Positions 1-64,000 of a DNA stretch of 64,000 nt are shown in pieces (position 1 is the stretch's first letter; each line of letters opens with the position of its first letter). Below the pieces are notes generated by a model, which was not told the origin of the DNA, did no database searches, and saw nothing but the letters and a program-made list of their open reading frames with translations. Source of the DNA: Blepharisma stoltei ATCC 30299 (lineage: Eukaryota > Protista > Ciliophora); contig CBFDEM010000051.1 of the NCBI GenBank assembly GCA_965603825.1, positions 124,001 to 188,000 of the forward strand. The letters are read 5' to 3'. The translations under genes were made by a program, and so were the position numbers.

Positions 1-1124
1 GTATTATCATTGCATATGCATGTATCCTTATTCATTACTGCATCTGCAGGACAAAAATTTGCATCGCAGCCATCAATAATACCAGAATCTTTGCAAGTAC
101 CTTCACAATTTTTATTGCAAAGCCCACAATACCCAGATCTTAAGCAATAATTGCAATTACTATCACAAGCAACACATTTATCAGTCGTTTCATCATAAAA
201 TTCATTTACCTTGCAAGAAATCAGACATGCGCCCAGAGATTTTGGACAGTTAAAAAAATTTTCAATATAATCTCCAGGCCACGCACGGTTATCTTTTGTT
301 GGAATATATATAAATTCATAAATTCACCCAGTAATTCCACCAATTGATAAATCATAGTTATTAGCCTCATCTAAAAAATAATAAATCGTTGTCACATCAC
401 TACTAGACACCAAAGTATTATTTATTCATAAATTTATGATGTGCCCAGTTCCCCTATATGCACCAGTTTTTTCGAAATCTTCAATTTTAAGCAGATTTCA
501 ATCTGAGTTATTTGGAATGTCTGCGCTTAAAGTTGCATAGGAAGTCATTTGATCTTTGCACACTTTTCGTGCATATTCAAATCTGTAGGAAACACCTCAG
601 ATGCTTGATACTTTAAAATAAGTGGTGAAATCTGAGTTAATATCCATTTTTCTTAGTAAATATCCAACTGCTTCAATTTTTGCCCAAAAAATTCAAGTTG
701 TGTAAAAAGACAGGTAAAAACTGCCAGACTTTTTAGAGAGAATTTGATTAGAATTCGCAAAATAAAGTCCACGTTGGTACCCAGGCGTTGGTAAATTCGA
801 TGGGTTGTTTATAATATCAGGTCCAGTGAAAGTGTAAATATTTGGAGAATTCGAGTCACCAATAATACTTGAGGTCGTTTGAAAATTAAAAATTAATCTT
901 TTAGTTGCATCAGGCTCTATGCATACATTTAATCCGTCAGTAGAGACATCTCAAAGTGTTGGGCACTGACCATAGCAGAAACCCATGAAATCATAGCATT
1001 CCTCAAAGTAACTCGTTGAGCATTCTAGAGCTCCTTCAACAAAATTAACCCAAAAAGAGCTTCATTCGAAAAAAGCTAAGAAATATAAAAAAAAAGCACG
1101 GGTTGAAGAAAATCAAAATGCCAT
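1..1124 (-). CDS. 5' part of a secreted/surface Cys-rich, LamG/ConA-like protein; tandem paralog of the gene at 1421-6478 (runs off the window)
   Basis: ATG at 1124; frame open to the window edge with TGA=W. Hydrophobic N-terminus, then CYGQCPTLW...PDATKRLIFNF...FTGPDIINNP...PGYQRGLYF, matching the N-terminus of 1421-6478 (CPTLW...PDSTKRLIFNF...FHGPDIDNNP...PGIQRGLYF), followed by furin-like Cys repeats. Absent from the ORF track. Confidence 0.85.
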
Positions 1125-1307
1125 TCTAAATTTATTAGATATAGAAATATATCATAAATATGGCATTAAGCTACTTCATTGATAATAATCTATAAAAAGA
1201 TTTGATATTATCAAAAGAGATGCTATATTGTAATATTATTGCTATTTTAAAATCTATAAAAAGCTGATATAATTATTGATAAATCAATTTTTATCATAAT
1301 ATTTAGC

Positions 1308-1400
1308 ATAGCGCCCCTTCTTCATTCCAGGATATGCCCTTGCTGATTTTTATTGTTCCTGAATGAAAAATCAAATAATACCCAATCAGCAATTATAATA
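1308..1400. repeat. Degenerate copy of the 3' end of the REJ/GPS gene
   Basis: 1308-1358 aligns by hand to 1457-1508 (about 40 of 52 columns identical). 1366-1400 resembles 1587-1628. Confidence 0.6.
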
Positions 1401-1420
1401 AAATATTAAATTAAAAAACT

Positions 1421-4400
1421 TTATGACTTGGCATTATTCTTGGTTTTATCCTTATTATAGCGTCGCTTCCATCGTTTCGGGATATGCTCTTCTTGATTTT
1501 CATTATTCTCTGAGTCAATTTTTTTATGCCTCCCTGGGGTATTGGGGAGCTTCTGTCTTGACCCTATTACCATACCAATTTTTGTTAAAAATCAAATAAG
1601 AATAACTCTAGCAGCAATTTTAACAAAAGTAATAAAAAATATATCCGCTGCAGAATTTAATATTGTATTATAAACCCATTTGCAAGACGGCGCAAGATCA
1701 AATTGAATAGAAAATAAAATAATTGACCAGCAGAAAAATATCAAAAGGCCATATGATAAAATATAAAAAATAATGATTTTGATCTTATTTATTTTTTTGG
1801 CTTTCTTTACTTTAGGGTCTTCATTATTTCCTGGTGGAATTTTTTTCATTTTCGCAAAAAAATTCAATATGATCCCTAATCCAAAAGTAAAACAAGCTGC
1901 ATAAACGCCTGCCCAAAAATCTCGAAAATCATAATTTTCTATCAGTTTTTTTAGATTAAAAGTTCATTTTTTATCAGAATCGCTGTTTTGATAAAACAGG
2001 CCTATAAAGAACATATTTCCTAAAAATAAGGTACTATAAATTGTAACAAGCGAAAAATGTGAATAATTCTCATGGGTCAAGAATATTCTAATAAAAGGGT
2101 GGTTATGCAAAACATACTGAAATTTCGAAAGCTTTTGCTCTTTTTTCGCGTTTTCATTCTTAAATTCCCCTTGAGGATCATCTATAGCTACAACGGTATT
2201 ATTTTCAAAATTTTGTGATTTGCTCCTCACATAACTAATTATAATTGAGTCATCAGATCTCGCTGTAAAATCTCCAGAGCTAGGTAAAGAGCTATTTTCG
2301 TTTGCATTTATTTTATTTTCATTCCCTAATCCATCCATTTTAAGTGCCATCATAGACAAAATGGAATGAAACAGTAAAACTCCTATACAAAAATATAGCC
2401 CAATAGCATTATCTCAATTAATCCCTGAAAAGGCGCCGATATTAATAATATCGCCTGCGTTGTTAGAAGCGGCAGCAACTCAAATTGCTTCAACCATTGC
2501 TGTAAATGTACCTAAGCGCTTACATTTACAGTTTACAGAAGTTTCGTTAAATGATATAACTTTGCAGCCTTCAGACCTTCAGTCGTTGTTTTCTAAATAG
2601 CTGCAATTTATGACATGAACGTAAGTGCCATTTTTTGAGGTAGAATTTGAGCCTGAAGAAGAGTCTGAGGAGGACCCTGAGGAGGAATCTGATGAGGAAT
2701 TTGAAGAGGTACTATTAGTGATATTAATCATATTTGGGTCAAAATTTAATACTGGAATCGTTAAAGAATGGTAAGCAGTGTGATTTAAAGAAATTGGAGC
2801 TGAGGTAGTTAAGTCAATCAAATTAAAAGAAATAATTGAAAAAGTTGCATTTTTCTCACTAGGGATAGGATCATAGCTTACAAAGCTTGTCCCTACATGT
2901 GTATAATTACTTAAAGAATCTGTAATATTCGGATCTAGTACAACTGAGGCATCTTTTATAATTGTTGTCCAATTCCCTAAGCTGCCAATAGTTTGGACTG
3001 ATACTTCTGTGTTCACTTTTTCGCTGCTAAATTGTTTCGTCTCTTCTTTAGACATCCCTGCTAATGCCATTCCATGAATTTTTATCATATTATTATCAAC
3101 TTCATGCATCAGTTCAGTATGATTTTTAACTTTATCCCCATGAACCTGAAAATTGTTATCTGAAACACCTACAAAGGTCTGTGTATCCGCGTCCTTTATT
3201 TTAGATTTTCCATCAATTTTTTCTTTTACGTGATTAATGCAATCCCCCACCTTTTTTACATTATCATGAGTGTTCACATGTGGATTTTTCGTCATAGAGT
3301 CAAGCATAGCTCCTACAGATTTCGCTGAGTCACCATCGTTTGGGTCCATTGCATCAGTATATTTAGAAATCGCGCCCATAGAAATATCATATGCATTCTG
3401 TATAGAATCATCTAACGCTGTATAGTTATTATCAGTTATATATTCTCTATTAGGAAATAATGCGGCGATTTGGGAGACGAATAAAGGGATCGATAAAGGC
3501 GGGGTTGTATCTGAATTTATTTGTTCTGTAATACTGCTAAGGGCTTTCTCTGTGTCTAAATCAGGTTGTAAAGAGACAGATACTACAGATGTTACAGTAG
3601 TTACGGCTGATAAAGAATCATAAATGCTAGCTGAAATGATAATTCCATTACTGGAATATGCGAATTGTGAATAAATAATTGAGGTAAGATTTTTTGCATT
3701 TAGGGTTTGATAAATATTATTTATATAATACCCAAAAGAGTATTGAAGCGGCAAGTCACCATCAGGGTCTGTCCAATCCAATGCTGCAATTGTAAAAATG
3801 GTGCTCATTTCAATCCCTGAGTTTGGAGTCACTTTTAAATATCCGCCGATTGGGTTTTGATTCACAGAAAATGACCAAGAAAAAGGAAATTCGCCATTTA
3901 TAAGCGCTTGCAAGGTATATGACTGTCCTTGCAATAAAGAGCCTTCTTTTATAACTAAAGCTGCACTATTTAAAGGTGTCACTATTTCAATTGATGAGCC
4001 TTTTACTACAGACCATAAAACAGTATCTTTATCAGATAGCCCTTGAATTCCTATACGGTAAGCTGCATTTGGGCTTGGCTTACCATAAGCAACAGTTTTC
4101 TCATATATATTTATAGCTGGGACTGTTTTTTGTATACAAGTAATTATAATAGATTTTGATGCTGAATTTGTACTGTGGATAGGATTTCATGGACTTTTGG
4201 TAATTTTTAGCGTAAATGTATAAATTCCTCCTACATTTAATGAGTTTGTAGGTACTGTCAATTTTATTGCTGAGGTGTCCTGTATAATATTTGAGCAGTC
4301 AGAAGAAGAAACGGTACAAGTTCATAGGTAAATCATACTAGATTTTGTACCATCAGGATCATAAGAACCACTTGCATCAATAACAAGCTGCTGATTAACT

Positions 4401-6478
4401 CCTATTTGTCCGTCAGTTCTGTCAAATAAAATTATCGGATCGCTTGAGTCTGTTTGGATGGTTAAATCTGCGTCGCCTTCAAGCTTATTTACAGAATCAT
4501 AGCCATGGACATGAAATGTGATAGTCGATAAAGAAGGCAGGACTCCTGGAGGAATAATCAAAGTAAAGCTTGATAATTTATTGCTGCTTCATAAAGAAGT
4601 TTCGTCAATGCTTGTCATGTTATTTGTGACTGATGCAATTGACCAAGTAATTTTTAAGCTGGAAATCGTGGCACATGCAGAAATTGAGCTTATTGAAAGA
4701 GAGTATGATTTAAGTCTTGAAATTGTTTTTGCGATTGTACTGTCAAATGTAATAGATAGCTTTGGAGCAGCAGTTACTTTAACTGTTTGTGTTATAGATA
4801 AAATGTTAAAAGGATTTTTTACTTTAATTGATACAGTAATGATTGCTTCAACTAATTTACTTTGTGGAATAGTAATGCTTGCAAAGGTTGAACTATATTC
4901 TGTAGAATAGGAAGAAATGGTAGCACTTGCAGGATCAGAAGAAATATCTCACTTATACTGCTCATTAGGCCAGCCAGGATCAGTTATCCCATTCAATATA
5001 AGATTTTGGCACATAATAATTACTTCCGAAGGGGCTAAAAGTGCAAACTTAGGCATAGGTGATGAAGATGGATCTGGAATAGGCACTTGGACTGTTACTG
5101 AAGGTGTATCACAAGTGTCTGCACGGTTTTTTAAAGCCCCAGCTATAAATACTGCAGATCCTCCTCCAAAAGTATAGCCTTTTCCTAAATTTACCACCAA
5201 TTTTGTAAAGTCAGTATTAAAAATACAAGTCGGGCTATACCCAAATGCAGAATAAGTCGAAGAATCAAATAAATTGGTGCATCCACTACTAGACCCATCA
5301 GCAGCCACAGTAAAAGAGAATTGGATTTTTAAAAAATCTGTGGAAAATGAAGCAGTAATAGAGCTGCTTGATATAGCAGGTGTACATGGGCTTGTATCAC
5401 AACCGTTAAAAACTCCTGAGATGCTACAGCCACTTTGGCAATCTAAGCCGCAAGGGCTGCAATTTTGGATCCTTATACAGTATGAGCAGGTGGTTTGACA
5501 ATTAGCGCAGAGACCATTATCATCTACAAATTGGTTGACTGTGCAATCAACAAGACATAAGGGATCTAAAGATTTTGGACAAGTAATTTGGTTGCCTACA
5601 GTATAATCGTTAGGCCATGCATATGTGTCTAGACCTGGAACATAAATTAATTGAAATATTCACCCAACAATGCCATTTCCAATTCTTAGGTCGTCGTAAG
5701 AAGGATCATCATAGTGGTATAGAGAGCCAGCAATGGTAGTGCCTGAAATCCCGATATTATTTGTATATACTGTGGTTGTGTATAGGTATGTGCTGTAAGA
5801 AGTAAAGCTATAAGCTTGGGTAATTTTGATAATATTTCAAGTATTGTCACCTATACTCATCGTAGCTAAAGTTTGGGTTTGAGAGAATGTTTCAATGCAG
5901 TATATTCTACCAAATAAAATATACCCTCCACTAGTTATTTTAATATGCATTGACATTTCTCCACTATTATTTCTTTTACTTAGAAGATAATTAGAACCTT
6001 GTGAAGAGTCAACTTTAATCCAAAATATTCATGTATGGTCAAATGAAAGTAAAATCGACCCTGAACTTTTACTTAAAAATACTTCTGAATTCGGAAAGTA
6101 AAGTCCTCTTTGAATTCCTGGTAATGGCAAAGTTTCCGGGTTGTTATCAATATCAGGTCCGTGAAAAGCATAAAGACTTGGATTATCAGGGTCACCGATT
6201 GCGTATTTAAATTGGTGAAAATTAAATATCAATCTCTTAGTGGAATCTGGGGCTGTGCATGTATAAGGGTTGTCACTGCTAATTGGAGCAGAAGGTATTC
6301 AAAGCGTTGGGCATTGGCTCTTACAAATGTATTGATGTAAATAGCAGCTTGTACATGCTAAAAGACTATAAGTTCATGCTTCCTGGCCAGAGCAGGTCAT
6401 CAAGTAGCAATAATTGGAATTAGAGAATGAAAATAAGAAAAGCAGTATAGGTAAACTGGAGAAGATAGTTATTTTCAT
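1421..6478 (-). CDS. ~1685-aa polycystin-1-like receptor: signal peptide, LamG-like and Cys-rich region, REJ/PKD-like domain, GAIN/GPS, ~5 TM helices
   Basis: ORF-track pieces 6029, 4949, 4322, 2579, 1964 and 1592 are all in one frame, separated by TGA. ATG 6478 (MKITIFSSLPILLFLFSFS), stop TAA 1421-1423. REJ-type motifs IDASGSYDPD and GGYLKVTP..G..MST.F.I.A.DWTDPDGDLPLQYSF; GPS-like C-x6-DW.SEGC...CKCKRLGTF; hydrophobic segments follow. Confidence 0.85.
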
Positions 6479-7036
6479 TTATTAATAATCTTTCGCCAAA
6501 AATCAAATAAAAATTTTCATATTATTATTCGAGGAAATATTGTGATTAAATATAAAACTATTTCTTCTGAAAATAGAAAACAGTGGAAATTTAAAATGAA
6601 TAAACAGTTTCATGCTAAATTTATTTAATAAATAAAATACTGTTATTTTTACAAGCAGTATCTGAATAATCATATCATTACAGGTTTTTAGCATATTTAG
6701 CCAAGCTATTTAATTGAATAAGATAAATATTGATATTTAAGAATCATGAGCTTTTTTTAAGAAATATGCCAAGACTATTCAAGGTTTTTTTAAACGCGAA
6801 GTATCTAGTTTTAAAAAAAATCACTGCAGTTTTGTATAATTAAATTCAAAATTTTACAAAAGCATGCACAATTTTACATATCATTTGCTTTGATCTCATC
6901 TTGGCTTCTGCATTCCAAAAAAGACATTGCTAGAAACTTTAGAATTTTCACACTTTGAATCATTTGCTTTCAAAAAGAGATTTATACAATTCGCTATATT
7001 TTACAGTTTTCTCAGCTCCCACTATTTTTATTATAA

Positions 7037-7846
7037 ATGTCTTATAAATTTTTACAGTCTCAAAATCGAGACCGTTCACGCCGCCAACAAAACCCTCAAA
7101 TCCCTACCAAATCATTCTCATTTATTGTCACAAAGTCTGCAAACCCTTCAAACCCCACCCAGCAAAATTTTGCAACCAAGCCTAAACAAATTCAAAATTC
7201 GCCTAATATAAATCCTCGAAATCTCGAAGCAGGGAAATATCTCTATATAAAAAACCAAAAATTAATATCAAGTCAAGACAATTTAATTCCTTCAAATGAA
7301 AAAGTCCAGTCAATTCCTTCATATGACGATTTATGTCAGCCTGAAAGCTTAAGTAATCATGAATCTGATCATAGTTTATTAATAAGTGATAGGCTTGGCC
7401 ACGTTACAGGAGTGGATTCTTACTCACATTTGAGTACTGAAGAAGCTAAAGTATTGACTCAAGTAAGAGATCAGCAACCTAAAGCTGAACTGAGAAGCTC
7501 GCCAATTATTTTTTCATCAGTGTCATCAAGGCACTCAAGTCCAAAAAAAGTTGATAGGTAGATTTTATTTAGTATTGCTCAAAAAACTAATGAGCTTGAA
7601 GCTATATTTAAAGAAGAAATCGAAAAATACAAAAAACTTGAAAAAATCTATAACGACCTATTAGAAAAGCATACAGAATCTGAAACGAGCAACGAAAAGC
7701 TAATCCAAAACCTTTCTAAAGAGATAAACCGCTTAAAAACTCATCAAGAGCCAACAAAACCTCAAGAAAATCCTACACTTTCTTTAGTGTTAGAAGAAAT
7801 AAAGCTTATTAAAGAGAGATTGGATATTATTGAAAAATCTCAATAA
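7037..7846 (+). CDS. Hypothetical protein with a low-complexity N-terminus and coiled-coil C-terminus (264 aa, 1 intron)
   Basis: ORF 7037 hits TAG inside the 15-nt intron 7558-7572. Splicing extends the frame (SIAQKTNELEAIFKEE...) to TAA 7844-7846. Confidence 0.75.
7558..7572 (+). other. 15-nt spliceosomal intron
   Basis: gtagattttatttag; removal restores the frame; A at position 10. Confidence 0.8.
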
Positions 7847-7856
7847 TAATGATAAA

Positions 7857-9335
7857 CTAGTTAGTTACAGGCTCCAGATTTTTGGCTTGTCTAAACAATG
7901 CATCTTCATCACATTGAAAATCTTGTGCTTTTAAATATTGATAAAGCATTTTTATTGGATGGAAAACCAGGATTTGTTGTTGGTAGTTAGTTATTCTTTC
8001 CAGCACATCTGCAGTCGCTTTATGTTTGCTTACATTAATTAGCCCTGACTCAAGCTTATCTTTTCTTCTTATATCATTTTGGTTCAACTCTTGTCTTAGG
8101 GCTAAAAAACATGGGACTTTGCAATTATTCGTAACCATTTCTTGTCTGACAGCAACAAAATTTGAGTCATAAATTTCTTCTAGTTTTTGCCACATGCCTC
8201 GATGGGTTGCGCTTTTTTTGACTTCTTTACAAGTAGCATCCAGTGCTCTAATAGTGTCACTTTTTAATGCTGAATTAATAATAAAAGGGCTCTCAAAATT
8301 ATTTATCACGGTTAAACACTCTGTCGCAACTTCTAAAAGCTTTTTAACAATTTTTACTCGATTATTAAAATCTGATTGTGACACAATAGCATTCAATATC
8401 AGCCCCCTACAGCTAGCAAACCTTTTAGAAATCGCTAAAACATTTGGAGCTAGAGTTTCTTTATCATTTTTTTCCCAATTCCTCGATAAAAGTTCTCCAA
8501 TGCCTACAGCTTTAAGCATATCGCTTTCTATAAGCGACAATTGCCTCGCTATTTCTGTTGGGCTTCATAGGAGAAGTGGCTCCATTTTAAAGTCAATTTC
8601 TTTAGGTAGCTGTGGCGGAGGAGGCTCTCTTAAATCTCCAAATGTAACTTTATATTCTTTTTCTTCTTCATCTAAGCTCGCTAAAGATTGTAAAATAGGT
8701 TTGCAGTTATTTTTAGTAAAGGTGTCTGATGTAGAGTCTCTTAGGTCTTCTAAAAACCGTTGAAGCATAGCTTTGATGCCTTTTTGTTCCTTAAAATGCA
8801 TAGGCCATAATTTTATTCATTTTTTTAATAAGCTTGCAACCTTGCTTTGGATACTCCTGACTTTTTTCATTTGAAAAGTTTTAAATTCACTTGCACTCAT
8901 AAGCGGTGGGATTGGAACTCTATGTCTTTGTATTAGAGCTTCTAATAGCTCTTTCGGAGAAGAATATATAGGAAATGTATAAAACACGATATTAGATAAT
9001 TCAGTAGTTCCTTCATCAGTGATTTTTTCAATTAATTTCAAAAATGTTGCACCTACAAGTTCTTGGTCTGGAGAAAATTCTACGTTAAAAGGAGAGTCTG
9101 GCTCATCAAACTTGTAGACAGAGTCTTTTGATTTTACTGTAAAAATATCTCGGCATAGCTCACGAAAATGTTCTGGTAAGTAATCTAAGTTTCTTTCTAA
9201 ATCGTCGTCAAGAATATCTACAGGCTCTCCGTATTCTTCTTCCATACGGGCATTTTCTTCAATCAAAAATTGGAATAATTCAGTAAGATCTCGCCCGTCT
9301 GAAAGTTTTACCTGTATATTCCCTAAACTAGACAT
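7857..9335 (-). CDS. RasGEF (REM + CDC25-like domain), 492 aa
   Basis: Three in-frame ORFs joined by TGA. GATFLKLIEKIT..FYTFPIYSSPKELLEALIQRH (REM); WSPTEIARQLSLIE, WEKNDKETLAPNV, NNFES, VPCF, GLINVSK (CDC25). Stop TAG. Confidence 0.88.
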
Positions 9336-9504
9336 TTTATTACAGAAAATTTCAAATTTTTAGCTTAAATTTTAACCTTTTTAACTACTTGCAGAATAAA
9401 TGTAATTAAAATTAAATTTTTTAAACAAAAATTAGTTTTAAGTTAATTTTTAATTAATAGAATATGGATCAGCTGAAACTTATATATAAAATTTCATAAA
9501 CAAA

Positions 9505-10815
9505 ATGGACAGCGGCTATTGACTTAAAGAAATAACTTACGAGGGCAGAAAATACAAAATTCTATTGCAAAGCTATAATGGTCCTTGCCCACTTTTGGCA
9601 ATTGCAAACGTATTGATTTTACGCGGGGAATTAAAAATCCACTCAGATTATTCTAATGTTACACATGATATGTTAACTTCATTAGTCGCCAATGTGATAA
9701 GCAATTCTGATCCAAATTTGCAGCGAAAAAATACCTTAGCAGAAGTCGCTGCTTTACGCGTAGAAAATGCTTTGATCCTTCTTACAACTTTACAAGTAGG
9801 TCTAGATGTCAATGTGAGATTTAATGATATTCATGGCTTTGAGCATACCCCAGAAAGCGACGTATTTCTTTTGTTAAATATTCCTTTATTACATGGGTGA
9901 ATTGTAGACCCTCAAACGGAAGCTTCTCGAGCTATTGGAGATTTAAGTTACAATCAGCTTCAAGAAGTTTTAGTTAGCTGCATAGAAATAGAGGGAAAAC
10001 AAGTTATGACGAAAGAAGACTGAGAATTAAAAAACAAAGGAAAATTAATTGAAGAGTTTTTAAGTAACTCAGCAAGCCAATTAACTGAAGAAGGACTGAA
10101 ACGGTTAAAAACAGAATTAGAAGATGGGAAATTATATGTCTTGTTTAGAAATAATCATTTTTCAACACTTTTAAAAAGAAAAGGTGAAATTTATTTGCTA
10201 GCTACAGATTTAGGATTTAGAGAAGCCAAAAAATTCGTTTGGGAACATATGGATGCCATATCAGGTAACAATAAATGGTGTGATTCAGAATTTAATGAAG
10301 TAGAAGAAAGCGAAGTTATTTCTTTTAACTCAATGAATCAGCAAAGCCCAGCCCCACACCCAGAAAACTATGAAGAAAATATGCTAATAGATGAAGCAAA
10401 ACAAAAAAATATTGAAGAAGATGCAAGCTTAGCTTTAGCATTAGCCTTAGCTTATAATGAAGAAGAATGAGAATCTGACGAAATAAAAAAAAATAATGAA
10501 AAAGAAATAGAAGAAATGAAGAAAAAAGAAGACGAAAATAAGAAGATAGAAGACGAAAAACAAATTAAAGAAGAATTGGACAAGAAAAAGAAAGAAGAAG
10601 AAACCAAGAAAAAAGAAGAAAATAAAAAGAAAGAAGAAGAAATCAAGAAAAAAGAAGAAAATAAAAAGAAAGAAGAAGAAAGCAAGAGAAAAGAAGAAAA
10701 AGAAAAATCGATAAAAGAAAGTAATGATAACAAAAAAAGAAGATCAAAGAAAAATGAAAGTAATGAGTCAGGACAAGTGAAAAAGAAAAAAAGCAGGGCC
10801 TGCAGCGTTTTTTAG
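9505..10815 (+). CDS. MINDY1: MINDY-1/2 family deubiquitinase with MIU, K/E-rich repeat and C-terminal CaaX (436 aa)
   Basis: LLQSYNGPCPLLAIANVL (catalytic Cys), HGW(TGA)IVDPQ, LSYNQL, FRNNHFSTL (catalytic His), YLLATDLGF, MIU-like EEDASLALALAL; ends in CSVF*. Confidence 0.9.
10580..10700 (+). repeat. Purine-rich coding tandem repeat (KKKEEE units, ~21/42-nt period)
   Basis: aagaaaaaagaagaaaataaaaagaaagaagaagaaa repeated. Confidence 0.8.
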
Positions 10816-10906
10816 GTAGTTAATAATTTGCGATAATAAATTAATTAATTTCTGAAAATTCATTTTGTCATAATTAAATTGTTAAGAAAACCAAAAATAT
10901 AGAAAT

Positions 10907-12058
10907 ATGGAGCCAGACCCTAAAAAATTAGGTGAATCCTTAGAAATAGCAATGAGAGAAGGAAACTTCACTGAAGCTTTAAAACTTATAGATGCCTTAC
11001 AAAGCACAGGTGCTGAGGTCAAGTTTAAGATGGTACCCAAAATGCGTCAAAAAATCCCTTCAGCTCCTATACAAAAAAGACCTGCTAATAAAGAGCCGCA
11101 AAAAATAGATCCGCCCCCTTCAAATGGTTTACTAGAAAATTATCCGTGAAATAATCAACCAAAAATTCCCAAGAAAAATGATATTCATGAAAAAATTCCA
11201 CCTCAAAAAATAAATGACCCTCAAAATAACCTTCAACAAATTCCACCTCAAAAAATAAATGACCCTCAAAATAACCTTCAACAAATTCCACCTCCTCCTT
11301 TAAACAAAGTATACAACCCTCCTCCAAATCTTGCTCAAAATTTTCAGCCTGTGAATATTGCTGAAGCTCTAGATTCTGGTCTCCCTGATTTGCCTTATGG
11401 TTTACATCAAATTAATCCTATGGCAATTCCTAAAGCATTTTTTAGACCTCCTGAACCTCTTAGAAATCCTGAACCTCCTGGACCTGGTATATTTCCTAAG
11501 GCTCCTCCAGTGCCTCCATCTCCTAGCTATCATGATCCTAATTTAATGCCTCGATTTTCTGAGCCTGCCTTATATAGACCTTTTGAGCCTGCTATATTTC
11601 CTAGACCATCTGAGCCTATCTGACCTCAAAAAGCTCCTGATCTCAATAGACAGCCTAATCCCGCTATATTTCCTAAAGCTCCAGAACCAGCTCAAAAGTC
11701 TTTTGAGCCTATTAAGCCCATTAAGCCACCTCCAAATCTCCTCGTTCAAAATAACACACTTATAATCCCACAACAAAAAAATCCAGGCCCTCAAGATTTT
11801 TTCCAAAATTTCGAACATCCTCAAGCAAAACTCGCAAATATAAATATTCCTAATGAAATAGAAATACCTGAGGCAGATAATCCGTCTCCAAACAAATATT
11901 TAGACGATAGTCCAGAAGCAAGGATGAAAAAACTGCAAGAAAATACTGAAAAAATCTATAAGACATTATTAGAGTGGGGATGTGATGAAGAAAAAGCAAG
12001 AAAAATATCCAAACAAGTAAGCACCATTGAAGCAGCAGGGGAAAAATATTTTGGCTAG
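10907..12058 (+). CDS. Proline-rich protein with a possible C-terminal UBA-like helical domain (383 aa)
   Basis: ORFs 10907 and 11351 are in frame through TGA; open to TAG 12056-12058. Tail IYKTLLEWGCDEEKARKISKQVSTIEAAGEKYFG. Confidence 0.75.
11194..11294 (+). repeat. 45-bp perfect coding tandem duplication (IPPQKINDPQNNLQQ x2)
   Basis: aattccacctcaaaaaataaatgaccctcaaaataaccttcaaca repeated twice. Confidence 0.9.
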
Positions 12059-12133
12059 TTTAATTATAAAATAAGATATTTTGCTAAGAAATGGTCTAGA
12101 TTATTTTTGATTAATAAATTGGTGAAGAATAAA

Positions 12134-14008
12134 TTAAATTTGAAGCCTTTTCTGTGCCAAAGCTGACCTATTTTTATGGTTATTTTTCATTTGATTTTCC
12201 AGAAAATCAGGAAATCCTGGGTTTGGGATCAAATTTATATATTGCTGCAGTCTGATGCTCCCTTTTCCAGGCTCAGATAGTCTTCTTTTTTCTTCCAAAA
12301 CATCAGAAATTCTATATAATTTTTACAAATTTACTTCAAAATCTAGTGCAGGACAAACTTTTGTCTCTTCAGTCGCAATTAATGATATAAACTCAAGGAC
12401 ACTTACCTCTCTATCACCATTTATATCAAATATGTCAAACATCCTCTGGTGGACTGTTTCTTTCTAATTAAAATTTACATCATAATACCCTTCAATATAA
12501 TCTATAAATTCCCATATGCTTACACTCGAACTGTTATTTATTGACATTCTGTTAAAAATTCTTTGGGTTATTGTAGGACAATAACGGCCTAAAATGATAG
12601 GAGAAGCTTCTTTAAAAGAGGCAGAGGTTACATGAAAAATCCTGTCGTTACATATAGAGTCTATATCACATGCCAAAAGGAAGGTAGATGCTGCGTATTT
12701 AAGAAGGTTTATATCAAAGCCAGGCTTAAAATCGTAGGATTTTAGCTCAGGTTTTAAAAGAAGCCATTGAGTGTCTAGGATTTTTGAATAATTTAAATAA
12801 TTTGAAGAAATTCTTTTGACTGAAAGCTCGTTTCCAAAAGAAATTACTTTGTATTTTGGGAGGTTAAAGTGGTTGCATAAAAAAGCTGCGGAAAATTCGC
12901 CTAGAAGAATGTAGGAAATTGCCAGGAGAATATCAGGGAATTTTTGGGTAAAAGGCAGCTTTATAAATTCTTTAAATTTTACAGTAAATTGCTCTTGATT
13001 TTTCATATCAGGCAATGATTGTGAGCTTAAATCCATAAATTTTGAAGTATTTTCATGGCATAAAGGAATTATTCCATTACTCATAGCAAATATATCATTT
13101 GTTATAAATGGAAAAAAGGGGCTCTCAAAATAAATAAAAATATCTTTTGCTGAAATATCAGTCCCACTATTCCTATTATAAATTTCAAAACAAAGTTTTA
13201 ACTGATTTGACAAAATATTTGTCAAAATATATGTTGATATAAATTCTTCGAAAAATTGCTCATTAAAGGTGGGGTATCTTTTAAAGAAAAATTTGTTAAG
13301 AGGCTCTGCTAATACAGAACAATAGCCTTTTTGGTTTATATAATTAATAATTCTTGGGTCTTTATGCTTTAGTAGCAATTTTTTTGGGGTTGAAGAGTTA
13401 ATTGTCGAAAAAGCTGATTGAATTTGTTTCCGGATATCACTACTTACCTGTATAGGGATATTTGGAAGTATCGAATTTAAATGTCTTGCTACATGCAGAA
13501 ACAGTGTAATATGTTCATATACAAAATCATGCTTTATTGGTGAAATTTTCTTATTATTAGGAATATTCCATTCAGGGCTTTCTAAAGGGTTTATTTTAGA
13601 AAATAATACATATAGAGTACAGGAGATCACAGAAATTCTATTTTTTCTGAAATATTTAGTATTGACAATTCCTATTCTTACACGGTTTATAGCTTGTCCT
13701 CGTGATAACGGAGATGAATTAGAAATTGCTCTCCTATGATTTTTAGGCTGATTTATAGGACTTCTGAATAGGTGAGTTGTATTTCTTATTCTTATATTTT
13801 TATTTCGAGATTTAAGCATCGCTGTACGGTCAAAAGAAGGGAGCTCAGAGTAAATAAAATCCTTGTAATGGAGAAATCCTTCTTTTTGCGTATATAGGCC
13901 TATTTTTTTAAGTTTTGATTTTATTTTTTTGCGGTTGGTGGGTCGAAGAAGCATATCGGTGAGCTGAAGCTTTACAAAATCTTCTTGGCTTTGTCGTAAA
14001 AAATCCAT
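12134..14008 (-). CDS. EF-hand-containing protein (calcineurin-B/recoverin-like EF pairs), ~614 aa, 2 introns
   Basis: LCFEIYNRNSGTDISAKDI; after splicing, MFDIFDINGDREVSVLEFI. Introns 12464-12478 and 12312-12326; stop TAA 12134-12136. Confidence 0.78.
12312..12326 (-). other. 15-nt intron
   Basis: gtaaaaattatatag; removes an in-frame TAA and the ORF continues ~58 codons. Confidence 0.75.
12464..12478 (-). other. 15-nt intron
   Basis: gtaaattttaattag; splicing joins to a canonical EF-hand loop. Confidence 0.88.
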
Positions 14009-14367
14009 TTTTTAAAATCAGATAAATAACTTTTAACTTCTTATGAAACCTCTATATAAATTTTCTATCAGAATTAATCTTTTATAATTTTTAAATATGG
14101 AATTAATTAATTGAAGACAATTTATATCTTATTTAGCTATTTTAGGCAAATAAAACAAAAACAAGATAAGAAAATAAAAAAATTAAAAAGCATCCCTATT
14201 AATTTCAGAATTATCTTAAACTGATTTCCTAATAAATTTATCTTTATATCATTATATTTAATAAAAAAATCTACTGGCTTACTTCTGCACATTTGGTAAT
14301 CATAATTATCTGCGTTACAAAATAAAACTACCTCATATTTTATCTCTTTTCATAAAGCATTAATATA

Positions 14368-16260
14368 ATGGAGACTCAAAGACTTAAAACCAAAGTAGAG
14401 CTATTCATTAGTGGGAGAGCCCTTAAAAACCTCGACACTTTTAGTAAATCTGACCCTTACTGTGTTGTCTCAATGTTCGATCCAACCTCAAACACTTACC
14501 TTGAAGGGACAAGAACAGAGGTGATAAATAATAATCTCAACCCAGACTGACAAACAACAGCGACCGTTGACTATTATTTTGAGCTTCAGCAAGCAATTCG
14601 CTTTACTGTTTACGACTATGATGACAGACACCATTCAGACCTGATAGGAACATTTGACACAACACTTGGATATATCGTGGGAAAAGGCACAACAATCGAA
14701 AATATTAAAACAGCTAAAGGCCATCGAGCTGGAAAACTTATTATTAGAGCTGAAGAGGTCAGGGAATCCAGGGATATCATTTGGATGCAATTGTGTGCAC
14801 ATCATGTAGATAAGATGGATTTTTTTGGAAAAAGTGACCCTTATTTGATTTTTTATAGGGTGAGAGATGATGGGACCTGACTGAAAGTACATAAGACTGA
14901 GACGATAAAAAATACATTGAATCCTATATGGAAACCTTTTGAGATCTCAGCCCAACAGCTTTGTAATGGGGATGAATTAAAACCATTAAAAATCGAATGT
15001 TGGGATTGGGATAGAAACTCCTCAGACGATTTTATAGGAAGCGCCGAAACCACCCTACAAGAGCTCTTAAACCAAGGCAAAACTTTAGACTTAATTAACC
15101 CTGAAAAACGAAGCAAAAAAAAATACAAAAATTCCGGCGTCTTAGAAGTCCAGCAGGTTTCAGTCAGAAAAGTGTACAGTTTTATTGACTATTTAAGAGG
15201 AGGGACTCAATTTTCGCTTATGGTTGCTATAGACTTTACAGGGAGCAATGGCGATTATACAGATCCTAGGTCTTTGCATTACTTAAACCCAAATGTCCAG
15301 AATGAGTATGAAAAAGCTATATGGGCTGTTGGGGCAATTTTAGACAATTATGACCCTAATAAAATGTACCCAGCCTTTGGGTTTGGTGGCAGGACACCAT
15401 GGAATAATGGACAAGTCGATCATTGTTTCCCATTAAACGGAAACAGACAAAACCCATTTGTCCCAGGAATTCCTGGGATTATTCAATTTTACCATCAAGC
15501 TTTATCTCAGGTTGGTTTATCAGGGCCGACTTTGTTCCAGCATATTATAAGAAATGCTATAAATATAGCGATGTCAACCCCTAGGACCCAATTTTATCAT
15601 GTTTTATTGATTTTGACGGATGGGGAAATACATGATATGGACCAAACTATTGCTAATATTGTAGAAGCAAGTAGCTTGCCATTAAGCATTATTATAGTAG
15701 GCCTAGGAAATGACGATTTCAGGAACATGGAAATTTTAGACTCTGATGATGCTTTACTTAGAGATAGAAATGGCCGTCAAGCTGTTAGAGATATTGTCCA
15801 GTTTGTGCCGTTTAGAAAATTCGGAGGGAATCCTTATTTGCTTGCACAAGAAGTTTTGGCAGAGGTGCCTAAACAGATTACAGGATATATGACAAGCATT
15901 GGACATATACCGATAATACCTGAATTAGTGCCTATGAATCAATTGCAAGCTCAGAATACGATTAGACCTGTAGAAGCTGATCCTGAAGCTCAATATATGG
16001 GCTCGCAAAGTGAGAGATCTAGCTATCCTCATAATATGCCTCCACAAACTGAAAGATCAGGTTATCCTCAAAGTATGCCTCCACAAACTGAAAGATCTGG
16101 GTATCCTCAAAGCATGCCTCCACAAGGAATAATTCCTCAGCAAGGTCAATATCAAAATATGCCTCCACAAGGAATAATACCGCAACAACCGCAATATCAG
16201 ACTCTGCCACCCCAAATAAATTCAGCTCCTTGTGCGCCTCCCGAAGAAGAAAGTCCATAA
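14368..16260 (+). CDS. Copine (C2A-C2B-vWA) with a Q/P-rich repeat tail, 630 aa
   Basis: LKNLDTFSKSDPY, NNNLNPDW(TGA), MDFFGKSDPYL, VAIDFTGSNG, SGPTLF, LLILTDG, PLSIIIVGLG, RDIVQFVPF. Confidence 0.95.
16012..16215 (+). repeat. Coding tandem repeats in the copine tail (39-nt ERSGYPQSMPPQT x3; 45-nt GIIPQQxQYQxxPPQ x2)
   Basis: Directly visible in DNA and translation. Confidence 0.85.
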
Positions 16261-16355
16261 TTTCTATTATTAAATCTTATAAAAATAGAATATTTTTATA
16301 AAAAACTTAGTAAAATTATCAAAAATATAATTTAGCGTATTTTTTTATTTTTTAA

Positions 16356-16763
16356 TTATTCTTCTACTGGGCTAAATATTGTTTTCTGTAGCTCTTCACC
16401 TCGTATTGTAACCTGTACAACCATATTGATTGCCAAAGCTTCTTCTTCCCCTTGGCGTAGTGCAAACACCAGCAACCCTGTCGTCATTACCTGAGATTTT
16501 GACAAATTCAGGGCTTCTACATTAATTCCTGGAAGAGTCACACTTAGTGTATTATTCCCTGCTAAATAATTGCAATTAGGGATCATCAGCATATCAATTG
16601 TTTGCCTTCTTCTGACTGTATCAACAATATAAAATATCTTCCAAGATGCTCCTATAATATCGCGTGGGTTTCTTCAGGATAAATCAATTTGGACTTCTCC
16701 GCCTAAAGGAGAAACTTCTGGGGTGATTCTAGCAGCCTCAAGGGTGATTTCTTCAGGTTCCAT
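16356..16763 (-). CDS. 135-aa beta-rich protein, possibly a distant ASF1-like fold
   Basis: ATG 16763, one TGA, in frame with ORF 16356-16592: ...PEVSPLGGEVQIDLSW...WKIFYIVDT...GNNTLSVTLP...GLLVFAL...EEALAINMVVQV. Confidence 0.7.
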
Positions 16764-16925
16764 ATTAATCAATATATAAATTTAATAAATCTCTATTATA
16801 AGTATTACCAATTTCTTTTAGCTTATCTCTATAACAAATTTTTATGCTCCTTATTTCTTTTATTAAAAAATTAATTTTCATTATCATTTATTAAATTTTC
16901 TTATAATTATTTACAAGTGTAACTG

Positions 16926-18059
16926 ATGAGTAACTATGAGCACAAAGACGGAAATCTTGCTATTGATACAGTATTGTAAACTTTATACAGAGCGATCGAA
17001 AAGCTTAAATCTCAAAATGAGAAGCTTAGAAATGAGCTAAAAGTTTTAACTCGAGCCCTAGATGAAGCTCTCGACAAACAAAAAAAAGAAGATCGCCAGC
17101 GTGCACGCGTTCCAGTCCGCGAAGAACAATTAAACGAAAACGAACAAGAACTTGAAGCTGTCTACTCCCGCATCAAAAAATACAAAAAAGACATCGACGC
17201 TATGAAAAAACAGTTAGATGGCAATCTTAACGACGCTAAAATAAAAGATCTAGAAAATCAGTCAAAATATCTCAAAAACAGAATCAAAGAACTGGAAGAC
17301 GAAAGCTCATCCCTACAAAAAATCGAGCGGGAACAAAAAAAAGCTTTAGACGCCGCTGCAAATTGCCAGGATTATCCACAAAGGGTAGAGTCTTTGATGC
17401 AAGAAGTAAAAACGCTGAAAATGCAATATAGAGAAAAATTAAATAAGCAGAAAGAAGATGAAAAAAGACTGAAGGAGCAGCATGAGAAATGTGTGGATTT
17501 AGAAGAAAAATGCAGGAAACTGAAAAGCTTGGAAAAGCAGAGGAAAGGGATTGTAGATGAAGATGAGCCTAAGCAGATTGAAGCAAGTGAGAGAGATTTG
17601 GAAATTCTTGAGGCGAAAATTAAGGAAACAGAAAATAAGAAAAAAGATGAAGAACAAAGATTGAAAAAAAGGATAAGGGAGTTAGAAGCACATATAAGGG
17701 AAAGTAAGCACAATTTGGAACTATTAAAGGTAAAACTTAAAGAAAAAGATCAAGAATGCAGAATAAGCATGCTGAAAATGAAAGAACTAAGAAGGGCTGC
17801 ACAAAGTCAGCTTAAGCCTCTGCCTAAATTTTCAGCAAGAAAAGAAAACTCAGAAGAAAAACCTCAAGGGAGGCTAAAGTCTCAGGACTCTGAATACAGC
17901 CAGTTTTCTAAATCAAGTAACCCTAATAAAGAGCTGGAAAGCCAAAAAGTCTATGAAGACTCCCCACAAAATAAAAGAAAATCCAGCTCATCCAGCTCTT
18001 CATCTGATGAAGACAAAAAAAAATCTAAAAAACATCAGCATAAGCATGGGAAATCATAA
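16926..18059 (+). CDS. Long coiled-coil protein (372 aa, 1 intron)
   Basis: ATG 16926, intron 16976-16990, in frame with ORF 17202; K/E heptads and a Ser-rich tail. Confidence 0.8.
16976..16990 (+). other. 15-nt intron
   Basis: gtaaactttatacag; removes an in-frame TAA. Confidence 0.82.
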
Positions 18060-18062
18060 TAA

Positions 18063-18968
18063 TTACTTAAAAGCACTTACACTTTTACGTTGTGGCAATT
18101 TTTTATTTTTCTTCCTCAAAGCAGGGCTTGCAGTCTTTAAAAACGGCGTTATGCTGATTGATTCTGGCTCAATTTCCTTTATAACTTTTTCTGTTTCCTT
18201 ATAGGGAGTCGCTTTACTCTGAAAAGGGGTAAAAAATGTAGGTGGAGGGCTTATTTTTTCAATTTCTGGAAATTTAAATTCAGAAGAAATTGGTGACAAA
18301 AAGCTGAATTCTGGCAAAATTGTGGGGGTTTCGATGATACTTTCAGTTTCCTTATTCAGAATTTTTACTTTTTTGGAGGATTTTGATGGGATTTTTTTCG
18401 TTTTTGAGTGTCTTGTTAAGAGAATTATGCCGACCTCAAATGAGTTTGGAGTGCTGCCTATAATAGCAGGGGTACATTTGCTGGTTAAAATTGTATTCTG
18501 GTCTTTTGCTAAAGAATAAGAAATAATTCTGCTTCCGTTTTTCTTTATCAGATATTTTCCATGCTTGTCAATTAATCTCAGCAAGCTATTTTGGCTCATT
18601 ATTCCAAATAAACTGCAATTTTTTAAGTTCTGTTCTGAAATTCCAAAAATATTTTCACATCCAAATCCAACCCATAAGAACCTTCCTTCAAGGTCATGCA
18701 AAGATTTTACCTTGGCATCTTTTAACGCTCTATGGTCTGCACTTGCCGAGCATGACTGTATCATGTAATAAATATTTGAAGCTAGAACAGAGCGCTTTAA
18801 TTGGCCTAGTATTAAAAGTATCAAATCCCGGGTTGAAGGGTTAGAAAATATTTTGGCAATGTTGTGAGAAGTTGTTAATATGAACTGCAAAGCAAGAAGG
18901 CTTGAATCTTTGTCGATGTTGTCAAGGATTTTCTTAAGCTGGTCTTCTAAGGTAGATTCGGTATCCAT
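18063..18968 (-). CDS. Hypothetical protein with a PAS-like segment (301 aa)
   Basis: SLHDLEGRFLWVGFGCENIFGISEQNLKNCSLFGIMSQ resembles the PAS N-terminal pattern (D.dGri.yvn.a.e.lfG.s.eel.g.s..dl). Confidence 0.65.
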   Translation of the reverse strand: MDTESTLEDQLKKILDNIDKDSSLLALQFILTTSHNIAKIFSNPSTRDLILLILGQLKRSVLASNIYYMIQSCSASADHRALKDAKVKSLHDLEGRFLWVGFGCENIFGISEQNLKNCSLFGIMSQNSLLRLIDKHGKYLIKKNGSRIISYSLAKDQNTILTSKCTPAIIGSTPNSFEVGIILLTRHSKTKKIPSKSSKKVKILNKETESIIETPTILPEFSFLSPISSEFKFPEIEKISPPPTFFTPFQSKATPYKETEKVIKEIEPESISITPFLKTASPALRKKNKKLPQRKSVSAFK

Positions 18969-19055
18969 AAATTATTAGTGTATCTTGAGTATCCAAGTAA
19001 AACAAAAAATATTTAATAAAATTATTAAAATTTACACTGAAAAATAATATCATTC

Positions 19056-21158
19056 ATGAAAATTCTTAACGTGAAGCTAACTAAAGGGGGAAGAGAGTAT
19101 CATGCTTCTATAGCAGTCAGCAAAGATATGCCAGTCGAAGAATTCATGAATTTACTATCTGCATCACTCCCAATTCCTGATTCAATTATAATAGGTTTTA
19201 AGGACATTGAAGGAGTTTTAGTTATCCCCAGCTTAATCTGCAGAGAGCCTGAAATCCTCCGCACAGACGACTATGACTTAATTCTCCGTGATAAGTCCCA
19301 GCCATCTCGTCCTACCTCTGCAAACCTCAGGCAGCCTGAAGAGCAGCTTTCCCACATCTTGTCCAGCATCCGGCTAAAGTACCACCTTTCAGAAGACGAG
19401 TTTACCAGCCTTCGAAGCTGAATCAGAGAAAATAACCGCACAGTCCATCAAATTTTACAAAATTATTTAAGGGAAAATAATGTTGAAGGATTTTCTGACT
19501 GAATTTTTAACAGCTCCAGATCACATAGGAAAAATATAGAAAATGACGAAGAGATTAAAGAAGAATTAAAAATAAACAGAAGCCAAGTAAACTTAGAAAG
19601 GCCACAGACCACTAGAGCCAATATGAGACCTATGACGAGAGATGACGATATGAGGCGAGGATATCAAAAATATATACAAGTGGTTATAGAGCTAGAACAG
19701 AGAGGACTTTTGGACCAAAAAGATTTAGGAGTGATAAAAGCACTTATATTGAGAGACAATAAAGACGCAATGAGGGAGCTTGGCAGCTATTTTATGCATG
19801 GGATATCTTTAGATGAGCTGGGGATAAGGCTTCAAAGAGTAGCTGATAAGCTCAGCTCAGGCATGGAGAGGCCGAGTTCTCCAATTCCAAGAAAAAAAGA
19901 ACTTCACCTACTAGTAGAGTCTTTAGTTAAAGCAAATTTGCCCTCAAAAGAAGATATTGACATTTTAAACAATTTAATAGCAGACGAAAATGAATTTGTA
20001 TTTTCTGCTTTTGACGTGTTTGAAAGTGACAGAGACCAAGAAGAATTAATTGACTCCTTACTAAGGGCTATAAAAAAACAGAAAAAAAATAATAAAGAGC
20101 CATTGCCTAGCAACTCATTTTATCCTGACCCGCCACCTATAGAAACAGCTCCACATACCCAAGAAATTGATTATAATTTTATGTGGAAAATTATTCAGGA
20201 TTTTAATATAGGCGAAAACTGGAGTTTTGAGCTAAAAGGAACCTTAAAAGCCCTAATGCAGTCTGCAAGTAAAATAATGCAGGTAGCTTTTGAGCAGTTT
20301 ATCAAAAATGAGGATAATGATTTATTAGAGGAGGAGCTAAAAAACATTGTCAATTTGTATTTTCATGTACTGATGGCACAGTGCTTTACGCCAAGGCATA
20401 TAAAAATGATAAAAAATCAAGAAAAATTAGGCTCACTAGAAGATATAAGCCAAAAATTCGCAAATGATGGAAATGTGTATAAATTTTTTATAGGGATTAT
20501 TGAGCTGCTAGATTTAAAAGATGTGCAGAATCCAAGAAATAGAATTTTGGAGCACGTGGCGCATTTGTTAGAAGATAATGAAAATATAGAAGACCCATTA
20601 GACGCGTATGATACTTTGACTAATATTTTGTCGAATTCTAAAAATCTATCAGATTTCAGCCAAATATTGACGAGACTATATGAAGACCAAAATCCAGAAT
20701 TAATTGGAATTATCCAAAGCTACCACAATGGGGCACCTATTGAAGGAGTTGAAGAAGATTTATTAAAATTAATCGCAAAAAATAAAAATGACGAAGATTT
20801 TGGCAGCGATTTAATTGATATTATTCAGTCAGATTTCACAGAAGAGCAGCTATTTTTAATAAGAGATTTAATTTCAAATAAAGACCCATGCCTTTTTGAT
20901 GCATATGAAAATTATCAAAATTCCAAAAATAAAGAAGATTTAATAAAGGCTTTAGGAAGCTTAATAAACACCCCAGACAATGAATTTTTGGTATTTATCC
21001 AAGAAAATTTCGACGAAGAAAAACAAGAAAAATTGATAAAAATGATGAATGAGCAGGATTCCAGGCTAAAATCAGCTATAAGCCTCTATGATTTTACAAC
21101 AGATAAAGACTCTCTTATAGAAACACTAAATTTCCTACTGAGAGAAGACCCTAACTAA
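19056..21158 (+). CDS. 700-aa protein: N-terminal ubiquitin/PB1-like segment plus ~7 dispersed ~45-aa helical repeats
   Basis: ORFs 19056 and 19623 joined through two TGAs with no TAA/TAG between them. Confidence 0.8.
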
Positions 21159-21178
21159 TGACTTTTGCATAAAATTAT

Positions 21179-21820
21179 CTAAATATCAATTTTTACTTTC
21201 CCTCCCACAATTTTAGCTTCCCCTTCTGTTGCTGAATTTCCTAGCTCAATTGCAGGGGCTTCTCCAGGGTTAAATGCAGGCAGACCTCTATAAGGGCATC
21301 CTGCACACCTAAAAGCGTCTCCTAGATGACATCTTCCACAGCTGGAGCTTGGGAGCTCTGAAGGCTTACTAGCGTCTTGCAGCTCTTTAGCTCTACCACA
21401 TGTGCAGTTTTTACAAGGTTTTGGCTTAGTCAAACAGTCTTGTTTTGAGGAAAGCTCTTTATATTCTTCGTCTTGCTTTAATAAATCGTCTTCATTGATG
21501 GATTCTCCAGGATTTTCTATTGCTGAGGTCCAGACCGATTTAAGCTCGACAGCTTCTGTTGAGGCTGGCTTTTTTGCTGAAATTTGGCTTGGTGAAAGGG
21601 ATATATTTGTAAAGCCTGAAAAAATCAAGGTTCGGCGATGGGTATTAATTTCGTCTTCTGATAGAGGGGATGACAGGTTTATTGAAAAAGTTCCTGAAGG
21701 TTGGAGGGCTGTGTAGATAGATTTTATGCGAGCAGATAGATGTGGGAGAATTTCTGAGGTAAAAATAAGCTCTTGGGCTGAGTTTGGAGGCAAACTTAGG
21801 AGGTTTGATAACTCAGACAT
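21179..21820 (-). CDS. DRE2: Anamorsin / Dre2 (cytosolic Fe-S cluster assembly)
   Basis: [52 protein letters not shown]. Confidence 0.96.
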
Positions 21821-22127
21821 TTATATTATTATAAGCGATGATTTTAAATGTAAATAAGCAAGGCAGCTATATAATGAGCAAGCATCAGCTTATTGAGCCA
21901 ATTAAATTATTATCAATAAGATAGCATGATTTTTTTTTATCTATGACTTTTCATAACTAGAATAAAATCTCAAAATATGTAAAAATTAATTAAAAATTCC
22001 AAAATTAAATAGCAGCATTTAAATTCATTTTAATTAAATAATTCATTAATCAATCCCCAATGAATCATTCTTTCCAGCCTAATCTTTAGCTTTTGCCAAA
22101 TAAATTCTTTTTCTATATAACTATTAA

Positions 22128-23150
22128 ATGGATAGTAGTTTCTCATCAAGTAAACAGCTTCATGATTTTTTTAAAGTTTGCTTCCGTGAAAACTGCGAAA
22201 TCGACGAAGAAGAAGTCACTATTGAAGAAGAAAAGACTCTCGAAGAACTCAGCCCATATGAGGTTTTTCAAAACTTCAAAGATCTGGTCAATGATTTACT
22301 TCAGTTCAAGCGGAAGTTTAAGAAAACCGACAAAGGTGGCCTGGAAACCCAGTGCGAACAATTAGAAATTTTGCTGCAAAAATTAGAAGCAGAAGCAAGA
22401 ATCCACTATGGAATAGAGCATCAACTGAAAATTCATATAGATACCTGTCAAAGTAAAGTTGAAGAATTAGAAAAAGCGATAATTGCTTATTCAATTATTA
22501 TAGAAAAACAGGAGAAAAAAATAAATGATTATGAAAATGAGATAAAAAGATTGAAAAAGACAAAAGAAAATTATCATGATGGGCTGGAAGAAAAAATTAA
22601 ATTAATAGAAAAGAGATTTAAAGAAGAAATTTCTAGCTTAGTAGAAAATCATAAGCAAGAAAACGGAAGAGACATGGACAGAACTGTATTTAAAACTTTT
22701 GACCACAAAAGAGTGCTAAGAAATGATAAATCTGCTTTAAGATTCGAAGAATTTGTGAAATTAAAATCAATGTTAGAAGATAAAAGTAAAGAGTTAGAAG
22801 TAATGAAAGAAAAATATAAAAAGGTAAAATCGGACGAAAAAACAAGCACCGTTGAAAGAAAAGCAAATATGCATAGGACTGAGTATGACATTAAATTTCC
22901 TGAAGCAAAAAATTTTGCAACTAATCGAGAAAATGGCTTTTTACGAAAATCAGCTACAAATTTATTAGAAATGATGAAAAAAAACTATAAAACTAGAGCT
23001 GTTCAGAAATTAGCAAATGAAAAAAGCAGAGATATAAGCACCGATAGAAGAGACCACGAGCTGCTGCATATAAGGTCTATTTCTGATCAAATAAGATCAG
23101 AATCTTTGCCAAGTTATCGTGGACCTAAAAGAAATACCGGAGAAACTTAA
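22128..23150 (+). CDS. Coiled-coil hypothetical protein (340 aa)
   Basis: Uninterrupted ORF, heptad pattern, LLQKLEAEARIHYGIEHQLKIHID. Confidence 0.8.
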   Translation: MDSSFSSSKQLHDFFKVCFRENCEIDEEEVTIEEEKTLEELSPYEVFQNFKDLVNDLLQFKRKFKKTDKGGLETQCEQLEILLQKLEAEARIHYGIEHQLKIHIDTCQSKVEELEKAIIAYSIIIEKQEKKINDYENEIKRLKKTKENYHDGLEEKIKLIEKRFKEEISSLVENHKQENGRDMDRTVFKTFDHKRVLRNDKSALRFEEFVKLKSMLEDKSKELEVMKEKYKKVKSDEKTSTVERKANMHRTEYDIKFPEAKNFATNRENGFLRKSATNLLEMMKKNYKTRAVQKLANEKSRDISTDRRDHELLHIRSISDQIRSESLPSYRGPKRNTGET

Positions 23151-23211
23151 TTTTTAATCATAATTGTGTGAATAAATAGGGGAGCTTCATTATTTATATA
23201 CAAAAAATCTG

Positions 23212-23910
23212 ATGGCATCTTCACAGTCCCAAACTAAAGCTTTATCATTTATCCCGGTCAATTTAAGACTTGTCCACGAAATTACTCAAAAAGGTGAACC
23301 GTTTACCCTAGATTCAGAGCCCGTTGAATGAATTGACTTTGTAAGCCGCGTCACAGCTTATCGAGAGACTAACAAAGCGATTTTTCTGACTTTCCAGGAC
23401 GAATTTGCAGAGTTTTATGGAATTATTTATAGAAAAGATGAAAATACCCAGCCAAGAGCTATAAAAGGCTATCATCACACTGATGGAGGATATGCCCATG
23501 TTATAGGAAATATCGCTAATTTTGAAGATGGGCCGAAATGTATAGTCCAAGCTATAGAAAACGTAAAAATTTACGAATATGTCCATTACCACAGGACAAA
23601 AGTCCTTTGAAGCTATCTTGTCAGGAATAAAGTTCTGCATTGCCCTTTAGAAAGTTTGATAGAAATTCCACGTGAAACCCCTAAAATTACTCCTAAAATT
23701 AATGACACAGATATGGAGCATTTAAGCCTCGAGCAGGCTGAAGTACTGAACGTTATAAGGAAAAGAGGAAATCAGCTAGGAATCAATAGAGATGAAATTG
23801 CGAGTATTGTGAAAAACAAAGTTAGAAAATTAGATGAAGTCTTAGACGAGTTGGTGAATTTTGGATTTTTATATACAGAAAGTGATAATAATATATACTT
23901 TTATACTTAG
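23212..23910 (+). CDS. RPA2: RPA2/RPA32-like ssDNA-binding subunit (OB fold + C-terminal winged helix), 232 aa
   Basis: With TGA=W: FIPVNLRLV...FTLDSEPVEWIDFVSRV...FQDE...YAHVIGNIANFEDGPKCIVQAIENV...VHYH; C-terminal GINRDEI...LDELVNFGFLYTESDNNIY. N-terminal two-thirds missing from the ORF track. Confidence 0.75.
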
Positions 23911-26900
23911 TAAAATTCGTGGGATTTATTTTTTAGATTTTGATAATGGCCTATCAAAACTTCTAGCAAGCTATCTATGCATATTTTGTCGGAATCACCA
24001 TTTAAAGCACCCTTTTTCAATGAATCAGAAGGCTCTTTTATGGTATCAATCTCATTTTTCAAGTTTTCTCATTCTTCCTTCGACAATTTTTCCTCAAAAA
24101 GTGACTTTGTGCTTGCAATTGCTTTTGAATAGGGTATATACAGATCACTAGCACCATCATCAGTAGGAACAAAAGTGCCAATATTAGTTGTGTTGATAAA
24201 TTCCACAGTTTTTAAATAAAAATCTAAATCATCTATTTTATAATCCCCATACACTCCCACAAATTTCAAAAAATTTCTAACTCTGTTAGAAGACTCAGAG
24301 TAGCATATAGCTGATAATATAACTTCTTTAAATTTGTCTTCAGCCACACTCTTTAGTCCATATTTTTGTAATAATTCATCATAAATCATTTCACATAAAT
24401 CAACTTTTTTAATTGATGGATATTCATCAATTAATAAAGTTCTTGCTGTGTACATAGAATATATTAATTTCATTAAAGTTTTCTTTGACAAAGTTGGCTT
24501 TAAATTTGGTTTTCTTTCAGCTTTTTGGACAGCCAATAATAGGATTTTGGAAGAGGGATGATGCTTTTTTGAAATTTGTTTTTTATTTGCAAATTGTCTT
24601 GGTTTTGTAGCAATTTTTTTATGTCATTGTCGTGAGCTAAGCTTAATTCTGTCTTCTATGTTATAGGCAGAATTTTTTTCTTCTTCTTCAGGGATGATGA
24701 TTGTGGATTTATTTTCTTCTTTAAATTGGGAATTATCTTCATAAAAATCGGTTTGTGTGCATAATGATACAGGGTAATGGGATTTATTTATATCTTTGTC
24801 AAATAGATTATCGATAGAAATTCTTAGCTTATTAGCTTCTTTTTTAAGAATTTCTTCAGAAATATCACCATTTAAATTGCTTGGGTTGGAAAAATAGGAA
24901 TTTATGAGAGTTTTCAGTTTTTTAATTTTTCCAAGTAGATTTGAAAAATTTGAGTCATCTACAAAATTTACTTTCTGAGTTAAATTTAAAGAATTTGTGC
25001 TGTTTTCAAGAGTTTGAGACAAATTATTCTTATATTCTTCTCTGTTTTCAGCTTTATCACTACTTTTTTGATGCTCCGAAACTGCTTTTATAAACCCATC
25101 TTTATTTTCTTGATATTTTTCTTCATCTATTTTTATCTCTTCATTTCTATTTTCTTTTTCTTCCATTTCATTCGGCAATTTTTTAAAAAATTCTTGGGTT
25201 TGCTTCATCATTTTAGATTGTCTTCCTACCACATCTGAGGCTGCCTTAATTAAATCCCCAATAATTTTTACAAATATTTTTGACAAGCTCAAGCTTTCTA
25301 TTTTTTTTTCATATTTTGCAAGCTGCTGTCCAGTAAAATTCAACTTTTCTCTATCGATTTCAATAACATCTATATAAGTTTTAATTTCTTTTTTTCTATC
25401 AAATTCAGTCTGTGTCTCTATTTCAACCATTTCAATTTTTACCTTCTCCTCATTATTTTCCATATTTTTTTCAAAATTCTCATCATTGCTTTCTTGTGAT
25501 GTTGCACTTTTACAGATCACAAGCGTGACCTCATGCTCTTCTTCATTCTCACTAAGCGGGGGCAAAGTCAATAATTCTTTTTTATTTTTTTCCATATTTG
25601 ATATATAATTTGTTATGAATTTCCTGAAACCTTTTATTAAAGTCGACATCCAATTGACTTGCTCACAATTAAAAGCTGGACTTATAGTAAATTCTTCGAA
25701 ATTTTCTAATAAAATTGCCCGACTATTTAAATAGTCTAATTTTTCTTTTGAAATTACTATATTGTCGAATAATTTGTCGTCGCCTGTAAAAGTAGATCTT
25801 TCTCTATGTTTTGACATAAACATTGGAGGCAGCGAAAATTCTCTTTTAAACGACGTTCGCCTTGTAAATTCAAGAGGCTCTTCATCAATAGGCTGAAGAA
25901 TTTTTTCATCTTCCATTGTACAGGTTGAAACCGTCCTATAGCTAACTGGATTTATTAAATTTCCTTTTTCGTCCCTACTTTTCCATTGAATAATGCTCAC
26001 ATTTTGCTGCCTTGTTAAAGTTTGCAATGCCATATTAATTTCTCTGGCTTTAGCTTTTTCTTCATTTAATTCATTTCTTAAGCTTTCTATTTCTTGTGAC
26101 TGCTCACTAATGACTTTGCTAGATTTTCTTAATTCTCCATTGATATCTGAGTATTTTTTTGTGACCACATTAAGTTTTTCTTCGTAATTTTTTTGGTTTT
26201 TCGATACAAGCTCTTTAAATCTTTGTTTTAGGTCTTCAATTTCTTCAGAAAATTTATTTTTATTTTTTGAGTTTAATTCAAAATTTGAGTTCCAAATTCT
26301 ATTTAATAATTGGCCTCTTTCTATACAATGAACAGAAACTTGCCTTATAATTTCTTTAAAGCAGGCTGTATAAATAAGCTGAAGAGCTTCAGTTTTATTT
26401 TCTATTGTAGCGAATTCTGTATGGTATACATATTTATCTAGCATATAATCAAGCCAATTACATAAAAGCTCAACTTCTCGACGTCCAGAAGGGGCTCCTC
26501 TCTCTGTATTTAAATTAATATTTTTTTCTACCTTTGAAGGATTTCCTATACTTTTTGATCGATTTCCTGCATAATTCGGTGGCTTTTCTTCAGAGATTTG
26601 AGTTAGTCTTGCTTGTATTAACCCAGATTGCGTTTTAAATAAAAGTCCGCCCTCTTTGGCTAGGTTTGAGATTTTTGTCTCTATAAATTTATTTGATTTC
26701 CGTTTTACTATTTCTAAATCTTTCATAAATTTTTCATGGTAAAAATCATCCATGTTGTAAACTTCATTTTTTATAGGACTTTCGGTTATTTTAATCACTT
26801 GGGTGTTATTTTTCGCACTTTCATTGTCTTTATTTACAATATTTTGCAACTTGTCAAGCTCAGTTGGCAGAGGTAGCATTAAAATTTCTGGCTCTTTAAG

Positions 26901-27341
26901 CCCTAAAACTTCTTTAAGCTCGTTTTGACTTCTATTAAATAGGTTTTTGAGTTTTTCAGGCCGATCTTTTGTATGAGAAACGTCTCTAGACAAAGGGCAG
27001 GACTCACAATGGCTTCTTTGATTGGAATCATGAATTTTTGAAATTTTGCTTATGTCTTGTTCAGATATATCAGAAGAGCCACAATAGCATAAATTTGCAG
27101 AAAATTTAGATAAACTATTGGCGAATTTGCTTTTTATTTTATTTAAAACTTTTTCATTTTCTTGCTTTGGACGAGAAGTTAAAGAAGCTTTAGAGGTTTC
27201 TGAATCACTTAGTTTAGGTAAGCTTGGAATTCGTGGGAGTTTTTTAGATAAGTCTGGGGAGAGTGATGCAAGCTTAGATTTGAATCGCTTTTTGATTGTG
27301 ATAAGTTTGGTGCTTTTTTGGATTTCATTTGTGCTATCCAT
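23907..27341 (-). CDS. 1144-aa coiled-coil protein with an axonemal dynein light-chain (p28/AXDND1-like) motif and TSNAXIP1-like C-terminus
   Basis: PSGRREVELLCNWLDYML...CFKEIIRQVSVHCIERGQLLNRIW; later LIYSMY...IYDELLQKYGLKSVAEDKFKE...RVRNFLKFVG. In frame through TGAs to TAA 23907-23909. Confidence 0.75.
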
Positions 27342-27726
27342 TTTAATTTTTAAGGGAAAGTTATAAATTTAATGAAAATAAAAGATAGGTTCTTTAATAA
27401 TCATTGATCAATATCCCAATTGTAGTTAATTAAATTTCTTAGCTCAAAGCGTCCTCAGTTAGATCATAGTATCATTCAGCTGAATCATAGGTTCTTCTAT
27501 TATAGAATCAAGAATTTATAATAATTTCTTTATGAGTAGGCAAGATTTTATTTCTTGTTTATAGAAAGACTAATTAATTTTGCAGTTGATTTCTATAATA
27601 ATCTAACTCTTAAGGGACATTTTTACATGTGTCAGATGCAAATCCCAAGTAATTTTTGATCTGAATAAATTTTGCATACAAATGTTGAAAATTAATTTCT
27701 TTATTTAATCGCGTGTTTGCTTATAA

Positions 27727-29133
27727 ATGGAACCAAAATTCGGATTTACACAGAATCCCACTAGATCGCTATTTTACTTCGGAGAATCAAACAACCAATC
27801 TTCCTCTTCTGATCCCATCCAGCCTGCCGATACTTCCATCAACGAAATTTCTTCTTCCCTTTCCCAGATGACCTTTGCAAATGAACACTCTGCAGAAGCT
27901 GTTGGCAAAATAAACTCTGATGACCCAATCCTCCAATTAGAAGGTTTACAATTCATAAGAAAAGAGCTTTCTCAAAAAGATAATCCACCTATAAACGAAA
28001 TCATAAATTCAGGGATATGTAGGCGCATTCTTGATTTGGCTTCAACTATGCCTGATGATGAATTTCTATTTGAAGCTACATGGGTCTTTTCAAACATTTT
28101 ATCAGGAAATTCTAAGCAAACTGCTTATTTAGTGAATTTAGATGTGATACCATTTTTATTTAGACTTTTTGATAAAACTAATGATGATATTAAAGATCAA
28201 GTAATGTGGGCTTTTGGAAATATTGCAGGAGATAATACAAATTGAAGAGATTTAATAATTTCGAATGAGAACTTTGGCTATATTATTGATTTATGCAATA
28301 ATATGAATTTTTCTAATCGAAATATGATAAAAACTTGTTCTTGGGCTGTATCAAACTTCCTAAGAGGAAGCCCTCAACCGGTTGTAGAAAAAGTTTTACC
28401 TTTTGTGCGGTTTTTAAAAAGAATCATCGTTGAATTAGAAGAGCAAGAAATTCTTACAGATGCCCTTTGGGGATGTTTTTATATAACAGAGCTACATTCA
28501 TCTCTAGAGGCATTTCAAAAGAAACAATTTTTAGAAAAAATAATTAGACAACTATCAACCTGAAAAATTGAATTATTGACAGCTTCTCTGAAAACTATTG
28601 GAAATATTACCTCGCAAATGGAAAATTCTTTTAGCGTACTATTTAGGCTTGGATTTTTAGAAAAAATTGATAGTTTGTTATGCCATCAAAAAAGAACGAT
28701 AAGAAAAGAAGCTTGCTGGATTCTATCAAATATGTCCACAGAGAGTTGTGACGTAGTTGCTAAATTTTTGGAAAATAAATTATATGAAAAATTATTACAT
28801 ATAATGAAAACAGATAGTCAAGACGTTAAAAAAGAAGCAATATGGGTGATAGCGAACTCAGCAACAGTCTGTGATAGTAATCAAGTAATAAATCTCGCAC
28901 AATTAGGAATGGTAAAAGAATTGATTAACTGCATTAAATTTAATGACTGCAGAAATATTGCATTAGAAGCATTGTGCTCATATGTAAAAAAGGTTCCTGA
29001 TGTTATAAATGCAGAAGAAAAAGATATTTTGATTAAAAATATTGATCTTTTAGTAAATTGTGGTGAAGATTGCGAGCATGCAATGAATTTGAGAGAATTG
29101 CTGAATAATAGGAATGGTGATGAAAATAATTAA
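27727..29133 (+). CDS. Importin-alpha-like ARM-repeat protein, copy 1 (468 aa), no recognisable IBB
   Basis: IRKELSQKDNPPINEIINSG, FEATWVFSNILSG, QVMWAFGNIAGD, WAVSNFLRG, ILTDALW, IRKEACWILSN, VKKEAIWVIAN. Confidence 0.9.
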
Positions 29134-29388
29134 TAGGTAGAAACTTATAATTTCAATTAAGAACACAAAAATAAATCTTTTAAGGGTATTAATTGCTAAA
29201 ATCAGATTTTACATGTTTAAACTGCCATCTTTATTTAAAGGTTATCCAAAAGCTTTCTATCGTAATTGCACCTTGAAATACTGGGTGAAATTAGCTCATA
29301 TACATTTTAGGAATTTATTTGCTATTTTATGCTCATACTTTTATAATTAATTTCTATATAATGGTTAAGATTTCCTTAAATTGAATAA

Positions 29389-30819
29389 TTAGCTACTATT
29401 TCTATTATTCTGTAAAACTTCTCTTAAGCTTGTTGCAGGCTCAATAGCATCACTATCCCCAGTCGAATCATCAATGCTTTGAATTATTATATCATTCTCT
29501 TCGTCATTTATAATATATGGAACTTTTTCTATCACTGCGCTCAATGCTTCAAAAATAATAGGCCTCCATTTCTTGCATTTAAGGCTACTAATCAATTCTT
29601 TTATTATCCCTATTTCTGCTAACTTTATTATTTGGTTTTCTTCACAAACAGTTACTGATATCTTTATTATTTCTAATGCTTGTGTCTGAACATCTCTGCT
29701 ATCTGTTTTTATAATGGTTAATAATTTTTCAAATATTTTATTTTCCAGTAATTTATCGATTGCTGCTGTAGATTCTGCAACAAGATTTAATAGCGTCCAG
29801 CAAACTTCTCATCTTAAATTTCTGCTTTTATGATCTAGCAGACCTTCAATTTTCTCAAAAAATCCATATTTAGATAATATCTCGAAAGAATTATCCATTT
29901 CAAATACAATATTTCGAATAATTTTTAAGGAAGCTGTCAATAAAAGCCCTTTTCGGCTAGATAATTGTCTGATTATTTTTTCTATAAATAGTTCTTTTTT
30001 AAAAATCTCTAAATTTTCTTCTAATTCTGAAAGATAAGAGCACCCCAAAGTAGCTTCTGTAAGTGTATCTTTTGCTTGCGCTTCAACAACGACTCTATAT
30101 AAAAATGGTGAAAAAGGAATCAGTTTTTCTGGGTTTTGTTCTGAACATTCTCGGAGTATATTAGACACAGATCATGCATAAATATTTATAAAGCTCTCAT
30201 TACTAAAATCTGCATTATTACACAAATCAGCAATACAGCTAAAATTATCATCATTGATTACTAATTCTCTTCACTCGCTATTATCTGCTGCAATGTTACC
30301 AAACGCCATCATAACTGGCTCACTAAAATCATTATTGTTTTTACACAAAATTGAAAATAAAAATGGTATTACATCTAGCTGCACCAAATAGGATGCTTCT
30401 CTAGAGCTTTTCGATAAAATATTTGAAAATAGCCAGAGAGCTTCCAATAAAAATTTATTGTCAGTTTTTGTTTGAGCTAAATCAAGGATACGTTCACATA
30501 TATCTGAACTTATAATTTCATATATAATTAAAGGCGAACTATCTTCTCTAGAAACCCCTTTTTTGAGGACTTTTAAGCCTTCCCGTTGAAGCATAGCGTC
30601 ATCAGAGTTTATTTTGTCGATGGCTTCTAAAATTGAAGGTTTTTCTATTGGTTCAGCATGCTTCCTTGCAAGTTTAATGTGAGAAGAGGAAGAAGAAATT
30701 TCATTGCTAGGAGTGTTAGAGGAGTTATTAGGATTGAAAAGGGAAGATTGGCTGTTTGATTCTCCGAAAGAAAATGATGAACGAGTGAGATTCTGTGCAA
30801 ATCCGAATTTTGGTTCCAT
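29389..30819 (-). CDS. Importin-alpha-like protein, copy 2 (476 aa)
   Basis: In-frame pieces joined by TGA; colinear with copy 1 from MEPKFGF to the NNRN C-terminus. Confidence 0.88.
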
Positions 30820-31148
30820 TTATAAGGAAATCTATAGCAAGCATCTTTAGATTTTGAAATAAAGTATATTATTTTTAGTTGATTTAGTGTTCAAAATATA
30901 CTCATATCCAGGAACACGAAAAATAGCAAATCAAATTTTCAAAATAAGAAGAGATTGCATTTAATTCAGTACAATTAAGATTTGAATGATATTTTAATCT
31001 CGATTAGTATAATGTTGAATAAATTACTATTAAATTAGGAGGACAGTTTAATCAATTATAATATTTTTCTAACGTATATTTATAATAATTAAAAAACCAA
31101 TAAAAATATATTGTTTTTAATTATATTATTTTTGTTTATTGCAATTGG

Positions 31149-32616
31149 TTAGCTATTATTTCTATTATTACGTAAAAATTCCCTTAATCTCGTAGTATAC
31201 TCATTAGTATCGCCATCCTCAATTAAATTGTCAGTGCTTTCGATTAATATATCTGCTTCTTCATCATTTATGCCTTTCTTTCATAAATATAAGATATATA
31301 GTAAAGCTCTATAGAATAATTGGGACTTTTTCTATAAATAAACTCAATGCTTCCAAAATAATTGGTCTTCATTTCTTTCATTTAATACAGCTAATCAATT
31401 CTTTTATTATTCCTATTTGTGCTAGCTTCATTATTTGATTTTCGTCACAAACACAAGCAGATTCATATATTACAAATAATGCTTGTTTTTTAACGTCCTC
31501 ACAGTCTGCTTTTATAATTGATAATAATTTTTCATATATTTTATTTTCAAAAAATATACTAATTATTTCTTCACACTCACTAGTAAGATCTGCTAATGTA
31601 CAGCAAATTTCTCTTCTTATAGATTTTTTTTGGTGGCATAGCAGACCTTCAGTTTTTTTGAAAAACCCAAGTTTAAATAGGATACTGAAAGCATTATCCA
31701 TTTCTTCACCAATATTTTTAAGAATCTTTAGAGAAGCTTTCAATAAGAGAGTTTTTCGACTTGATAATTGCTTAATTATTTTTTTTAAAAATAGTTCTTT
31801 TTGAAAAATCTCTATACTCGGGTCTAGTTCAGTAGGGTATGAGCACCCTAAAGAGGCCTCTATAAGTGTTTCTTGATCTTGTACTTCAATAATAACTTTG
31901 TATAAAAACGATGCAAAAGGCAACACTTTTTCTGTTTTTGGTGGAGGGTTTCCCTGTATAAAATTGGATACAGCTCAACAATAAGTTTTGATCAAATTTG
32001 TATTATTAAAATTCACATTATTACACAATTCAATAATACAGCTAAACATCTCATAGTTGATTATTCAATTCCTTCATGTACTATTATCTGCAGCAATGTT
32101 CCCAAAACCACGCATTAATTGTTCTTTAAGGTCTTCATTATTTTTATCAAAAAGTGTAAATAAAAATGGTATTACGTTTAAGTGCATTAAATAGGAAGCT
32201 TGCTCAAATGTTCCTGATAAAATTTTTGAGAGCGTTCAGACAGCTTCAAATATAAATTTATCATCAGATTTAGTTGAAGCTAAGTCAAGAATACGTTCAC
32301 ATATTCCTGATCTTATAATTAAATTTATAGGCGAATTATTTTCTCTAGAAACCTCTTTTCTTAGTAATTGTAAGCCTTCATATTGAAGCTTTTGGTCATC
32401 GGAATTTATTTTATCAATAGCTTCTAAAATAGAAGATTCTTCTATGGAATTTGAATGTGTGTTGGGAAGGCTCATCTGAGAAGTGGAAGAAGAAATTTCA
32501 TTTCTGGAAGTATCAGAAGGATTGTTATTATCAGAAATATGGGCTGGGTTATTAGTTTCTCTGAAACAAAAGAAAGAGCTACTAGGATTCTGTGCAAATC
32601 CGAAATTTTGTTCCAT
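31149..32616 (-). CDS. Importin-alpha-like protein, copy 3 (474 aa if the 43-bp insert is removed; otherwise truncated at TAG 31309-31311)
   Basis: Colinear with copies 1 and 2. The conserved tail INDEEADILIES...LREFLRNNRNNS* lies in another frame, beyond a 43-bp insert. Confidence 0.82.
31269..31313. mobile_element. Candidate TA-bounded internal eliminated sequence (43 bp plus one retained TA)
   Basis: TA at 31269-70 and 31312-13. Excision gives VPIILNDEE, versus VPYIINDEE and VPDVINAEE in the paralogs. Both ends read TAT-purine inward (TATGCCTTT / TATAGAGCTTT). Confidence 0.6.
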
Positions 32617-32825
32617 TTATTAGCTAATTTAATAAATTCACCATATCTTTTCAGATAAAATAATTTTTAGCAGATTTTATTTAAAATCTAATTATATTGA
32701 TATCGAAAAAATCATAAATAGCTATAAAAGAGATTGAAGCATTTACAATTATATAAATTTTATACTAAATAATATGTTATTTACTTGATAAAATTCCTCA
32801 AAAATAATTTAATTATGGTATAATG

Positions 32826-34733
32826 TTAATTAGGTTGGAATATTTTCTCATATTGTTTCATTTGATTTTTCAAAACCATCCGATTTTTCTTCAGCTCTTT
32901 TACTTTATTTTTAATATCCTCGAACCCTTTTTTATACACTAAAGAAACCCTTGGTGTTGTTTTTGATATCCTTGATGAGGTCAAAGCTGAATTATCGTTT
33001 GAGCGTGGCGATTCTAATTTTAAATGAAATCTATTGCTAATAAGAACATTATTTGATGAAGATCTTTGAGAATAATCAGACATCGAGTGATCTAAGCTTG
33101 CAATTTTAAAAGGAGTCATAGGCAGAGATTTTAAAGCTTCTTTAAATTCAAGGCTTGACAAAACACTTTGGTCTTCATATTCTTTAGCTTTTTTCGCTAA
33201 ATTTTGCTCTAAACTGTTATAAAAAGTCATTTCTCCTTTAATGATATCATTTCTTTCTTTCTTTAAATTTAAATATCGATTATTTTGAGGTTGTTCTTGA
33301 TATTTTTTTTCAAAATTATTTGTATTTTTTTGAGATTTTTCAATAAATTCTTTAAGATATATATTTTCTTCTTTAAGGGATTTATTTTCTATTATCAGCT
33401 TCTCTATGATCTCTTGATAAGATTCTTTTAATTGATTTATCTGCTGAGAATGCTCTGATTTAAGACCTGAAATTGTTTCAATAAGCATCGAATTTTTCTT
33501 TTGCAAAAGAGCAATTTCTTCAGTTTGCAAATTATTAATGATTGGAGACCCAAGCAAATTTGAAGCATTGTTAATTGATTGAAGAGCATTTTTTGAAATA
33601 AAACTTTGGTCTATGCATTCTAAAGAAGCTTTAGGGCTTAAATATAAAGAATCTAATGAAAATTGTCTGCTTTGTGCTGCATTTGATAACCTCAAATTGA
33701 CTTTTCCTTTTTCAGCTTCATTAATAATGCTTTCTCTTACTATTTTATTATTTTTTTTCGAAATAATCGCAAGAAATGAAGATCCCATCAAAAAAATTTT
33801 AATTTCTGAATCCACATTAACCTGTGTCAAATAAGAATGATTATCCAAATTTCTCGTCCCTAATTCCCCATGGTTATTACTTCCCCAAGTCCACAAATTT
33901 CCATTTTCTGTAATAGCAGCTCCTGAGCATTCTCCTAAAGTGATATCCACAATATTTTCACTACAATTCAGTATATTAGGCTCTAAATATTCTCCAAAAG
34001 TCCCAGTTCCTCATACATATAGCTTTCCTCTACATATTGCGGCAGAATGATGCCCACATGCAACTTTATTGGCCATTTCTAAGCTTTCTATTCTTTGAAA
34101 TGTATAGCAGCTTCTTTTATGGCCGAGCCCAAGCTGGCCAAATCTATTATCTCCTGTCATATAAATATTTCCAAATTCTCCTATTACTGCTGAGTGATTT
34201 ATACCACAGCTGACTTCTTTTATATTATTGCTGATTTCGACTCTTGTGAAGCTTAATTCTCGGCTTGATCTTCCGTTTCCTAGTTGTCCTTCATTTCCTC
34301 TGCCAGTTACCATAAGAAATGAGTGGCCTGTTTTAGTCCTTCCTATAGCAATAGTATGCCATCCTCCACATGAAATTTTGTCAATATAAAAATCGTTTGA
34401 TAAATTTACTTTTGTTGGAAAATTTTGGCTTTGAGTTAGGCCTAATCCTAGTGCTCCTCATTCACCGTTTCCTCATGTATATATCTCATTAGAGTCAGTC
34501 ACAAATGCACAATGTTCTCTCCCACAAGAAATTTGTATAGGTTTTATTCTAATAGGAATTTGTAATAAACTAATAGAGTCTCCTCTTATTTCTGTTTGCA
34601 ATAAATTTCCTTCTGTTGTCAATAGATATAAACTACTATGAGTTGCTGACAGTGATTTCACAGCATATTGGATTACAATTGATTTATTTTTTACCTGAAA
34701 AGTCCCTAATCGTCCCCATATATGTAATTCCAT
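32826..34733 (-). CDS. RCC1-repeat protein with C-terminal coiled coil (635 aa)
   Basis: ISCGREHCAFVT..IYTWGNGEWGALGLG, ISCGGWHTIA, GRGNEGQLGNG, SCGINHSAVI, GDNRFGQLGLG, LWTWGSNNHGELG. Confidence 0.92.
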
Positions 34734-34740
34734 TTAATCT

Positions 34741-35169
34741 TTAATTAGATAATTCACTAATAAAAGTATGATATGCAGCTTCATTGTGGTAAATTTCAGA
34801 CAGTCTTGATATGTCAATATCATATTTTAGCGCCTTGGTTGCTTTATTGAATAATGCTGGATATTCTTTTTTGACTTTAAGCTTGACAAATTGTAGTAAT
34901 TTGCCGACATCAGTTTCTTCTAGCACTACTTCAGTTGTATTATGAATTGCTGGGGATATTGGTGACTGGCTCACAATTTCTTTCTTTTCTTCAATTTTTG
35001 GGATCAACGCATTCTTATACTGATTTGCAAAAGCTTTAGAAAGCTTGTAAATGTTTTTTATTTTTTTCCTCAGTTCTTCATAGTAGTTTTCTCTTTGCTG
35101 CTCTGCTGTTTCTATATCCATATTCAGATCTTTATTATTAGACCAGATATCATTGCCTAGGTTTTCCAT
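34741..35169 (-). CDS. Hypothetical protein (142 aa)
   Basis: ATG at 35169, uninterrupted, typical composition. Confidence 0.6.
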   Translation of the reverse strand: MENLGNDIWSNNKDLNMDIETAEQQRENYYEELRKKIKNIYKLSKAFANQYKNALIPKIEEKKEIVSQSPISPAIHNTTEVVLEETDVGKLLQFVKLKVKKEYPALFNKATKALKYDIDISRLSEIYHNEAAYHTFISELSN

Positions 35170-35233
35170 ATTCAAAATATAAGAAAATGATTATAATATA
35201 AGTAAATATGTAATGAACTAATTAAGTGAACTT

Positions 35234-36349
35234 TTAATCGTCTTCTTCCTCTTCTTTAATATTTTCCAATAAATCCATTTTCTTGAAATCTGATAGTGAA
35301 AATTTTCCTCCGTCGCCATCACGAGTTTTAATTATGGTTCCAAGTAACTGCCATACATTTGAGAGCTCTTCTCTCAGCTTTGCGTTTTCTTCTTTAAGAG
35401 CATTGATCTGGGTTTCTAACTCAGTGCTTTTCTGCTCTTTCGTGTCTTTATGGTGCAGCTCTGAAATAGCCATTCTCGGCATATCGGTGTTTTCTTCGTT
35501 ATTTCTTCCAATTCTTCTTATAGTTGTTGATTTCTGCCCAGCTTGTTGGCGATCTTCATTGTTTACAGCTACTGAGTCTAATTTTTCTAATCATAAATGA
35601 TACAAAATTTTTTCTTTAGAATCCTTGGTTTTTACCATACAAGGATTCATAAAGATCGATAACTGTGTGAGTTTCGGAAATCCTTTTAAAACGTCTAAGG
35701 TGTTATCAAAGCTGAAAATCTGGTTATTACTGATTTTTAAGCATAAAATTCTTTTGCATGCTCTCAAAGGTGAAATGTCTTTTATTTTGTTGTGGGCTGC
35801 TTTAAATGTACTTAGTCTAATTAACGATTGCAATGGGGATAAATCTTCGATACTGTTATTGTTGACATTAAGGTATCGTAAATTGGTACACTGGCCTACC
35901 CCACGTAAGCTTGTTATATAGTTATCAGACAAGTCTAGAACTTTCAAATTGAAGAGCCTTGATAAGTTGATGTGATCATTAGTCTCGAATTGGCTCAAAC
36001 CTTTACCACTTAACTTGAGTTCTTTTAAGGCACCAAGGTTGGGAGATTTTGATAATTGCAAGATTCGTTTTTCTGTTAATGTACCAATGTCGCTTAAAGG
36101 ATTTTCAGGAATTTTTACATCTGTTAAGATTGATGACAAGTTTCGTTTAGATTGAGTCGAAGGAAATGGAGCCGACTCGTCACCAAAGCTTAAGAAGCTA
36201 GAACTTGAAGAAGTTCTACCGTTGTGGCCATTGTCTCCTTCAGGATCATCAGCTTGGTAGCACACATGCCGACGTTCAATGTGAGCTTCAAGCTCGCTAC
36301 GTGATTCGAATTCTTGATAATCAAAAGGACATGAATAGCTTCCTTGCAT
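35234..36349 (-). CDS. LRR protein (SDS22-like repeats) with an N-terminal C2H2-like motif and C-terminal coiled coil (371 aa)
   Basis: LKVLDLSDNYITSL, LRYLNVNNNSIEDLSPL, LSIFMNPC, LYHLW(TGA)LEKLD LRRcap-like; CPFDYQEFESRSELEAHIERRH. Confidence 0.88.
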
Positions 36350-36691
36350 ATTTGTTGTTTACTAATGGCTAAAATTTAGTCCACATAACGTGTTATAAAA
36401 GAAGGTGATTGGATAAAGCAATAGAATATTTATGAAAATATTATTCGAAGAACCAGAGGTATAAAGCTTATTATTGGTAGGTGGTAAAATATGAAATTTA
36501 ACAAATTTTATTACATAAATTTTTTAATAAAAATTTAGAATAATGATTAAGTTAATGGAAATTTCATTATTAAACAGATTTAACACGTAAAACTTATTTA
36601 ATTTGAAAACTGAAATTATTCAGTAATTTAATAGTTTTCTCCATGCTCTTTATATCTTTAATTCTCTATATTACTGAATAATTTATTAATT

Positions 36692-37372
36692 ATGGACACT
36701 AAAGACCGAATAATCAAGGAGCTTCAAAGACACATACATGAACTATCAGAGGAAAATAAATTACTTAAACAAACTGTGCAGCACCTTCAATGTCAAATTA
36801 AAGAATTGGAATCTAAAGTCTTATCAGAATCTCCAAAAATTAATTCTTCAAATCAGTCAGAGAATCCGCCTACAGCTGAACATAACCAAGAAGTTCTCCA
36901 ACATATAGAAATGGACAATTTATCCTTCTTTCAGTCACTAATTTCAAGCGGTTTATCAGTTGATCACTATTTTAACGAATTAGGGACTTTTTTAATTCAT
37001 GAAGCTGTGAAGTCAGGAGCTATTAAAATTATCCATTATTTAGCATCAAGATGCAATCTAAATAATATCACTGCTGATGGTGAAACACCATTAACCCTTG
37101 GAGCTGAACTAGATAAGCATGACTCAATCTGCATGCTTTTGCAGACTGGTAGAGACAAAGTTGATTTAGAGCACAAAAATAAGCAAGGCTTAACAGCTTT
37201 GCAAATTGCAGTGAAAAAAGGAAACAAAGAAATCGTAGGTTTGCTATTAGAGCATGGAGCTGATATTACAGTAACTACTGTACTTGGAGATTCTCTATTA
37301 AGACTAGCCCAGCACGCTGGACATCAAGAGCTAGTTTTATTGCTCGCAAATTCAGGCGCTTCATTAAGATAA
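36692..37372 (+). CDS. Coiled-coil + ankyrin-repeat protein (226 aa)
   Basis: GETPLTLGA, GLTALQIAVKKGNKEIVGLLLEHGADI. Confidence 0.92.
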   Translation: MDTKDRIIKELQRHIHELSEENKLLKQTVQHLQCQIKELESKVLSESPKINSSNQSENPPTAEHNQEVLQHIEMDNLSFFQSLISSGLSVDHYFNELGTFLIHEAVKSGAIKIIHYLASRCNLNNITADGETPLTLGAELDKHDSICMLLQTGRDKVDLEHKNKQGLTALQIAVKKGNKEIVGLLLEHGADITVTTVLGDSLLRLAQHAGHQELVLLLANSGASLR

Positions 37373-37427
37373 ATTAATTATAATAAACGCCCATTTTTTG
37401 TGTTGAAAACGAATAAATCTAATAAAA

Positions 37428-38660
37428 ATGCTGGTTTTTCTTCTTTTTTTGCATGTGGCGATTGGGAAGCAAGTAAGCACAAAGTTCAGATTTGACGAGC
37501 AAAATCCATGAAAATATCTCACAAAGTTTGCTGTAGGAGTTGGCAATGCTAATTGGGAATTAAACGTGACAGTGGTAGATCCAGTTGATCCTACAGCTAA
37601 AGAAAGAATTCGGCCAGCTCTAGTTATATATCTAGACGATCAATTAGAAGAGATTTCCAGCATCAATGATTGTGAAGGAAAACTAGCATTAAGCAAAAAA
37701 GTCCAAAATTTCAGTGTGTCATACAACGGGGAGCACACTTATATCAAAGGGACTTTTACCCAAAAATCACGTCCTCATGTATGGTATTATGTCCTTGCTG
37801 ACTGCAAAGGTTCAAGCAAAGGCGCCAAGCTAAAAGTCAATATCCATTTAACAGGAACTGACGATTCTGAGTTCTCTATTGAAGAAGAAGGATTAGTATA
37901 TTTATATCCAATTGTCACTGTAATTTTCTTTTTATCACTGTCACAGAATTTGAAGAGGATGATTAATAGATTCCAAAAAACAGAAAAATTAGATAAAATC
38001 TCAGTTGTCTTGAATTTATCTATTTTTTGTGAATTTTCAGGAATGTTGTGTAAAATTGCTCATCTGTGGATTTATTCTATTAATGGAAAAGGAATTTTTA
38101 TAGTGAATTTTTTAAGCCAAGCTTTAGAAATGGTTTCTAGCTTGATTGTAACTATTATGTTTATTGTAATTGCAAAAGGCTGGATATTAAAGCATAAAGA
38201 GCTACCTAGAGCTGAAGTAATAATCCCTATAGCTCTTATAGTCTTAGTCGCAAATATTGTGATTATTTTATATGGAACTATGACTGACGATTCTCACAAT
38301 AAATTCAGCGATTATGAAGGGACTGCTGGGATGATGCTGATTTTATTAAGGGTTGCATTGTGGTGCTGGTTTTTATATCTTATATGAATCCTTTATAATT
38401 CTCAACAAAATAGAGAAAGCACATTGAGTTTTATCATAAATTTCGCATTTATCGCTTCTGCTTACTTTTTAGCTTTTCCTTTACTTGTATTGGTTTCTAC
38501 GATATTCAAAAATTATTTGAGAAACAAATTAGTAAGCTTAGGAAGTGAGGTAATACAGATTATTGTTTTTATTTTCCTTACGCACTTATTTGGGAATACT
38601 AGCTCATTTTACAAAATTTCGACCCTATCACATAGTGATCTTCCGGGAAAGTCTCATTAA
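37428..38660 (+). CDS. GPR180/TMEM145-family 7TM protein (410 aa)
   Basis: Signal peptide; W(TGA)KYLTKFAVG; SRPHVWYYVLADC; EFSIEEEG; HLWIYSINGKG; IAKGW; seven hydrophobic segments. Confidence 0.88.
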
Positions 38661-39639
38661 TTTAACTAATTTAGGATTATTTATAATTTGATTAAAAGGT
38701 AAATAATATATAGAAAGCATTATTTTATTCACGATTATAATTATTTATACAAAATTGCTTGATGTATAAATTCAGAGATATAGCCTAAAAATTCTGCTTT
38801 ATGCTATGAGGCTAAACCTTTGTTTTAACTTATATCGATTTATGAAAATCTTTAAAAATGGTGATTTTAATTATTTTATGAATGTTTCATAAAAGTTTTT
38901 TTTGCATTAAATTTTATTTTTGCTGTTGACTCAGATACCTTTTTTAATTATTAAAATTCGGAATAAGAACATATTTTGAAGTAATAGCGTAGCTAAAATT
39001 TAAAAAAATACATTAATTTTTTAAATTTCTTTAAGCCAATAGTCTTGGTTTATAAAATTCTAATAATGCTTTTCTATTTTTGTAAGAAATTATTACGAAG
39101 CAAATAAAATTTGCTATGAAGAATGCATTATTTATTATTTCTTCTTATATGGTTTTATTTTATTTTAATTATAAAAATCATATTTACCATCTATCTTAAA
39201 TAATTAATTAACAACCCTTCTAAAATCTTTTTTAAAATAAACAAAATAATTCTTTATTTATTATTTTCAGATCATAAGAAGAATAAAAATAGCTCATGCC
39301 ATTTGCCGGCTCATTTACTGGCCTTTGAAAAAAAGGTCACCTTAAATTGGGAGAAATAGATGAAAAATTATAAATTTCACAAGATAGGCAGAATTTAAAT
39401 TCTTTTATTCTCTATTTGAAGAATAGTTGAAAATTATCAATTAAAGCCAAGGAAATTAGAATTTTCTTAGAAATATCCAATTTTCTATCCCTGCTTATTT
39501 GTGGCCATTTCTGAAATAATCTTAATCTTTAAATAAATATCGGCAAATCAATTCGGCTGGTGTTTGATAAAGTTCTAAATATAGCTTCTTCATAGATAAG
39601 CTATTGTAACTCTTATCTAATTAATGGTTTAAATAATAA

Positions 39640-40440
39640 ATGTCATCGAATGATCGACGAACTTGGTCATTGGAGGTAATTCATATTTAGGAAGATGAGG
39701 CGATCAAAGAACTTGTCCTTGGTATGGGAATCAGCAAATGGTGCCAGGTCGCAGGTCTCCTCAAAAAGCAATATGGGATCAAGAATCGGACTGGAAAACA
39801 ATGTAGGGAACGATGGCACAATCATCTCGATCCTTCCATAAACAGAGACCCCTGGACTCCAAAAGAAGATAAACTAATCCTAGAACTCCAAAAAAAACAC
39901 GGAAACAGCTGGTCTGAAATCGCAAAGTTTCTCCCTGGCCGCACAGATAATGCAATTAAAAACCGTTTTTATTCCACGATTAGAAGGAATCTACGGAAAT
40001 TCAACAGGAAAAGACCAAAAAGCTTAAAAATTACAGGACCGCTTAAAAGCATCCTTAAAGACAGTGAAACTGTCGAGCTTATTTTTAAAGAAAAAGCTCC
40101 TCCAAGAAGAAAAGCTTATAAGGATGAAGAAGACTCATCAGATTCTGAAAGTCTTTCTGGGTCTTTTGAAGAATTGGAACAACAAAAGGGTGATACAAAA
40201 AATATCGCCATATCAGAAACTGATGAAACAGCACTGTCAGTTACAAACACCTGTACAGTTTTACAAGAAAATATTCAAAATATTGATGCATATAATACTA
40301 CTTACAGTTCTAGCGTTGAATGTAGTTATCCTTTTGTAAATTACAGAAATGCCATCCAGTGGCAATATTATACATCAGCATGGGCAAGCTATATGAATCT
40401 CAATATGATTCAGCAATTCCAAAGATTGCTTTCACAATAG
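39640..40440 (+). CDS. R2R3-Myb transcription factor (261 aa, 1 intron)
   Basis: WSLE|EDEAI (intron 39676-39690), RTGKQCRERWHNHLDP, WTPKED, GNSWSEIAKFLPGRTDNAIKNRF. Confidence 0.95.
39676..39690 (+). other. 15-nt intron
   Basis: gtaattcatatttag; restores the Myb W-S-x-EED motif. Confidence 0.92.
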
Positions 40441-40758
40441 TATAAAGTTCAGTAGATAGACAGTATAAATTAAAAATTTTACTAAAAGTTGTTAGATTAA
40501 GTCTCTTCTTAAGTAAAAATGAATAATAAGCCAAAATTTTGCCAAATTCAAAAACAAATTAACTCATTAAGAAATTCAGTGAACTGTAAGGAGAAAAAAG
40601 AAAATTTAGATGAGCTATAAAGACGAGACAGCGACGAGCAAAAATTAATAATTATTATTCTAAATATACAATGAAATTAAAAACATTAATGATTTGTTTA
40701 TTGTATTTTTAGAAATTTTATGCGAAAAGTTAAAATTAATTAAAAATTATTTTTTGCT

Positions 40759-41187
40759 ATGCTTAAAAGCTTAAGCTCTAGAAAAAGTTCTTACAGTAGA
40801 TCTCCGAAGCATCTTTTACTACCTTCCATAACTCCTAAAAGTGTCCGAGGCAGCTTCCAAGTAGAAGATCCTCATTTTTCCCAATTATCAACCTTTGCAG
40901 GACGTGAAATAAGGCTAAAATCATCATATGCTACCAAAGAAATTTTACGAAGGAGATCTATAAACTTATCAGCCGAAGACAAAATTAATTCTCGATCAAA
41001 CTCGCCTAAACCTAGGAGAAAAAATATGAACTCTCAATTGCCGTCTATAAAGGAATATTTAGAAAAACTACAAAAAACTGATAATGATAAACAAAAGACT
41101 GATAATGTCACTTCTGCTTCGGTTCAAGTTAAAAAGTCAGTCTCGCGAATACGAAAATTAATAAGTCATTGCTATACACCTGCATAG
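40759..41187 (+). CDS. Basic S/R/K-rich hypothetical protein (142 aa)
   Basis: Uninterrupted ORF flanked by AT-rich spacers. Confidence 0.6.
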   Translation: MLKSLSSRKSSYSRSPKHLLLPSITPKSVRGSFQVEDPHFSQLSTFAGREIRLKSSYATKEILRRRSINLSAEDKINSRSNSPKPRRKNMNSQLPSIKEYLEKLQKTDNDKQKTDNVTSASVQVKKSVSRIRKLISHCYTPA

Positions 41188-41645
41188 ATTCAAAAATCCG
41201 AGAAAAGAGCGCCTTTATTGATTTTAATTTATTATTGTTAAAGATAAGTAAATCATCGCCAAAACATTTTTTCATTAAAATTTATAGCTTATTGAGGATA
41301 CTTAAGTAGAATTTATACCTCTATATTTATTTATATAATTTATTTAACATTAATTTCTCCAATGGAATTCTTTATCAATTTCATCAGAAAAAATGAATTG
41401 ATAAATCTATGTTAATTGAGATTTAAATTTAATAGAACATTAAGCGGCTTTAAACAATGATAATTTATCAAAGTCTTGATTGAACACTGAAAAAGGCTGA
41501 AAATATATGATGTAAGATACCATTTATTCTTTAATATTTTTCTATTATTTCATTATAATTACATATTTATATAATAAAACATTCTAATATGAGATCTTAA
41601 TGATATTTCTAACAAATTCCCCTTCTAAATCTGCATTGGATTATA

Positions 41646-42509
41646 ATGAATAAAAAACTCAGTATAAATGGAAATGATTTCTTCCTAATTGAAAGAGGGA
41701 ACTCACCTTCATTTCTCACTGAAGATAAGCTTAAATGTTCTATCTGTATGAGTATTATGAATAGAGAAGAAGGAGAAAGTCATCAATGCCAGTCTCCAAT
41801 GGCTCAACCACACTTTGCTAATTTTACTCACTCTGAAAAGAAAGGTATGTTTATTTGCAAGACTTGCGGAAAAGAAATACATCAGCTTATGGTCAGACCT
41901 CATGCAAATATTCATAATTCAAATAAATCAAAAGAATCACCTATTCCTAAGCACGTTGCTAAAAAATCTGCAGGAGTCCAAGGAAAAATTGAACAGGAAG
42001 AGTTGTTAATAATAAATTCGAAAAATCCTCTAGAGCAAAATAACTTTAATAGGATTGTAGTTGAAGAGTCAGCCTTACAGCAGAATGGCAGACCAGATCC
42101 TGTGAATTCTTTAAATATTCTGCCAAGAATAATTGAGGAATATCAAATAGCAAAGAAAAAGCCAAATAGTGATGGAAGCTTGGAAGAGCGAGAGCCTAAT
42201 GAAATAATGAGAGAAAGCAAAGAAAAAGAAGCAAATAAATCGCAAGAAAATGCTATAAAAATAATAAATGATCGTGAAATGCTGCCAGAAAGATCTTTTA
42301 TAAGGGCAGATATAAATTTACCTGAAAACCCTAAACTTCCTTTAAAAAGACAAAGAAATGCTACAAAATCTCCTACTCTAAAAATTATTAAACAAGCTCG
42401 ACGAATACAGATCATTCTTGAAAGATTAGTTACAGTTAATAAAAGAGTTATATCAGCAGATACTAAAGCAGCATTCAAGAAATTATATAAATTGGCTTTT
42501 ATTAACTAA
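41646..42509 (+). CDS. Hypothetical protein with two zinc-finger-like motifs (287 aa)
   Basis: KCSICMSIM...SHQC and FICKTCGKEIHQLMVRPHANIH (C2H2-like). Confidence 0.72.
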   Translation: MNKKLSINGNDFFLIERGNSPSFLTEDKLKCSICMSIMNREEGESHQCQSPMAQPHFANFTHSEKKGMFICKTCGKEIHQLMVRPHANIHNSNKSKESPIPKHVAKKSAGVQGKIEQEELLIINSKNPLEQNNFNRIVVEESALQQNGRPDPVNSLNILPRIIEEYQIAKKKPNSDGSLEEREPNEIMRESKEKEANKSQENAIKIINDREMLPERSFIRADINLPENPKLPLKRQRNATKSPTLKIIKQARRIQIILERLVTVNKRVISADTKAAFKKLYKLAFIN

Positions 42510-42535
42510 CTAGTCATAATTTTCTAATCTCCGAA

Positions 42536-44716
42536 CTACATTATTACTATTCTTTTTCTGTCCAGCCCAGATTCCAATAAATTTGCTTCTACAAACCTAT
42601 TAAACCCTGACGGTCCACATATCCAAGCTCTTTTTGGGTTATTTTTCCCAAGCTTCACCATAATCTCTGGTATATTTTGATTTCCCTTTTCACTGGTAAA
42701 AATTAATATAAGCTTAAATATATTTTCATCAATTACCTGCTCTGTAGCTTTTAATAAATCAATCGCAAACGCATCTTTTCGGGACCCAAAGGAAACATAA
42801 AGCATTAATTTAAATTCATGAGGATTTTCCCTATTTACCCATAAATAACGCACTAAATCTAAAAATGGAATTAATCCAGTGCCCCCTGCAACGGCAAGAA
42901 AGCTGCCAGATAAATTATCAATCCCTAGTCCAGGTCCTAAAGGTCCTTTTAATAATATAGTATCGTTTATAAGTAAATTATTCAAATAGTTACTAACAAC
43001 CCCAAGTGGATATACCTTAAAAATAAATTTCAAGCCTTTTTTCTCTTTATTTATAGGCTCACTAACCTCATAACCTTCAGCAAGAATTTCTTGTCTTCAT
43101 TTGTCTAAATTTACAAAAAAACAGCTGTAATATCGAGAAATATTTTTTCTTTTATCAAAAACATTAGAAAATGATAGAGGCATCATCAATTTAAAGTGTT
43201 TTCCAAGCCATTCTGCTTTTTCTCAATTTTCGTTCATTTCAAATTCATCTGAAGTCATTGTGATAATAAAATGGTTTTCATTAATTTGATTTTTTTCAAT
43301 AATTTTTCAGGTCATTAAATTTTGGTTGGATTTGTTTGTGCTGATTAAAAAATTTTTTGGGTAGGGAATAGTGGCAATAGATAAATGGCCAGCCATTTCT
43401 AAGGCTTGGATTGTATGGGTATAAGGGTTGTAGTTTTTTTGGCTACTGCAGCCTATCATGTATTTTCCTACATCTTCTCCAATAACATTTTTTAGCATAT
43501 TATAGCCTCCTGGATGATCATATTTGAACCAAGTAATATCTAATACTAGTTCTTCAAGAAATACATATTCTCTGTCTTCTTTGCTAATTTTCTCTATAGC
43601 TTCAATATGAGATAATTGTTTATTTCTTCTAAAATAAAAGGATAAAAATCTTCAATAAGGGCTAATCTGATGTCTAAATTCAAAAAGTAAAATTGGTCCA
43701 ATTACCGCAAACATAAAGCCAATATATGTTTTATTTTGGCTATCATCATATAATTCCCAGCCAAATTTATTATTTACAAGGGCAGAAATCAACAATCCCC
43801 ATCCGACCACCTGATGCAATTTCCTTGCATAAGAAATAGGAAGCAATTGTTTGGAAAAAATTTTCGAAAAAAATGCTGCAAGCCCCAAAACCCCTTCTCC
43901 TACAACTAAAGATAGGATAATAAGCCCGATCACCATATGAGCTTGATTATCTTGATCATCCATTGGCAATATCGCCTCCTCATCTTGGTATCTTTTGCTT
44001 GCACTTCACATAGTCAATCCAATAGTAGCAGCCATCAATAAAAAATGAATAATTAAATACCACGGACCCCATCATTTAAAATATCTCGAAAAAATAATTC
44101 CGATTGGAACTGCACAAGTCCACATAACAGTCAAAATGAGCCCATGTGTATGTCTGTCATCATCTATACTTGAAACTCCAGCAACAACTGGAGCATCTGG
44201 ATTTAATGCAACCGTAATATGAGCTGCTTATTAATTACTCTCAATATCATGCTGAACCCATGACTTTTTGCTTTCAGTTGCACATATCATATCTATTGTT
44301 GAATTCGGGACTATTACAGAATCATATTTATCGCCAGTATCTAAAAGTCGTGAAACAATCGCCATAAAGCCATAATTTGTAAAATTAAATGACTCAAGGT
44401 GGACGTCATTTTTTCCACCTAAAGACTCATCGTCTGGAGGAGTGTCTTCTGTTGAGGAATATAAGTCCATTGCTGTGAGGGTGTTAGAAGATTGGCTTGA
44501 AAGGAGAACTATCATATCAGCACTATACATATCAGAACCAAAGCCGATGCCACATCATCCTGCACTGCACTATATGGATTTTACATTGAAGCTGAATCTT
44601 ACGCTTGTTTGGTTAAATTCGAACCCTATGTCAAGCTTAGAGCATAAGTTTACATAGTTATAGGAAAAAACGAAAATGGGAAGGCATAGGAAAACACCCA
44701 TTCTTAACAGATTCAT
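42536..44716 (-). CDS. DOMON - cytochrome b561 - cytochrome b5 - FAD/NAD(P)H oxidoreductase fusion (716 aa, 2 introns)
   Basis: Signal peptide; GWCGIGFGSDMYSADM, RLLDTGDKYD, WVQH (DOMON); HGLIL, WYLIIH, AHMVIG, RKLHQVVG (four b561 His); DHPGG...H (b5); RYYS, KVYPLGVVSNYL, GPLG, AGGTGLIPF, ICGPSGF (FNR family). Confidence 0.9.
44224..44238 (-). other. 15-nt intron
   Basis: gtaattaataagcag; removes in-frame TAA TAA and links DOMON to b561. Confidence 0.88.
44570..44584 (-). other. 15-nt intron
   Basis: gtaaaatccatatag; joins to the CSAGWCGIGFG DOMON motif. Confidence 0.88.
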
Positions 44717-45359
44717 TAGATTTTTTTATATAATAACAAAAAAATATGAAATTTTATGGTAAGGTGAGTGAGATAATAATAAATATACATACTAATCCAA
44801 TAATATTATATTTTCTATCTAATTTGCTTTATTTTGTAATCTTCTGATAAACTATTGATTTATTATAAATAATTGTAATTATTTTCTATTATATCAGAAA
44901 ATTAGAAATAAGTAAAATATTAATAAGTAATAAATAACCGTGTCTAAATGCATTTAAAATAAAAGAATTTTGTATGAATTTAAATTATAGTTTTCTGTTT
45001 AAAATTTTAAAATCCTATGAATTTGACTTATAATAAATGATTATTTAAATATGATATTGAAACAAAAAATTAATAAGATAAGTGCAGTCTACCTAAGCCA
45101 TATTTATCAAAAACTTTTTATGTTTATTATTTAATCTTATAAAATACTAGAATCCTGTTTTATTAGAAATTTTTAAGAGTTCAAATAATTTATTATTACA
45201 CAGTTTAATAAGGATATTTTTATCCTTCATCTTTTTGACCTTTCATCATTATTATTAGCATTTGGTTCTTTATTTCCCTTTTGTAAATAAAATCTTTAAA
45301 AATTAGCAAAGCCTTTAATAAAAATTTCTAATAAAAATTCTTTTCATGAACGAAAATTC

Positions 45360-45915
45360 TATGAACTGCAAAGCTTGATTCTAAATGTAGCACCTGCTCA
45401 CAGATTCCTCATCCAATTTAGGTCAAAGAAAACCAATGGTGATCTTACGCTGTTACTGTCCTGAAATTCTATAATCACAATCTCCAACACTTTCCATTCA
45501 ATGTATGTGCCTCCAAAATCCTCAACAAATGCCAAATCTGCTGTTTATTTCTGTTAATTTTGGTGCGAGGTTCCAAAAATGGAATTGTGGTATTTCAATA
45601 TATTTCGTGTCCTGAGTGCGGGTACTCCTGCTAATCCCCATGAAGTCACTTGAAAATTCAGAAGTATAGGAAACGCTAACAGTTTGGTCCGTTGCCTCAC
45701 ATATTAGCTTCTCTAGCGATCGTTCAATTTAGTATCTTACCTTCATATCAGTAATCTAAAAACGAGCAATCTGATACACAAAGAATGAGGGTAAACAACC
45801 ATCGTCATTTCTTCCACTTAAGCAGAAACTCACATTCAAAAATCTAATCCTATAATAAAAGCAGATGAGAAAGAAAAGGAATTCACGATGTGAATTTCTT
45901 AATGTTAGAAGCCAT
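45360..45915 (-). pseudogene. Possible decayed gene fragment
   Basis: GC-richer than its flanks. Protein-like stretches occur in different frames (IERSLEKLICEATDQTVSVSYT...; ADLAFVEDFGGTYIEWKVLEIVII...), broken by TAA/TAG, and I found no 15-nt intron that repairs them. Confidence 0.3.
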
Positions 45916-46176
45916 TTTATATTATGATATTATTTCTCTTATTTAACATGAATTGGCTTTTATCAAATTATATATAAAACCTAAAAAATCAATAAAAATG
46001 TACCACTTTTAACTATTAATTTGATCATTATCAAGCCATCTCCTCATTTAACAAATTTTAATGCTTCATTCAATTATACCTTAAAAAATTATAAAAACAC
46101 ACTTTTATAAAGAGTTTCAGTTTGACCTTTAATTTTCTGTGCTTTTCTAAATAAAATTAAGCTTATAGTTGAGTAA

Positions 46177-49100
46177 ATGGAATCCAAAGAACAGCAAGCA
46201 TTCCAAGAAATCCTTACAACCTGCACATCTCCCATATCCCAGCCTTCTGATTCAACTCCTCAGCCCAACCCGCTTGGTCATATATTTTCCAGAATAAAAT
46301 ACCTTATAGATTCTCGTTCCTCCCTCATCCCTCGTCTCAATAACATATCAATTTATAAGTTTATCAGGCATTTTCTTAATGATCGTGACAAAGAGATCAG
46401 AGTTTCTGCACTTCGTACCCTCCGATATCTCGCACTATCTGAAGAATCTATGATAACAATAAAAGAAGCCCGAGTGGAACATTTTATAGTTCGAGCTTTT
46501 GAATCAGAAGGGAGATCTCAAGAAAGGATAGAAGCTTGCAAGCTTATAAAAAGATGACTTGAAATTTCACCTAAAAATTTCCCTAAAGGCTTTATTAACG
46601 CACTGATAGCTTTAAGTGAAATAGAAAATGATGAATTAAGAGAATTAGCAATAGAAGCCCTTCGTCTATTAAGTATATCAAATACTTTGATTGTAGCTTG
46701 AAGCGGCGGATTTAGAGTTCTTATTAATTGTGTATTAGATTTAAAATGCCCTCAAGCATTGAGTGAAAATATTGTTTTGACATTTTTATATTTATTAAAC
46801 GAAAAGAAAACACGAGTATTTTTAAGAAGAGAAAAAGAAATCGCACGGCTTCTAGCAGTCTTCACTGATCAAGACAGCGGACTCCGAGAAAACGAACTTG
46901 AAGCCCAGATTAAATTAGCTAGAAGAGCTTTAGTTTTAATGTCTAGAAGTTGGGTAGGATTAATATTTTTAGCATCAGGAGGATTAAAAGAAGTTATCGA
47001 TAATTTGCGCCAGCCTATAAAGCAGCTTATAAAAGAAGGGATTTTGGACACAATAACAGATATGCTAAATATTCCTATTGAAAGCAGCTCAAAAAGCCAA
47101 AATTTGTTAAATAATTATCTTGCAATGCTGCTTAGAGCACTATTGCATTGCAACCTTTACCCAGCATTAACTCAGCTTTCTATGGACAGAAGTGACAGAA
47201 TTGCCCATAGAGCTAGAAAATTGTTGAAACTTGTAACGAAATCTGCGTCTGATTTATTGCCTGAAGCGCCGCAGTTTCCATTGATTTTGAATTCAAATGC
47301 CTCAGGAAAGGCTGCAGAGGTCGTGGCGGATATTGATTCTTCTGCAAGGCTGCAAAAGGAGTCTGATAATAGAAATTTGGTATATTCTGCTTGTGAATTT
47401 GTTAGCTATGAAAACATGGGCGGCGCTTCTAGTGTCAATTGGGTCCTCTCCAGCATTTACAAGCAGCATGCCATGAATATGATCAATGACAGCATTTTTA
47501 CAGATTTACTCAACAAAAGCCAAATTGTGAGAGAGCCAGCAAAATGGGACTGAGACGTCATTTATGAAATTGTAGCAGGTCCAATCTCAACCCCAGAGCG
47601 TTTTCAAACCGCTTTAAAGTTCCGTTTCCTTAAATTCCTCCTGGGCTACTTCATGCCTAGCCGCAACTTATTCCCTCTTCTCCCATGGCATACCTCAAAT
47701 TTTATTAAAGCTCGTGTCGGCAGTCTACTAATCCCTCTATTACTTTCCCAAGAAGACGGAATCCAGCTCCTCACTACGACCTTTTCTGAAAGTTTTTTTG
47801 TTATAAGAAAATCCTTTATGTCTGAACTAGTTGACGCCTTAGACGAAGAAATAAAAGCTATGGAAACCAACAAATCAGGGATCGGGCGCATTTTAAGCCC
47901 AGAAAAAGTCAGAGGATTTATGACTCGAGAATACTTCAAATGAATTGGCCAATTTACTATGTTCAGAGGCGGCAGAAAACTTATAAAAACATATGGAATT
48001 GATGCAAAACTTATGAAATTAGGCGGAGTTGAACATCTGAGCCCAATTTTGCTGCCCCATTTGGATTATCGTGAACAAATGTCGAGAGATTTCTTATCAT
48101 TTGCAATGCAAGCGAAAAGTGTCAGTGTGAGGAAACATGCGATGGAGCATTTAAGGGTGCTGTTTAGGGCTGGAATTTTTGATTTATCGTGGGCTATTAG
48201 GGAGCTGGTAAACCAACTTTATTGTCCTGACCAAGACACTATAAGCTGCGCATTGTCAGTCATTGATGAACTGTGCCAGGATAAAGAAAACTTGAAAACT
48301 TTTATAGAAACAGGCCCACAGACATTGACAAGACTGGGGGAAGAAGGAAATAAATGCTTGATTCGCTTTCTTTCAAGCTCGTCTGGGGTGTCTTATTTGT
48401 CACATTTAGATTTTATTGAAAATGAGCTACAAAAATGGCATCAGAGAGGAAATTTGGATTATGTGAGGACTATTGAACAAAGGATTGAAATGGGATTGAG
48501 TGCGACAAAAAAGACTTATTCGTTGACATTGCCGACTCCTCCTGCATATCTTCATTCAGAAAGACTTGAAGCTGCCTGAATTCGAAGTTTGCCATTTTCG
48601 ATCACAGTCAGCATTAATAATTCAATTACAAAGTCTTTTGATCCAATTATTGAGGTAGAAGATGACGATGTTTACATGACAGCTAAAATAGAAATGGAAA
48701 ATCCTAGTGAATGCATGATAAATGAAGAAGATTCTATTAATATTTCTTTATTGCTAGGAAACTATTTTATCGACGCTAAAGGACAGGAAAGCTTAGAACC
48801 AGACTGGGTTAATTGTAATAAAGAAGACAGGCAACGGGAACATTATGGAGAAACACTGCTTGTAGAAAAAGACGGAATTATCTTTAAATTTGATGTAATA
48901 AGGCCTGGAAGATTTATGCTGAACCGAATAAGCTATAGGCTCCTTTGTGTTCCAAGGGCTGCACCTACTATGCTTTTCCCTCGACACTTGTATGGAGAAT
49001 TGGTAAAAACCAAGCTTGGGCTTAAAAAACTGAAGGATTCCAGACATATTGAAGAATTATTAGCCAAATTAACGTCGGATGGGCCTATAATAGAAAAAAG

Positions 49101-49707
49101 AGCTGCTTTATGGGCACTTGGGCATACTGGCTGTACAGAAAGAGGAGTCACATATTTGACTTCACTTAGAGCTATAGGGACAATGATAAATATCGCTGAA
49201 CAAAGCCCAGTTCTCTCATTGCGAGGCACTGCATTTCAAGCTGTTTCTTTATTAGCTAAATCTCAGCTCGGCAGATCTGAGCTTGCTAAGCATGGCTGGG
49301 CTAGTCCTGTTTCTATGCAAGCTACCATAGCAATGCCACTTAAAGCTGAAGCTATTTTTTGGCTCGAAGACGAAGAAAAGACCCCATTTTACTCTGATAA
49401 ATGCCTAGAAGCTGAAAATGTGCTTGATTCAATTGACCTGAATGAAGAAGAAAAAGAGGTTCTAAACCATGTAATAGGCCTAGGAAGTGTAGTAAACAGA
49501 AGTGAAAGCGAACAATTTTTAAGAAATAAACGAATGCAGTCCCCAAACATTTTTCAGTCAATTCCACTTTTCCATGCTACTATGACGATTATTGCTGCAT
49601 ATACTTTTAAGATGTCTGCGAGAAAATTAGTTCATAAGCTTTTTGAAAGGATTTATCGTTCACAAGAAAATCTGAAAGAATTGGATGGGCTAGTTTCTTT
49701 GGTGTAA
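46177..49707 (+). CDS. RICTOR: RICTOR/Avo3/Pianissimo (TORC2 subunit), 1176 aa
   Basis: KEIRVSALRTLRYL, ERIEACKLIKR, SRSWVGLI, PHLDY, WAIRELVNQLYCPD, PRHLYGELVKTKLG, KRAALWALGH, SPVLSLRGTAF; five track ORFs in one frame. Confidence 0.92.
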
Positions 49708-49775
49708 CTTGGTCTTAGAAATTGTTTAGACTAATATTAAAAAATGCTCGACATATCTATATAATCTTTTTTTAA

Positions 49776-50690
49776 ATGGGCTGCTGTCATGACCGTGAAG
49801 TAAATTATAACTAGGAACGAGGCCCTGGACAATACCAAAGGAAAAACCATAGAAGGGTGATATTAAAACGTGACTATGACCTCGACACTATGAAAGATCA
49901 AGAGACAATGATCATAAAAGAACATTCAGACATATCCATGTCAATTGAAATAACCGAACCAGATGATGAAAAGTACTTACGAGCTCAGCTAGAAGTCTAT
50001 AAAGTTAACGGCGAATGAGGCCAAATAGCGAAAATGATATCAAATCGAACAGAAATAACTGAAGCTAAAATCTATATAAGCTGGGCTGAAAAACCAAAAA
50101 CGATTGGAAGCTTAGCAATTGCTTATTTATGCAAAGAATGCAAAAATGATCCAAAAGCCATTGCACCATATGTAGAAAAAGATTTACCTTTATTACTGGC
50201 AAGCATAAAGATGGGAACTGATGACCTCAGAGAAAATTCGCTTTTGCTGCTTTTTTACTTTGTGGATGTAGCTTCAGAAGAGTCAATTACAAAACTATTG
50301 AAATTAAATATATTCAATGCTTTGGTAAGATGGTTTTTATGCTCCAAAGCTGAGTTAAGACATATATCAGCCGATATATGCGCTAAAATTTATAGAGGAC
50401 GAAGAGCAGCTCAAGAAGCATTTTTAAATGAGCAAGGAGCGTTTAAGCTTGTACAATTAATTGCATGAAGCTCAGATCAAGAAGATGTTCTTTTAGATCT
50501 GCTTGGATATTTGATTGATTTAATGCAGGACGAAAATGATGACCCAGTGCTAGAAAATATAGGAAAAGTCCACGAATGTATGGTATGGGATATTATAAGG
50601 AATATTGATACTACAGAAAAGTCACAAGAACTAATGGAGCAGCTTGACGCTGTAATAAGGCTATTATCGTTTCAAGGAGGATATTCATAA
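49776..50690 (+). CDS. MGCC dual-acylation ARM/HEAT-like protein (299 aa, 1 intron)
   Basis: Starts MGCC; intron 49800-49814; helical repeats (LRENSLLLL, LRHISADICAKI, GAFKLVQLI); stop TAA 50688-50690. Confidence 0.8.
49800..49814 (+). other. 15-nt intron
   Basis: gtaaattataactag. Confidence 0.82.
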
Positions 50691-50761
50691 ATCGGTATAG
50701 TTAATAAATAATCAATAAGTATATTTATTATCTATTTCTTAATTTATAGTTATTTTCCAAT

Positions 50762-51307
50762 ATGACAACTGCACAAGGAATTCCTGATTTTGCTTTCCAT
50801 CTTCTAATCAACGAGGTCATTAAGCAAACAATTATAAAAACCTCCCAACAATCCTTAATAGACGCGCTTAAAGAACTAACGAGAGAGCAAATACTTGAAA
50901 AGAAAAAAGAACTTAAAAAACTTGGACTTCTGATAGGTGAACGTGTAATTGGCTATATTGTAAAAGAACACATATGACTAAAAGAGCCAAACGCAGTGCT
51001 TCGCTTTGTCTGCAAAGAGTTTTGGCTTTGTTTGTTTGGGAAATATATAGATAGATTGCAATCAAATAATAGAGGAGTTTATATCATGTATGACTATAAA
51101 TTCAGATGGCTGCAGTCATTGTCTTTAGATACAACAGATTCGGTGGATAAAGAAGCCATTGAGAAATTTTATAATTTTATGCTCAGCTGGGTTTGTGGAG
51201 TAATTAAAGGAGGGCTGAAAGGATTAGGAGTTTCTGCGCGATCTGAAGCGAAAGTAGAAGAAGAAGGATGCAAATTTACAGTGACTCTAAAAAATATGAT
51301 TTTTTAA
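50762..51307 (+). CDS. TRAPPC6: TRAPP complex subunit 6 (Trs33), 181 aa
   Basis: LKKLGLLIGERV, LRFVCKEFWLCLFGKYIDRLQSNNRGVYIMYD, CGVIKGGLKGLG. Confidence 0.92.
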
Positions 51308-51346
51308 CTAGATAAACAAGCATATATGAACTAAGCTAAACATAAA

Positions 51347-52105
51347 TTATAAATTACAGATTCTTAGACTGTGAAGGCTATCGAATGTGCATAAATTACC
51401 AATCTCATTGCGTTTTTCTTTTAGCACTTTATTTTCTTTTTTAATCTTAGGTTTTTTTCTCGCTAATTTTTTGTAATATCTAGGTGAGATTTTTACAGTT
51501 GTGCTGCTTGCATTTAAATTTTTCAAATGGTCTGAATTATTCATTTCTTTGTTTTTAGGTGTTTTTGTCAGCAAATCTTTAAGTTCATTTTTTACAATAG
51601 GAGATAACGATCTTTTTATCGCCAAATTTTTTGACGAAGGCATAATACTTTTAGAGCTTTTAGATTTAAAAAACGATGAATAATAATCAGTATCTGGAAT
51701 TTTGCTTATAGGAGTCATAGATTTAGGCATATCTCCTGCTGGATTATGAATATTTTGCAGCCTAGGAGTCATTACTAGTCCTCTATAAAATTCTGCTTTT
51801 GTTACTTTTTTTGGTTCTTTTCTGCCTATATTCTTCACATGCGGTTTTAAATCAAGCTCAGTCCCTGCATCTCCAAAATGGTGGCTTGAATCTTTGGTAT
51901 ATGAAGATATAAATGAAAAAGCTGGCTTAGCTAATCTATCAATTAATTCTATTTTTGAGTTGCACTGAATTCCAACTGTATCTCTTTTCTTAATTTTGCA
52001 AAAAATTGTATGAGAAGCTTCATTATTTTCAGGGCTTCCAAATTTTGATTGTGACTTGTTAGGAAGAAAAGTTAATAAGGTCGGGTTAAATTTACTTTTT
52101 TTCAT
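51347..52105 (-). CDS. Basic, disordered hypothetical protein (252 aa)
   Basis: Uninterrupted ORF. Confidence 0.65.
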   Translation of the reverse strand: MKKSKFNPTLLTFLPNKSQSKFGSPENNEASHTIFCKIKKRDTVGIQCNSKIELIDRLAKPAFSFISSYTKDSSHHFGDAGTELDLKPHVKNIGRKEPKKVTKAEFYRGLVMTPRLQNIHNPAGDMPKSMTPISKIPDTDYYSSFFKSKSSKSIMPSSKNLAIKRSLSPIVKNELKDLLTKTPKNKEMNNSDHLKNLNASSTTVKISPRYYKKLARKKPKIKKENKVLKEKRNEIGNLCTFDSLHSLRICNL

Positions 52106-52312
52106 TTTGTTTTTATATAATTAGTTTTTCACATTATCATTAGCAATTCACATTTTCTTGTCCAATTGTTATATACTGCATATATAAATTTAAGTATTTA
52201 ATTTAAAAGGATTATATAGCGATTATTGTTAATAATTTATTTAAAATTGATTTTACATTTATTCTTGATTTCTACATGTGAAAATATTTATCATTTATAT
52301 CTCGAATATTAA

Positions 52313-53203
52313 ATGAATAAGAAAAATGGCTTCCGCACTCCGTTTCATCCTTTTCAGATAGCTAGCTGAGTCGTTATGATATTTCATATACTCATTGGAA
52401 TTTTATGCATCTCGTTTTTACTATCTAAGGAATATTTAATCGTATTTTTGCTGCTTTATTATTCAACTCTTTTAGCCTTGCTAATTCAAGGCTTAATTCT
52501 TACAAAATCTGACCCAAGTGTTAGCATTCCGATAGAAAATATTGATAAATCGCCAGATGCTGTCAATTATTTGTGTACAATCTGTAAAAATTATGTGACA
52601 GAAACTTCAAAGCATTGCGGAAGCTGTGATAGGTGCGTTGATCGATTTGACCATCATTGCAAATGACTTAATAATTGTATTGGAAAACATAATTATAAAC
52701 AATTTATTATTTTGATTGTGCTTTTGGAAATTAATTTATCAATTTTGATCGTTTTTGAAATTTCTATTATCGACAAATGAAAAACACATGGTCTTAATAA
52801 ATCTAAAGAAATAGTTCAAACTGATGTAAGCTTTATTATCGCTGATATCATCATAAATGCATCAATTTTGCTATTTAATGGGTATCTGATAGGCTTCCAC
52901 ATATTTTTAAAATTTAAAAAGATGACTACTTATGATTTTATACAGCAAAGAAGAATAAAAAAGAAAAAAGAAATCCAGCCAGAGATGCAGCCTTTTGAAG
53001 GGGAGGAAAATGGAATTTCGATGATGAATAATGATTTGAAAAGCCCACGAGGAACAAATGACGAAATGGGAGGAATGAATTTAAAATCAGAAACGGAAAT
53101 TAGCTCCCCTAAGTATTTTAACCAAATGTTTCAAATTTCACGCTCATTCCACAAGTCAATTATAACAGTAGATTCAGATATAGTAACAAATGAGCATTCT
53201 TAA
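52313..53203 (+). CDS. DHHC palmitoyl acyltransferase (ZDHHC1/11-like), 296 aa
   Basis: KNGFRTPFHPFQIASW, CTIC...[20 protein letters not shown](TGA)LNNCIGKHNY, TTYDFI. Confidence 0.95.
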
Positions 53204-53359
53204 TCTTTTATAATGTATATAAATTAATTTTTATTATTTTTAAGTAAAGCTTCTAAGTGAGGCTCATGCATGGTTTTTCAATAAAATATAAATTTAAAGT
53301 AATTAAATTATTTTCAATAAGCAGAAAATATTTGATAGGTCATTTTTATAATTATAACT

Positions 53360-53854
53360 ATGAAATTTAAAGCATTGATTCTCCTTACCTTAGTAGTCGG
53401 AAATTTTGGAAAATTCAACCAAGAATTATGCGTGCAAAGCCTGGAAAATGTTGCAAAAAACTATTATCATGCTGTGCTTTACTGGAATTCCTTTGTATAC
53501 TTTAAAGAAGCGATACAGAGTATGGGAGCTATGCTAACTAGTATTGGGCTCGCCCTAAATTACTGCGATTTTCTCTCAGATATATTAAAGTCAGAATCTG
53601 TAGAAATAGCCAGAGGAAATTTGCTTTTATTAGGAAATAAATGGGAAAGTGTAAAAGAACCTAAGGTTGCGAAAATTAACGAAGTTTCTGGAGGATCTGA
53701 AGGCAGTTGCATGGAGCTAACAATTGAAGTTATTGAAGCAATTGATCGTTTAGCAGAAAGCCTAGCAGCAGAAGATATATATTTAAGCCTAACCAAACTT
53801 ATGGGAGCTACAGGAGAAGCTTTAAGAAAATGCGAAAATATCGTAAATAAGTAA
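53360..53854 (+). CDS. Small secreted helical protein with 4 Cys (164 aa)
   Basis: MKFKALILLTLVVG signal peptide; two C...C helical modules. Confidence 0.75.
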   Translation: MKFKALILLTLVVGNFGKFNQELCVQSLENVAKNYYHAVLYWNSFVYFKEAIQSMGAMLTSIGLALNYCDFLSDILKSESVEIARGNLLLLGNKWESVKEPKVAKINEVSGGSEGSCMELTIEVIEAIDRLAESLAAEDIYLSLTKLMGATGEALRKCENIVNK

Positions 53855-54753
53855 CATTGAACCAAGAAATAATATTAAAATATGCTCCTATTATTTTAAA
53901 GCAAGAATTGTACATCAGTATATGTTTAAATATGTTTACAAAACGCAATCAATTCACTATTTCGCTGCAGACACCAGATGTTTCTGGGCCAACTCCCGAC
54001 TCAAAAAAAATACACTGATATGTAATGATAACTGTCATGCGAGAAGATAAGACGTAATTTATATGATATTCAAATTCATAAAGGGAAGGCTGTCTCGGAG
54101 AGAAAATTTGAGTTTGAGTAGCATGAGTGTTTCAGCAATTGCTGCGCTAGAAACATTTAGAGGCTAATGAAAATAAAGATCGATATTTGGCTGTCTTTAA
54201 TATGAATTTTTAGCTTCACTCTTTCATTATGCATAAATATGTTTTATACTGGGCGTGAATATTTCCAATTTCATAGAACAAATTATAAATTACAAATTAC
54301 TTAACAGTTATCACAATTAACTTAACAATTTTCCTAACAAATTCCTGAATATTTTTTATAAAAACAACAGTCTTAATTGTTTTTTTATTTAGATAGCTAG
54401 AGTGAGCGAAATCGATATCCACATACGATGCAAAAAACTGGGAATTCATTATAAAAATTGATCTATGCATGCTATTTTGTACAAAAGGTAGAGACATTCT
54501 ACGAAAATTATCCATTCCTATAGAGCATGGCTCTTTCTTTATATTTTGATAAAAAAATTTCATTAAATTACTCAAAATTCCCTTTTATCCTTCATCTAAG
54601 CCAGCTCTCTCATAAAGTCCTCCATTCCTCTTCCACGCAAGCCAAAACTCATTTTAGCTTTAAAATTATTATGGAAAAAAACAAAATTTCTTTGTTTTCG
54701 ATTCAATTTTATTAATCAAAAAAGTTATATGAACATTAGGACTTTCATTGAAC

Positions 54754-55143
54754 TTAAATGTCTTCAATTTGATGCTCATGAACTTCTTCAATTTGAATCA
54801 TAATTGGGTCACCTATAGATAGTGACACACCGTCGTCTGAGCTGTTGCGCTTTTTTCTTTCGTAAAGGTAATTATCGAGAGGGGAAGTCATTTCATCGGT
54901 GATGCTTTTGGCCGGAATCGATACATTTTGAGGCTTGTGCTTACGCTTGACAAGCTGGAAAATTTCAAGTTCAATTGTACTGAGCTCGGTTTCTGAGCTA
55001 TGTCTGCTTAAAATTTGGAGCAGAACAGGATCGTTTTTATCGATAAGTTCTTGGAAAATTTGAAGTTCTGCAGGATTTATTGCTTTAGTAGACTGGAAAC
55101 TGGCTAGAATCGAGTTTGCAAGAAGAATGGCTGATGAATCCAT
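54754..55143 (-). CDS. Hypothetical protein (129 aa) with one copy of the helical repeat seen in 19056-21158
   Basis: ATG at 55143 (MDSSAILL); INPAELQIFQELIDKNDPVLLQIL. Confidence 0.7.
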   Translation of the reverse strand: MDSSAILLANSILASFQSTKAINPAELQIFQELIDKNDPVLLQILSRHSSETELSTIELEIFQLVKRKHKPQNVSIPAKSITDEMTSPLDNYLYERKKRNSSDDGVSLSIGDPIMIQIEEVHEHQIEDI

Positions 55144-55760
55144 TTCTTTATAAGAAAATTGGAGAAATAAGGATTTTTTGATGTGATAAAATGAAGCAAT
55201 ATAAGGTAAGCAGAGCAAAAACTATTAAAATGTATAAGCCAGTGTTTTATCAAATTTAAAGGGAGCTTGCATACTACATTGTTGGTTAATATTATAGTTT
55301 TGCTGACATTTTCGATTGGTTGGAATGCCTTTATAATTTCTTGATTTTTAGAGTCAATATAGAAGCAGGTAATTATCAAAAAATATATTATAGGCCAAAA
55401 TCATAATACTAATTTGTTTTCAACTTTGCATTAAAATTTTTAAAAGAAAAGATTTATTTTGCAAATTATTAGTTTATGCTTACATTTTCGCCAAATTTTA
55501 CTCTTTTTCGGTATTATTGAAATAAATATATGATTGATAATTAAATTTTAGTAAAAAATATTTATTCATTAATTTAATCATTTAAATTTTTCTTTTAAAA
55601 TTCGGAAATTAAACCCTAAAGAATAAGCTAAATTTTATTAATAATTACTTATTAATTTAAATATGAGAAATAGGAGGATAAAAGTCTAATTTTTTAGATT
55701 TTTGGTAATTCAGAGATGATCGGCGCTCTGCTCCAATTATTAACAAATTTTATTGATAAA

Positions 55761-56597
55761 ATGGCTGATCTCACACATGCAATTGCTGGGTCTTTTGCTG
55801 CTGTAATGACTGCATCAATGGTGCAGCCTTTAGATGTCATAAAAACTGGAATTCTTACACAAACTCGCCCAATTACAATAAGAGAAGCATTTGCGCTGAT
55901 ATACGAAACTTATGGATTTAAAGGATTTTGAAGAGGCCTAAAGCCTGCAGCTTATAAATCTTTTATGGCAGGAGGTATCCAATTTTCATTACTTGAAATG
56001 TTTAACAAACTTCTAAAATCTGAAAAATCAATTACAAGTCGATTTTTGCATGATAGCCAGTCAGCAGGTCTCTCAAGACTTGCAGTAATCACAGCACTTT
56101 CTCCTTTAAGCATAATAAAGCTGAGAATGGAGGCGCCACAATTTAATCAATATTCTAGCGTTAGTGATGCTTTTGTGAAAATTTTTAGAGAAGAAGGAAT
56201 AAGAGGATTTTATAAAGGCTTATTTTCAAATTTACTAAGGGATTTACCTTACTCTGCATTAGCATATGCATTTTATGAGCAATACTCTATGTTTATATAC
56301 TATATCACTGGAATGGACAAGGGGTATTCACTCAATAATTTTGTTTCTGGTGTCTCAGCTGGATTTACAGCGTGCCTAATAACCCAGCCTTTTGATATCA
56401 TGAAAACAAGACTGCAATTTGCTGATGTTGGAGGACAAAAAGTGAGAGGACTTTTCTGTGGCTTAGTTGGGATATGGAATGAAGAAGGATTAAGAGGATT
56501 CACCAGAGGGTTAACAGTCAGAGTAGTAGAAAGGTCCTGCTCTTTTGGGATTGTATGGCTGCTCTATGAAAAAGCGAAGCTGGGATTGAAAAAATAG
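55761..56597 (+). CDS. Mitochondrial carrier, SLC25A38/Hem25 (glycine carrier)-like, 278 aa
   Basis: QPLDVIKT, GFW(TGA)RGL, PLSIIKLRME, EGIRGFYKGL..NLLRDLPYS, TQPFDIMKTRLQ; alternative upstream ATG at 55716. Confidence 0.88.
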
Positions 56598-56754
56598 TCA
56601 GAATAAATTAATTGATAAATCTAAAATATTAAAAAAATTAATAAATCCTGTTTTTCGACTTTTTAATTTTATATTATACAAAGAAAATCGAATTTTGGCT
56701 ATCATTTTTATATAAAAAGCACAATTGATGCTAACTTTATAATAATTAAATAAT

Positions 56755-58173
56755 TTATTTCCTAGCCCCTAACCTGAAAAACACCGCAAAACATGCAACC
56801 TTACACAAAAAATTAAGGAAGCTCAATGTATCTCCCCAAAACTTTATTCTCCCTTCATGCTCTATAAAATTCCCACTTTCAGCCCAAGACTACTTCTAAA
56901 TTACCTTCGAAAAAAACAAAAACCACAGCAAATCATAAACCATAGCCCCAAGAATCACAAAAGAAAGCTTCATATATGTCAAATCTTCATTGACCTTAGC
57001 CACATGGAAAACAAAGCACCCAAGAGCTACAGTGGCCTATATATCCCCTACATTAATAAAATCTGGTCTATATCCCATCAGCAAAACAGAAAGCAATAAA
57101 TAAATAATTGTCACTACATAACTGCTCCAATGCCAATCAATATCTTTCCCCAAAATCCCTTGTACAACATTTTCTATTTTTTTCGAGACCGCTTTTTCTA
57201 CTCCTGCAGTTTTACTCCCTACAAGTTCAGCGTCAATAAGCAGCCCTCCAAATGGCTGATGCAGCTTTTCCAACTGGTCTTCTAAGTGTGCAAGCTCAGC
57301 TTTGTCAAGCTGCACATTTTCATTCCACTGAGCCAAAATCGCTTCATAATACTTCACTTTGCTAAAAACCCATAACAAGCCTAAATGGACTTTTCCGACT
57401 ATCGCTCCTTTAGGATCTCTTATGTCTACATGCACGTCATGCTTCATTTGGTCTCTTAACCCACTTAATAAATATGTAGATTCTCCTATCAGCTTATGAT
57501 TCCCAAAATTTGAATGGTTTTTTACAGCAATATAAAGGTTGTCTTCCCCTGTGGTAATCTGAAAAGTAAAAACTTCATTATAAGTTGGGGTCGAGGTTTT
57601 CGCTGCAAATTTTGTTTCTATTATCTGCTGCTCACAGCTGAGCTCTACAAAAGGGTCTAAGCTCTGTGGAGACTTAATGGTGGCCTCAATTACATATACA
57701 GTAAGTACACTTCCTTCCATAATCCCATTTTTCCCTAGTTTTTCTGTAGCTTTTGCTGTAATTAATTTCCTGTTATAGTCGTCGACCTGTTTTATATTGT
57801 CAGCGATTTGGCGCTTTAGCTCTGTCGTACGTCTTTTTATATTATTTTCAGCTTCTACATAGGACCAAATGAATTCTTCAATGGTGACGACTGCATCTTG
57901 GTCTTTATCCATCTTAGCAAATAGTCCTAAACAGACTTCTCGGTCATAGTCGCCTCCACTTTTCTTTTTGAGAAATTCATAGACTTCTTCAAATGTCAAT
58001 TCTTGGTCTTTATTGGTGTCCACTTCGGCAAATTCAGCTAAAAGCTGGTCATGACGGTCTTGCAGGACTGCATTTATAGGGGATACACCTACAGACGGCC
58101 GAATGGAAGCAGCACTTTGTGAGAGTTTTGGAGAAAGTCCTGAAAGACTTGGGGACATAGGGATATTTAGCAT
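56755..58173 (-). CDS. EF-hand pair - coiled coil - C2 domain - ~4 TM protein (462 aa, 2 introns)
   Basis: DTNKDQELTFEE, DKDQDAVVTIEE; VLTVYVIEA..DPFVEL..PTYNEVFTF (C2); TM segments restored by introns 57037-57051 and 56890-56904; stop TAA 56755-56757. Confidence 0.85.
56890..56904 (-). other. 15-nt intron
   Basis: gtaatttagaagtag. Confidence 0.78.
57037..57051 (-). other. 15-nt intron
   Basis: gtaggggatatatag. Confidence 0.82.
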
Positions 58174-58197
58174 TTATTAAATTTATTATCTGGCTCA

Positions 58198-60255
58198 TTA
58201 TGAAGCTTTTCCTCCTGATATAATTGCTGCGGCTATCATTTTCATATTTTTTGTTTTCACAGCTTCCCTAAAGCTTGCTATTGTCCTAGTTTTTGCTTGC
58301 CCATATCTTAAATTCCCAGCTCTTTGTATATACTGGTTCACTTGTTTTAAATAGCTCAATAATTCATTGTGATTATTCGTCCTTATCTGGAACTCACTTA
58401 GCAGCTCTCCATTAAACTGATGCAAACTAGCCATCGCTTGCTTAAAAAAGCCCATATTTCTTTGAATTCTTGAGTCTTCAGCTTTCACTATTAGCGCCTT
58501 TACATTTTGAGCGTTTTCTGCCATATTAATAGAAAGCTGGGTCCTTACATTGCTGTATTCCTCGACCTTTTCCATAAGTCCATTTATTTTTTCGATTTCG
58601 TGAGGGTAGTCAGCTCTACTTTCAAGTTCAGGAATATTGAAAAAAGAAATAAGGTCTTGGGCTATTTCAGCGGCAAGCTCTAGGGTTTCTGTATAAATAG
58701 ATAGCTTATTAGTGGTAAGGATAAAGGAAAGGTTTTCAGACTCGCCCAGAAAAGAAACTTGGAGCTCTGCTGATGGTTTAATTGCAGAGGGGTTGAGGAT
58801 AAAACGGTCTTGGAGCCAATTTAGAAGACGGTTGCCTTGTGGGAAGTCGAAATTTACGTAGCCGCTTGGCAGCTTGCAGTCGCCGTATTCGAAGTTGCAA
58901 AATTTTGGAATTTTTATAGAGCGCTCCATTACTTGTAGCTGAGATGCGCCTGCAGAAGCGCAGACTAAAGCTTTAATGTCGACTTCTAAGCCTAAGTGTT
59001 TAGGATTTTGTATAGGAATTTGCAACTCAGAGCTGGGCCTGGCAGGATGCACAAATTTGCTGTCACCTTCAAAAAATCCTTCTCCAAGGACAAAGGCACA
59101 TTTTATCAGAGAACTGTTGCTAGTGCTTAAAAAAATCCTAGGCGGGCTTGGAGCTAATGTCACAAGTAAACTCGTTCCTGGTGCTAAAATTGAGCTGCCT
59201 GACCTGGCCGCTGCATCTTTATAATGCTGAAGCTCATTAAGTAGTATTTGTTTTACTCTCATCAAGTCTTCTATATCCTCTTGTTGAGCTTCCGCATTTT
59301 GTTCTTTGTGTGGGATATCCTCCTTAATATACCCTAAAACCCTCCCTGCCACTGTGCACGCAATGACTTGGTTTTTTCCTTGCATTCTATAATCAGTATA
59401 AAACACCTTTGCAATAGTCTGTTTTAACGATTTTTTAAAAATATTTTCCCCTTTATTTTCGCTTCTAACCTCCAATTTTCCATTAGACCATCCTAATATC
59501 ATATCAGGAACTCCATCGCCCGTAACATCCCCACTTACAATGCTTAAGACTTTATTTTTCGCCTTAGCTTTCCAAGCCCTATGTTTTCCTTTATAAATCC
59601 CAATCCCTCCGTTATCAAGTGTATAAGCAAATTTTCCTTTGTCCATTTCTGCGAAACCCGTGATTTTTGCATTTTCCATGATTTCAGTCTCAAGCTCTTC
59701 GTTATTAAAAATCCTGATAGCATAATCTGTCCCTCCTACAAGCAGTCGTTTTTCATTTCTTTCAGTCCTAAAAAATCCTATTGCGCTGACATCGTCTCCA
59801 GAAACCGTCCAAAATTCTTCTTCACCTAGCTTATTAAAGCCTTTAACTGAGCAATTTCCACCTACCAGGGCGAGAGGAGTGTCTCGTCCTGATATAGAAA
59901 GCGAGCCAAGGGTAAGAGAAGTGACGCCTTCTTTTGTTTCTGTATGAAATAAGTCAGAGTTGGAGTCAATGTCATAAGCCATAAGGGAACTTGGGCTCCC
60001 TATAACTAAGACGTCTCGGTTTAGAGAAGGATCTAAGCGGCCACCATCAAGACAAATGATATTTTTGTTGATATTGAGAAAATTATTGGATGAATTTGGG
60101 ATGTGAGGGGTGTGGATAAGGACCTTGCCGCCTGTGATGCCACAGGCAAGAGTTGGGTGAATTCCGTCAACTGCTTAGAAAATACAATAGGAGATAGTGG
60201 CAAGACTATGTAGAACAGCTTGATTTAACTCAAAAGTGTAAGCTGAAGAAAGCAT
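58198..60255 (-). CDS. BBS2: BBSome subunit BBS2 (680 aa, 1 intron)
   Basis: FDGIHPTLAC..GGKVLIHTPH, FLNINK, LMAYD...DLF, VGGNCSVKGF, FWTVSGDDV, GWSNGKLEVRS, KAEDSR, NHNELL..LKQVNQYIQRAGNLRYG. Confidence 0.96.
60171..60185 (-). other. 15-nt intron
   Basis: gtattttctaagcag; restores the BBS2 FDG.HP motif. Confidence 0.92.
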
Positions 60256-60299
60256 TTTTATTAAAAATTAATGCAGATTATTTTATCAATTGTAAAATT

Positions 60300-60929
60300 T
60301 TAATTATCTTGGCTGTTTTTCTTTATCTTTAAGTTCTGAATGATCAGATCAAAAGCAATTTTATTTTCAGCCCCTCTTGGGACGATGATGTCAGAAAATT
60401 TCATCATAGGGAAAATAAATTCATCAAATGCAGGTTTCACGAATTTTCTATACTGATGGATCACTGAATGTATATCTCTCCCTCTTTGTTCAGTATCCCT
60501 GATAATTCTTCTTGCTAGACACTCATCTGAATCAGTATGGACAAAGATTTTTAAATCTATCATATCTCGGATTTTAGGGTCATAAAGTGCCATAATGCCT
60601 TCTAAAATAACGAATTGGGTTGGTTTAGCTGCAATAAATGAATCTGATCTTCGGCAACGTGTGTAATCATAAATTGGGACGTTAACTTCTTCACAATGCA
60701 AAAGCTTCCAAAGCGCCTGATTCATCTCTATGAAATCGAAAGCGTCAGGATGGTCAAAGTTATACTCAGCTACCTCTAATAGCTGAGAGGGGGTTAAATC
60801 TTTATAAAAACAGTCTGTACTTATTACTGTACAATCAACAGACAAGGCCTCTTGAATTTTGTTACTCAATGAGGTTTTACCACTCGCTGACCCTCCAGCG
60901 ATGCCGATCAAGTATGGGCGGACGTTCAT
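60300..60929 (-). CDS. Uridine(-cytidine) kinase, 209 aa
   Basis: IGIAGGSASGKT, YNFDHPDAFD, ILEGI, LARRIIRD..RGR, VKPAF..FI.P. Confidence 0.95.
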   Translation of the reverse strand: MNVRPYLIGIAGGSASGKTSLSNKIQEALSVDCTVISTDCFYKDLTPSQLLEVAEYNFDHPDAFDFIEMNQALWKLLHCEEVNVPIYDYTRCRRSDSFIAAKPTQFVILEGIMALYDPKIRDMIDLKIFVHTDSDECLARRIIRDTEQRGRDIHSVIHQYRKFVKPAFDEFIFPMMKFSDIIVPRGAENKIAFDLIIQNLKIKKNSQDN

Positions 60930-61101
60930 TTTATAATACCGCGAAATTTTATTGGGGAAATCTTTGCCAATATGGAGACGCTTTTATTAGTGAGCTTAAA
61001 AAAAAAAAGGATAGAGGCTTTCTATACGAAAATTTGAATTTTTTGAGGAGGAATTAAGGTTTAGCTCCATTTTCAAAAAATTTATTAGAATCCATTTATA
61101 T

Positions 61102-61530
<429 letters not shown>

Positions 61531-61594
61531 ACATATAAAATTATAGATTTTAAGGAACTTGAAGTAGATTATCGATAATTAATAAGGAAATTGA

Positions 61595-62266
61595 TTACCT
61601 AGAAACTTTTGTAAGTCTCTGGACTTGGACTATAAAGTTCGAATTGGCTGATTTCAGATTATCTGCTTTTTCTTGAAGATGCTGGATTTGTTTTTGCAGT
61701 TTTTGAGATTCTGTTTTAAAATTATCCCTTTCTTTTTCTTGAATCTGGATTTCTCTTCTCATTTTTCTTATAATATCTTCTAATTCTTTTACAGTAGATT
61801 CCTGCTTTTTGACTTTATTTAGCACTTTTTCACGGTTTCTTTCAGAAATGCTGACTGATTCTTCAAGATTGGCAATTTCTGTGTTGATTTCTCTAGTTTC
61901 TCTTAAATATTGCATTTTTTCTGTTTCAAATCTTCTTGTTGTTTTATTGACGCTTAAAGAATCATTATGAAGTCTTTCATGATTCCTTCTAAGATTTTTT
62001 TCGTCTTGAGAACACTCGCTGATGCACTTCCTTAATTCTTCATTGTATTTTATGATTGTTTCTTTTTCTTTATTTAAAGTTTCTAATTCGTCATTTCAAA
62101 GAGAAAGATGTTTAATAGAAACTGAGACATCATCAAATTTTTTTTCGTTTTCAATACTTTTGTTTGGCTTTCCAGTTGATGGTCTTGGTTTAGGAGATAA
62201 AACTGGCTGATTCTTTGGAGTTTTCTGGGGTAGGTTTCCATTAAGGGCTGAGCTAGATTTCTTCAT
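61595..62266 (-). CDS. Coiled-coil hypothetical protein (223 aa)
   Basis: ATG 62266, one TGA, in frame with ORF 61595-61915. Confidence 0.75.
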
Positions 62267-62447
62267 ATTAATAATTTTAACTGTGCCTCATCGATGCCAT
62301 TAATAAAAAATATATTTTGAAGAGGAATTTATAATAAAATTATCCGCAGTTAAGCTACATACCTGCATAATATCAATTATAAATTATGAAAATCATTTAT
62401 AAATGTAATCAATTTATTTTGCATTGAACTAAGTAAAGATAATTTAA

Positions 62448-63614
62448 TTATATATAATCTGAATTGTTTTTTATGTGAAAGCTTTCTCGGGGGACTAGCT
62501 TATCAGGGCTTAGCTTCAGCCTGTACAGTCTAATGAGCTTTTCTAGTGAAAACAAAAAATCATCATCTTCTTCATATTCACTGTCTTCGCTGTCCTCATA
62601 TGTTGACTCAGAAACTTGAGCACTCAAACCTTTAAAAGAAAAAAGTGAAGCTTCTCCCTTTCCATAACTTTTAAATGAATTGATGGCTATTTCTAATTGT
62701 GACGCAGAAAATATTTCTGATAAATCAGTTCTTAAAATTAAGCGGAAATTTTCTAAGATTTTAAAACAGGATCTTCTTTCTTGGCGGTTTAATTCTCCAT
62801 ATCAAATTTTGGTGCTTATTCCTCTTATTTTTTTCTGATTAATAATCATATTATCTGCTGGAATCCCATTTATTTTGCCTCTTGGGCTGTCCCCAACAAT
62901 TACCATTTCTCCTCCGATCTCTAAAGCATCAAATATTTCATTGTCAACCTCTTCATTTTCATACTGTAATACACAAGTTGGGTGAAGTGACTTGCAAATT
63001 TTTCTGAGCTTTGTGCTGAAATTATCTTTGTTTTTATTTACAATGTAATCTGCTTTATATTTCTTAAGTATCTTTTTTTCTGCATCTGAATCTACAATAT
63101 TTATGCATATGACGTCAATAAAACGGCTCCAATTAATCATCATTTTCCCGAGCACAGAAAACGAGTTAGCCTGTATTATGCAAGTATGATTGTGCTTTTT
63201 TATCTGTTCTGTGACCATAAGTACGGCTAAAGGGTTATACATCATTGAGCTTCCTGAGATAAAGCTTAAATCATTATTTAAGATTATACAATCCTTTGAG
63301 TTGCATACGACATATTCAGCTCAAGTGCCTTCATTTTCATCTAATTTAATAAAACTGACTCGTTTTCCTTCAAGTCTCCATGATTTTGAAAGAGGATGTG
63401 ATCGAACTACGACACCTGAGCCTTCTCGGCCGAGGATTTTTGGAGTGCAGGTTTGACAATTTAAAGCGTTTTCAATATAATTCAAATCTAAAGAATGAAT
63501 AGGAGAATATTCTACCTTGATTAAGACTTGGCCAGGCTTAAGAATAGGGATTTGGACGTCTTGCAGCTTAAGAGATAGTTTGCCCTCTTCTTTGTCTAAA
63601 GTTATAGCCTTCAT
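62448..63614 (-). CDS. Medium-chain dehydrogenase/reductase (zeta-crystallin/QOR-like) with an acidic tail, 388 aa
   Basis: PILKPGQVLIKVEYSPIHSLD, ILGREGSGVV, GTW(TGA)AEYV, MMYNPLAV; open to TAA 62448-62450. Confidence 0.85.
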
Positions 63615-63849
63615 TTATTATAATTTGCCAGTTTAAAAAAATAAATGTTTTAATTGTTTTCTCTTTGTGTTTATATCTATCACTAATAAATTAAATATAA
63701 AATATGCGGTTTGAAATATTTAAATGATAATCAGGGCTTTTGATTCTTTAGAAGTCAAATTATTCTTCATATTTCGTTAGGCTATTATAGAATATTGATC
63801 TTAATATTATAGAAAATTATTATATATAGATTGTATTATGCAAATCTAA

Positions 63850-64000
63850 TTAGCTCTTATTTGGAAGAAGTTTAATGCCAACTATTTCCCAGCGATTATC
63901 AATTGATCTTATATTAATTTCGCAATAATTACCAAACACTGATGGCCCTGGGTTTACAACAGGAATCCCATTCCAAATAAAAATTCCTTTTCCGCGATGT
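63850..64000 (-). CDS. 3' end of a probable calcineurin-like metallophosphoesterase (partial)
   Basis: HRGKGIFIWNGIPVVNPGPSVFGNYCEI...* matches the typical H..G....vvNPGs...G.y C-terminus. Confidence 0.55.
   Translation of the reverse strand, partial: HRGKGIFIWNGIPVVNPGPSVFGNYCEINIRSIDNRWEIVGIKLLPNKS

Follow-up and report, generated by a model that had tools for sequence, protein, structure and literature searches.

The closest described systems are the CYBDOM proteins (plant CRR/HYP1, AIR12-related; animal SDR2/FRRS1). In plants, the CYBDOM protein CRR acts as a ferric reductase that depends on ascorbate, and it has a signal peptide, a DOMON domain, and a five-helix b561 domain (PMC10784552). 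This agrees with the ascorbate dependence that an earlier note on this DNA had given for plant CYBDOM proteins. The Blepharisma stoltei protein analyzed here shares with this group a signal peptide, a Met/His heme DOMON domain, and a five-helix b561 with four His. Its N-terminal half probably has the same layout, with a row of three b hemes running across the membrane. The known CYBDOM proteins, however, stop after the last helix and use cytosolic ascorbate, whereas the chain here continues into a cytochrome b5 and then a b5-reductase-like flavoprotein (FNR).

The second comparison is with NOX/FRE and DUOX. In these enzymes, as in the path proposed here, electrons enter a single chain from NAD(P)H and FAD on the cytosolic side and leave it outside after crossing the membrane over two b hemes. 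An extracellular DOMON or peroxidase-like domain is present in some NOX/FRE members, and DOMON-FRE fusions are known in Naegleria, Albugo, and Phytophthora (PMC3591440). Peroxidase-fused relatives of the B. stoltei family mirror DUOX. In contrast to NOX/FRE, the membrane cytochrome here is a b561 and not the six-helix ferric-reductase domain, the flavin module is FAD_binding_6/NAD_binding_1 of the b5-reductase branch and not FAD_binding_8/NAD_binding_6, and an additional b5 heme would be interposed. The B. stoltei protein may work in the manner of NOX/FRE, but it is not a member of that family.

The C-terminal half resembles b5 plus b5-reductase fusions such as the nitrate reductase heme-FAD fragment and Ncb5or/CYB5R4, in which b5 likewise precedes the FAD/NADH domain. 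Those proteins are soluble or peripheral and feed a molybdenum centre or cytosolic acceptors, whereas the module here is tethered to a transmembrane cytochrome. STEAP metalloreductases are also transmembrane heme reductases supplied by NADPH via flavin, and STEAP1 has been reported to take electrons from cytochrome b5 reductase (PMC10659578). They differ in their unrelated transmembrane and dehydrogenase domains, their single heme, and the lack of DOMON or b5.

Gene structure and public annotation

The window is the whole stretch of DNA that was analyzed, 64,000 nucleotides of the B. stoltei genome. On its minus strand, a frame of 726 codons runs from the ATG at 44716 to the TAG at 42538-42536 and includes seven TGA and three TAA/TAG codons. 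Inspection of this frame placed all three TAA/TAG inside two 15-nt GT..AG segments. When both segments are removed from 44716..42539 (-) and TGA is read as Trp, 716 codons remain, as the earlier note had proposed for a single 716-aa protein; translation of the locus gave stops throughout the remaining two frames. An in-frame TAA lies three codons 5' of the ATG, and the exon 1 product lines up with the paralog N-termini. The existence of the fused gene, with a 716-codon frame and four domains, was confirmed. The features are listed in Table 1; the b561 portion of exon 3 begins at about 44150. A convergent ORF on the plus strand next door ends at 42509.

Table 1. Features of the fused gene, in positions of the window
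Feature	Position	Strand	Content
Exon 1	44585..44716	-	start codon, hydrophobic N-terminal signal sequence (predicted), first DOMON strands; 44 codons
Intron 1 (predicted)	44570..44584	-	15 nt, GTAAAATCCATATAG; in-frame TAG, GT..AG ends
Exon 2	44239..44569	-	DOMON core, candidate heme Met (GFGSDM) and His (WVQH); one TGA=Trp at 44557-44555
Intron 2 (predicted)	44224..44238	-	15 nt, GTAATTAATAAGCAG; contains TAA TAA, phase 1, GT..AG ends
Exon 3, first part	43655..44223	-	last DOMON strand, linker, then b561 with five TM helices and four His
TGA=Trp in exon 3, first part	44074-44072, 44008-44006	-	
Cytochrome b5 domain	43310..43651	-	HPGG His and second invariant His in PYTHT
TGA=Trp flanking the cytochrome b5 domain	43654-43652, 43309-43307	-	
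FAD-binding beta barrel	42935..43306	-	GKHF, RYYS, G..S.YL; TGA=Trp at 43225-43223 and 43099-43097
NAD(P)H-binding Rossmann domain	42539..42898	-	AGGTGLIPF, CGPSG; conserved C-terminus ..IVIM
Stop codon TAG	42536..42538	-	

The use of UGA as Trp and the presence of 15/16-nt introns in B. stoltei have already been published (PMC9942806). In the alignment, four to five of the seven TGA codons sit on Trp columns of the homologs; one of these columns, that of the TGA at 43099-43097, is invariant Trp in the relatives. All six TGA codons that the public protein of this gene spans appear in it as W. Intron 1 has the same position, phase, and GTA..TAG form in at least eight paralogs, and its counterpart is spliced out in the public proteins P0001 and P0004. 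The paralogs L011 and L017 have no intron at this site, and their frame reads straight through. At the position and phase of intron 2, the closest paralog, C9 (L009), has the 15-nt intron GTAATTTTTAAGCAG, and every other paralog is continuous in the alignment. An intact nuclear gene of B. stoltei, with three exons, two predicted 15-nt introns, and UGA read as Trp, is the best explanation of the locus on these comparisons.

Two other readings of the locus were considered. If the standard code applied, the frame would hold ten in-frame stop codons, and the Pfam b561 and NAD scores are weakest in this copy, as might be expected of a decaying paralog or pseudogene whose stops are real. However, TGA accounts for seven of the ten; this codon is Trp in B. 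stoltei and occupies Trp columns here. The remaining three fall within canonical 15-nt introns, and all ligands and motifs are intact. On these grounds the pseudogene reading was rejected, and its probability is close to nil. The other reading takes the public annotation as correct. In it, a b561-b5-FNR protein of 529 residues would start at an internal Met at about 44125, and the DOMON stretch would be a separate small gene or an untranslated remnant. The database model for this gene (P0027 in NCBI/UniRef) is indeed 529 aa long, cut short at intron 2 and without DOMON, and intron 2 ends in CAG, unlike the TAG of intron 1 and its paralog copies. Against this, the start of the 529-aa model falls within the first b561 helix, and the first His ligand, an invariant residue whose codon lies upstream in frame, is missing from it. 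The frame upstream stays open and conserved as far as a 15-nt GT..AG segment, one that the C9 paralog has at the same position and phase and with the same length, and all other paralogs and orthologs run unbroken from DOMON into b561. Furthermore, the annotation pipeline takes out only read-supported introns (PMC9942806), and the public models of two other paralogs are short in a like manner. The two-gene reading was rejected on the continuity in relatives, the lost His, and the intron 2 shared with C9, and it is very improbable, if somewhat less so than a pseudogene.

The comparative evidence thus suggests that the 529-aa public model is the wrong one and that the 716-aa model repairs it. The public models of this gene and at least two paralogs are probably truncated at the N-terminus because a 15-nt intron containing a stop was overlooked.

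Domains, ligands, and predicted topology

The Pfam search was run on the pieces between stops of the locus. The public 529-aa model and the unbroken paralog ORFs served as stand-ins for the spliced read-through protein. DOMON (2.1e-12, 47.8 bits, cut-off 32.7), Cyt-b5 (2.6e-7, 31 bits, cut-off 23.7), and FAD_binding_6 (1.6e-5, 25.6 bits, cut-off 21.1) all scored above their cut-offs. Cytochrom_B561 (1.5e-4) reached 22.5 bits on the piece 43655-44005, below the cut-off of 23, because TGA codons split the domain at this locus; the paralogs score above this cut-off. NAD_binding_1 was also below its cut-off (3.8e-3, 18.3 bits, cut-off 22). NAD_binding_6 gave only an E of 0.28 on the protein pieces, and Ferric_reduct (PF01794) had no match in them. 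The order DOMON-b561-b5-FNR read earlier from the letters was borne out, and all the motifs named at that time were found (GFGSDM, WVQH, four b561 His, HPGG, RYYS, AGGTG..PF, and CGP).

By sequence and by fold, the best matches were nitrate reductase fragments, Ncb5or, and NADH-cytochrome b5 reductases. In the profile search, NADH-cytochrome b5 reductases were the best solved relatives of the FNR part (2eix, 4.5e-13). When a DOMON segment was compared with PDB sequences by phmmer, the sole match, to the fungal cytochrome domain 6jt6, was not significant (E 0.58).

Conservation was counted in alignment columns over 46 relatives, and every presumed heme or flavin ligand of the earlier note was conserved across them. 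The DOMON Met column is kept in 38 of the 46 and the His column in 42. The four b561 His are kept in 45-46 relatives and both b5 His in all 46, although the b5 domain has about 10 more residues between its two His ligands than classical b5. In RxYS, R and Y are kept in 44-46 of 46, and the GTG and CGP motifs are invariant or near-invariant. Where b5 reductase has its NADH-selecting Asp, 39/46 relatives have an acidic residue (D/E); the residue is Asp here and follows an Arg/Lys-rich stretch. A basic RY.K motif is retained where the first b561 helix ends on the cytosolic side. The domain order is fixed in 46/46, and the linker between the last TM helix and b5 is short.

AF2 models were made of the paralog P0001, which is about 35-48% identical to this protein. 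In the whole-chain model (pLDDT 90, pTM 0.75), a helix at residues 2-12 leads into a beta sandwich, and five TM helices span 191-357. The odd number of helices proposed earlier was reproduced in this paralog model, which would place b5 and FNR on the side opposite to DOMON; an even count with FNR outside is not what the model shows. The N-terminal half was also folded separately because the FNR domain dominated the whole-chain Foldseek matches, and this model again had five helices. The DOMON fold of P0001 matched CDH cytochrome domains (4qi3, 1.3e-5) and also PDH cytochrome domains, and its b561 part matched 4o6y with a TM of 0.57. The FNR part matched the NADH-cytochrome b5 reductase 2eix with a TM of 0.79 in the fold search. 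The relatives in Stentor, Tetrahymena, and Paramecium show hydropathy peaks at their N-termini. Together with the hydrophobicity of exon 1 and the N-terminal helix of the paralog model, these peaks point to an N-terminal signal sequence that would put DOMON outside or in the lumen.

Family distribution and genome context

The DOMON-b561-b5-FNR layout was found at 12 colinear loci in the B. stoltei genome. In the paralogs L007 (662 aa) and L008 (645 aa), DOMON, b561, b5, and FNR lie in a single unbroken ORF, and the ORF of L011 has 741 codons. Because several paralogs hold all four domains in an unbroken ORF, the fusion stands whether or not the splicing model holds. Blepharisma family members include multi-DOMON forms.

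The taxonomic spread was drawn from an exhaustive profile search and cluster look-ups. Relatives of full length occur in Stentor, Fabrea, Tetrahymena, and Paramecium, and the exhaustive search returned 320 representatives below 1e-30. A word-based protein search found only 11 relatives with a paralog query and only 5, none of them an addition, with the 46-row profile. In the metagenome relatives P0101 and P0134, an animal-type heme peroxidase is fused ahead of the DOMON-b561-b5-FNR chain, and the ESM Atlas holds a 179-member cluster of this peroxidase-fused kind. The expectation that similar uncharacterized fusions might be annotated in other protists held, as annotated relatives were found and the literature searched yielded no characterization of them. 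A literature search that covered few subscription journals found no published description of a DOMON-b561-b5-FNR fusion.

Six-frame HMM scans of the B. stoltei genome, in which genes are broken by TGA and tiny introns, found neither Ferric_reduct (PF01794) nor the ALO domain of GULO/GLDH. The absences of NOX/FRE and GULO/GLDH are not proof because such scans meet these broken genes. A free-standing b561 was not found either, as every Pfam b561 match in the genome falls in the fused loci. Paramecium is reported to be without GULO and GLDH (PMC4396506), and 18 alveolate proteomes are without ferric-reductase-domain proteins (PMC3591440).

Proposed electron path and competing outputs

With the gene structure, domain identities, ligand conservation, five-helix topology, and family spread given above, the 716-residue protein is probably a CYBDOM-type transmembrane reductase in which a fused b5/b5-reductase pair would replace the ascorbate donor. 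For this protein, we infer the cofactor loading, direction of electron flow, donor, acceptor, and location as follows. The protein would be type-I-like, with a signal peptide followed by an outward or lumenal heme-b DOMON domain. The five-helix cytochrome b561 would hold two hemes in the membrane and would be joined by a short linker to a cytosolic module of cytochrome b5 and a b5-reductase-like unit with FAD and NAD(P)H sites. Electrons would pass one at a time from NADH, or less likely NADPH, to FAD, the b5 heme, and the inner b561 heme, and then via the outer b561 heme and the DOMON heme to an acceptor outside the cell or in a vacuole. This electron-export reading (NADH > FAD > b5 > b561 > DOMON) is the best one because NOX/FRE, GULO/GLDH, and free-standing b561 were absent from the genome scans.

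Candidate acceptors would be a ferric chelate, a quinone, monodehydroascorbate-like radicals, or a partner metalloenzyme. The acceptor should not be assumed by analogy with NOX because the potential of a Met/His DOMON heme is usually too high for O2 reduction. The earlier interpretation was supported in its gene model, domain order, topology, and ligands. Of the roles that it offered, the redox cycling of quinone pigments cannot explain the whole family because Tetrahymena and Paramecium also carry it.

The same chain could have another output, in which the DOMON heme feeds an extracellular partner enzyme (a peroxidase or copper monooxygenase) or NOX/DUOX-like ROS chemistry instead of iron. 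The peroxidase-fused relatives in metagenomes and the ESM Atlas speak for such an output, as do the CDH cytochrome domain matches, since solved DOMON cytochromes hand electrons to partner enzymes, and the lack of a NOX in the B. stoltei genome scan. On the other hand, no fused peroxidase is present in the Blepharisma copies, no partner enzyme was identified, and the characterized CYBDOM proteins act on ferric chelates (PMC10784552); this output has a minor share of the probability. A different division of labor is less probable still. In it, the b5-FNR half would serve cytosolic or membrane acceptors, as for desaturases, the DOMON-b561 half would be driven by ascorbate, and the fusion would mean co-localization. 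Fusions of b5 and b5 reductase with purely cytosolic roles do exist, Ncb5or and nitrate reductase are among the structural neighbors, and the retained basic RY.K motif would suit the docking of b5 as well as an ascorbate site. However, the failure to find a GULO/GLDH domain in the genome argues against an ascorbate-driven half, and the short linker, the constant domain order, and the b5-FNR tail on every detectable b561 in the genome argue against independent halves.

If the electron-export chain works as proposed, it would be a natural case of a b561/DOMON wire driven by NADH through a fused b5/b5-reductase and not by ascorbate. Ciliates seem to lack NOX/FRE and vitamin C synthesis, and the chain would be a defined candidate in them for iron reduction and redox chemistry at the surface or in vacuoles. 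For protein engineering, it would be a small module, encoded by one gene, in which four hemes and one flavin carry electrons through a membrane. A broader suggestion, put forward tentatively and with doubt, is that this family may be the ciliates' only transmembrane NAD(P)H oxidoreductase and the third independently assembled export route after NOX/FRE and STEAP. If that were true, the 12-copy expansion, the multi-DOMON Blepharisma forms, and the peroxidase-fused relatives would be DUOX-like specializations. Tetrahymena and Paramecium can be manipulated genetically, and their orthologs make the idea open to a direct test.

Gene structure and reading of the stop codons

In B. stoltei, UGA is reassigned to Trp, introns are mainly 15 and 16 bp long, and genes were predicted with Intronarrator (PMC9942806). 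The minus-strand frame of the gene, from the ATG at 44716 to the TAG at 42538-42536, contained 726 codons with seven TGA and only three TAA/TAG. All three TAA/TAG fell within two short predicted introns, and removal of these left 716 codons in three exons. The remaining two minus-strand frames were full of stops, and the DNA had 31% G+C. The 716-aa model proposed in the earlier note was reproduced exactly.

Predicted exons and introns of the gene
Feature	Coordinates	Strand	Description
Exon 1	44716-44585	minus	starts with the ATG
Intron 1	44584-44570	minus	15 nt, GT..AG, GTAAAATCCATATAG
Exon 2	44569-44239	minus	between the two introns
Intron 2	44238-44224	minus	15 nt, GT..AG, GTAATTAATAAGCAG
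Exon 3	44223-42539	minus	followed by the TAG

This predicted gene model was assessed by sequence comparison with paralogs and homologs. The searches and comparisons used between-stop pieces, the public 529-aa protein of the gene (P0027), or unbroken paralog ORFs in place of the joined spliced protein. When the between-stop pieces were aligned to 12 homologs, four to five of the seven TGA fell on Trp columns. One of them, following FVNLDK, matched a Trp invariant in all 12 homologs, and another matched the Trp preceding CGIG. P0027 reads W at all six TGA within its span.

Intron 1 was matched by at least eight paralogs in position, phase and GTA..TAG form, and the public proteins P0001 and P0004 are translated with it removed. 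The paralogs L011 and L017 lack it and read through uninterrupted. Intron 2 was common only to the closest paralog, on contig 9, where it has the same position, phase, length and two ends; no other paralog or ortholog is interrupted there. With intron 2 removed, 29 residues separate the DOMON His from the first b561 His, compared with 28-31 in relatives.

P0027 starts at a Met within the first b561 helix (window ~44125) and is without a signal peptide, a DOMON domain and the first of the b561 His. The public models of the contig 9 paralog (P0060, locus L009, 287 aa) and of the paralog at C24:297k (P0002, locus L019, 662 aa) are likewise short at the N-terminus. Each of the three is shortened where a stop-bearing 15-nt intron was left unremoved. 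These short models were considered as a sign of separate genes; this was rejected, and judged by sequence they probably reflect missed introns.

A convergent 287-codon ORF lies at 41646-42509 (plus strand), and ~27 bp separates its stop codon from that of the gene. Such close convergent spacing is typical of a gene-dense macronuclear genome.

Domains, predicted fold and conserved ligands

Pfam searches with the between-stop pieces detected DOMON (E 2.1e-12, 47.8 bits, cut-off 32.7), Cyt-b5 (E 2.6e-7, 31 bits, cut-off 23.7) and FAD_binding_6 (E 1.6e-5, 25.6 bits, cut-off 21.1). Cytochrom_B561 (E 1.5e-4, 22.5 bits, cut-off 23) and NAD_binding_1 (E 3.8e-3, 18.3 bits, cut-off 22) stayed under their cut-offs because of TGA breaks and divergence; paralogs and orthologs passed the b561 cut-off. 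In each of two paralogs, L007 (662-aa ORF) and L008 (645-aa ORF), DOMON, b561, b5 and the b5-reductase-like FAD and NAD(P)H module (FNR) share one open frame, and L011 has an ORF of 741 codons. The fusion is therefore independent of how stops are read.

Structure and topology were predicted for the paralog P0001 (719 aa; AlphaFold2, 46-sequence alignment; pLDDT 90, pTM 0.75), which is 35-48% identical to the gene. In the model, an N-terminal helix leads into a beta sandwich (20-187) and then into five long helices (191-357) between DOMON and b5; these are followed by a small alpha/beta domain (372-452) and by a paired barrel and Rossmann fold (460-718). The flavin part was nearest to NADH-cytochrome b5 reductases (2eix, TM 0.79 in the fold search and 4.5e-13 in the profile search). 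The N-terminal half, modelled separately (pLDDT 89.7), resembled the cytochrome domains of cellobiose and pyranose dehydrogenases as well as the dopamine beta-hydroxylase DOMON domain, and its helical part resembled Arabidopsis cytochrome b561 (4o6y, TM 0.57). The helices and ligands of the gene aligned column for column with this paralog. Since a signal peptide and DOMON are followed by five helices, b5 and the flavoprotein would lie on the opposite, cytosolic side, in agreement with the odd-helix topology suggested earlier.

Conservation was counted over 46 full-length relatives. The four b561 His were kept in 45-46 and the two b5 His in all 46, while the DOMON His and Met were found in 42 and 38, respectively. 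In the flavoprotein, R..Y of RxYS was present in 44-46, GTG in 45-46 and CG in 42-46 relatives, and 39 had an acidic residue where b5 reductase has its NADH-selecting Asp. From established b561 structures and the topology, the heme pairs are expected to be H197/H265 (outer) and H229/H306 (inner; P0001 numbering), as in classical b561.

Paralogs and spread of the family

The B. stoltei assembly (41.46 Mb, 64 contigs) contained 12 loci with colinear DOMON, b5 and FNR matches. When 1.84 billion representatives were searched with a profile, 320 matched below 1e-30, and many of these were full length. Named members came from Stentor coeruleus, Fabrea salina, Blepharisma japonicum, Tetrahymena utriculariae and Paramecium sonneborni, and Pfam confirmed the four domains in these ciliates. 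The closest ESM Atlas cluster was eukaryotic, with Ciliophora predominating.

Two paralogs share the contig of the gene. In L014 (G000:C51:544300-548600, minus), four or more DOMON repeats stand in tandem in one frame ahead of b561-b5-FNR, and the same 15-nt GTA..TAG intron recurs at an identical position in every repeat. L016 (G000:C51:554000-557100, plus) is spread over three reading frames; 16-nt introns would fit these steps, or they may reflect decay. An Arcella intermedia transcript (P0031, 2531 aa) had 12 matched DOMON-like stretches, one matching the profile across DOMON and b561. A metagenome protein (P0074, 4632 aa) had 21, one matching across DOMON and b561 into the b5 region. DOMON arrays on a DOMON-b561-type electron wire thus exist beyond ciliates.

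Proposed electron path and possible outputs

The plant protein CRR, a CYBDOM (DOMON plus cytochrome b561) protein, is an ascorbate-dependent ferric reductase (PMC10784552). Signal peptide, DOMON and five-helix b561 are arranged in the B. stoltei protein as they are in CRR, and b5 and the b5-reductase-like module occupy the place where ascorbate would dock. Six-frame HMM scans of the B. stoltei genome detected no ALO domain (GULO/GLDH), no Ferric_reduct (NOX/FRE) domain and no free-standing b561; all eight Pfam b561 matches lay inside fused DOMON-b561-b5-FNR loci. These absences are indications, not proof, because six-frame scans face TGA-Trp and tiny introns. Paramecium was reported without GULO and GLDH (PMC4396506), and the ferric-reductase-domain superfamily was reported absent from 18 alveolate proteomes (PMC3591440). 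Read most simply, the protein would be a relay complete in itself, in which electrons pass from NADH through FAD, b5, the two b561 hemes and DOMON to an external acceptor.

Both the parts and the logic have precedents in CYBDOM, in b5/b5-reductase fusions, and in NOX/FRE proteins that bear an added DOMON or peroxidase. Under automatic names, the combination itself occurs in public databases, as the earlier note had guessed. A literature search, with subscription journals mostly outside its coverage, found no description or test of the fusion. The protein would work like NOX/FRE but is not a member; it is a CYBDOM-line member plus an added donor module. The design is neat and testable, although to a specialist not unexpected, and this locus is not the only one to have it.

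In the metagenome proteins P0134 (L020:6001-9843) and P0101, which measure 1280 and 1558 aa, an animal-type heme peroxidase precedes DOMON-b561-b5-FNR within a single unbroken standard-code ORF. A 179-member ESM Atlas cluster has the same layout, which is DUOX-like but built on b561 rather than on a NOX membrane domain. The peroxidase fused before the same chain suggests that at least some members feed or serve extracellular oxygen chemistry, not iron uptake. Redox cycling of pigments, also proposed earlier, does not hold as a general role because unpigmented ciliates carry the family, but it could apply to the expanded Blepharisma set.
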